Below are positions 1 to 64,000 of a stretch of DNA of 64,000 nt, piece by piece. This DNA comes from Azolla caroliniana. Taxonomy: Eukaryota > Plantae > Polypodiophyta. Positions within the stretch are counted from its first letter, which is position 1, and the number at the start of each line of letters is the position of its first letter. The stretch covers positions 18,972,001-19,036,000 of the forward strand of contig JBHGNT010000015.1 of the NCBI GenBank assembly GCA_043228905.1. The letters run 5' to 3'. Made by a program: the position numbers and the translations under genes. Below the pieces are notes generated by a model. That model was not told the origin of the DNA. It saw only the letters and a program-made list of their open reading frames with translations, and did no database searches.

Positions 1-489
1 CTCATTACATTATACATATGTCCCTATCTGCAAATATGCACACTAAGCCTGAAAACAAACCCTGGAAAACCTTGTTAATATTATGATAATGTGTGTTTTG
101 ACCTTAGAATAAGAAGTTCCAATAACATAAGGAATCTTCTCTTTGTATTTTTATTTATTTACAAATGCTAGATTGTGCCTTAGATGGTTGATGTGCTCTC
201 CAGGGATTTGTGAATTCCCTATTAAGGTTATATTTGTTTTTACCTTTTCATTTCTTGATTGCGCTTTAGATGGTGTCTGTTCTCGTTGTTAGAGATCTCC
301 CATTAACATTGTCTGATTTATGCATATTGTCTTCGTTTGGTTTTAAAATTAAACATTATTGCTAGCATATCTTTCTCTATTGTATGATGAGTTAAAAATA
401 ATTGTAGCATTGTCAAGTGTCTCCTTGAATCCTAACATCACTAGGGCATCTCATCCCATGCCAATGATGAATATAAACACGTTTTGGAA

Positions 490-1160
490 CTTTCAAAGAC
501 AAAAATTACAATATATTTGACTTGAGAATCTTACATGTATCAATGACGAGATACTTTAGTCATGTCTTACACTATTTCTATTTACTTAGTTATATTTATT
601 TTGGTTTGTTGTTCTGAGGTAATCTCTTGTTTAGTCTTATGGGTCATTTTGGCCTCTTAAAATTCAGTGTATCTCTCTCTCCCTTGGTGGAAACACACAA
701 TTATATTAATAAATGTGTGAAAAACACTATAATTATACCACAACTGAGTGGTATCAACCGCAATATGGATATTGGGACATGCTAAATTGCCAATAGGCAG
801 GACACATACTCCATCAAGGAAAGAATTTTGATTTTCTCCAATAAACACAATTGCCACATCAATTCTACCTTCAACTTTGCTCTAATTCCATGCCCATCAT
901 CAAATACAAATGCATTGGATGTATCCATATTTTGAAGACAAAAGCTATAATATATCTAACTTGTGAATCTTACATTTGCCGAAAACCATATTGTTTAGTC
1001 TCTTTTTATCTTATTTACTTTTATATTTAGTTAGTAATATTTATTTTATTTTGATTTCTTGTTCTCAAAGACAAGACAACACTTAAGATGTAATCTCTTG
1101 TTTGGTCTTATAGGCTATTTTGACCTCTTAAAAGACATTAATATATCTTTCTTTCTTTCT
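490..1160. repeat. Dispersed AT-rich repeat family (probable non-autonomous TE); related copies at ~7890-8007 (inverted) and ~54110-54320
   Basis: GACTTGAGAATCTTACATGTAT...TTTAGTCATGTCTTA is shared by ~520-570 and ~54130-54185, with a variant at ~940-1140. 690-810 matches the reverse complement of 7890-8007. Confidence 0.6.
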
Positions 1161-2450
1161 TCTCTCTCTCTCATTCATTGGTAAAGTTCTTAAACATCGA
1201 GAGTCGCTACTCACTTTCACACGTATCAGGTGAAATGTAATATTTTTGGTCTCATGGGTCATATTTGACCTCCGAAGACAATAATATAATCTACCTATCT
1301 ATCTATCTATCTCATCTCTCATTGGCATAGAAATGCCTTGTTGCTTCCAATAAAGATTCCCCTCTGAGTCTCATTTCAAGAATAGTGAATGTTTCATCTG
1401 TACATGTGTTTGGGTGTTAACCTATGGATGTTGGCTCATCAAAGTTGGACACCATTTGGGTTGTCAACATCATGTGGATCTTATTGATCATTTGCCATTA
1501 CGTCAAAGAAAGATGAAGATGTACTTGATTGGAGAAGTTCTCTGATCAGAGCTTTGTCTTCATGGGTTGTGTGGAAAATGTCGTTGATGATGTTTGGGTA
1601 AAGTAGTGTGCCCACACCCTCTAGAATAAATCCTTATTGCTTTGAAGACAAAATGTTCTCAAATGTTGTGGTGGTTGGAGAGGAAATTTTCAATATTCAA
1701 TATATGTAGTCCAATTCCATCACTAATCTATCCAGAAAGAGAAAGATCCAAATGCAATTCCGTGTATGTTTCAAACTTCCCTGCAATCAGTTGACTGGGA
1801 TTGTTTTGGATTCACTAGGCATCCTTGTAATCAGGTGTCCATTCCATTGTATCGATACTCTTAAATATTCCAAAAGTTTCCATCACAGTAGGATCTGCAT
1901 TATATTCTGAGCTTGGATTTTGGTGTCTTCCGCATTTAGTTTGGATGTGTGACATGCTCATTGGGTAATTCGCTATGTTGCAATTTTTTAGCGTAATCTG
2001 AAGCTTATGACTGGGAAATGGGGACACCTAGAACAATCCTGGCATAGAGTGGTTCGACAAATACACTTGAGCCTAGATGGATGTACCTTGCTTGTTAAGG
2101 TGCTCAGCAGAAACTAGCAGGTCATACATTCAACCCCTACATTCCACGGTGATCTAGAAAATTAGTGTTGTCAGTGAGGTTTGAACCCAAGTGTATATGG
2201 ACATGGCTTATCACTAGAGTATAGGCCTAATACAAAGAAAAAGAAAAGAAATAAGCTGCATTTCCCTTGTAATGATCAGGGAGGTGGATCATTGTCAACT
2301 GAATCTTCAAGGAAGATTTTAATCAAAATGACTGTGCATATTGATTTCACTTATGCAACTAGTTTGCCATTGAGCATAAAGTTTGCTTAGAATAGTTATT
2401 GAAAACAGGACATTGTTAGTATTTATCAATAAAAAATGGAATATTTGCAG

Positions 2451-4376
2451 TGATTACAGGTGAAGTGGCTAATTTTGCAGCGTATGCATATGCTCCTGCC
2501 ATTTTGGTAACCCCTCTTGGTGCTGTTAGCATTATAGTAAGGTAAGAGCATATAGTATGCAACTACTTTTCTTTACATGTTTTGTTGAAAGAATGCATAT
2601 GCATTTGCCAAAATCAGTAAGCATATGCGATAAATGTATAACATAATATAGTAAAGTAAAAGCATATAATATGTAAAAAACGTAGTGCATGTGTTTCGAT
2701 GAAAGAATCATGAAGTGTATGCTGTAAATATTTTCATAGTAATGTAAACATGACTTTATTTTACTTGAAGTAAGAACCAATAAGCAGAAAATGGACATAT
2801 ATGTGGGCATTATCTTGGTAAAGACTGTTTCAACCCACTTGTTTAAGAGAAACTTCATAAACAACCTCATGGGATGTTTTCTACAGTGCTGTTTTAGCGC
2901 ACATAGTTCTCAAAGAGAATCTTCATGCCCTTGGAGTTTTGGGTTGCATGTTAAGCATGGTCGGGTCTGTAACAATGGTGCTACATGCCCCAAGGGATCA
3001 GAATATTGAGTCTGTGGAAGAGATTTGGGAGCTTGCAACGCAATCAGGTAGGCTTTTGTATATATTTTTTGAGATAAGTTTGTGTATATATACCTATTTA
3101 TAGTATAATTGTATTTTTCTATGATATCTGGGAATGCACTCTTAGTTATACATTTTCTGTGCAGCTTTTGTAATATATATGATATTGGCCACTGCCATGA
3201 TATTTGTCTTGATCATATTCTTGATACCTGTGTATGGTCGGACTCATGTGATCGTGTGTATCAGTATATGCTCACTTGCGGGATCGCTAACAGTATGTAA
3301 ACAATAATTATATAGATAGATAGATAGATAGATAAAAAAAATCTAACATCTGATATCCATGCTACTCATGAACAGGTAATGAGTGTAAAAGCTCTTGGTA
3401 TTGCCATTAAGCTGAGTATTCAAGGGGATAATCAATTTTTGCATCCACATATATGGGCTTTTGTAGCTGTGGTGATTGTATGTGGCTTAACGCAGCTGAA
3501 TTACTTAAACATGGTGGGGGCTAAATTTTGGATTTATTTATGTGTTTATTTTACTGGAAGATTATCTTCTTGGTTCTGAGGAGTTAACTTGCAGTAATAT
3601 CCCAGGCATTGGATGCATTTGATACAACAGTGGTTTCTCTGATATACTATGTGATGTTTACATCATGCACAATTTTGGCAAGTGTCATCATGTTCAAGGT
3701 GAGAATTTATCTACCAGTAAGAACATAATATTAAGGAAAGCTCCAGCCTCCAAGATATCTTTTATTCTCACAAATGCCCTTCTCTCAGGTTTTCATTAGT
3801 TTTCCCAAATGTCCTGGTTCTGGAACAAGAAAAAAACGAGGTGGATTTAACCGGGGGGTTGCTGTAATTAGTAAATATAATTGAAACATAGGTGAGAGGG
3901 AGTTGTTTGAAACTACCCCATAGGCATTTTGGAAAATAATGAAAATTTAGGTTCATTTGAGGGATTTAAGGAAAAACTCAGAAGTTTTTTTTGGAGAGTC
4001 TCCCTATAATGTTAAAAATGTATAGTTAATTCTGTTGCAACAGAGATAAACCTCTTGAGAGAGTAATTTAAAAATATATAATTATGTGAGTGATACAGAG
4101 TTGGCAAGGCCAGCCTACTTCAAGTATAATCTCAGAAATGTGTGGATTCTTGATCATCTTGTTTGGCATGACATTACTAATAGTGTCAAAGGATATTGGG
4201 AATCCTGATTTCTTCCGAATAAGTGAGTATCTTTATATTCTCTATAGTTAAAATTCAGATTTCAAACATCACTTTTGACCTGCATCACTTTTTTAACAGC
4301 TGCATATTATCCATTCTCTCCTATTTCAAAACGCCTTCTTGCAGATCAAAATGATTCCAAACAATTCAACAAATGA
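2451..4376 (+). CDS. NIPA: NIPA-family probable magnesium transporter, 3' portion. Exons approx 2451-2541, 2887-3047, 3165-3292, 3376-3513, 3606-3698, 4099-4222, 4300-4376; 5' exons not identified
   Basis: GT-AG spliced exons join in frame to give [30 protein letters not shown] / [20 protein letters not shown]...VLHAP / [10 protein letters not shown] / [13 protein letters not shown]...QLNYLN / [31 protein letters not shown], the hallmark plant NIPA motifs. Stop TGA at 4374-4376. Confidence 0.93.
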
Positions 4377-5989
4377 AGGTTGGTTTTTCTTTTGTACAAC
4401 GCTTTTTCTTAGTTGTTCCATGTTTGTAACGGTGGATATTAAAGAGAAACAGAAGGAAGAAGGGCCTCTTTGTACAAAACGAAATAAGTACACTAAAATT
4501 TGTATACCTCAAGATACTCTTATGTCAGCACCACCAGATTAATGGATTTGATTTAACTGAGAAAACTATTCGAAGATTGGACTCAATTGGAGCAACCCTT
4601 GATCTAGAAATGGTCATCGCAAGCATATGTTTAGTAAAATTTCATTAAGCGTATTGAAGAGTTTTTGCCTCGTGCTTCTTGCTTCTTGCTGGATGGCAAA
4701 TGAACTCGTCGTGGAAAGGCTAGATGGCCCAAATGGATACTCTTGTAAAATTTTAAAAGATTTATTGGTGTGAATTTTGCAGGTACTTGATGTAAAGCTT
4801 GTTCATAGGTTCTCATGTTCAATAGTTCTAATCATGGCCCACTTATGGAGCATTCTTTCTCCGTTTTATGTTCCTCGTTGTGTCAACAAATGTTGATTTG
4901 AGAGGTGTCATTGGCCATAAATCTCATATTCAAAAGGGTTCTTCTCATTGATCTCATGTGGGTAACAACTTTCTTGTCTTTGTTCCATCTTGAGTATTTC
5001 TTTTGTTGAATATATAATGGGGTGTCCATATGTTACCATCAGCTTGAATTGCCTTATATTTTTGTACAACAATACCCAAGGATTATGTATAACTCAACTT
5101 CTCCACGATTCTTTCAAGTCATGTATAAAACACTTTTTGCCAAGACATTGGTAAAGATGAGTTTGTCATTCCATGAATATTGTAACATCATATTCCTTGT
5201 ATTGGTGCATCATCTTATGGTTTATAACCATTTATTACCTAAATTCTAACATGAACACTCCCAAGTTTTTACCGTGAAAATTTTCATGTTTCATCAATTT
5301 GTCCATGTTTATCTTTCATTGTTCTATATTGACATACAACGATAATGGTTTCTCCTTGGAGGTTGAATAATCCTTCACACTGCATAATCATGCATGTGTT
5401 AGTACTTGTTTATTTATGCTCATCCCCTTCATTGTATGTTGAAACAAATTTATGCCACTTTTTAACGGCCAAGTAACATGTTTGCCATGGAAAATTTCAA
5501 CAGTAATCACATCTTAGAAATAGTGAAAATATTGAGATATATTGACTGCCTAAAGGTAACCCATAGAGCTACTTCTACACACAATAACAATAATACTTAG
5601 GTAAAAGTGATTGATAATCATCCTAATAAGATGAGGATTTGTCAAAGTTAGATGATATGATTAGATCAAAATATTAATAAAATACTAATAAAATGAAGTG
5701 GTGCTATGTTATTAAGAACAATAAGCATCATAATTAGATTGTATCCTTCAATCATAATGTTATTGCATTATAAAGTTGAATTATATGGAACTTATTAAGC
5801 CCTTTGAGTAGTTTGTTGATCCTTTGTAATCCTATATTGTCTCATCTTTTATGTTGATCAAAGTTGTTATGGTTCTAGGCATCCACATGGGTGCTGGCAA
5901 CATGTGAATGCACACTCAATTGGATCGGGATTAGGTGGCCAATAAATGGGGTTCTAGATCTCATTCTCAATTATCAAGTGATCACCACA

Positions 5990-7340
5990 TTCTTGAATTC
6001 ACCATCAATTTGGGGGTGATATGTCGAGGATAGGTTCATAGAAGTGCCGAATGTTCAAAGGAGTCGTCACCAAAACTGGGGGAAGAATTGAAACCCATGA
6101 TCGAGGGTGATATCGTCCAATAAGCCGTTAGTCAAATTCCTTTTTCAAAAGCAGTTAGTCAAATTCCACCCCTGAGATATTTTTGAACATGGGGTAAAGT
6201 GAGCCATCTTTGTAAACCAATCAATGATCATGAGAACCAAGTTGTACTTATTGATTGAGGGTAGGTTGGTGATCAAATCAATTGATCTCATTTGCGCCGA
6301 ATCGGATAAACCGGCTAGGGGTGTGAAGTCAACTATTAATGAAACCAATAGATTATTGTAATTAAATTATTAGAAGTGACGATTTAGATTAGGACAAAAT
6401 AGCTATGACTCTTAATAAAGAGATATGATCCGGAAGTATGTGCCGATTTGATCTGGTGTTGTATCATCACATGCTTACCTATAAAGAAGGGGCATGAGTC
6501 TTGTATAAAGTTGTCCGTATATGAAGCGTAATAGATATCTATAAGTTTGTGCATACAATACCCTACTATTTTGATTTCGATGTGTGTTTAACAATAAGTA
6601 AATAACATTGTGATTCGCCGATCCAGACGGAGTAATTACGAGACGATTCGGACTGTGAGTATATTAACCGAATTATCATATTCTATCCAACGAACATTAA
6701 TTATTAATTGCAGTCTGTGTATTATTCCCATCACTCTTACCATGATCTTTGGTGAGGGGTTCTCAAGGATTGAGTATCTAACCCATGATTCCTAGGGATT
6801 AAGAAACACCCTAACTGGTGACTTGGCAAGTTGAACGAAACCCTTCTTGAGGATCTCATCAAGGTATGTTTAGAGAGCCTAGAGTTCTTGTTCAGACAAT
6901 CTATGTATGGGGTGGACAGGTAGATGGGTGCCATCTTGTAGATCGATTGGGCAATCACATTATTGATGTTCAAGCAAGAGATATGCATTTCTTTTCTCGA
7001 ATACATTGATCAACAAAGTCTTGGTATTTCGTAGGCAACAAATCCGAATCGATGCCCACGATAGATGGAGGCAAATGTAAATCGATTACTTTTCTTATTG
7101 GACGATATCACCTATGTTCCCTAGCCTCAATTCATCTCCTAGATTTGGATACGACTCCTTTAGGCATTCAACACTTTTATGAACCTATCCTCGACATATC
7201 ACCCCCAAACCAATGGCCAAACTGAACGAGTCAACCAAACCCTTGAATGATACCTATGGTGCACTATCACCTACCAGTAAGAGAATTGGATCAACTTTCT
7301 CTCAATGGCCAAGTTCATGTACAACAACACTCTCCAATCA
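5990..7340. mobile_element. Degenerate, rearranged Ty3/Gypsy LTR-retrotransposon fragments (integrase on both strands, RT N-terminus on minus strand)
   Basis: Minus 6190-6300: SIDLITNLP...LVLMIIDWFTKMAHFTPC. Minus 6010-6125: LLDDIT.DHGFQF...MNLSSTYHPQ.DG. Plus 7095-7330: MNLSSTYHPQTNGQTERVNQTLE. Minus ~6810-6870 is an RT-start-like YLDEILKKGFVQLAKSP. Many stops and frameshifts. Confidence 0.85.
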
Positions 7341-8004
7341 GTGTCACAAAATACAGTTTCCATCCTCACTTGAATGTTTCCGTCTTTTGCCATATCCGTG
7401 AACCCTCGACAAAGGAATGTGTCTACCTGCTAGAGATTGTACATTGTGACAATAACTTTGATTATAGATGGTGGCAAATCTTGAAACATAGTTGGCCTTC
7501 TAAATGGCCATTTAAAGCAAAGGACTTCATTTTGGAGAGTATTGATTCAGAGTTTGCTTTTGAGATTACTCTAAAGCGATGGGACTAGCAACAAGGGATT
7601 GCTTCTTTTGCACTGTTCAAGTAGAAAATACTACTTGTCATTTCATACAATGACCAATCGCTAGTCAGATTTGGAGTTACATTTCTAGGTTTGGCAAGTT
7701 TTGTAGCATTTTTATTTGACGCCACGATAATGAGTGTTCTCATAATTCACACATGTTAACCCAAAATGAGAGATGAAGACCATTTCCTATTATTGAGATA
7801 GTGGGGATTGCATCATATTTGGGATATGCACAATAGTTTCGTATTTGATATTAAGCATGAACTCAAAGAATATCTACCCTCAATTAAGTGTTCATCTTGC
7901 CTTTTGGCAATTTAACATGTCCCACTACCCTTGTAATAGTGGTGACCACACTATTGTAGTACCATTTTAGTGTTTTCACACACATTTATTAATATAATTG
8001 GGTG

Positions 8005-8048
<44 letters not shown>

Positions 8049-9056
8049 ATGAGACAAAGAGAGAAGTAATCAAGTATTTTTATTGTTACATATGACAAGC
8101 CAACAACATTAGTCATAACATGATTTGCTAAAGTTTGCAAGCAAAGAAAAGACTATAATATTGTATTATTGAAAATGACATAACATTTTTTAAGTATGTG
8201 ATAGCCTGTTCATTTGAACTGTCTTCTCATTCAACATCAATTCACGCACCAATTACAATCAATGCATGTAATAAATATACCTAGTTTTGATGTGCACATA
8301 AGACATGTACCCTAGATTGAATTAACATCTCTTAATGGGCCTTTGCTAACAACATGTAGATCTCTATCCGTCAACAACCAACCACCTAACTAACATAATT
8401 GCAAATCATAACATACTTTGGTATGGTGTTTCTTTACCGTAATAATCTTGATGCTAGAAGTTCAAAGCAACATACTTGCCACCAAGCTTTATCACATCGA
8501 TAGGTAACCTTTCATGTCAATGTTTCTATCAAGTTAGGAACTCACAACATAACCAGCACAACCTAAGATAGTTAACAAGCATTTCCAATTATATTTGAAG
8601 TTGACAAAACATGAAGATGAAGCGCAAATTGCCAATACACTATGACCAAGAAACTTACATGATGTGTCATAGCTTGGTAATGTTGTAAGAAAACAGAGGT
8701 GAAAAATATGACAATAATCTTGTTGCTCAAGCGTGCATATTTTTGTAAACTAAACAACATTCCAAACGAGATCCCAAAATCCTAAATATTTGTAGCATAC
8801 AAGGACAAAAATCTCCATTGCGCATACATTGGCACGCGTATACATATTTGTAGTGGGTGGTTCTGTATGTACTATGCACATGTATATGTATATACATGTT
8901 ACAATACATGCATACACACATACATACATACACACACATACATGCATTCCATAGATGAGAGGAGTCCATTGGAGCATGAGATAAAGAAATTGGAGTGACA
9001 ATGAGGGCAATTATGTAGTTTAGAATTATTGAGACAGTTCTCAAATTTGGTGTTTA

Positions 9057-9554
9057 TTATTTTGGAGCATCATCAAAGTTGAGGGCATAACTAATGGGAT
9101 CATAGAGCAAATTAAGACGAGGAGGGCGTTCACACGCAACCGCCCCGACACACACGGCAGGCGAAAAACACGAGGTTGGAGCGCGCGTCCGAATCCGGCG
9201 AATAAGGGCCTGACACTTGGCGGACTCACATTGGCCGTCGTGGCGCCATTTCCCCAGCCTAGCCATATTGTTACCAAGTTTGTATGATTTCTTAGTATAA
9301 TGAGAATGGTGATGATGAGAATTAGGGCTAAGGTTTAAATAAATCCGGTCATTTGTGTTATATTCATTGACTGTATGTGTGGAATTGGGAATGAGGATTT
9401 GGTAACGATGGTGATGGTGATGATGGGCAAAGTCAAGGTCATGGTCATGGTGGAGCTTCATATAAAGCATCAATGCTCTGATTTGTGCATCCATGGATCT
9501 CTGCATATCCTTCCTCAACTCTGTCCACCATCTCTTGATTGATCTAACCCTCAT
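9057..9554 (-). CDS. Small His-rich plant protein with C-terminal YDPxSYALNFDD motif (uncharacterised plant family)
   Basis: 165-aa intronless ORF with a GC-rich 3' half, ending LLYDPISYALNFDDAPK, a motif conserved in small uncharacterised plant proteins. A (CT)n tract lies in the putative 5' UTR (9590-9678). Confidence 0.72.
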   Translation of the reverse strand: MRVRSIKRWWTELRKDMQRSMDAQIRALMLYMKLHHDHDLDFAHHHHHHRYQILIPNSTHTVNEYNTNDRIYLNLSPNSHHHHSHYTKKSYKLGNNMARLGKWRHDGQCESAKCQALIRRIRTRAPTSCFSPAVCVGAVACERPPRLNLLYDPISYALNFDDAPK

Positions 9555-9641
9555 CTTGGTAACCCACTTGTGAATGGATGAATAAATGAATGAGAGAGAG
9601 AGAGAGAGAGAAAGAAAGAAAGAAAGAGAGATAGACCTTAT

Positions 9642-9683
<42 letters not shown>

Positions 9684-10006
9684 AAGTCCTCAGGAGTTCG
9701 AGTACGACCTTTCGAGTGAAATATTTTCCCGTTATCGACGTGTGTCACCCGAAACTCGGGAGTTTCATCTCCAAGTGTGTCTTGGCCATTGAGAGTGTGG
9801 ACATTAGTTGCCAGGGCCGACATTTGGAAAATGTGTAGGGAGGGATCGGCCTAGGTTTTAAAGAATGTGGAGAATGTGTTGGGACGGATCGGCTCATCGA
9901 ATGTGAGAGCATTGCGTTAGACAGTTATACTTGAGAGACCTGAACATTGCTTTAGAGTGTGATACATGAGCCACCCAAATTTAATCGAGGTAAAGGGCAC
10001 GCACAA

Positions 10007-10370
10007 CCAACAAGTCTCGTAGTTAATACCCTTGGGGGTGAGCTTTGACAATCATAGATGGGTTACATGGGCGAGTGTGATTTAGTTCTTCAAAGAATAA
10101 TATGGTTCTGTAGTATTGATGAAAAAAATGTAACATAATGTGTGGGCCACGCGAGCCTCCAAATCTCTCCTGAGGTAACTTGTCCATGAACAATCCACCA
10201 ACAAGTCTCGTAGTTAGTACCTTTGGGGGTGAGCTCTAACATGCATGGGTGAGTGTGATTTATTCGTTCAGCGAAGAATATGGTTTTGTGGTCTGATGAA
10301 GAAAACGTAACATAATGTGTGGATCATGAGCCTCCCAACCCCTACCATGGTAACTCGTCCATGAACCTCC
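10007..10370. repeat. Direct tandem duplication, ~190-bp unit
   Basis: CCAACAAGTCTCGTAGTTA(A/G)TACC.TTGGGGGTGAGCT...TAACATAATGTGTGG...GTCCATGAAC occurs at ~10007 and ~10198. Confidence 0.8.
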
Positions 10371-11889
10371 AAAACTTGGCCTCTCCTTAGGAATGGACGG
10401 GGAAGACGATACCCGTGATTACATTTCACACTTAAAGGAACCCTTTTGTATACACACTTCCTTTAGAGAAAGTAAACTTCCTAGGCTTTCACCTAAATAT
10501 TAACCTTACGACCTTCTCTCCCTTTTTTGTTCCTTTGCTTCTTTACTTCCTTTTTGAGGTTGGCTTTCTGTCCCACCTCCACTACTCCACTACGTCGGTG
10601 CACTTTAAAGCACTCCTATATTATACATCAAATTTAATAAGATTCCCTGCATGTTTCCCACCCCCTTATGACTCAATGCACACCACACCACCCCATGACC
10701 TTTGTGAATAGTGAACACCATGGTTCTCATTGTAGTTCATTCATGACACAACTTTCAATGTAATAAAGAACCTATTACAAACAGGTTTATGTGATAATCA
10801 AATACACTAGATTATGTGTATCATTGATTGCTTTAAAGAGGCATCCCTAACTTGACATGTGCACTTTCATGATTAATGCGTAATAAGTTTGTTTGTTTTG
10901 AACAAAATATCATGGTCGAGTGCCCTGCCTCCAAGCATTGGCAACAATCACCACTGTCCACAAGTATTGTATACAATATTCTTTGAATGCATTGTATAAT
11001 AATTCCCATTATTATTAATTCTCGCATACATTTTCAATTGTTCTCTTTTATGAGTGCTACAATATTTTTTCATGGGTAAACCGTAAGACGATAAAAAGAA
11101 AAGCACAAAAACTACGGAATAAAAATCGACAAATAGGAGAGTTAAAAGTTTAACATGCTTGTTTGCTAAGTACCTAAGGGTTTAATATCAATGGATTGGC
11201 TAGCCTATTAATTCACTCTATTGATCGATGTGTCTCTATGTGCATCTACAAGAAAGGGAGAGTAGGTATCTTTTTTTTTCCATAAAAATATCCTCCATTG
11301 GTATTAAAATTAAAGTGGTAAGGGGCAATATACAAATAAAATATAATCTAAGCCATCTCAACAATTATAGATCATCCGAGAAAAGACCAAAGATAAGTGA
11401 TATCATTTGGCAAGATACCTTCTTACGTTATTCAATCAAAGCATTTTTAGTGCCTCGTCATGAACACCATACTCTACATAGCCTTGTTGAGAGTGCAACC
11501 ATCATTTTCTTAAGCGAGATAGGAAGATTTCTATTTGATTTATCCATTACATAGAAGAACTTTGATGACCTTTCCCTTTGAAGGCTAAAATCACTATCTC
11601 AAAAAGAGAAATTTGCCCACAAACAAACCAATTTTTAAAAACGATTACTTATGCATCTAAGGCTCTCATTTTTTGTGTGTGTGTTTTCCTCCAAACTTTC
11701 CATTCCTCACAATTTTTTAAAACAATCACTTCTCTGGCTCTCTTTTTCTGTGTGTATGTTTTGCTACTAGAATATGCATGCATCCATGGCTCTATATTTC
11801 TCTTTTCCACCAAAATTTCCGTTCCTCACCTCTAGCATCGATTAGTACCTGTGTATTATTCACTTTCCTTTGAGCTTGCAAAATGCATA

Positions 11890-12170
11890 TAGTCCCAAAT
11901 ACCACAGTAAAGAAGTCCTTCATATTCCCACAAATTGTTTGAGTCAAGGGAGAGTAAGGTGTTGTCTTCAAAAAGATTGTATAATTCAAGAAGAATGCCA
12001 AAATGCATGAAGCCAACACAGCAAGTTGAAAACCTATTTCAGACACTCAAAGAAAATTCATGGTTCTCTCTAAATCTTCATTTAAAATTGCCCATAGTGC
12101 CAATTTGGGTCCACAAATCATACCATTACACCATGTAGACCAAAACTGTTGAGCCCACTTGTTTTACCTT
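11890..12170 (-). pseudogene. Pseudogene fragment of a nucleotide-sugar transporter (UGNT1/SLC35D-like)
   Basis: Reads GKTSGLNSFGL/(frameshift)WCNGMICGP...DLERTMNFL*VSEIGFQLAVLASCILAFFLNYTIFLKTTPYSPLTQTICGNMKDFFTV. One frameshift, one stop, and no other parts of the gene found nearby. Confidence 0.8.
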
Positions 12171-14114
12171 GCTTTGGATGCTTTATTGTTGACATACAAA
12201 GTGGAGTGATCCAACAAAGTTTAGGGTTTGGATGGTTTATTGATTTTGTAATTTGTGGCAACTCTCTTTATCCGGGTTATGTTGATTTGTTGTGAGGAAG
12301 AAGATATGCATGCATACACCAATCAAGAATGAGAGACAACGATGAAATTAAGAAGAAATATTAAGCAAGGCATTACAACAAAACAACGAGACAATGGGTT
12401 GTAACTTGTAACTTGTAAGTTAAATGTGCTTCTATGTTAGGAGCATATACAACTTTGTGGCTTAGTTTTGACTTAAGAAAACAAGTTGCTAACCTTAATG
12501 ACAAAACCAACCAAATTGTTAACTACACAACCACTCCTTCCATTGCCTAGTCTCCATGCCATCCCTTTTTCCAAGTTTGACGTACAAGCCTAGAATGAAT
12601 ATTATCCTCACAAATCGATGACCCAACACATAAATCTCAGCGTTATTGGGTTTGTCCACAAATTTGCATCATAAAAATTAAAAAAATACCCCTTTAAAAA
12701 TTGTGCACCGAATAAGAAATACTTGATTACAAATGAAGACTACAAATCACTCGATTAAAGCTAAAATGATAACAAACAAATAAATCAAATCATCATTTGT
12801 TTTTATTTGTGTATTTGGTTTTGAATGACTCTTTATATTGCTAGTGGGGAACCTCGAGACAAGGTGAAAACTCACAGCACAAACACCAATATACAACAAA
12901 GTTGTGCTCAAAAGGAGGATTTTCTTCTATTCTCGAGCCCCTCTCAAGTGAACATTAAAATTATTTTCTTTATAATACCGATTTGGAGGGGACTTGCATT
13001 CGATAGGCAAACAAACCCCTGTCGAAAGCGGAATCCTTTCTAGACAAGAAAAACTTCAAGGCCTTTGTTTTTACAAGTAGTTTTTATTGTTGCTCCAACA
13101 TGAATGACATTGGCTTTCACTAAAAGAAGTTTATTTCATGTTATTTTTTTACTTTTTCTCATATACAATATTAGCTTTTTTTGTTTTTCATTTATTTTTG
13201 TATTTATTTGAACACTAGTTTTGATGTTTATCTCTTTATTTATTCCTATCACTAGGTCTTTTTTTTAAATAATTTATTTATTTGCTAATGCCATCATGGT
13301 TTGAGCTGGATATCGTATATCGTTATTGCTTGAATCGGAATCGTGCATAAACACATAACTTCCAATAAATATAGCTAAAGAGTGGTGTTGCCTATAGAAA
13401 ATAGCATGGATAGCATGGCATCATCCCTTGCCGAGAAGAGTGTTCACTCGATGCCCGAATCTCGCTGTGGGCAAGCATCATCATGGAGGAGCATGCATTC
13501 AATCACAAAGTTAGTCACAAGCACCGTTGTCAATGCAACTTTAGAAGGAAATATAGAGGGAACGTGGTTTAATCGAATATTACCTATTGTGGTGATTTTG
13601 TTTGTGTTGGTTTATCAATGTTAATGGTATCAATGACAAGGTTGAATAACTTACATTAAGGAATAAAAATTATCAATGTGTATAACTTATAAGTATGGGT
13701 TTAATATAGTATTGCAATGATTAAGGTTTATTTTGATGATATGACGATGATGAGTTTATATTAATGTTATGAGAATGATGAGTTTGCATTAATAGATATC
13801 ATAATGATTACATTATGCTAAAGATATACTCATGAGTCCAAAGTCCGTATAGTTCTTTTAGAACTTGGAAACGAACTATGTAAATTGTGGATGTTGAATG
13901 TAAGGGTGTATAGATGTTTAGGGATATGTTTATCTCACATATGTATAAAGGATTCCCCGTGAAATTGGTATCATTTGGGGATCCATGTTTACAACTATTA
14001 TGTGAAGGGGTATATGTAAGTGGTTGTGTGAATGATCCCTTATGAAAAGTCCACGATTAAGAGATTTGGTTGTTAACAAGGAATGGAATGGAATGGTATT
14101 GATGGACTTGCATG

Positions 14115-14514
14115 TAGCAATGGGCGCGGTTCAGTTTCTTGGCCTTGAAACCAAACCAAACCATTTATTTATATTAAAAACCAAACTAAACTGTTTAAAT
14201 TTTATGAAGCCATTTAAACCAAACCGTTTATGACAAAATTAGAACCAAACCAAATAGGTTTATCATAAATCAAAACCAAACCAAACCTATAAACCTTAAA
14301 ACCAAACCACATAAGCCGAAACCGCTAAACCGTGAAATTCAAAACCAAACCAAACCGAAACAGATAAGTTGCTAAACCGCTAAACCATGAAATTCAAAAC
14401 CGAACCAAACCGGATCATAATATTTGAAACCAAACCAAACGGTTTATTTATCTTTGAACCAATAAACCGTTAAGCTGTTCGGTTCGGTTTGAGCCGAAAC
14501 CGTGCCCATTGCTA
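14115..14514. mobile_element. Non-autonomous hAT-type MITE (400 bp)
   Basis: TIRs TAGCAATGGGCGCGGTT / AACCGTGCCCATTGCTA. Exact 8-bp TSD CTTGCATG at 14107-14114 and 14515-14522. Internal AAACC(A/G) subterminal repeats. Confidence 0.92.
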
Positions 14515-15940
14515 CTTGCATGGGCGATGTAGAGCCATGGAGAGACAAAAACACGTTTTTAAAAGCTCAACAACATCCATAATAAAACTCATCAAGATCT
14601 TGAATTAAGAGACTTGTCAAATGAATATACCCTTAGTATGGAAGCAATATTGGATCAATAAGCTCGTTTGATCTTCAAGAATACAAGTTTCTTTTGAATC
14701 AAAATGTAGCTTTAGCTATCACAATGTAATTGTGGCTACTGCCTATTCTCCTCATCATTTACTTGTCAATCTACATTGTGATTTTTTGCTTCCATCGAGG
14801 ATATTGATGTCAATACCCTACTTTTTGCTAGTCCAAGAAAATGTTCTAAACCCTAGAGAGCAAGAATATTTAGAAGCAAACATTGTATCTTTTCAATCTC
14901 CAATAACAAATTTTGGAATCACATTTTCCAGTCAACTAAGAAGTCACTTAGCCAAACATAGTGTTGAATAAATGTGTACCCCTCAGTACCTCAAAGCATG
15001 CAGCCCAAGTCATATACCCATAATGCAAGCTTTTCACACTTGGGATGCACTTTTTTTCTAGCATACGGGGGCAAGTCATGTACAAGCTCATATGTTTGAA
15101 TCATTGTCAATATCGGGGAGCTCAAGCTCATGCACCCACATGTCGAGAAAATTTGGTATAATCTTCGAAAGGATTTGAAATTCATACCCTCATCAAGCTT
15201 CCAATGAGTCTAATTTGCAATCATGGGGAAAAAAACCCATAGGTCTTTGGCAGATACTCTGTTTTTTCTTTTAGATCAAGATTAGATGTTATTTTGCTAC
15301 AACTTGACACTAAAAGCCAATGATACAGTGGTAGTTTTAACATCGGCATGTACCCCCTCGTAATACTACACCCATTGTGGTTCTAGTAATTTTATGTTGT
15401 GTGAGTAAATAAATTGCCTTACTTAGTGAAGTGAAAGCTCCCCTTGATTTTTTGCTTTTTTTTTTCCTAATAAATAAATAAATAAGGAAGAATAAAACTA
15501 AATAAATTGGCAAAAATAAAATATATTAAAATAAATAATAATAATAATAATAATAGAGAATAAAAAGAAAATAAAGGATAATGTTATGGATAACTGATGC
15601 GTTGGGTTTCGAACCCAAGACGACGCATCTCGTGAAGAAAGAATTAAGAAGACAAAAAAACAAAATCCGCTATTATTTTATTGAATAAAAGAAAGAAAAT
15701 AAAAATAACTCTATTTTGTCAGTGAACGTTGGGAGGAGGGAAATAGTGTAAAGTGTGTGTGAGAGTAGTATATATATATATACATACATTATACATATAG
15801 ATATAAAGAGAAAGAGAGGAAAGAGTATATCTATGAACAAATAAGAACCCAAAAAAAACCTTCACTACATCCATTACTACTACTGCTACTACTACTACTA
15901 CTTTTAGTGTTTGGTTTTGTTGGTATACCTTGTTAACTTG

Positions 15941-17080
15941 ATGGTCTCCATCCACCCCATGGCTCAAGCTTCTCAAATTTGTTGTTTCGCAACATTAGGC
16001 AAGTTATATCCTCCTCCTCCTCCTCTCTCCCTCTCTATGTGTGCTCCATTGCTTGTTTTGTTTTGCTTTGTTTCGTGACAAGTTTGCTAGTCCGGAGTAT
16101 CACAATGTTCTACCACACATTACTTGCTTGTGAGGCCAAAGCCTTGTGTGTACCATGTGTTCTACCTATGTATGGAGAAATTGCTTGTGAGTGATTGGTT
16201 TAGCGGTTTAGGGTTTGTCATGTGTTCTATCTACTAGATATTGATTGTTGCGTGTACCACACATTCTATCTTTGGAAGTTTGGGTCGTGAGTATCACATT
16301 CTACCACAATTCATGTGCATGTTTTCTCTAGGCCTTGAGTATCATTGTGTCTCTTGCATTGTTCCACATTGCATATAACCAATTCATTCATTTTCGGTTC
16401 CGTAGATCACCCACAATTGCATGGGTAGAGGGTGTTAGCCATAACAAAACACCTATCCTTAGGATGATATACTAAATCAATAGAATGAGAGTTCCGAGTT
16501 TCATACACTCTAACAACCAACTCTAATGCTCTAAAGTCACATAAATATATGTATCTCCGTGATTGATTAATTTTGATTGTTTTTTTTGCCATTGATGTGA
16601 AACAATGCAGCCACATTGGTAATATGGGCCGCGACCACCGTGTCCGAGGCAACGAAGCTAGTGGTCGTGAACGAGGGCCAGATAGAGATATGTGCCAAGT
16701 ATTGGGTCCCGGGGCCTAAAGCCGCGGGCGGGGGGTGCCGTGAACTCCGTCCGGGACAAGCTTGGGAATTGGTGTCGTCGTCCCCATGGGAGGGTGCAAC
16801 AATGTGGGCAGTACGTGGGACGTGCAACGGGGAGGCATGCCACACGGGCCCGCCCAGCGGGGTCACCCAATTCCAGTTCACATTGTCCGGCTTCGAGGCA
16901 AGGGATTACTATGATTTGTCCGTAGCGGCCGGATATAACGCGGGAATTGCGGTCCGCCCGACCAACCAAGCTTGTCCGGCCCTCTCGTGCATGTCACTTG
17001 CACATGGTGCATGCCAGGCGGGCTCCACGAAGACTTGCCCATATGGCTCAACTGATTATCGAGTCACCTTCAAGGCTTAA
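15941..17080 (+). CDS. Secreted small thaumatin-like protein (PR-5 family), join(15941..15998,16611..17080)
   Basis: Exon 2 has TLP motifs (GGGC..L.PGQ.W, TQFQFTL, DYYDLSV..GYN, TC....DYRVTF). Exon 1 plus the start of exon 2 give a signal-peptide-like MAQASQICCFATLATLVIWAATTVSEA. The phase-1 join uses donor AG|GCAAGT and acceptor TGCAG. Confidence 0.85.
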
Positions 17081-20000
17081 ATCAGCTCCCCAAAAAATGG
17101 CCAATAAAGGAAAATTTTAGCATTGTCAATAAAATGTAGAGAAGCAAAACACTCTAGGATTAGTGTGGTTGTGGATACCTTTCATCTTGCCATATTCTAG
17201 AGTTTATGGGATACATTTTATGTTTGATCGTTTTTAGCTTCGAGTTTTTCTTCTTCTTCTTTCGTCGAACAAGTTGTGTCACCGTCAAGGTTTAGTTATT
17301 ATATCATGTGGGTAAAACTTGGAAACACCATTGGGGACACCTCTATTTCTCTACATGCCCCCAAGTTTTTGTTCTTTTCATAATTAATCACCCACAAAGT
17401 TGGTTTGTTAATGTCGAAATGAATTGCACTTAGTTTGTTTTTTAGTTTATGCTGGCAAATTAACATATTTTCACATTTGCTTGCATCATAATTTGGCTGT
17501 TTTGTGCAAGTTAACCCTACCCAATTCAGTTTTTTCTTAGGGATGGAGGAAAAAAGAACTAAAATGTTTTGTTCGAAACGTCATTGTTCTAATGGCATTA
17601 TGGAACAAAAGATAACATAGTGTACTATATTGTGGTACTCATGATTATACTATATATAGCACATCACATTTATTGATAATGGGATTCACCGCGCACGCTT
17701 GAAATGTCACAATTGTGAAATGATGTGCATTCTTGAATTTGATCCTTGGAAATTGAAATGTCACAATCGTTGAACTGATTGAGAAAGGGATAAAAATCAA
17801 ATTGTTTGCGATCTTTACTTTACTACACAATGTAAGTACTTAAATCAAAACTTTTACTGAGAAAGATTAATGGAGAAAATTTCACATTGTACCCAACTCA
17901 TATTCTACCCAATGCAAATGTAAAAGGAAAATCATCAAGAAAATTGCAAGGATATTAAGTTGTAAAGCTAGTGGGCATTTGAAAGCCATGTTGACCTGTA
18001 GGAATTAGTATTAAACCATTGATCTCACAAAACTCTTACCACATTGAATGTGGTTGGGGTTGAAGGAAATGACTTAAGACGATTTCACGGATGCCAAGAA
18101 GTAGACATTACAATTGAAGAGCAATTTTTCCGGGTAAATTTGTAATTTGTCAACCATTCATTCCACAACACTCTTGCTACATAGAATGTGGAGTGGGATA
18201 TATGAAATTGGAGTTGATGAGCAATTTTGCCTAGCAAATGTATATTCCATACTGTTGATCCCAACTTTAATAAGGTTATGTTTTAACAAAGTCTCTTTAT
18301 TTATTGTTTTCATGGATGATACTAACTTTCTTTTGATGTCGCTAACAAAGGCTTTTCGTTTATTGTTCTCGTTCATAAGACAAACTTTTTTATCATACTC
18401 ACTTGTGAGGTATACCCACCATAACATCTTGTCTCTACCTTCTTCCACCCTTGATATTGTAACTATAATGGATCCATATTGAAATATTGCTATTCTCTAA
18501 CTTAACTCCACTATGTAAGGAGTTGTTTGGTTAGCTTATCTTCTACATCATAAATATAGGCCTTTTTCTTACCTTAACACGAGGTCTTTTGTTTTAAGAA
18601 TATAAGCATTTTAGTTTTTCTATGTTTTGAGGATGCATTAAAATCATCTTTAAGCTATTGGGCCTCTTGTATTCCATTATATTGTGGTGTGGGTTGGTCT
18701 AGTTATTAGGCCTCTTGTATACTATTATTAGCAATGTCATTTAAAGGGTTGTGTTGTTGTAAGGCCTTCATAATATGGGCAAACTATATTATGGTGTCTC
18801 ACAAAATCTCGAATTACAATGAATTTTGATTATGAGAACAACCTCAACCCATTGCTAAAGAATCCATGGTATTCAAAACAAAATCACAACCTTTACACCT
18901 ACAACATCATATTAATGAAAACCCTGAAATGGATTCACTATCAAACCCACAACCTTATTTGTGTAAAACGTGGCATTCACCATTATACTTTCATCTTTAC
19001 ATATAGTACCCTTGAAGCTATAAGTAATTCTTTTGAAAAATGTAAAAGACTCTTACATCATGCAAAATGGGTAATTTTTTTCACAACTTTTTTTAACTCG
19101 TAGTATTTTGCACCATTACCAAAATCTAGTGCATTTTGGTAGGTTAGGCATTTGTCAGGTTTATGCATGGGGTTGAAAATCATAAACCGTAAATAGTTGA
19201 GTTTAAAATTGTGGCTTATAAATGTGTTGGGTTCACATATCTTCGGTGCATTTTAAAATCAACTTTGAGTGACTTGACATTCACCATGGTGTTATACTAT
19301 GGTATCCACTAAAGTTATGCTTGAATTTTTGTCATGGTGTTGCATTATGGCATCTACTAAAGTTATGGTAGGACAAATAAATTTCCAAATACACCACTTG
19401 TACATTTATCCGCTAGTGTTTTACATCACTTAAACACAAAACAAATAGATCCTTTTTGTATTGTGTGTTCGTGATTCTCTATTGAGTTGATTTCGCGTCA
19501 TTTTGTTTATGAGATACTATATTGATTCTATTATGGCCCTTGCTTGTTACCATAATACATTCTCTAGAATGGAAAACAAATTGAAATATCCACTACTCCC
19601 ATGGAATGTGAAAAATAAGCTCTTCTTTGCCTTGGGCAGCCTTTCGAAATGAGCCTTTGTATTGAAGCCATCATATAATACAAAAATTTGATTGAAGCTT
19701 CTTTTCACCTTGCATGATTTTATGATGGTATTATTTCTCATGCCTTTGCTTAGAACAAATGCATTAAAGTAATCCTCATGATGATTTAATGAACATGAGC
19801 ATCAGAAACAAAACCTCCTACTCTCCGTTCGTTGTAGGCCACTGGATCCGGCTCGTACTGGCCGGTGATGACGGGCACAATGAGTTTATAGCTATATGTA
19901 CCTACTTACATTAAGTAGTCAATTTGAAAGGATATGTACTTAGTCACATATTCTTGAACTCGGTCGGAGGGTGAATCGTGATTCCCCAATTTATTTATAA

Positions 20001-23000
20001 GCCACCTTGTATAATCTTTATGTAATAAGCGCTCCTAATTAATGGGAAAGTAGCTTCTTTTTGGGGGAAAAAAACCTAAACTAGATAGTATGAAAAACCC
20101 CATGGACCAACTCTAGAATGATGCAAACCAATACACAAGCAAACCTACAAGTGATTATAAATTATCAAGAACATGCGGGATTTTATTTTTCCAATAGCAA
20201 AAACATTAGTGAATACACTTAAAAAATGTTTATCAAATATATTTGCATTTCAATAAATTGACATGCCGGAACACATGCAAAACTTTGAGTTCATTTTGGG
20301 AGGGTTTGCAAGGGTGATTATCAAATGTTATATAGGCATTCACGTATAAATGATATTGGATTATGAAAAACAAAATGGTTAGAAATATAGCTTCCTTGCT
20401 CCTATCGATTCTTTATGTTAGCGTGACCATTCTCTCAATTAAAATACACATATTTCAAGAAAAATGAATAGGAAAATATGTTTTCTAGGTTTTTTACGAA
20501 GGGAATAAATTTCTTCACTTGCGCCTTGTGACTTCACTTAGTTTAGTTTACTCTATTGTTCCTCGTTTTTAAATTCAATATGCCAAAGTTTGATTTAGTA
20601 GCCTCGAGGATGGTGACAATATAAAGATTCCATGTTCAATCACATTAAACCAAATCTATAATTGTTTGCATCTTTTGCTATTATGATTATGGTGGGTCCT
20701 ACATGACAATTGTACATGTGCATGAAGACTTAGAATCGGTCAATGTATAGAGTGCTCCCCCCACATGTGAAATCTTGGAATAATGTTAAGGCATGGAAGG
20801 GATGACATATAAACTTGATGGTTAAGTGGAGAATTGATGTCTTGTTGTTGTGGCCAAAGGTTAAGAGGTGTCATAGTTGGTTGGCTTTGGGGGTTTATGT
20901 TCTTTTAAGACAAAAGAAGAATGTTTTGTTTTTGGACTAACTTTAAAGAAGCGTTTTTTCTACCCTATTATCTCTTCTTTCTAAGCACCTTGCGCCATCA
21001 CAAACCATCATTTGTAGTTGTACGTAGTTGATATCCCCTCTTCATTATCGATGTAAGACATGTGTTGAGAAATTAGAATCAAGCTCAACCTAGTCTATTG
21101 TGTGAACACACCTTTTGAGAATGATGAACATTCAAAGGTCAAAAGTCACCACTACCTACACATTAACTATGTGTCATAGAATCATATTCTATGACACATA
21201 ACTAATGAGTTTCTACATTTCCCATGACCCATGACCTTCTATAGCTCTAGAGAGAGAGTGTGGGTCTTTTAGTACGTTAATGAAGAGAAAGGGTGACCTT
21301 ATATAAATCATTATCCTATTTTATAAAGGGTCGGTTATTCTCCCTTGTAATGCTACATTTTTGTACTTGATATTCTCTTTGTTAACATACATCTTCTTGA
21401 GTACTTCATTTCTTTGATCTATCTTTGTGTTTCTCTCCTCTCCTCTCCTCTTTCCACACACACATCTCTTCCGTTGCATAGAATCATATCTGATTCTTTA
21501 TAACATGTAATAGTTGATATTGTATTTGTGCATACCTACTTGTGTATTAAGATGCATCATGCGGACATACTATACCAATTGCTTTCATTCTTATGATGTA
21601 CATCTTTCTTACTTTATGTAAGCAATTAAATTTCGATTTGTGTTGAAGCCAACTTAGTTGATTTTGCTATAAACACATCTAAGTTTGAACCATTTTGATC
21701 ACGAAATCATATGACGTGTTCAAGAATGAAATTCATGTAGGCAAAACTATAATAAAGCATGTTATGAGAGTATAACTTCACCTATTTTGACAAGGGTATT
21801 TATTAGCACATATGGAATTGCGATTGACATGTTATGAGATTTGCAACCAACTGTAATGGTTTTGTGTCTTAGATGAGTTAATGCATAGAAGATATGTCAG
21901 AATGGGGTCTATGGTTTTGATAGTGCTCACACCTGCTCATTATCTTTGACCTATAAATTGGAATGTAGTTTTAGCCCATAGACTATGATCATGAGCATGT
22001 GGTACAATGTTCACATTTTCCAATGCTAGTTGGCCCCTAGATCGTATGCCATGATGCCAAGAATGTTGGATGTGAGCTTGCCGACTCAATGTGGAGTTGC
22101 ACATTGAAACATCCTATGCCATTTTTTTGAACTTTTTTTTTGTTTTCTCCATTATTCGTCGTAAGTTATAGGAGAGCGTGGAGGCTTGGTGTTCAATCTT
22201 TGTTTCCTAAAACAAGCAAATATGAAAAGCCCCAAGCATTGCATATATCATGGACCAACATGATGAGCATGGACATTAGTGAGGTCATAAGATAAGCATC
22301 ATGAAGATTAATGCGTATTGAAGTGGAAGAAATATAAAAAACGTAAGTACTTGTGGTGGGAGCCTTACATGTCAATAGAGAAGATTGCAGACTCTAAAAG
22401 CAACGAGTGTACATTGTAGCCTATGAGACCAAAACAATAGAGCTTGTTCAAGAAATGGCGGTTAACAAGAACCAAACAAAAGGGGGGGGAGAGAGAGAGA
22501 GAGAGAGAGAGAATGGTATGAGATTAATGGCTTGAGAATTTGATAAGGGTATATATCCTTGGGAAGAAGGAATCAATTAAATGAAATGTACAGCAATCAT
22601 ATAATGACACCATAGGCATTCAAACAAGAAACGAAAGAATAAAGATTATTTAGAAAAAAGTACAAATAAAGATCTAGTGAATGATTTGCAATAGCAAAAA
22701 TATCTACATCACCTAGTGGCATGTCCCCTTCAAGTCTATATAGGTCTTCAACAATGGAACTAGATTTCTAACACTAATTGTTTTTACGAGTAACTTCCTA
22801 TTCTTACAAAAGGATGTTGTAGTACACTGTAAAAGATTTGGATGTTCGGTAACCATTCCGATCAATGTAAAATAGTTTGTGCTTTCTGTTCAAAACTAAT
22901 ATCATAAGTTCATAAAAAATGTTGTTTGCATAGCCTTGTGTGTTTATCTATAGCATTTGGAATGGTATCCTAGAAAGTAGTTTGTACAAGCCTAAAAAAT

Positions 23001-24574
23001 GTTGAAAAACCAACAAAACATATTGACATGATATATCAGCTACGAATACAGAGTTAGTAAATTTCAATCAATTGAATAAACTCTATGGCTACCAATCTTG
23101 TTTGATGATACTTTTTTTTCTGAAAAAAATTGTTTAATGATACTTCGAAGGATAAAACTGGGTTAGTCTCTTAGGAGTATTTTTGAAGCCACTTAATTCA
23201 AAATATGCTTAAATGGCCCTTGCTTGGTGAACTACTGCTCTAATGGGATTCTTCATGGCCTTATTTGTTGTATTCTTAGTTATCATTGTGGAATTTTACC
23301 TCATGTATTCTTTTGGTTGATATTTTTATAAGTGGCTACGACTAGGAGATAAAGGGCGGGTTACTGCATTGCAACCCACCATCGCAATAGGTGGGGTTCT
23401 TGAACGAAGTCTTCAGAGGAGTAACAAAGCTAGTTAAATTGAGCGAATAATCCTTTGAAAGAATGTTAGGATTTGAGTATTAATATCTAAAGAGACCAAT
23501 ATTAACAATTAAAGCAAATTTCAAACTAGAAGTTAACTTTACATATTCGGAAAGTATCAACATGCCAAGACATAAATGAATGATCATAGTGTACATGTAA
23601 AGAGATCATTTAATAATATACACAAGTTGAGAACAAATATTTTCTAGATAAATATAGAGAGATTGAATCCTTCATTTAATCTAAAGACTATCATAAATTG
23701 ATGTAGAACTGATGCACTAAGAGCTCGTAATTAATCTTTGTAGACACACACACGTCAAGTGGATGCAAGTAATTAAGTAAATGACATGGTTTGGGAAGAT
23801 ATTGAGATAATTAATTAGCACAGACAAATTATTTGAATCCGAGATTGAAATGGGTGGCCAAACTAAATGTGTGAATTGGTGGCGGAATATATTATCCTTC
23901 ACACATATGTTAATGTCAAATAAATGGAATGCAAGGATTGTTTTCCCTTATAGAGCTCACACACAATAGTGCAAAAAATGTTTCTAGGGTTTTTAACCTC
24001 AACTAGTCATTGGAGTTTGGAAGAGGAAAAGGCAAAATCCGCCATCTTAGTGAATCCATTGTAGATCATCAAAATATGTTAGATATGTTATATCTCAATA
24101 TAGAAGATTGATATAAAAGGTAGGTTATTGAGAAGCCACAAAGTGATACCTTAGAGGAAAGTGGGAGGTCGCTCTTGCAACTTAATGTCTCGGGTTTATG
24201 ATTAACTATGTACAATCTTGATAGTGTGATGTAAATATTTTCTCTACCTCGCACACAATCATTTTTATCAAGGGCATACTCAGTGTCTACTCTCTCTCCC
24301 CTTCCCTCCCCCCAAAAGCCACCATTCCACAACCCTTTGTCAGGCCCATGTTAGACTGGTCAAGCTAGTTCTATGATCATTTAATAACCTACATTAGTTA
24401 TACCTATGATGTCTTGTTCTTTCGGTTCATTCTAGATAATACCAAGAATGCATAAGAACATGTACATTATTATAAATTATAATTACTGTGGTGGGCAAGC
24501 GTTTGACTTCTATAGCGGTACATCTCAATTGGATATGCAATATGATCTCCCTTTGCATGCCATGGCCCTTTGAG

Positions 24575-24617
<43 letters not shown>

Positions 24618-25006
24618 AATCTTTCCTAGGCCTATCCATGACATATGTTTTCCAAAAGGACAAAAAGAAAAGTCTCATCTAATGCCTTTTTTTAAGGTCT
24701 AGGAGACAAAATCCATGCAACACATTGGTAGGCCAACCCTATGCATTGTACATATGGCCATCATGAAGACCAAGTATTAGTTAGTGAACTTACATATATT
24801 ATAATAGAAATTATAGGGGGGAGAGAGAGTGTGTGTGTGGAATGGGCAATTTTAGAAGGAGAGCCAAGTCAAGCACACGTGTTAGAAAGGAGGAGAAGTG
24901 AGAGAGAACTTTATATCTTAGTCCCAAGAAAATGACTTAATTTCATGTGATGTACCAAGGAGAAGGAGATAAGGAGAGACACAAAGGTTTCCAAGGAATT
25001 ATAGGA

Positions 25007-25200
25007 GAAGAAGGATAACACAACAAAGAAAGGAGAAGGAGGTCACAAATCTAGCCCTAGAAGAAGAAGAAGAAGAAGAAGAAGAAGAAGAAGGATAACA
25101 CAACAAAGAAAGGAGAAGGAGGTCACAAATCTAGCCCTAGAAGAAGAAGAAGAAGAAGAAGAAGAAGAAGGAGAAAGAGGTCACAAATCTAAACCTAGAA
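25007..25200 (+). repeat. ~80-bp tandem repeat with (GAA)n in the RALF 5' leader
   Basis: GGATAACACAACAAAGAAAGGAGAAGGAGGTCACAAATCTAGCCCTAG(AAG)n at 25013 and 25093, with a partial third copy at ~25170-25200. Confidence 0.85.
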
Positions 25201-25206
25201 GCTTAG

Positions 25207-25506
25207 ATGGCAAGGGTGGTTATGGTAGTACAGGTGATGATGGCATTGATAGTGGTGCTAGGTATGGTGGATTTGGGGGCTGCAGTTGGAGGAAGTAAGG
25301 CCGAGGTTAATGGCAGCGGAATGATGGCGAAGAGGCGGGTCCTCGCGGACGACACCACTACCTACATAAGCTACGATGCTCTTACGGCCGACAGTGTGCC
25401 TTGCGACACTAGCGGGGCTTCCTACTATGATTGCACCACGGACACCGCGAATGCCTACACAACCTCCTGCACCACAATCACGACTTGCGACCACCTCACC
25501 ACCTGA
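25207..25506 (+). CDS. RALF: RALF (rapid alkalinization factor) precursor with an unusually acidic mature peptide
   Basis: Hydrophobic signal peptide, RRVL subtilase (S1P-type) site, YISY motif, VPC...GASYY.C, AN.Y...C..I..C (4 Cys). Single exon, 99 aa. Confidence 0.95.
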   Translation: MARVVMVVQVMMALIVVLGMVDLGAAVGGSKAEVNGSGMMAKRRVLADDTTTYISYDALTADSVPCDTSGASYYDCTTDTANAYTTSCTTITTCDHLTT

Positions 25507-27024
25507 TTGAATCCAATGTTTTGGATTTGGAATTGGAGGAGGATCCTGGTTTGGTGTTGGCCCTTTTTCTTATGTTTTAAAAGAACTAATCAATCCATGA
25601 TGGTATTGATGGTTTTTGGGGGAAGGGGCGGAAAAAATCAGGATTCTGATGTACAAATATATATATATCAATAATGATGATCATCAAATGATTGTGTGTT
25701 TTGATGCTTTATTTTGTGCTACTATTGCAAGCTATATGTTTTTCTTACTTATAAATAATAAAAAATTTCATCCTCAAATCATGAACCAAACCATCCTTTT
25801 GCAATAAAAAGTATCCCCCCTTTCTCTCATCTGATCTGTGTGTAATATGCTTATAAATCCTTGAAACACTTTGATTCACATATATAAGAGTTTTTTTTCT
25901 TCTGTTTGTTTTTCTTCATTTACCAAATTTAAAAGGATCCTAATATATATGTAAGGTTTGTTTTAAAAGGACCCTAATACATATGTAAGGTGGAAGACCC
26001 CACAAAGCACATGATTTGAAATGGATAGTCCTAGTGGTTATGGTGAAGCTACACCACGCGGTCCGATGGGGCAATTCAATTCACCAACCGAACTTGTTTA
26101 TGCCTCTTTAAAAGAACGAAGAGAATCACATTTGTGTAGTGTATAGAGTTCTTATCGAACACATTCGATCCTCTTGCCATGGGGGTTGGAGCTTGGGATC
26201 GGTAAAAAAAAAACGGAGAGAGCATGGGATTGATACTTGGCCATGGGCTTGTCCTTGTCCCAATAATAGACTCTATTTTGAGTCCCTCATTGGCATGAAT
26301 CTATCCCTATGTGGTTTTACGATTCGTGAAGTATCTCGGAAGTCATAAAAATTTGAGAGAATGGGAGAGCTCAAATCCCCACCATGGGCTTGGTTGTGTC
26401 CCATGTACCCTTTTTTTTATCTCGTCATAAAATCAAGAGAATACCTCGCTATGGGCTTGGGTGTGTCCCAACAGAAGTTTTATTGTCTCATTGGACAGGA
26501 CATGGATCATATAGGTAATCTCTCTCAAGGTCTTTCTACTTGGAATTAGGTATGCATCCTAGTTATAAAAGGCCAAAAAAGGAAATAAGAGTATTCTTCC
26601 TTTTTTTTTCAAACTATAGATATATGCTTTGTGGAGAAGTTGAGGCTTCGAATCAACTAACAATTAATGAAGGTTCATTGCATGATTAAGAAAAATAATG
26701 AGCAAAAGATTGTGTATTTAGAGCTTTGTATGTAAAAGTAAAAGTAGGAATCTATGGTTCCCTTAAGTTTGTGTATTTAGAGCTTCATATGTAAAAGCAA
26801 AAGTAGGAATCTAAGCTCTCCTTAAAAACATACATTTAGCAAAACTCATTTCCTAATTTTCGTGGATTTATCTTCATATCTAGTAATTTTGATGGCACGA
26901 GTACCTTTGAAACCACCATAGCCTATGACCTATTTCTTCTTCTTAGGGTTGTTTCTTTCTTGATTCCTAATACAAATTGGCTAGATGCCACTGTGGAATG
27001 TAGGGATTGAACCCATGACCTCCT

Positions 27025-27059
<35 letters not shown>

Positions 27060-28840
27060 AGACACACACACACACACACTTTGGCAAACATTTATAATGT
27101 TTGCTTTGATTTCCTTTCTTAATATTCTTTCTCTTTCCTTATATTAGAGTGTCTCACACATAATGCCACTTACTCGTACTTTGTATGAGTCTCTATCTTT
27201 TCTAAGAGGGACTCGGGCATGCATATTTCGTGTTTGTAATACTTCTACCTTCGTCAATTGTAATACCCTAATTTAGTCCATAAGGTCACAAGGTTTATTG
27301 GGATAATTCCTACCTAACAACATGTTACAAGCCTCTTGTTCCCCCATGACACTTTTTTTTTCTTCCAAACAAGGATAATATCCCTAAGCATGTACATGAA
27401 TATATGTACATATAGGTTATTACCCCCATGTTAAATTCTAACAGTCAACTTCACTAAATATGTACTTCGTTGTAGTGTAAAACCACTCCACCTTGTCCAA
27501 ACCCCGCCGGCAAAATATTCCTTTGTGATGGCATGAAATGTCGATCTTTGTAACTCTACCTGTTGCGTATTACCTTGTATGTTATTCAAAAAACCTTTGA
27601 GATTATATGCAATCTCTATCTAAATCCCAATAATTATCTAGGTAGGGCATTCTAACACATTTTAGAATACCTTTAAACATTACCAATTAGTGATACTACT
27701 TATGTTAAGGTATAATTTTTTTTGCATTAAGCCTTGTCCCCACAACACTTCAATACTTGTCACACCCCTTTGGGAGCTCTCTCGTTAGTTTGTTTTTTTG
27801 CCATAGTTGTTTTTTACAAATGTGTTGATTTGGATGCTTTCACGCATTATTATCAACCATCCTAATCTCAAACCAACTTCATGTTGGCCATATTATCTCT
27901 CCCCCCCACCCTTAAAACCTGAACCATGTCCTCCCATTTATGTAGCTTCAACCCCCTACTTCCCTCTAATTAGGAGTAAATATATCCAATATAATAATTT
28001 AGAATAAAATTCACTATTTGTGTGCCCAATTGAACCACCTTTTCTCTATATACCCTCCTCTAAATATATCCAATATAATAATTTAGCATAAACATCACTA
28101 GTTGTGTGCCCAATTGAGTTCCACCACTTTTTCTCGATACACCCTCCTCTGGTAGTACCCATACACTTGTCATAGTGCCCTCATTGCATACACCTCCCAC
28201 TTAACACCCTCATATCCTCTATACATGAAGGAAAATTTCATCATAGAATGGCAATAACATAATATATTCATATAAGAACATCCTTGGATTATACTTCTAG
28301 CCCTTATGGAGGAAGCAACCCACATAATGTAAATTTAAAATGTTACACCATACATCTTTGGTGGGCAACGTACATGTATACCAAAAATCTATACAGTGAG
28401 GACTTTATTAAGTTGACGAATTGTCATTGCTCATTGTCTAATAACCCCCGACACATATTCTACAATGGGCATGAACATATTTTTTGATGTAATCCAAAAA
28501 ATTGATTTGTGACTACCCAAATATTAGGTTGTTTTTATTATATATATTTTTATACATCAGGCATAAGATGGGTTATCCTAATTATATCAAGGCCCCGATC
28601 TTAGACTCAATGCATGGCAACTCAATAATATAAACAAGTGGTATGAAAAGAGTGTCATTCCAACACCCTTGTTGGTTGTGTGATATCAAACTCAACATAG
28701 TGAAATCAATGTGTATCATAAATCCTATGACAATGATGCCCATTAAATTGTCAGGTCTTATAGACGTAATCAATGTTTACAACTACAAAGTGACTACCTC
28801 GATACTTTATCTTTTCAAATTTCCCTCATGGACACAAATA

Positions 28841-29130
28841 TGTGTTGTACATGATCCTTCATAGCCAAAAATATCTATCATGCTTATGGAGATTGTACAA
28901 TGTACATATATGTGTGGCTTTGAACAGACAACTTAAGGATGATTGTACAACAACTTGAGGTTTGGTTCAAATTGCTTTCCAACACTCATAACTAAATGGG
29001 AGTGTCTAGTTGAAAAAGACTTAGATACGATTGTTCAATGTGTTGTACATGATCCTTCATAGCCAAAAATATCGATCATGCTTATGGAGATTGTACAATG
29101 TACATATATGTTAACTTTGAACATACAACT
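28841..29130. repeat. Direct duplication of ~90 bp, ~200 bp apart
   Basis: TGTGTTGTACATGATCCTTCATAGCCAAAAATATC.ATCATGCTTATGGAGATTGTACAATGTACATATATG at ~28841 and ~29039. Confidence 0.75.
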
Positions 29131-29643
29131 CAAGATAGAATTTCATCTACTATTAGTCCCAACTTACACATTAATATAGATATAATAGCCATTCACCCTA
29201 CAATGCCTGCGCCAACAGATTTTGTGGTACACCAACATACATTTTCATTCATTAATTATGAAACAAATATACAAATATACACAGATATGAACATAGATAC
29301 AATATCAACATACATACATAGATACACAAAAATTGTCCTCCCCAAATTTTCTAAGTCCAAAGATTTTGTGCCATGCTAGAGTTAATGTTTTTACACCCCC
29401 ACCCCCACCCCCCAATTATGCATAGCCAAATTATCGTGTGCGATACATATGAGGATACAAATACCAATTATCGAGACCTAAGATCCAAGACCCGAGACTG
29501 GGAGCTAACACCCAAACTGAGGTCAAGAGCCAAGGCTCGAGACTTGAGAGCCAAGACTGAGACCGAGATCCGAGAGCTGAGAATTGAGACCTAAGATAGG
29601 GAGCCAAGACCAAGACTGAGAGTCGAGACATGAGAGCTAAGAC

Positions 29644-30120
29644 TAATAATCGGCAACGGTTCTGTTTGAGAGGGTCTAAACCGTTAATTTTTTTTGAAAC
29701 TTGAACCAAACCGAACCGTTAAACCATTAAACCGTAAAAACCACGGTTTCGTGGTTCGGTTTCGGTTTTCAACATAGGTCAAATTTTTAATTTTTTAAAA
29801 TTTATAATATTTCATTTAAATTTTTTTTAAATTTTTTTTAAAGATGTTCCTAAAATGTGAGAATAAGGTCTAATAATGAAAAGATTGTTTAAAAACAAAT
29901 TTTAAATTTTTTTAGAATTGTTTTTAAATTTTTTAAAAATAAAAATAAAAAATAAAAAACCATTAAACCGTTTTAGCCGCGGGTTTTGACTGTTGAAACT
30001 GAATCGATACCGAACCGAACCGAACCGAACCGAACCGTTAATAAAAACCTAGGTCCTAAACCTGATCTGAACCGTTGAAACCGTTAAATCGCGGTTTAGC
30101 AGAACCGTTGCCTATTGTTA
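29644..30120. mobile_element. Non-autonomous hAT-type MITE (477 bp) inserted into a (GAGACC/T)n-like low-complexity tract
   Basis: TIRs TAATAATCGGCAACGGTTCTG / CAGAACCGTTGCCTATTGTTA. Exact 8-bp TSD GCTAAGAC at 29636-29643 and 30121-30128. AACCG subterminal repeats. Confidence 0.92.
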
Positions 30121-30989
30121 GCTAAGACCTGAGATTGAGAGTCAAGTCCTTGACCGGGACCGAGAGCGATGGCATTAGTTGTCCGGACACAGTGTGAAAA
30201 CCAGAGTCAAAATACATACATACATACCTCCTACGGATGGAAGAAAGACTTCCGAAGAATCATCATCTGCAGAGCGATGGAGATTCTGGCCTGCCGTTCA
30301 AGCTTCCATTTGCTGGCTCGCTCATAGCAGCAACTGTATCTTCTCCATATGTCTCTTACGGTTAGTTCTTCTTTTGCATCCCTTCTCTCTCTACCGTTTC
30401 TCTCGTATAGTGTGTCGTTCAAGAACATCAAACAATCTTTCAGAAAACATTTCGTTTCTCTCTATAATTGTTACTTTGCAGCTACCGTAATTTACTACAG
30501 TTGAGTTTTTTTTTTTTTTTTTTTTTCTTCTTCTTCTTGATTTTCTTCTTTCTCTATGCTCTCAAAACTCTCCTCTTCTTCTCTCTCATTCGTTACATGT
30601 TCTGTATTTGCATTTTTCGTTTATATTTTGGATGAAGTGAGGGTGGAAATATATGGGAGGGAGGGAGACAGAGAGATTTTTAGCATCCATGGAGGCCAAA
30701 GACCCATAGGACTTTAGTACAAAAGTTATTTTTATGTGTGTCTCCTTCCTAAGAAGGGATATTCATACTTTGAAGTACCAAGACTCGATGAGAGAATAAG
30801 GCATACACATATGAACTCAACCTTCTAGGTTTTTCCTTTAGTATGATACTCAAGTCCTCACCCCCCCCCACTTAATATATCATCATTATATGTAGAGCAT
30901 TGTAAAAAGCAAGGGATATTCATCCTCTACTAACCCTTCCTTTAGAGAGAGAGAGAGAGAGTAGTTAAGAGAACATCTTTATTAGAAAT

Positions 30990-33900
30990 GGGGTATGGTC
31001 TTGCAAACTAGTTTTGCCCAACATGAGCTCATCAGTTCTAAAGACCATATACAACAATGTGGAGGAGTTTTTGTGGGGAGCGAGAGAAGGAGAGGTGTGA
31101 GAGAGAGGAAAGGGGGGGGGGGCTTAAATGTCTTTTAAAGAAGGATGTGGGAGTTAGGGTTTAGGGTAGATAGATAGTAATGTGTTATAAGGTTATCAAA
31201 GTGTGATGGTAGATTTATGATGATAAGGACATTGAGGAAGATATGCTTTTGTTGACCTTCGGGTTGTTGACCGTTAAGGTCTATACAAGGAGTGCCAGCA
31301 GTACATCAATTGGTGGATATATGTACGTTAGAAGAGAGGATGCGTAGTTGTGAGAATGGATGGGAGTAGAGGAGGACGAGAAAGGAGAAGAATGAGAGAG
31401 TGTGTGAGAGTGAGGGAGTGAGAGAGTAAGAGAAAGGAAGAAGTGAGGGAGAGAGATGGAGAAAGTGAGAGAGAGAGAGACGGAGAGGAAAGGAAAGAGA
31501 AGGGGAGAGATAGAGATAAGAGAAAATATTGAATTTTTTTAGAAAAAGATGGTCTATTATTAGCAAACTCATGTCATTCACAATAGGATTTCTTTGGTGC
31601 CAAATGACCATATACGATATGTGGAAAGGTTTATATAGGAGGGTAGAGGGGTGGTAGTGGTAGTGGTAGTGGTAGTGGTAGTGAGAGTGAGAGGGAGAGT
31701 GAGAAGAGGGAGAGGGAGAGAAGAGAGAGGGGTGTAAATGTAGGAAAAGAGGAGTATGGGAGTTAGGGAGAATGATAGAAAAGTGTTTTAAGAGTATGAA
31801 AGGGGGTAAATGATGATGGGGATATAGTTATTAAGGGGGATTTGGAGATCTTTTAAAGTTAGTTTTTCCTAAGTAGGAATGAAGTGATTTGGACTTAGTC
31901 CAACATATGAAGGGTTTGGATATTTTTGTTAGTTGTGGGTCTAAAGTAAGATCTAAGTGTAAGTTTTTGGTATACTTAAGTCTGAAAATAGTGCGGGTGA
32001 GGGTATTTTTGGGTGCGTGTTTATAAAGCAGGGTATTCCTAATAGAGAACGGAAAGTTTCTATAGATTCTAAGGATAAATAAGGGTGGGTAAACCTCATT
32101 TTATAAACCAATGAAAGAAACGTTTTTCATTTCTGAAAACTGTAAGTCAATGCTCTCTCTAACGAGGTATCATTTTAACTTCTTAGTGATAATGTGTTTC
32201 TTTACATGGAAGGGATGGTTAAATGAGAACGGTAGATATTGGTAAGAGTTTAGGGGCTTGCTAAAGCTATTAAAGGTGAATCTAGAGTGTTCTAATTTAA
32301 CACATAGATCTAAAAAAGGAAGCCTAGTGGGCGAGGTTTGTTTAGTGAGTTTAAGATAGTGATTGGTGTGTAAACTAAAGTTTAGAAACTCAAGGAGTTG
32401 GGGGAATGAGTGTAATGATGGCTATAGATGTATGGGGGGTGCTCTTAATGTGATGGAAAAGGGTTTTAGGATGGAGGTATAATATTAAGGGGGGGATTTG
32501 GGTGAGATTTTGAAAACTTAGTTTTAACTAAGAGGGCATGTATGGACTTGGATGTTGTCCAACATATGAAGGGGCATGAGATGCTAGTAAGCTCAGGATC
32601 TAGTACTAGATCCTTATAGTTTTTTTTAAAGAAATTATGAATGCCTAAATTTGGGGTATTTTTAGTGTATGTAAGTTAAATGATTGTAGGGTTAAGAGTA
32701 GTTTTGGGTTGATATAGGAGTGTTCTTATGAAAAAGGTAAATATTGGTATAAATTGAGAGGTTTTCGAAAGCAATTAAATGAAAAAAGTAAGTTTTCTAG
32801 GTTGATCCATATGTCTAAGAAAGGTAGCCTAGAGGGGTAAGTTTGATACAACTATTTGTGTGTAAAGGGTAAAAGTCAAGATATTCTAAAAGCTGAGATT
32901 TGGTGCATGTCCAGACCCCAAATGTATCATCAATATAACGGGTGAAATAGAAGAGATGGGGGGCGGTGGTTGTAAGTTTTTGAGATATACTAAAAAGAGG
33001 TAGGCATATATGACTCAGAAGTTGCTACTCATAGCTGTACCTTTTATTTGCTGGTTAGACTACGTTGTCAAAAGTGAGATAGTGGTATTCTAAAATAAGG
33101 GCAGTAAGGGTATACATGATATTAGTTTGAGGGGAAAAAATGGGGTGTGATTATACTACGTAAGGCTTGGAGTCCTAGTTTAGGGGATATTGGGATAGAG
33201 ATATTCTACGTCAAAAGTGAATAAGAAACTATTAGGTGGTGGGTGTACGTTTTTTAGTGATTGGATTAATGTGTGGGAGACTTTTAGATATTGTGGTTAG
33301 AGAAGAAGTATTGGTAGAAGTTGGGTGGTGTAACCACTTGAATGTTTGTTCAAATGAGTTGTTATATGAACAAATGGATCGAAAACCCGTAGGGGTTTTG
33401 TGTAACCTAGGGGGGAAGTAGATGTTGGATACTTGATATCCTTTTAAAGGTTTGTGGAGGATGAAATTGGCTTCAGTTATGGACAGTGTACCTAAGTCTT
33501 TTGTTATTATATTATTGAGGCGGTATAATAGTCCTTACAGGGGGGAAGTGGCTAACTCCCTTATAGGTGGTAGAATATGAGAGGTGTTCTATAGCTTTGG
33601 TGTAGTATATGTCTTTATCGAGGATACATACGCCTATATTTTTATCAGCTAGGAGGATGATGATTTGTTTGTCGTTTCGCAGGTTTTTAAGAGCTCTAGA
33701 GAGGTGGTATGGGATTCTAATGTTTTTGGGCTTAGAGTTGTTTACTATTTGGTTAAGGATGTGTTGGTGTCTGTTTATGATGAGAACTAGGGGTGGATAT
33801 TCTATGGGTGGTAGCCAACTAGGGCTAGGTAGTTTGGAAGGGTTGAGGCAAAATGAATCTGTATCCTTGAAAATAAATGTTTTAGTTTGAGTGATCAACA

Positions 33901-34240
33901 AAGGTGCATGAATTCTTTTAGGATATTGTTGGGAGAGAGTGGTGGGGATGGTGGGATGTCCTTAAGGCTTAGGCTAAGCAGTTGTGTTTCATTTTTAGTG
34001 AGTTTATGTTTAGAGAGATTTGTTCCTACTCATAATCCTTTGCTTACTAGAAAAGGTTTCCAAAATTTGGTTCGATGTTTTGTATTATAGGATTTTCCAG
34101 TATGTGGAAGGAAGGGAAAAGATGTTTGTGTTTTACCTAACCACATATGTGTCTTGGGTAGAGGGGGGCCTATAAAGTAGATAAAACAAACGTTTACATG
34201 GGTGTAAGGTGTGTCTAAAATGTTTATTAACACGTTTAGC
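30990..34240 (-). mobile_element. Degenerate Penelope-like retroelement (PLE) with partial tandem 3' copies
   Basis: NLS...LT..E..LLSL, ALKNLRNDKQIIILLADKNIGVCILDK..Y, FDVEYLYPNIP, QIKGTAM, YFTRYIDDTFGVW (~32910-32950), KPLNSYQYLPFS..HP. The 3' segment is repeated (31850-31920 vs 32510-32580). Confidence 0.85.
30995..31048 (-). ncRNA. Degenerate type I hammerhead ribozyme at a PLE end
   Basis: Minus strand reads UGGUCUU uagaa CUGAUGA GCUC auguu GGGC AAAAC UA GUU ugc AAGACCA. It shows the core CUGAUGA, stem II, stem I pairing and a minimal palindromic stem III; GAAA is mutated to AAAA. Confidence 0.6.
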
Positions 34241-34479
34241 GCGCCTAGCTACCCATTTTTTGGCTTACTAGATTATGGGTCAACTAATGGTTTTTGAGGG
34301 TTCCACACTTCCACACTCCCACCTCACACCCTCATAACTTAACTATTTATCCCCGACATAAAAACCACAAAAACTCATCACATAACAAAACAACCCCAAC
34401 ACCTCATCCCCATAAAAAAGCACTAGGTCACCCACAATCTAATAGGCCAAAATATAGGTAGCTAGGCATGCTAAATGTG

Positions 34480-36356
34480 TTAAATAAATATTTTGGACAC
34501 GTCTTACATCTAAGTAAACGTTTGATTTATCTATTTCATAGACCCCCCCTTTACCCAAGACACATATGTAGTTAGGTAAAACACAAACATATTTTCCCTT
34601 TCTTCCACATACTAAAAAAATCCCATAATACAAAATGTCGAACCAAATCTCTAGTAACCAAAGGATTATTAGTAGGATCCATAATATCTCGAAATCCTCT
34701 CTAAAAATTAAAGCCAACTCCTTAGTCTAGGTCTTAAATACATCCCACCATCCCCGCCACCTTCCCCCAACACCATTATTACAGAATTCACCCATTTATG
34801 CAGATCACTTAATACTTAAACACTTTTTTAGAGATGTCGATTCACCCCCACTCAGTCCTTTCAAGTTAACAAACCCTAGTGGGCTACCACCTACAAAATG
34901 TTCACTGCTAGAGTCCATAATAAAAAAGCACCAACATATCCTTAGCCAAAACCTCCATAGCACTAGTCCCAAAACCACTAGGGTACCATACCCACCTCCT
35001 TAGAGCCCTTGATACCCTTTGAAAAAACAAACAAATCATTATCTTCCTGGCCGACAAGAATATGGGTGTTTGTGTTTTGGACAAGGACACTTATCATGCC
35101 AAGGCCATGGAACAACTTTCAGACACCACCACTTATAAAAAAGTGACACACTTTCCCTTAGAAGAACTATTATACTGACTCAATAGTATAGTTAAAAAAA
35201 CTTAGGGACACTCTCTATGACGGAAGCCAACTTCATCCTTCACAAGCCATTGAGAGGATATCGTGTATCCAATATCTACTTTCTCCCAAAGGTGCTTAAG
35301 GCACCAATTGGTTTTAGGTTTATATGTTTGTAATGTTTGTATAATGACTCTATTTTCAAACAAACCTCCAAATGGTTACAACACTAACTCCTACCCATCC
35401 TACTTCTCTAGCCTCAATATTTTAAGGATTTACACTTTCTTATGCTAAAACTACATCCTCCTTCGGATAGCTTCCTTTTTCCCTATGATATAGAATCACT
35501 CTACCCAAGCATTCCTCCCAAAGTAGGTCTAGAAGCACTACGGAAAATTATCTAACCCCTCTAAAGCTAACCATATATACACTCTTAGTGCGGTAGTCCT
35601 AGATTACAATGTCCTATCCTTTGACTCACAAATCTATCAACAAGTCGAAGGAATTGCAATGGGTAGGAATTTCTTCGGAGTCTATGTTTGTCTTTTCCTA
35701 GCCCACTGAGAAAAAAATCCCAACAAACCCCTGATCTCTACGTTTTCACTAGATACATAGATGACGCTCTTGGAGTATGAACTGGTACTAAACCCCAACT
35801 CCTTAGGTTTCTAACCTTCTATAGTTTACACACTAATCACTTTTTTAAACTCACTAGACAAACCTCACTCACTAGGCTTGCTTTTTCAAATCTATGGACT
35901 AACTTAGAAAACTCTCGATTCACCTTTAATTGCTTCCGAAAACCCCGAAACTCTTACCAATATCTACCGTTCTCATCCGACCATCCCTTCCATGTAAATA
36001 AACACTATCACTAACAAGTTAAAATGATACCTCATTAGGCCCACAACTCATTGACATACCCAAACCCTTTATATGTTGGACTAAGTTCAAATCATTTCGT
36101 TCCTACTTAGTAAAAACTAACTTTAAAAGATCCCCAAATCCCCCTCAATAACTATATCCCTATCATCATTTACCCCCTTTCATACCCATAAATCACTTTT
36201 CTATCTCTCTCCCTAACTCCTCTTTTCGTACATTTACACCCCTCTCTTTCTCTCACTCCATACTATCATCCCCCTCCGCTCCTATGTAAGCCTCTCCACC
36301 TATTGCATATGGTCATTTGGTGCTGAGGAGCTCCTATGGTGAGGGAAACTAATTTT
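34480..36356 (+). mobile_element. Degenerate Penelope-like retroelement, inverted copy relative to 30990-34240
   Basis: QIIIFLADKNMGVCVLDKDTYHAKAMEQLSDTTTY, YDIESLYPSIP (~35485), QQVEGIAMG (~35640), FTRYIDDALGV (~35750). Collinear reverse-complement similarity to the left copy. Confidence 0.85.
36310..36356 (+). ncRNA. Degenerate hammerhead ribozyme motif at the 3' end of the plus-strand PLE
   Basis: UGGUCAUUUGGUG CUGAGGA GCUC cuauggu GAGG GAAAC UAAUU. The CUGANGA and GAAA cores are intact, stem II has one mismatch, and the 3' arm of stem I is lost. Confidence 0.5.
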
Positions 36357-38732
36357 CTATGTAATCCTTCCTAAGATGAGATATAACCCACCACCATTCA
36401 AGTTTGTTCAATGCTTGGGATGCAATATTATGAGGTAGTGATTTATACAGACCAGTTGCCTTTCGTAAGTTTCTCACAACTCCCCAAAGTTTGTGTACTC
36501 TCAATGTGTTCAACATGTAAATGGATCTTTTAATGTAGACTGTCGATCCAATACTTGAAAAGCATGCAGTTACATCAGGCAATCTTAAATTCAATAGCGC
36601 ATTTTGTATCTTGTAGAGATCGTAAAATTAAACGTTTCTTTTGCAAGCAAATCACTCGTGAAGCTAACAAATTAAGTTAAAACTGCTTGATGATCCAGGT
36701 CAGAGGGTATTGATGACCAGTTGTAAAAGAGTTTTCTTCTGCAAGAATATGATAATGAAAATACATGGGGGGTATGAAATCAGTATACAAAATGGAGACC
36801 TGTCTTTATGAAATTTAACAAACTTCAATAGAACCACCAAAATATAACAGGATGGGGGTTCTAAGCTCTTGGGGATTTCTCATGTTTCTATCCACATCAT
36901 CGTTCATCTTTCAATCGCTTTTAATGAGTTCAAATATGACTTCCTTCCTCTGGTCTTTTGTCTCCTAATGATAATATGTGAAGGAATCAGTACGGGTATT
37001 TGGTAACACTGAAATGATTAAGGATAGTATGTGTTTTATTTCATTTTATTTGGTATATCTATCTGATCTGCAGTTTAGTTGGTAAACTTTTCATTTCTTT
37101 TTCATGTGTTTATATTGTCTTCCTACAGGATTTGTCAAAGCTTAATAGAGATTCTGCTTAGGTTATCTTCCTAAGTGCTCATGCGAAGGAAACATGCCTT
37201 CAACATGAGAATACAGTGCCTATTAAGCCATGGAAACTTGAATCAGATGACACATAAGTCATCTGGATCTCCTCCCATTCTTTGAATGCAAAGTGTGTTA
37301 TTCCACCATTCTTGTTGATTTCAGTTAACTTTGTTATGGATTTTGTTTTTGTCTTTTTAACATAAATCTACACAGATGTTGCACAATTTCAGCTGGCAGA
37401 CATTCAACAAGTAGTGGGGTGACCATGATATACCAAGTGAGTTCTTAATGCGAACAAAAGACTATCAAAGGTTACACCTCGTTGTTGACCTTTATGAGTT
37501 TTTAACAATTTGTTATAGAAATTCTTTGGCTGATTCGTGTGATGTTCCTTGACCATTGGCAGGAAAATGCATGAATTGAAGTCTCAGAATCCATTTGTCT
37601 GGAGTTGAACTAGGCAGGAAATCTGTACCTCTAATTTATTCTGTGCGAATGGAATCTTTAAGGTTCTCATACTTTGCCAATTTTGGTTAGGAATCCTAGT
37701 GAGACTTGAGTTTTTGTTTAACCCCTTCCCTTCGAAAGAAAGGCTAGATACAGTTTTGTCAGTTCAGGTGGTTATTGTTTAATATTACATATGGTTAGTA
37801 ATCAGATCTTTATAACCGAAGATGCTCATGGTCAACCCAACCCATAGTGGAAAATCATATTCTTCATGCTGCCTTTCTTATATTACCTCTATAGAAGGTC
37901 ATTAATATCAAGATGGCAGACTGAGGTTTTAATCTGCTTTTGAAAGGCCCTTCCAATTGACCCTATTAACCATAGCGATTTTTGCAAATTACAACTATAG
38001 CATAAATTTCATTTAACAAAGCTCTATACTTAGCTCTTATGATCCGAAGGTTATTTCTCATGGGATGCATTTTGATATATATCATAATGTTCTTCTACCC
38101 ATAGGTTTCATGAATCCTTGAAACTCATTTTGGATCAAGAAGGCACAGGGATTTTTTGTTGCATTCTCAATGCTTATCAATGCACTTGGGTTTATTTATG
38201 TTGCATATGTGGAGGTTATGGTCATAGTTCACTGCCTTGGTTTACGAAATAATCTTGGACATTTCAGGGTGGTTTTAGTTAGTAGTTATATGGGTATTCA
38301 ATCAAGATTGAATGACAGTTGATGGGAAATATTGTGTTGACACTTGATCCAATATCAGGCATATTTAGAAATGGTGACATTTCATCCAGTATAATGTACC
38401 AAGCTACTTTTTCTGTATGTGACAATTCTCATATTGTCTTGAGTTCTGTAAGTGATTATGTGCATGATAAATTTAGTAGACCTACTGTAAAATATACATT
38501 CTAGAAGCCAAAGTTATGTCCCATAATTTATACATAAACGCATTCTTTCTTTCCCCTTGAGGAACAGGCAGACAGAAAGAGATTGCGTAATCTTCATCAT
38601 CGACAACTTGATGAGAATGAACTAGTTACAAAGAAACGCCACTGGGGAAGACCATCAATCGGTGAAGACACCATTTTCTATACAAACTCTTACCTATCTA
38701 TTTACCTATCCATTAAATATACATGCTGTCAT

Positions 38733-41851
<3,119 letters not shown>

Positions 41852-42274
41852 GGCTCCTCAATGATGATGAACGAAGCGGTGATGTGATTATCGCAATGTG
41901 ATGATGATGCAAAATGGAATGGATGGAAAGGAAATGCTTTTGTTGTGTTTGCAGACAAGAGGTATTTCCTGTTTAGGGTTTGCAAAGTATATGTTTTCTG
42001 TTTGTGTTCTTCTTCTTCTTCTTGTTTGTTTGTTTGTTTGTTTGGTTTGTTAGGATAACAAGAGCAAAAACAAAAAAAAACAAGGAAGAGGGGGGGAATC
42101 ATGGCTTTCCTCTCATACATTTAAAAATGAAAAACAAAGGATCAAAAAATGAATGGAAGACAGAAGGAAAGCTTGATCACGCGGACCTTCTCTTTCTCTC
42201 TGTCTCTCGTGATTCTTACAAAATCTTATAAAATCAAATTCCCCTGCTCCCCAAAACATAACAAAACAAACCTG

Positions 42275-42556
42275 GTTTTCTTTATTTCCCTAAATGCCCC
42301 TTCAGCTTTTATGTTTCCAAAAAGAAAACCTAATTTTCTTTATTTCCCTAAATGCCCCTCCATCTTTTATGTTTCCAAAAAAAAAAAACAAAGTTATTTT
42401 CTTTATTTCCCTAAATGCCCCTCCAGCTTTCATATTTCCCAAAAAAAACAAACTGATTTTCTTTATTTCCCTAAATGCCCCTCTAGCTTTTATGTTTCCC
42501 AAAAAAAAAACTGATTTTCTGTATTTCCCTAAATGCCCCTCGAGCTTTTATGTTTC
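42275..42556. repeat. Minisatellite, ~5 copies of ~60 bp, upstream of the CDPK
   Basis: Repeated TTTCTTTATTTCCCTAAATGCCCC...GCTTTTATGTTTCC(A)n. Confidence 0.9.
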
Positions 42557-44766
42557 GGAAAGACCCTCTCAAGCAGGAGTCGGATCATATTTGCTCATTT
42601 CATCATCTCCTCCTGTCTCCCCGAGAGTTTCTCTTTTTATCTTCCCGCCCAAATGCCCCTCATGCTTCTCATATCTTTGTGTACCCAAAACACCCACCCT
42701 CTCCAGCACACTATATATGTGCTCAATTCACCCCCACCCCCCCAAACACCCTACCACGCAAATTATATGGCCAAATCGAAAAAGATGTTTAAAATTTTAT
42801 GTGTTGATGGTAACAAAGTTTCAATTAAATAAAGGTAGAGCTAGCATGTGTTTTCCGTCATTATGTTCGAGCTTATCTAAAGTTTTAAAAAGGAGTTGTT
42901 GAGGCCAGCGATCACACAATTTGTCATTACAAAAAATAGTACAATAGGACGTGTTTCAAAACAAGTTGCACATTGCCATAATCCTTTCTTTTTAATCATG
43001 GATTTTGAAAGCATTGTCGTTACACATAAAGATCTAAGACTTTGATATGGGAGCCAATTACAAGTCCAAAAAGCGTCTAAGCATACTATCTCAAGCAGAT
43101 AATTACAACTACAACAACTAGATTATAGTTTGAAGAAAAAACAATGTTTTGTTTCAAGTACAATATTCAAAGAGTCAAAAAGTAAACCATCTTTCCACTT
43201 GTCTATATCTTATTGATATTAATTATTATATATATAGAATTAAATTAAAACAATTTTTTCACACACTCTCCATCAACTAGATATGACAAGCAAATCAATT
43301 ATACCGAAGTAAATGCATTTAAAGTTGAATGTATAACCATACGATCATGTTGTGGTAAAGGTTGTAGTTCAATGGGTTGATATTGTGCTCATTAAAATAT
43401 ATTCACACTATTAACTTTGAAAATCAACACTTGAATATTATGATTAAAACTACAAGTTTAATTGTTGAATCCTAAAGAATGGCGTCACAATTAAATTACA
43501 AATCGCTTTCCATTCTTTTACTTTCCAACCCAGTAGTTTGCTCTCCAAAGTTTAGCTTTGCAAGTTCGCTTTCCACAACCCAAGAGTTCTATACTAGAGT
43601 GGATGATAGATATTACAATTCATTGAGTGGAGGTGTTGACCTCAATGAACATGTTTTCAATGGAATTGTTGAACTTGGATCTCTTCGAAGTTTGGATGCT
43701 AAATTGCATATACACTAGGTGATTCCTACAAAATGAATCTTCATTATGATGGCAATTGAAGATGGTGAGCAACTTGAAAGGTCCATCTAATTAAAGTGAT
43801 AAACCACCACAAGGTTTAGAGTGCAAACCATGAGGTTGATGGGAGATAAATGTAGAGAAATCATAAGAGATTAATGACTAATATTTCTTGGGGATGACAA
43901 GATATGCAAAGTTTCATATGGATTACAAAATTGCATGTGCCACAAGTGCAAACATATAGACATACATATGGGCTCACCATTTATTAGTATCATAACAATG
44001 CCATGTTGGTAATGAGGAAGGAATGTCTATTGGACTCTTGTTTTGGCACTACAAAAGCGTGGGTTCTTCTAGATTGCCAAACCACTATAATAAGCCAATG
44101 ACACTCTAGACCATAGCAAGCACACTTCTTTCCTTGAGAATAATATGTCATTCTCCCACCATACAATATTTGCCTTCAAGATGATTTCTTGTATGTAGAT
44201 AAGTGTTATGCCTTCATTAATAGAAAATTGGACATTATGCTCTTTACTTAACAATACTTAGAAATATTGTTATGACTAACATTTGATAATTAAACTAAAG
44301 AGCTAAAAAATGCTTGAAGAATACGAATACAATGCAAAAGCAATACGAAAACCTTGTTAGAATGTTAATTTGTATGTTCCATTCATAATACAAGGATGCA
44401 TCAAGTCCATCCATAAGATGAGAATACATCTGAGTTTGATTGATAAAGAATATTTGAAGAGCCAATCCAATTCATAGGCTGCCCAAATTTAACGAGTTAC
44501 AGTTGTGATGATAAACCATCTCTCAATGACCATCTTAAAACCCCAATTGATAACCAGAAATCTTGGCCTCTCATGGGTACCTATCGAGTGATTTCATTGA
44601 ATAAGGTTAGGGCATGGGGATAGAAATAATGTTCCTGAACATCTCCAACAGCACTAATTATGCATACATGGGTCAACCCATCCCCTTCGCCTGCCAATTT
44701 AGCATTTGTCTCACAGATTTCATGAGGTCATGGCATCATGATACATGAAACATTTCTGGATGTATT

Positions 44767-47097
44767 CTATATGGAATCCTCAGAATATGAAGAAGGGAGT
44801 GTTTTACGCATCAAGTGCCGACGACGTTGAAGTGTCAGGAGAGTGAGAATATTATCAGTCTCGATAATCTTATAACCATATTTCTTGTACATGTTGAGTG
44901 GTACTTTATCGATTATTCGACAATGAAGGTACATCTCTCTACAACCCATCTGAACTGCAAGCTCTTCGGCAGCCTGTAAAAGCTCCCTTCCAATGCCTCT
45001 CCTGATTAGGTCGACAATCCACACACTATGAGATCACAACACATAGAAACACATGGGACAACAAAATACAACCTTATTACATACATGTGTGTACTAATCA
45101 CACCTTAATAAAGACATCTAGACCAAATGGAAGGAAATGAGCAAATGGGGCTATCTCTAGCCATAATGACTCCATGAAATGCTAGCTACCCTATCAGACC
45201 AGTTAATCCTATTCTAAACCTATTGTCATGCCCATGATATCCAGCCTAGACTGGTAAACTAGATGGCCATCCACAAGTTAGTCTCTTGCCAAAATAGCTC
45301 AGGGTAGCTAACACTGTGTACCAGCTAACCCTAGGTGTGTGTCCAGATACATCCAAAGGGGGTGTCCACCAAATGGTTTTAAATGAGCTAATGAGCTCAT
45401 CTCTATCCTAAATGGTTGAGTGATTTAAGATACAGATAACATACACAACCAACAATATTCTGAGGAATGCTACATAGACACAACAAAGAATCAACCTAAC
45501 ACTGTGTACAAGCTAACCTTAGGTGTATGTCCAGATACATCCAAAGAGTGACCACCAAATGGTTTTAAATGAGCTAATGAGTTCATCTCTATCCTAAATG
45601 GTTGAGTGATTTAGGATAGAGATAACACACACACAACCAACAATATTCTGAGGAATGCTACATAGACACAACAAAGTATCAAGTCTGAGATGAAGGGAAA
45701 CAACGAAAGAAAAACCTTCTAAATTTCTTGCTCACAGCCATGTTACTGAGAAAAGGAGCATCGACAGGTGGGTGAGGAGTTTGCATATCCTTGGGCTTCC
45801 CCAATGCATTGAAAGAGAGCTCAACGGCGCCAACCAATAACCATCTCTGAGATTGAGACTCAATGTTATCACCATCACCAACATTATTAGCTTTACTACT
45901 GCAATCATTATTATTATTATTGGTTGAGAGTTGTTTGGATGGGGCATAAAGGGCAACCAGAGTGACTGCATGAGGGAGGCATGCCTGCCGCTCTCTCAAA
46001 TATGTGGCGAGGATCCAAGCGAGGGCAGGCCGGTAAGTCAAAGGGCCCCACATAAGCTCCGAGTAGGAATCCGTCAAGAGATCCTCCACATCACCGAGTT
46101 GCTCCAATCGCAATGCTCGAATGATGACACACCCCCCGCTTCCTTTGTCTTGTTCTTTCGATATTTCCCGGATAACCTTCCATTTCATGATCAATTTTAC
46201 CTTCTCTTGTTCGATCGGATTTAGTGATTGAACCGACATCGGCATAGGATCAAGACTTAACTGAGATTTGTCGAAAGGAAACCTTCTGATTTCGCTATTA
46301 ACTAACCCTACAACATCAAAGTAACCATCATCGACTTGTTTTTCCAGATTATGCCTGCAATTAACCTGGTATTATGATTATCCATTTCCTTCATTTATAT
46401 TTCAGCATTGTTTAACCCTACATTATCATCTCAATTCATTACCCTGGTTCAGATTTTGCCTTTACTTTACCATTATGTATCTTAGTTATCGGTTTCCCTG
46501 GTAATTAGCTCTAAACCATCATTCTTGACAGTTTCGGTCTGGATTTTGCATTTAATTTATTGTCCCCTTCCTTTCAGATTTCTTCATTACTTAACTCAAA
46601 GATATAATCACTGATAAACTCCCTAGTTCGGCATGTTTCCTCTGTGATCAACCCTAACCTATTCATTTGAGCTTAACCTAGATGTTTGCAATAGATTTTC
46701 TTTCCGATTTCCCACAGTTTATTCCGGTAGTAGTAGTAGTAGTAGTAGTACCTGGATTAGAAACGACTTCTGAATCGTCATCTTCTTCTTTTGGTTGTGC
46801 TTGTTGTTGTTGTTGTTCCTTTTCTTCTTGGTCATGGCTTAGGGATGAGGCGTGGGCAGAGGCGGATGGGAACTGAGAGCATGGGGCGGAAGTTACAGCG
46901 AAACATGCATCATAACGATACATTGGAATCCGATGAAAAAGCATGGAAATGGGGAAGAAGGATCCATGGCTGCTGCTTGGGGGGGAAGCATTGGAATGAG
47001 CTGCGGCGCGACAACGAAGATGCTGATGCTGATGCTGATGATGATGATGATGCAGATTATGCAGGTGAAGAGGAGGAGGAGGAAGGCAAGTTCCCAT
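44767..47097 (-). CDS. GNAT5: GCN5-related N-acetyltransferase, chloroplast GNAT5-like. Exons ~46752-47097, ~45716-46290 (acceptor uncertain), 44767-45001
   Basis: YLRERQACLPHAVTLVALY, GAVELSF...PHPP..APFLSNMAV.KKFRR|RGIGRELLQAAEEL...MYLHCRIIDKVPLNMYKKYGY...LLTLQRRRHLMRK closely resembles Arabidopsis At1g24040 (from memory). The His/Ser-rich N-terminus resembles a transit peptide. Confidence 0.85.
45310..45676. repeat. Tandem duplication, ~187-bp unit, within the GNAT intron
   Basis: TAACACTGTGTAC.AGCTAACC...GCTACATAGACACAACAAAG occurs twice with high identity. Confidence 0.88.
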
Positions 47098-48649
47098 GAA
47101 AAACTTAAAGCAGAAGAAGAAGAAGAAGAAGAAGAAATGAAAGAAGAAGAAAAAGAAGAAGAAATGAAAGAAGAAGAAGAAGATGAAGAAGAAGAAATGA
47201 AAGAAGAAGAAGAAGAAGAAGAAGAAGGAGATGATAGTTGGAGTTGAGTTTAGCTTAGTTTTTAAAAGAGTGGATGGGGGTGTGTTCAAAAGAGGGTCAT
47301 CCTCGGGTGCCCGGGGCCCGACTGCGCCCCCCCGCTGCTGATGTGGCGCTGGCTAATTGGTCGCTTGTGCTGATGTGGACATGTTCCTCCGCCCCTCACA
47401 TTCACGGGGCGGACATGACATGGCTTTGCTTGTGTTCACACACGTTCGACGTGTTTGTCATTCTTGGTTTCAGACCCATAAGCTCATCTCATATATATAT
47501 ATATACACACACACACATATACATACATATATATATGAGCTTACGGTCTCCAACTTCTTTCTTAGTCTTCTTCTTCGCCACACTCTGAGTCGTTTGAAAA
47601 ATCGTGCCGAGGAAAACAAGGAATTTGAAGTGTGTTGTATAGTAGCTGGGTTTCGGATTGACTCCTCGTCCACATAACAATCTATGTCGATGCGGCGCAA
47701 AATCATTGGAGACAAAAAATGCAGGTGTTCAGGAGGATAATTGCACGAGGTTGGACATTGATGTATTTGGTAGACAACCAAGGAAAGATGCAACGTCGGA
47801 TAAATAAAATCTAGAGAAAGCCACATTCGTAAAGAAAGAGCTTCTTGAGCTAGCCACCCACGTTGTATGACTTGAGTTGGATGCGTGGCAAAATTATCGT
47901 GCCATGGTCCAGACTCCCTCCACCCATAGGATCGATGATAATAGTTTCGAAACATTCTGTTAGTTGCAATCACATGAGACCATGTGGTATCATTAGAGGC
48001 AACCATTTCTAAGACCCCACAATTGATGTAAAGTCCATTTGAGGTGATATTATATGACAAATTAGGGATGAGATAGGTTTGGAGACTTGAGAAGTAAAAA
48101 ATTATATAACAAATTAGTGATTAGACAGTGTTGGAGTTGAGTGGAGGTGAGTCAAAAAAGTATTAAAATGTTTGTGTCTAGGCATAAATCTTTCGTTAGT
48201 CTACATGATCGAGTGATGGCTAGGTGAGCATGCACTTGTAAGCTCCAAACACACTAACTTTGCAATTTGTTTGTTGAGGTTTAATGAAATTTTGATGAAC
48301 TAGTGAATGTATAGATCCTTCATTATTGTAGTTGACAAAGTTATGGCTAGGCGAAAGTGCCCCTCCAAGCTGCTTACTTTTCATTACTTGTGGATAAATC
48401 CACTAGAAATTGCATATAGTTTTTAGACCCATTTGTTATCATTTCCTTCAAGCCAATGTGAATTTTGTATGGTGAAAAAGTGTCAAATATGCAATATTTC
48501 TAACCAAAGTGTGTATATTGGTATGTTAAATGCAACCATTTCTAAGAATTCACAATTGATGTGAGATGACAATGAGATGGCGTTGGATACTAGCGAGGTA
48601 ACAAAAATAAGTTGGAATCGGGCATGGTTTCCATTATGAATATTCATTG

Positions 48650-49030
48650 TAACCAACCTCAACACAAGTGTAGGCGGTGCGTCAAAAATTGCGAAAACAT
48701 TCATTTGTGGGCATAATCCTTGATTAGTGTAGTTGACAATATGGAACCATTCAAATCATCAAAGAAAAGAATATTAGTTTTGTTGAGACTTATAGATAAT
48801 AAATACCACATTGTGGTGATGGCTAAGTGAAAGAGTAAGATTTGTTGAAACCAACCTCAACACTAGTGTTGGGAGTACATAAAAAAGGTACCAAAATGTG
48901 TCCATTGGTGGGCATAATCCTTCATTAGTGTGGTTGACATGGAACCATTCAATTCATTAAAGAAAAGATTGCTCGTTTCGTTGAGACTTATAGATAGTAA
49001 ATACTACATAAATGATGGCTAGGTAAAAGC
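48650..49030. repeat. Diverged tandem duplication, ~200-bp unit
   Basis: AACCAACCTCAACAC...GTGGGCATAATCCTT.ATTAGTGT...GTTGAGACTTATAGATA at ~48650 and ~48850. Confidence 0.75.
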
Positions 49031-50159
49031 GAACCTCCACGCTTGCCAAAGTACGAACTTCTCGACTACACATGGCAATGCTACCATTCTCCATCAAAAA
49101 TCAATGTAGATGTTGTAAGGTCGACAAATTGTTCAGTGTTAAACATCTCTTCCTAAAATGACAGGAATGAAACATTAAACCAATTGGTTTAAGTCTTGAA
49201 CTGAAATCAAATTTCTTGTTACTATCGTTTTTATTGCAGGTGAACAAAGTTTCATTGATTCAAACCCAATACCCCTAGTTTGACGATTTGTATTTCTAAG
49301 TGTGCAAGAGGGAGAATTGTGGAGTTGTTTGCATTGAACTTTCTTATAACATCTACATATCATGTCATGCATGATGTAGCAATGCCCTCTAGCTGCATAT
49401 ATCAACTCCAATTAACGCTTCACATGCAATGCAATAAGACTAGAACCACATGAATCATCTTCCATCCTACAAATTCCACCAATGTGATGCCAAAATCATA
49501 CATTAACATGCGACAAAATTATGAGATATGATTGATGTGTGGCATTTCTTTGAAGAAATCACCAGGATAAAACATCAAAAGATACCAACAAATTCCGAAA
49601 ACATAATGCTGAAAACAAGAAAACTGAAGAGTGATGAAATAACGTTTAATGAGGAGCCATCAGGATTTTGTAAGGGCAAAAAATTCAGAGATTACTAGCT
49701 CATCCCTTCTACATATAAAGTGGCAATAAGATATGTATTTGAAACATCTCTATATCAAAAGAGACCCAAGTATCCCTTTTATACATAAAAACAAGCAAAA
49801 CTGGGAAAGAGTATGTATATGTTAGCTATCAAAACTAAAAAATTGCATTCACAAATTGGACGTCTTCAAAAGGAGAGACCCACTTGGAACCATTCAAATT
49901 TTACAGTTGTTCCATCAACTGATATTTAAGATTGTATCCTATTCATGTCTGCGCTCATGCCGAGCTGAAGGAGTGAGTTGGGGTGGGAGGTTGTTGAAGT
50001 ATGGCTTAAGTTGGAAGCAGTTTGTCACACTTGGTATCGACGATCCAGTATGGTACGTTGCCCTTGGTATCAATGATCCAGTATGGCCTGACCGTGTCTG
50101 AAAGACAAGTACAGATTTGCTGATGGAAAAATGTATCTCCCAGTAACATTGGTGCCAAT

Positions 50160-50250
50160 TGACTTTTTTTGCTACAACCCTTCTACCTGCAAAGTTCATG
50201 TAAGACATGCTATGTTTAATGAAATGTCATGGTGGTACACTCCAACTTGG
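50160..50250 (+). mobile_element. Ty1/Copia pol fragment (SH3-like region after integrase)
   Basis: CYNPSTCKVHVRHAMFNEMSWWY resembles the Copia consensus YRCYNP.T.KV.VSRDVVFDE. Confidence 0.55.
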
Positions 50251-51067
50251 TGGCAACCAAAGACAGCATTAATGTCAACACCAACACTGATACCAAGACA
50301 AAAAACCCATGACCAAATCCATAACCAGACTTCGAGCTTCATGAGCGGTTCACGTGAGCCATTGAGCCTTGACTATAGTGCTTCACTTTGCAGCATGGGT
50401 AAGCCCGTGGCTCTCAAGACTTCTAACAAAAAAAACTTCTCACCAAATGTTCTGAAAGCAACTTCTTATTGGTTTCTTCACTGCTTGCTTCTCGTCGCAA
50501 CGACATACTTAACTTGGAATCCATACAAATACATCAAAAAAATCAAAATCTCTGAACAAAAGAGAAATCAATAGAACCACTATGAAACATGTTCATAGAT
50601 ACACTGGCAAGAAAATATTGCATATTTTTTCTGGAAGCCTCGAGCATGTCCTTACTAATTTAGCTTCTCGGCATATTGCACGATCCACAGGCACAAATAC
50701 TTTTATTCGGACATGTCCCGACATTGCAGACGACTCAACTTCAATATCTGGATATTTATCACACAAAGGCTATTGTAACAGTCCTAAATAATCTTTATTT
50801 GCACAAGCCCATTTTCTTCTATGCTCCATGAATGCTAAATGGAGCTTTCTTAGAATGATTTGGATGATCCAAGGTTGGAAAAGCAACTCTTTGAGCATGC
50901 TATTTGCCTTATGTATATACCATGCTTTTTATTTGAATTGTTTGCCAAATAGTAGAAGTTCCGACTCAAACTCTGAAACCATTATACAAATTTGGAATGA
51001 AGAAATGTTTTGAGCATGATCTATTGCTCTACTATATGTATGCATTCTATAATTCCAAACATTCTTC

Positions 51068-53110
51068 TCAACAAGATTTGGAGATTCCATACATTGCTGG
51101 AAAGAGGAGTGGCGGTGATATCTTTTTTCCATCATCAGCATGCATTGTGTGCTCAAATGCATGTTTCCCTAGCTCTAAATTTCCACAGCTTTTGCAAGCA
51201 CCTAGTAAGGTATGCCACAATGCAAGATCAGCATGGCAGCTTGTCTTCTCAACCAATGTTACAGCCACAGCTAGTTCACCAGTACGGCCAAGGAGATCAA
51301 CAACACACGTATGATGCTCGATAACAGGGGCAATTCCATATTCTTTGCTCATGGCCTCAAAATAAGTATGGCTCTTTGACACTAGGCCAGTTTGACTGCA
51401 TGCATGGAGAACCACCACAAATGTAATTAAGTTTGGCTTAACCCCTTCCCCTAGCATTTTGTCAAAGACACGGAAGACGGTCTCATATTCCCCAATTTGC
51501 ACATACCCCGTCATTAGGGAAGTCCATGAAACTACATTTCTAACTGGAAGCTTATCAAATACTTGTTCAGCTTTTGTGAGAGAGCCACACTTGGCATACA
51601 TATCAATTAAGGTACTGGCAACAAGATTTCCTCCTAGCAATCCTCTCCTTTCGATTTCAGCATGAATTTCTTCACCCTTGACTGTAGCTCCAATGATACT
51701 GCAAGCTTTTAAGCTGCAGATAAACGTGACAACATTTGGAGAAATCCCACATAATTGCATGTCCTCAAAACACTTTAGTCCTTCCTCACCATGTCCATGT
51801 TCAGTATACCCATCGATAAGTGCAGTCCATGTGACTACGTCTTGAACTTGCAGCTCATCAAAGACTTCCTGAGCTTTAGTAAGCAAACCACATTTTGCAT
51901 ACATGCTTACCAATGCATTTCCAACATAAGTGTCTCTTTCTAAGCCCCCCCATCTTTTAATATCTTCATGCACTTCTTGACCCTTCTTCAAATCTTTAAT
52001 CTGACCACATGCTTTCAAGATGCATGCAAATGTGACACCATCGGGATAAATACCTTCAATTTGCATCTGTTCAAAACACACAAGCACTTCCTCATTCCTA
52101 CCATCGTCAGAATAACCCGAGATGAGAGCATTCCACGAGACTACATTTCGGATTGGAAGCTTATCGAAAATATTTTCTGCATTGATGAGTGAGCAACATT
52201 TGACATACATATCCACCACAGCACTACCGATGAAAAGGTTCCTGTCTAAGAGACCTTGCCTTTCGATTTCAGTATGTAATTCCAGGCCCTTCTCCATAGC
52301 TTGTATGGTTCCACAAGCTTTCAATGCACAAACAAATGTAACAGAATTAGGAAATATTCCCATCAATTGCATATGCTCAAACCTCTTTAGGGCTTCTTTG
52401 CCATGTCCATGTTCCGCATAACCTGAAATGAGGGCCGTCCAAGAGACCACATTCCTTACTCGTAACTCATCAAATACCTTTTGTGCTTTTGAAAGCGTTC
52501 CACACTTCGCATACATATCAACTAGAGTGCTCCCAATGAAAAGATCTCTATCGACCCCAAGGTCCCGGGCCTTCTCATGCATTTGGATCCCTCTTTCCAA
52601 GTTTTTCAGGCTCGCACATGCCTTCAATAATGCTACTAAAGTGTCAATATCAAGATGAACTAAGCCATCTTCTTGCATTTGCTCATAAACAGAAAATGCA
52701 TTATGTGGCTTCCCACATTTCAAATAACCAATAATAAGTGAATTCCATGACCTTGCATTTCGATATATCAATTTATCAAAAGATTCTTGGGCATAATTCA
52801 TACATCCCAACTCGACCAGAACTGAGACAAGTCGGTTTCCCACAGAAGAGTGAACATCCATTTCATGTCTTTGTAAGTATGAGTGCAAACGAAGAGCACA
52901 AGGTTGATCCTTTGCTTGTTTACATCTCTGGAGGAGGAGTTGAATATCCTCGACTGAAGGTGGACAAAGATCTTTTTCTTCTAAAGAAAGTATAGCGTCT
53001 TCTAAGTTATTAGTCCACCATCCACTCTTTTTATTGTTCTTCAATAAATCTAAACCGTTCTGTATGGAAGGCCTTACCTTTTGCCCTAAAACATCTGCAA
53101 CAGAGCTCCA
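51068..53110 (-). CDS. PLS-class pentatricopeptide repeat protein with partial E domain, no DYW; true start probably in an upstream exon
   Basis: P-L-S triplets (VVSWTALISGY, PNSVTFVCALKAC, GSTLVDMYAKCG) and E-type HHTCVVDLLGRTG...WHTLLGAC. The ORF opens at TTG, and TTGCAG at 53111-53116 looks like an acceptor. Confidence 0.92.
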   Translation of the reverse strand, partial: WSSVADVLGQKVRPSIQNGLDLLKNNKKSGWWTNNLEDAILSLEEKDLCPPSVEDIQLLLQRCKQAKDQPCALRLHSYLQRHEMDVHSSVGNRLVSVLVELGCMNYAQESFDKLIYRNARSWNSLIIGYLKCGKPHNAFSVYEQMQEDGLVHLDIDTLVALLKACASLKNLERGIQMHEKARDLGVDRDLFIGSTLVDMYAKCGTLSKAQKVFDELRVRNVVSWTALISGYAEHGHGKEALKRFEHMQLMGIFPNSVTFVCALKACGTIQAMEKGLELHTEIERQGLLDRNLFIGSAVVDMYVKCCSLINAENIFDKLPIRNVVSWNALISGYSDDGRNEEVLVCFEQMQIEGIYPDGVTFACILKACGQIKDLKKGQEVHEDIKRWGGLERDTYVGNALVSMYAKCGLLTKAQEVFDELQVQDVVTWTALIDGYTEHGHGEEGLKCFEDMQLCGISPNVVTFICSLKACSIIGATVKGEEIHAEIERRGLLGGNLVASTLIDMYAKCGSLTKAEQVFDKLPVRNVVSWTSLMTGYVQIGEYETVFRVFDKMLGEGVKPNLITFVVVLHACSQTGLVSKSHTYFEAMSKEYGIAPVIEHHTCVVDLLGRTGELAVAVTLVEKTSCHADLALWHTLLGACKSCGNLELGKHAFEHTMHADDGKKISPPLLFPAMYGISKSC

Positions 53111-53410
53111 CTGCAAGCACAAGATCTCTCTTTTATTTCATTTTTACGTGAAAGGTACTATATTATAACATCTCCCTCTTTCTCTTTCGCTCTGGCTGTT
53201 GGCTTGGTGGTTTACACTGCAGCATCAATTGACAAAACCCAAGTTCGATCCTCACCATGGGCTAGGCCCTGTTCCATAGATCACTATTGGTCTACCATGG
53301 AAGTTAAAAAGATATCTATCTATCTATCTAATATCTCCAACAACATGCCGAGGAGTCACAGTGAGTGGGTAGAGGAATGTCAATGAAAACAAATACAAGT
53401 ATCAATATGC

Positions 53411-54026
53411 ATGATAAATGGACCATACTAGCACCAAGTCATGGAGATTGACTACCATGGCTGAGACACCCAAGGACATCCATATGCAGTTAGTGTACTT
53501 CGTCATTGCTTCACTCCACCACATCAACAAGAATCGGACACCATGTCCACTCACCATCACTCATTCCATAAATAGTAGTTATGCACTTCATACTTGCAAA
53601 ACCATCTCAAGAATCATTTCCAGTTAAGTTGTTGCATGCATCATCACCATCAATCTTTAGGAAACCTAGAGCTTCTATTTTTCTGTGCAGATAATTTGAC
53701 ACTACCCACATTTGAACTATGATAAATGGACCATACTAGCACCAAGTCATGGAGATTGACTACCATGGCTGAGACACCCAAGGACATCCATATGCAGTTG
53801 GTGTACTTCATCATTGCTTCACTCCACCACATCAACAAGAATAGGACACCATGTCCACTCACCATCACTCATTCCATAAATAGTAGTTATGCACTTCATA
53901 CTTGCAAAACCATCTCAAGAATCATTTCCAGTTAAGTTGTTGCATGCATCATCACCATCAATCTTTAGGAAACCTAGAGCTTCTATTTTTCTGTGCAGAT
54001 AATTTGACACTACCCACATTTGAACT
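53411..54026. repeat. Near-perfect 308-bp tandem duplication
   Basis: 53411-53718 and 53719-54026 differ at only a few positions, giving near-identical ORFs at 53418 and 53726. Confidence 0.95.
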
Positions 54027-54961
54027 AAGATTTATCTCCCGCCATCTCACGTGCTTCCCTCACTTCAGGAACCTCTCCATTCTTGATCAACTTATCCTAG
54101 AGATCTTTTGATGACAAAATTATAATGTATCTGACTTGAGAATCTTACATGTATAGATGACAAGATTCTTTAGTCATGTCTTATTCTATTTCTCGTTACC
54201 TTTCACCTTAGTTACATTTATTTTTGTTTTTTGTTCGCAAAGATGAGACAACATTGAATATGCAATCTCTTGTCTAGTTTTATGGGCCATTCTAGCCTCT
54301 TAAAAGACATTAATATATCTTTCTTCCGTGCTTTCTCTTCATGAAAAAATAATGTATTAACTTATGGAAATAGACTACCATACAAAAGAGAACCAAAAAT
54401 TATGACCCCATCGAGATCATAACACCTAACGACAATGAGGTTAAGGGGCCAATGCAAATGACGCATATGGTGGCCAACCAAATTATAGAATTGCAAATCC
54501 TCTTCATCCAACATATCTGACTTTTCCAAAGAAACCATTCTTTCAACCTACGAATGTGCTTATAGATTGCAGATTGTCCACCAAACACAAACTCATTCCT
54601 CGTATCAGTTATTTCATTACCCCCAAAACCTCACATAAAATCAAAGACAATCTGAAATAAGACGGTAATACTCCTGAATCCACTTGAGCAAAGACCCATT
54701 GAAAAGGTTATTTCGGAACACCAGTCAACGAAAACCACACTGCATTTATAAACCTCCAAATATAGGTTGTCACTACAAACAATAAAAATTGATGCCAACT
54801 TTTTCCCACCACAATTTTCTCTGGCCCTGCATTAGAAGTATTATTGGGCGAGCAGGAGGGCCTGGAAAGCTACATATGAGTATGTACGTATGATGAATAC
54901 AAAAGATATATGTGGATTGAAGTAAAACTATGTAAATATTAACTTTATTTGGCAATTCGTA

Positions 54962-55535
54962 TGAGCTGATCCTTTTTCCAGGTTGGGAAACAGGTTCCTC
55001 CGGATGGGAAGAGCACGGGCCGGATCAGCTGGAGTCGATAGGTAACTCGGCTGAGGCCGAAAAATCGATCAAAAATCGATTTTGCCAATAGTCGAATTGG
55101 TCGAAGCCGACTCGAGGTTATATTTGTAAATAGTCATTTATGTATATGAGTATAAATATAGTTAGGGCAAGTAGTTAAGAAATAATGATGATCATTTTGT
55201 TGCAAGTTACAGTGTGTAGTTGCCTCTGTAACTAGAGAGAGAGAGTGTGCAAGAGAGTTGTAACTCTGCAGCTGTCTGTCAGACAAAGAAGAACTCAAGG
55301 TTGTTGCCTTGAGATTCTTATTGTGTATTTCCTCTCGATATAGTGATTTAGTTCGGAGCCTGTGGGCTCCTGTGGTTTTTTCCATTTCAGGGTTTCCATG
55401 TAAAATATCTTGTCTTTGTACTTCTGTTTGTCTGTGTATTTTTATTCTCGATCTTTGCACCCGCATATGCATACGTATCAACTGGTTGTGGCCGGTAGTA
55501 TCCTTGACATTCCAATGTGTGTGCCACCATTCTCA
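54962..55535 (+). mobile_element. Probable solo LTR
   Basis: TGAG...CTCA termini, flanks CGTA/CATA, an internal TATAAATA box and a U5-like GTGGTTTTTTCC...GGGTTTCCATGTAAAATATCTTGT typical of plant LTRs. Confidence 0.55.
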
Positions 55536-55859
55536 CATATGAGAAGATTGGGAAAGTCCAGGTTGCAGGACTAAACTTGGAGCTTATGAAAATGTGAAAG
55601 TTAATGATAATGTGAATTGTATCGGATTTGAAGGCTCGAAAGATTGTACAATGTCGAGTTATGGTAGGCTTCTCATATGCATGCTTAATTGCACAAAACT
55701 TGAAGATTCTCAAAGGTACACATTTGTTTTTGCTGACAAATGCTTTGACATGTCTCCCAGTCTAGGGAGGAGAAAGTGTAGTTCACTATATATTGGTGAA
55801 AGCATGTGATGCATCCATTGTGAATACATTCAGAAATGGCCCACTGTCACTGGATTTAG

Positions 55860-56135
55860 ACCACAAGCCCTTATAATTGCATAAAACACTATATTGTTGT
55901 TTTCTGAACTTCAAAAAAGCCTTTGACACTATATCAAGAAGTGGGCTTTGGAAACAAATGATAGAGATTGGAAAGCCATTAGTATATAGAGCAGTTGTAG
56001 CATGATTGTATGGGCAAGTTAGGTGCCAATTGAAAACAAATAGTGGTTTCTTGAAGTACTTCATGAGCAACATGGGGGCCAAGCAAGGGTGTCCAATCTC
56101 GCCCACACTCTTTGGTCTATGCATCCATAAACTTG
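55860..56135 (+). mobile_element. Non-LTR retrotransposon (LINE, RTE-like) reverse transcriptase fragment
   Basis: LYCCFLNFKKAFDTISRSGLW...*LYGQV...GAKQGCPISPTLFGLCI, i.e. RT motifs with an internal stop. Confidence 0.85.
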
Positions 56136-58189
56136 AGCCTCATTATTTTATAGATGTTGAGATAGCTAAAGTTTGTATTGTCTCTCTAGCTCTCAGAGTT
56201 AAGCTATATCAGCACAAGGTCATGAATTCAAATCCTTTTAGTTCCTTCCACAAATCTGTGTTACGCAGCATGCCATATACAGATTATCCTAAACCAAAAT
56301 CCCCATTACTTCAACACACTCATGAACTCATGGTCTCCGAATAGTTGACACAACAATCTCTCTCTCTCCCTCACTCTCTACCTCTGTCCATGATCATCAT
56401 CATTTATATATATATATATATATCCTACCTTGCTATTTGGACCGGTCGACTGTGCCAATGGGCCCTTGATGCAGTCCTTGTCCAAGAGTTTTGATCGTGA
56501 AGCTCGCATCTCGCTCCTCTCTCGCGCTTGCAAAATGAAGAGGAGGTGCCATGGCTGTTTGTTTCAACAGGACATGTTAAGGAGAATCCACAATACAATG
56601 CCTATGGTTCTCCATATTTACAAAACTAGCCCTCTCATTTATGTACCATGGTTTCTCTTTGTCTTTATCTTTGGGGGGGGGGGGGGGGGGGGGCTCTCTT
56701 TGTGGACACTATCAATTTTCTCAAACGCATAGTTTGTCTTCTCGGAACCTGATATCGAAAGCATTTCGGCTTGAGGAAAGCTCTTTATGTGTACTGCAGA
56801 ACATGTGGGTCTCGTGCATTAGCCTTGTGTCCCATGCCGACAATATATAGCCTTGTCGAATACGTTTATCCATCTTCACGGCTCTCGGCCTCAACACACT
56901 TCGTTTCAGGAAGTTTCTGTCTTTTGTACTAGCCACCTCTATCTTTTTTGATGTTTATTGACTTTGTGCGAACTTTACTCATCCTCCTGGCCCTTTACAT
57001 TCAAGCTTTTCATTTAAGTTATTTGTATGGTTGAAGAAGCATTTGGATGTGTACTAGGCATGCCTATCTTTGTCTGCATTGTCGCTTCCTCCAACACATT
57101 ATCACTCTTCATAGTCCTAGGAAAATCAAGCATTTCAAATTTGGGAAGCCGTATTAATGTAGTCATCTATGGATTGAACTAGCCTTTCATGACATGCTTT
57201 TGATTATGAATGTATTATGATAGTATTTTTGCCGCCTTCTTCTTTCTTGAATTGGGGTTTCATCATAATGATTAAACCATGACAAGTCAAAAACAATTAC
57301 TACCACATTGATATATGTTATGCTTATTTGTATTTCCTCTACGGAAACTCATTGCACTCTTTGAGGGTGTTCATATACAAGTTTGACAAAACATATGCGT
57401 ATCAATTACTTGACCTAACTTGTGTAAAAAAGAACCTAACCCTAGCATCAATTGCCAAGAATTTCTCATGGTTTTTGACAGCTACATCTCCAAATTAAAC
57501 TTTTATTATTTGCATGGAATTAAAAGGGCCATTAACTTATTGTAAAGATGTTATTTTCAAATGTGATCATGCGTACTTTTTGAACTCTGAGAATCATATG
57601 TAGGTTATTTTAAATGTCCCAAATCTTCAAGCAACCTATTTGATTATGCCTTTAGCCTTCTCCTCCAAGCGCTGTCATCTCTCCACCTAATTATCCTATG
57701 GCCTCAATATTGAGGCAGAACTTATTTCTCTGGTTAATTCTTTTACTTGCATTTCCCACCAGCTTCTTCCATCCAATTTTTTAAGATACACATCTGACAT
57801 CTCAATAAATAATGAACCTGCGATCTATATTCTTTTTATGGCTCAGGGTATCAGCTACTGTAACATCCTAGAATCTTCATCAATGCTCCAGTGTTTGCAA
57901 TTCGCATGTCATCTGCCCACGTGGCATCTCAATAATATTCACCAGTGCTAGGTATACATGAGCACATTTATTACTCCAAAGAGATACCTTTCCGAATTCT
58001 ACAATGCTGTAATGCATACCTGTCAGAACAGCTGCAATGAGTTGACTTCCATGGTTTTCGATGCTTTATTGTCGGGCTGAATATTTTCATATGCTTAGAA
58101 TATTTGCACAATGCATATATTCATTTCTTAGTTTATCTTCCACTACCCCCACCTCCGCCCCCCCCCCCCAAAAAAAAAAACTCCAGCAG

Positions 58190-58500
58190 CATACAGGCAT
58201 CTGAATAGATATTGACCATTAACATGAATGATCCAGTAACTTTATCATTCTGGATTTACTGCAGAAAGGAATGCTTTGATCATTGAACACCCAGTCCTTT
58301 TGAATATATACTCAACAGTACATAACCAGGGTGCATTAAATCTTCATGGCATCTGTCCACACATAGCATCTTAAAAAGACAGTGATCATTAAGATGTATG
58401 CTCCAGCAACTTTATTATTTTGAATTTAACGCATAATTGAAGAAATGCTTGAATCATTGAACATGTGACCCTTTCTGAACAAATACTCAGCAATGTGTAT
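58190..58500 (-). pseudogene. Two decayed tandem copies of the 3' end (E-domain region) of the adjacent PPR gene
   Basis: 58196-58285 and 58335-58460 align by eye to 58575-58690 (GCATCTGAATA.ATATTGACCATTAA...AACTTTATCAT; CTTCAT.GCATCTGTCCACA). Confidence 0.75.
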
Positions 58501-58532
58501 ATTCATTTTTCTCCCATTATGTCTTCAAACTT

Positions 58533-61500
58533 TCAGGCAGCCTCCCGCCATCCACCTTTCTTTAACCGCAGTGCTTCAACCTTCATAGCATCTGTCCACA
58601 TATGGGCATCTGAATAAATATTGACCATTAAAATATATGCTCCCGCAACTTTATCATCTGAATTCAATGCAGAATCAAAGGAATGTTTCCCTAGCTCTAC
58701 ATCACCCCATTTTCGGCAAGCACTTAACATCGTACTCCATACCACAAAATCAGGTTCAAATGGCATTTTCTCTGCTGTCAGAACAGCTTCATCAAGTTGA
58801 CCTGCACGACCAAGTAGATCAACCATACAATTCTGATGCTTAAGAGTTGGACTAATTTTATATTCTTGAATCATCAGTATAAAGCAATCTCTTCCTATGT
58901 CAACGAGACCAGCATGATTACATGCCGTCAAAAGATTAAGGAAAGAAACTCCATCTGGCTGTATGTTTTCCATTCTCATCCTCGAAAATAAATTAAATAC
59001 ACACTCCCAATCACCTTGACGAGCATAGCCTGTACTTAATGTGTTCCATGAAGCAAGATCCCAAACAGGCAAAGTATCAAGGAGTTGTTGAGCATCCAGC
59101 ATGCTTCCACACCTTCCATACATATCAACAAGGGCATTTGTAAGAACGACTTCCGATGTTTCAGATATAATTCTGTTAATCATGGAATGGAACTTTTTCC
59201 CTGTTTCAAGGGCCACAGCATCACCACATGCTTTCAAAGTGCTGACAAAGATTCTGCTATCAGGTAATACACCCTGCTCTTGTAGTTGTCCATAGAGTTT
59301 GAGTGCCTTCTCACAGTCTACTTCAGCATATGATAGGATCATAGAATTCCACACAACAACATCTGGATACACACCATCTTGTTGCATCTCTTCAAAACAG
59401 ACATAGGCTTCCTCACAAAGGCCAAGGTCAGTATAGCCTGAGATCAGTGCAGTCCAAGAGATTATATCTCGTGAAGGTAATTGATCTAGCAAGCCATGCG
59501 CCTCCTCAAGAAAGCCACATTTACAATACATGTCCACCAGCGCACTACAAATGTAAGCATCTCTTTCATAACCTTTTTTAGCAATCTCTGAATGAAATGC
59601 TTGACCCTTGTGGATAATGCTGAGTTTACTACAAGCTCTTAATCCAGAAACATACGTAAAGGCATTTGGTGAGACGCTCTCCATACACATTCTCTGGAAA
59701 CAATTCAATGCTTCCTTGCTAGATCCATGCTCAGCGTAGCCAGCAATTAGAGCAGTCCAAGTGAGCACATCTCGAGCACCCATGGTATCAAATACTTCTT
59801 GTGCTTCTGCAAGTTCACCACACTTAGCGTATAGCACTACCAAACAACTCGCCACATGGAAATTCAATTCAAACCCATCCTTTACAACTTCTGCATGAAA
59901 TTTTTGTCCCCTTCTTAGGGTTCCAGGCTCACAACAAGATTTCAAGACAAAAATGTATGTTAATGCATCAGGAAACACCCCTTCTAGTTGCATGCTTTTA
60001 AAACAGTTCTCCACTTCTTCACTAAGCTTCCGTTCAGCATATCCAGCAATGACAGCATTCCAAGTCACAACATCGTGTATTGATAACCCCACAAATGTCT
60101 CCCATGATTCAGATAATAGGCCACATTTTGCATACATATCAACTAGAGTATTACCAACTACAATATTTACTTCCAGCCCTTGCTTCATGATTTCAATGTG
60201 TAATGATTGGCCCCTCTTCGCCACTCGTTCAGAGCTACAAGCCTTCAATGCACACACGAAAGTGATATAATTAGGAGACACTCCAGCTGATTTCATTTCT
60301 TCGAAACAATTCCATGCATCTTCACCAAATGCACGTTCACTATAAGCTGTAAGGACAGTGTTCCATGCAACTATATCTCGAATCTCTAGTTTATCAAATA
60401 TGTGGTATGCTTCTATGAGAGAATTGCATTTAACATACATGTCTATCAAAGTGTTTCCCACAATGCCTTCATTTTCAAATCCCTTTTTGACAAGCTCACA
60501 ATGAATATCCCTACTTTTACTGATTGTTTGCAAACTTCCACAAGCTTTTAAGCTGCAAGAAAGTGTAACAGCATTTGGAGACATTTTGCTTCTCATTCTC
60601 TCCAGGCACTTCAGAACTTCTTCACCATGTCCATACTCTGAATAGCCAGCAATGAGGGCATTCCAAGAAACTATATCTTGAAAAGCAAGCATATCGAAGG
60701 TATTCTGTGCTTCTGCAACTTGGCCACATTTAGCATAAAAGTCCACTAGTGTGTTTCCCACAAATGCATTTGTTTCATATCCTTTCTTCATAACTTCACT
60801 GTATATCCTTTGTCCATGAATTAAAGTTCCCAAACTGCTACATGCTTTCAAAACACATACATATGTGCCAGCATCAGGAGATATACCATCTGCTTGCATT
60901 CTCTCAAAGCATGTAAGAGCTTGTTCTGGAAGAGAATGGTCTACATATCCTGCAACCAATGCAGTCCATAACACTGTGTCTCTAACTGAAAGTGTATCAA
61001 AAATATCTCGTGCTTCTTCTAAAAATCCACCTTTTGCATACATATCCACCAAAATGCTACCAATAAACCGATCTGTTTCATATCCTTCCTTAACGATTTC
61101 ATAATGTATTTCCCGTCCTTTATGTATGATATTCGACCTTACACATGCTGTTAAGAGGGCAACAAATGTGAAACTATTCGGATACACAAATTCTTGTTTC
61201 ATTCTATTATAGAGATCAAAAGCGTGTTGAGTTTCTCCACAATCAATGTGAGCTTGGATGAGAGAAGTCCAGGAGTATTCATTTCGATATTGTAGATTTT
61301 CAAAGACACGCAAGGCACAAGTGATACTACCACAATCGACAAATGCAGGAACAAAGTAGTTTCCAAGAGATATATTTCTATTCGAATTAAGAGTGTCAGA
61401 TATCAAGGCAAACATACGGTCCAGACCTGGTAAATCCTTTTCTCTCTTGCATTTAAGCAAGATAAATATGAAGTCATCATTTGATGGGAATTTTGTGGTC

Positions 61501-62429
61501 TGCTCCAGATACGAGATCGCATCTCCAGTGCTTACTGTTCTCCAATCACAAGAATTCTTTTGGTTTCTCGCCAGATCAATTCCATTAAGATCATCAAGCA
61601 ACATAGCTTTCCCAGAAGAATCTGATCCTCCAGTCTCTGTAACTGAAACTGTTCTTTTTGTTAATCGCACATCACATGTAACCTTTGCGTTTTTCATCAA
61701 ATCACTCCTTTTAATATCATTAACCAGCACATGATTTCCTGAAAGATCAATTCTTTTCTTCTCTGAAGCTGAATTCCTGCACTTACCATTCTCCACTCAC
61801 AAAATCTTCACTTTTTTCTTCACATCGCTACCTGTACTCTCTGAAACTCTTTCTCTTACGCTTATTGTGTTGTCCTTCCAGTTGATACATGTAGGATCAT
61901 CAAGCAACACAGAATTTTCTCTATAATCACATCCTGTATTCTCTGGGACTCCATCCCGTGTGATTATTGTTCTCATATCACAAGAGATCTCCGTGTTCTT
62001 CTTTTCATTGCTATCTATATTCTCTGGAACTCCATCTCCAGTGCTTAACCTCTTCAAATCACACGCAATTATCATGCTTTTCTTCAAATCAATACTTCTA
62101 AGCTCATCAAGAGACACAGAATCTCCTGAAAGACCATATGTTCTACTCTCACAAAAATCGATCTTTACAGCTTCGATTTCTATGGCTTCAGATGTATGGC
62201 TCTGAAAAGCATAAAAGCACGGGAAAATCTTGATGCCAAAAGGAGGTCGAAAACCTGCAGAAACTGAGAAGTTCGTAGGGTTAAAGAACAACATCCAGAA
62301 CGTCTGCGTGAAGGTAACAGGAAAACTACAGAGATATGATTCTGTCAGACTCCCTAGCCATTCCAATCTACAAAACATAGCGACGTCTGAATCTCTAGAA
62401 TCTACATTCATTCTTTTGGAAAAGAACAT
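58533..62429 (-). CDS. Large PLS-E class PPR protein. The N-terminal ORF (61797-62429) and PPR ORF (58533-61796) are in the same frame, separated by one TGA
   Basis: Long array of PLS triplets, E domain (HQNCMVDLLGRAG...WSTMLSACRKWG...AGAYILMVNIY), no DYW. The junction reads KVKIL*VENG. Confidence 0.9.
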
Positions 62430-63019
62430 ATCCCTTTTTCTCGCTTGAAAACTGTAGAGAGCTGATGCTCTGAGCCTCTACATCCACTCCAGTGAGCAAA
62501 GACCATGTCTCTCTCACAACAAGAGATGGTTGATTCCCTCATGATGCATTCCCACTCCAGCAAAGAAAAGAAAGAACGTTTCTCTTGTCTGGAAACTACG
62601 GAGATCTGATTCTCTCAAACTCCAAACTCCATGGCAGCGAACGAGAATTTAGAAACTCCATCTGTCTCTGTCTCTGTCTCTGTCTCTGTGTCTCCATGAC
62701 CTTCGCGATGGAACGGGAACCTATCTGCCCCCGTCTATTCTGTCTCTGTCTCTGTCACTGTCTACCTCCATAGCCGTTCTGTACAGAGCAGAGGGAAGGA
62801 GGGGTATTTTTGTAAATAACTAAAACCTCATAGAATAAACCTTTTGTGTGAAATATGTATATATGTATATATGTATGTAAACTCTAGGGGTATAAGTGGT
62901 ATATGTATATAGTATGTATATGTTGTATAGATAAGATCAATATTACATTTTTGAAAGCATGAAGCAAAGCCTTGTTTGTTCTTTTTACATTTGGTGAGAG
63001 TCTAGATTTGGTTGAGCTA

Positions 63020-63245
63020 GAATCTAATGTAAACATGAAAATAAGAAAATTAATAGAGACTTTGAGAAAGAAAGAAAGATATATTAACATTTTCTAAGAC
63101 CAAGAGAGAGAGAGAAGGGTGTTGATCCACCTGACCACCCCTAAAGCAAAGGGATCGAGAGAGGCTCTAGTAATCTAACGTAAACATGAAAATAAGAAAT
63201 TATAGAGGCAGAGAGAGGAAGAGAAGGGTGTCGATCCACCCTAGA
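63020..63245. repeat. Diverged direct duplication
   Basis: AATCTAA.GTAAACATGAAAATAAGAAA...GAGAAGGGTGT.GATCCACC at ~63021 and ~63172. Confidence 0.6.
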
Positions 63246-64000
63246 GCAACGGGGTCGACACAAACTCTGTCATGGAGTGTCATTCAGGTCTCAAGTTTCT
63301 GTCAATCTTGTTGCTCGAGGGTGCAAAGGTATGGTATTGATCTTATATTGGGCTTTGAGTTGATATAGGCATGTGCTCACTATGAGAGTATATTCATCAC
63401 AATCTCAACATAGTCAAATGATCCCCCGATGAGGTTAGTTAGGCCTTGTATTTATAACCAGACTTAAGCCCCCAAGAAGAGTTTATACTTGGCCCTTAAG
63501 GGTTGTCTCGATCCCTATGATTATAAGTACTCTTCCCTTCTTTACATTCTCAACTAATCCTCACACTCCCTACTCTCGTGTGTAGAAGACGCAAACACCC
63601 ACGGGATAAGTTATGGTTATGCGTGTAACAAGATTATTGACCACATGAGAATTAAGATTAAGTACATCACATTTTAAGAAAAAACACAAGCAAGGTTGAG
63701 GTATTTGGAGCATATACCCAATCAACAAAGTCTTCAATGGAGTAAAGGGATCGTACATTAGCTCAACAAGCCTTGATATAGTTTCAATAAAAATCCAGCT
63801 CTTGGTCGTGGGCAATGTGGAATCAACTGACCAAAGCTTTTAAAGTAGTTTGAGGACTAGTCAATAGAAGCTTTAGATACCTATCGGCTATGCCATTTGT
63901 CATTGTCTGTAAGTAAGATCGCGACAAGTGGATAAAGCTCCCAATTTGATCAATTGGGCTTCGTATAGAAGCATAAGATGCCTATCGGTTATGGTATTAG

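Follow-up and report, generated by a model that had tools for sequence, protein, structure and literature searches.

The 64,000-nucleotide stretch of Azolla caroliniana DNA analysed here (the window) carries a single-exon gene for a peptide that, judged from its sequence, is an intact member of the RALF family whose normally basic sites are neutralised, mostly to Thr. Purifying selection on the mature region is supported, and the peptide (hereafter Azolla RALF) forms the extreme end of a low-charge fern RALF lineage that has apparently not been described previously. The gene and its flanks are laid out as follows, in window positions.

25207..25506, + strand: RALF precursor ORF, single exon, 99 aa plus stop; the frame is unbroken, Pfam PF05498 matches at aa 39-95, and the aligned contigs have no joints
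25207..25284, + strand: probable signal peptide, about aa 1-26, with an inferred boundary (windows that begin at aa 1-16 have a hydropathy of 1.9-2.9)
25285..25332, + strand: short pro-segment without the usual acidic stretch or Cys-x(3-7)-[EQD]-Cys motif
25333..25344, + strand: RRVL (aa 43-46), a cleavage site of the S1P type predicted from the sequence
25345..25503, + strand: predicted mature peptide, 53 aa, with 0 Lys/Arg, 8 Asp and 16 Thr
25363..25374, + strand: YISY (Y53-Y56), which binds LLG in Arabidopsis, with the conserved Leu59 after it
25402..25434, + strand: Cys66-Cys76 loop including GASYY (aa 70-74), whose YY contacts LRX in Arabidopsis
25453..25491, + strand: altered PYxRGC (AYTTSC; Arg to Thr86), Cys88-Cys94 loop and Asp95
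25507..25820, + strand: probable 3' UTR, a weak hint from the contig ends of runs X1, X3, X4 and X5
24874..24900, + strand: upstream block of 27 bp, identical in the relative L002 and containing CACGTG
25006..25170, + strand: tandem duplication of an 80-bp unit (2.1 copies, 100% matches) that contains runs of GAA and lies shortly before the ATG

The precursor scored 68.6 bits (E 1e-18) against the Pfam RALF model (PF05498), for which the cut-off is 22, and it matched the Arabidopsis RALF4 chain in the PDB with E 2.3e-8. Residues C66, C76, C88 and C94 align to columns that are invariant in 120/120 canonical rows, and RRxL, YISY with its conserved Leu and GASYY are present as in canonical RALFs. 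An earlier note on this DNA had listed these motifs together with the ORF position and the counts of Lys/Arg, Asp and Thr; translation and composition agree with it throughout, and the N-terminus that it called a signal peptide is hydrophobic (hydropathy only). The ESM Atlas, searched with Azolla RALF, returned RALF clusters and nothing new, AlphaFold2 models of seven RALF sequences were uninformative (mean pLDDT 58, pTM 0.32), and a second RALF-like motif set was absent from a six-frame scan of the 64-kb window.

We compared the peptide with 120 canonical rows of net charge at least +3, in which ten columns count as basic (at least 35% Lys or Arg) and 24 as scaffold (at least 75% conserved). 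Azolla RALF keeps 21 of the 24 scaffold residues (canonical mean 22.4; the exceptions are N75D, P83A and G87S) and none of the ten basic ones (canonical mean 6.2), a contrast that is partly circular because net charge defined the canonical set, and whose statistics are overstated because basic columns vary more than scaffold columns in any case. The ten normally basic columns read T,T,A,T,S,T,T,T,D,H, that is, six Thr and one each of Ala, Ser, Asp and His. Asp95 is the sole acid among them, and D57 and D62 sit at columns that are acidic in 38% and 43% of canonical RALFs as well. Because one basic column in ten is acidic and six are Thr, the sites appear to be neutralised rather than swapped. 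The earlier description of the peptide as charge-reversed is accurate for its net charge, which is -7.0 at pH 5.5 (-8.2 at pH 7); a position-by-position reversal is rejected on the same count.

The intact scaffold claimed in that note holds for the 21 conserved residues but not for two motifs: PYxRGC reads AYTTSC (P83A, R86T, G87S), and the C-terminal RCRR reads TCDH. The Arg replaced by Thr86 is present in 119/120 canonical rows, and the lost Pro (P83) in 109/120. The mature peptide is not net-positive and has no basic pectin-binding patch, so that the predicted product lacks three defining features of canonical RALFs, namely basic charge, PYxRGC and RCRR. By eye, T60, T68 and T78 line up with the three Arg through which RALF22 binds pectin, and the basic pectin-binding surface would thus be lost, as had been proposed. 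The pro-segment has changed as well. The 25 aa before RRxL hold two Asp/Glu where 160 cationic RALF precursors have a median of 6, and the Cys-x(3-7)-[EQD]-Cys motif is found in 106 of 160 cationic RALFs and is absent here. A usable site was present in 197/235 sequences, among which pro-segment acidity tracks mature charge with rho 0.34; these sequences are not independent of one another.

Several special roles for the Thr and Asp residues were considered and rejected. Mucin-type Thr O-glycosylation was set aside as a non-plant pathway (we know of no such pathway in plants). Plants O-glycosylate mainly Hyp and Ser-Hyp motifs, and because the mature peptide has one Pro, the O-glycosylated variant put forward in the earlier note is unlikely. 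The motif for Tyr sulfation is Asp-Tyr, and none was seen by eye. Insect antifreeze-like Thr arrays are regularly spaced, and no regular Thr spacing was seen by eye.

The mature peptide has a single His besides its 16 Thr and 8 Asp. To place this composition, we pooled 264 RALF proteins from similarity searches (150/285 and 120/224 among the matches listed, plus 20, plus 2/6 candidates), of which 260 had a parsable core and 235 were distinct. The sample was pulled with acidic queries, so its low-charge shares are upper bounds: among the matches listed, 10/235 distinct cores are net-negative, 4/235 have at most one Lys or Arg (Azolla RALF, P0003, P0053 and P0164) and 2/235 have none (Azolla RALF and P0053). 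Azolla RALF has the most negative core of these 235. In an earlier set of 160 cores, the median net charge of the others was +5, and the Thr share of Azolla RALF (0.27) was the highest, with a median of 0.06.

A metagenome scan with 195 pattern matches, 4 of them confirmed, supplied DNA for the relatives P0003 (L001, L002) and P0053 (L003, L004). L001 is 76% identical to Azolla RALF. Their mature regions differ at 20 of 41.7 synonymous and 9 of 117.3 non-synonymous sites (dN/dS 0.11, Fisher p 9e-8), and codon positions 1, 2 and 3 differ at 3, 4 and 22 of 53. The six Thr at basic columns are also Thr in L001, and four of the six use a different codon. Over the pre-pro region, dN/dS is 0.74, near neutral. 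Compared with L004, dN/dS is 0.27 and the synonymous excess is significant. How small dN/dS really is remains uncertain because GC3 is 0.72 in Azolla RALF and 0.47 in L001 and because the mature non-synonymous deficit has p 0.056 when the pre-pro synonymous rate serves as the yardstick; synonymous divergence is unequal between the mature and pre-pro parts (p 0.025). In a bias-matched test, C had changed to T at 10/31 third-position and 2/25 second-position C (p 0.028). These data support purifying selection on the mature region, of uncertain strength, and with the GC3 caveat they bear out the earlier view of the peptide as selected rather than decayed.

Upstream of the ATG, L002 aligns to the Azolla sequence with gaps (87% of aligned columns) and matches 27/27 bases at 24874-24900. 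The CACGTG in this block is the core of a G-box. The block corresponds to the first 27 bases of L002 (L002:1-27) and may extend beyond the L002 start; these 27 bases are identical despite mature regions that differ at 48% of synonymous sites. P0003 may be an orthologue or a paralogue, because the upstream region of L002 aligns to the Azolla sequence and the 3' flank of L001 fails to.

The second relative, P0053 (L003:1448-1681, L004:134-367), is a Lys/Arg-free, Ser/Thr-rich RALF-like gene without a pro-segment or RRxL, with SISY for YISY and YA for YY, and still with dN/dS 0.27 against Azolla RALF. L002 and L003 come from one assembly, and P0053 and P0003 may therefore be paralogues within a single plant. 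Clade IV-type RALF-like peptides are reported to have lost the cleavage site and changed YISY (PMC9933782). Both losses are seen in P0053; Azolla RALF retains the site and the motif.

Phylogenetic analysis of 52 cores, 32 of them selected and the other 20 sampled randomly among those with net charge at least +3 (51 columns, few for so large a number of rows; LG+G4, midpoint root), arranged the fern sequences in a charge ladder. It runs from KP509_27G044800 (+2) through P0005 and two Adiantum nelumboides proteins (0 to -2) and KP509_27G044900 (-3) to an innermost trio of Azolla RALF (-6), P0003 (-5) and P0053 (-3), with supports of 96/81, 98/89, 97/81 and 100/98. The composition of Azolla RALF was flagged as atypical in this first tree. 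When the ten basic columns were dropped, KP509_27G044800 was no longer attached to the low-charge group, and the supports were 91/90 for the seven-row group, 96/86 for the six-row group, 88/78 for the acidic four and 98/92 for the inner three. The cationic RALFs from Ceratopteris, Pteridium and Adiantum cluster on their own (100/95), and Ceratopteris and Adiantum each carry a cationic RALF (+6 to +7) together with members of the low-charge group.

The nearest named relatives, all in the same tree group and all annotated as 'hypothetical protein', are KP509_27G044900 (KAH7295401.1) and KP509_27G044800 of Ceratopteris richardii and L7F22_048271 of Adiantum nelumboides, with charges of -5.8, +1.0 and -2.8 at pH 5.5. 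The acidic relatives that the earlier note proposed to look for thus exist in two fern genera. Like Azolla RALF, the three proteins carry LTAD or LSAN and T-rich replacements, and KP509_27G044900 also has AYTTSC; unlike it, they retain one or two Arg. YISY and Leu59 are kept in Azolla RALF, P0003, P0164, P0005 and P0006, and P0003 and P0164 also keep 21/24 scaffold residues each, including both receptor-contact motifs. KP509_27G044900 (P0164/P0265) and KP509_27G044800 (P0167) have consecutive locus tags and are likely a tandem pair that represents two steps of the ladder.

Low charge is not specific to ferns: it is found in Juncus and oat RALFs, and tomato SlRALF10 is described as acidic. The Juncus and oat sequences were placed outside the fern group, which suggests separate origins. 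The low- or negative-charge RALFs of Poales were P0166 (Juncus effusus), P0073 (Avena sativa) and P0161 (Puccinellia); P0166 and P0073 have 24/24 scaffold residues, and P0073 has a long acidic N-terminal extension. Another low-charge group (P0039, P0080 and P0174) has a core charge of +2 and two Arg, and P0080 and P0174 have no RRxL.

RALFs were defined as basic in a 2026 review (PMC13516882), and a 2025 review raised a charge-dependent division of labour among them as an open possibility (PMC12527185). The main text of a family-wide Arabidopsis RALF study nowhere uses 'charge', 'acidic' or 'isoelectric' (PMC8491022). Our literature search, which covered mostly freely available papers without their supplements, found no paper on acidic fern RALFs, and its sole match for an acidic, anionic, neutral or negatively charged RALF is a passage in the accessible text of PMC12676208 that is apparently a slip with the charges swapped. 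Further acidic examples might be listed among the pI values of genome-wide RALF surveys; SlRALF2, for instance, is said to have an acidic pI, with precursor or mature peptide unspecified in the accessible text (bioRxiv 10.64898/2026.06.05.730363). On the points on which the earlier note had staked its reading (acidic orthologues, dN/dS, expression and literature), nothing that we found overturns it.

Arabidopsis RALF4 (PDB 6qwn, 6qxp, 6tme), RALF22, RALF1 and RALF23 share with Azolla RALF the RRxL site, YISY (YIGY in RALF4), the Leu, the YY loop and four Cys in register; RRXL is described as the RALF cleavage site (bioRxiv 10.64898/2026.06.05.730363). They differ in charge, with a reported pI of 10.53 for RALF22 and eight Lys/Arg in RALF1, and Azolla RALF differs from them in its altered PYxRGC and RCRR and its non-acidic pro-segment. 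In structural work, RALF4 binds LRX through its Cys loops and YY and leaves its basic patch solvent-exposed; YISY is required for LLG and dispensable for LRX, and the two binding modes are mutually exclusive (PMC7132299). RALF22 without three Arg bound de-methylesterified pectin 3.7-fold worse and barely compacted it (bioRxiv 10.1101/2023.08.23.554416), and RALF1 without Lys and Arg neither bound oligogalacturonides nor signalled (PMC11449480). Those two constructs, RALF22 R82A,R90A,R100A and RALF1-KR, resemble Azolla RALF in that the basic residues are gone and the scaffold is kept. They are laboratory-made, and RALF1-KR is inactive and only slightly negative; Azolla RALF is natural, has a charge of about -7 and appears to be under selection.

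The closest natural precedent is SlRALF10 of the RALF27 group, which is acid-rich like Azolla RALF; with six acidic residues, it is reported to co-precipitate with LRX and to cause no alkalinisation (bioRxiv 10.64898/2026.06.05.730363). It keeps several basic residues, has YLSY and has lost one Tyr of YY, whereas Azolla RALF keeps these motifs and has no Lys or Arg. The SlRALF10 sequence was not among the tree rows. Physcomitrium PpRALF3 is similar by description: it is a RALF from a non-seed plant, its RGC motif is substituted and its knock-out has a phenotype (PMC9933782).

In current models, pectin binding, wall compaction with LRX and perception by FER all depend centrally on positive charge (PMC11449480; bioRxiv 10.1101/2023.08.23.554416). 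A selected natural RALF that keeps the two protein-binding motifs but not a single basic residue would uncouple the pectin interface from those for LRX and LLG, and a near-equivalent beside a cationic paralogue in Ceratopteris would make pectin-free action, or antagonism at shared sites, testable in a model fern. We lean tentatively towards the reading that Azolla RALF is a pectin-blind RALF that would occupy LRX and LLG sites and compete there with a cationic RALF. The peptide would be secreted and cleaved at RRVL. Its Cys loops and YY would dock in the LRX pocket as those of RALF4 do, exposing a Thr/Asp surface instead of a basic patch. The free peptide and its LRX complex would neither bind nor compact de-methylesterified pectin, and the peptide would not be held in the wall. 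In the weakest step, it would be a poor CrRLK1L activator, like RALF1 without Lys and Arg, and would in that way damp the wall stiffening and growth arrest brought about by a cationic paralogue.

Competition of this kind is consistent with a largely retained scaffold beside ten lost basic residues, with selection on the mature region, with a low-charge group that is maintained without the basic columns, and with the coexistence of cationic and low-charge members in Ceratopteris and Adiantum. The mechanism is carried over wholly from angiosperms, by our inference. LRX has been reported in moss and Selaginella (PMC6482432), and ferns are described as having no strict FER orthologue (PMC12807370). 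Binding to LLG may be weak, because Arg around YISY of RALF23 make polar contacts with LLG2 (bioRxiv 10.64898/2026.06.05.730363), and loss of the near-invariant Arg and Pro of PYxRGC could impair docking to LRX. Antagonism is not among the assays described for RALF1-KR or SlRALF10 in the accessible text of the two sources (PMC11449480; bioRxiv 10.64898/2026.06.05.730363).

The strict retention of YISY would fit an agonist equally well. We regard it as possible, though unlikely, that Azolla RALF is an agonist that acts independently of pectin, as a mobile ligand of some CrRLK1L-LLG pair in ferns, perhaps one with a neutral or basic binding face. YISY and Leu59 have been kept in Azolla RALF, P0003, P0164, P0005 and P0006 even though YISY is dispensable for LRX, and the RRxL site is kept too. 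Fern genomes are reported to hold five to ten CrRLK1Ls (PMC13516882), and pectin has been proposed to constrain RALF diffusion (PMC12676208). RALF1-KR, however, is inactive in Arabidopsis (PMC11449480), the LRX-contact YY is kept as well, and one acidic column in ten does not make a mirror-image charge pattern. The charge-swapped receptor suggested in the earlier note is weakened by this count and by a second copy type that drops two Asp (D57S, D75G).

A role outside the receptor and LRX system, as an abundant secreted Thr/Asp-rich peptide of the wall, in ion binding or in defence, seems improbable to us. The top-ranking Thr share would suit it, as would the deep contig coverage of the gene in X3, X8 and X10, which is a poor measure of expression, and the dN/dS of 0.27 for P0053, which lacks RRxL and is short of one Tyr in YY and of the first in YISY. 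The receptor-contact motifs held within 21/24 scaffolds by Azolla RALF, P0003 and P0164 speak against it, and so do the two Asp missing from the second copy and the lack, by eye, of regular Thr spacing or an Asp cluster.

We also give little credence to the view that this is an ordinary RALF whose charge is a tolerated variable, in a plant whose walls and receptors are indifferent to it. Net-negative or neutral cores with complete scaffolds appear to have arisen separately in Juncus and oat, and the RALF-pectin link has, according to the abstract of PMC13516882, been demonstrated in angiosperms only. Yet the same ferns keep a separate RALF of +6 to +7, the Thr at the basic columns persist while their codons drift synonymously, and the acidity of the pro-segment has been lost along with the positive charge. 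A drifting or dead copy is largely refuted and most improbable: the near-neutral pre-pro region, coverage that is only transcript-like (no run is recorded as RNA) and the non-significant dN/dS among the closest copies would allow it, but the frame is open in every relative seen, the synonymous excess is significant against both L001 and L004, the indels listed in the contigs spare the frame, and relatives occur in two named fern genera.

The competition that we prefer could be one part of a wider arrangement, which we offer as a rather unlikely speculation. Ferns would run a two-sign RALF system, in which a cationic RALF compacts pectin through LRX and an old anionic lineage makes a pectin-repelling LRX complex and blocks LLG. 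The ratio of cationic to anionic peptide would set wall stiffness and signalling, with a milder, convergent version in Poales. Azolla RALF would then be a natural 'anti-RALF'.

The stretch is present in 11/20 public runs listed, none recorded as RNA; we examined contigs of 8 of the 11. The main contigs of X1, X3, X4 and X5, from four studies, end at 25785, 25820, 25789 and 25783, near AATAAT at 25754 and AATAAA at 25803, and contigs of these four runs give no cover past 25886. Depth in X8 is 120-4000 over the gene and its 3' flank to 25885 and 0-6.5 beyond; X6 and X7 cover part of the gene only. The gene is probably expressed, but this transcript-like pattern is a hint only, because no poly(A) end was seen.

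A second copy type occurs in X3, X4, X8 and X10. Its mature region carries D79E, T80S and T90V in X3 (9/10 differences listed) and additionally D57S and D75G in X8 (11/13 differences listed), and none of the mature changes listed is to Lys or Arg. Among the closest copies, dN/dS is 0.26-0.40 and not significant (p 0.06-0.19). The list of indels for X8 and X10, which leaves out 28 rows, has 11 downstream of the stop codon and a single one, of 3 bases, within the ORF. In record 11 of X4, the pre-pro region (25207-25344) has 6 non-synonymous and 0 synonymous differences, a pattern opposite to that in the mature part (Fisher p 0.044).

The neighbouring genes in the window have no apparent link to RALF. 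Two PPR proteins are encoded by single ORFs at 51068-52861 (-; 597 aa) and 58533-61697 (-; 1054 aa, with an E motif), and the protein collection searched held no exact match to either. Protein-like ORFs without a Pfam match at 45679-46245 (-; 188 aa) and 9057-9554 (-; 165 aa) are probably exons of unrecognised genes. A piece of a thaumatin-family ORF lies at 16802-17080 (+; Pfam E 8e-9), and a kinase exon and an EF-hand exon at 38899-41851 (-) likely belong to one calcium-dependent protein kinase gene.
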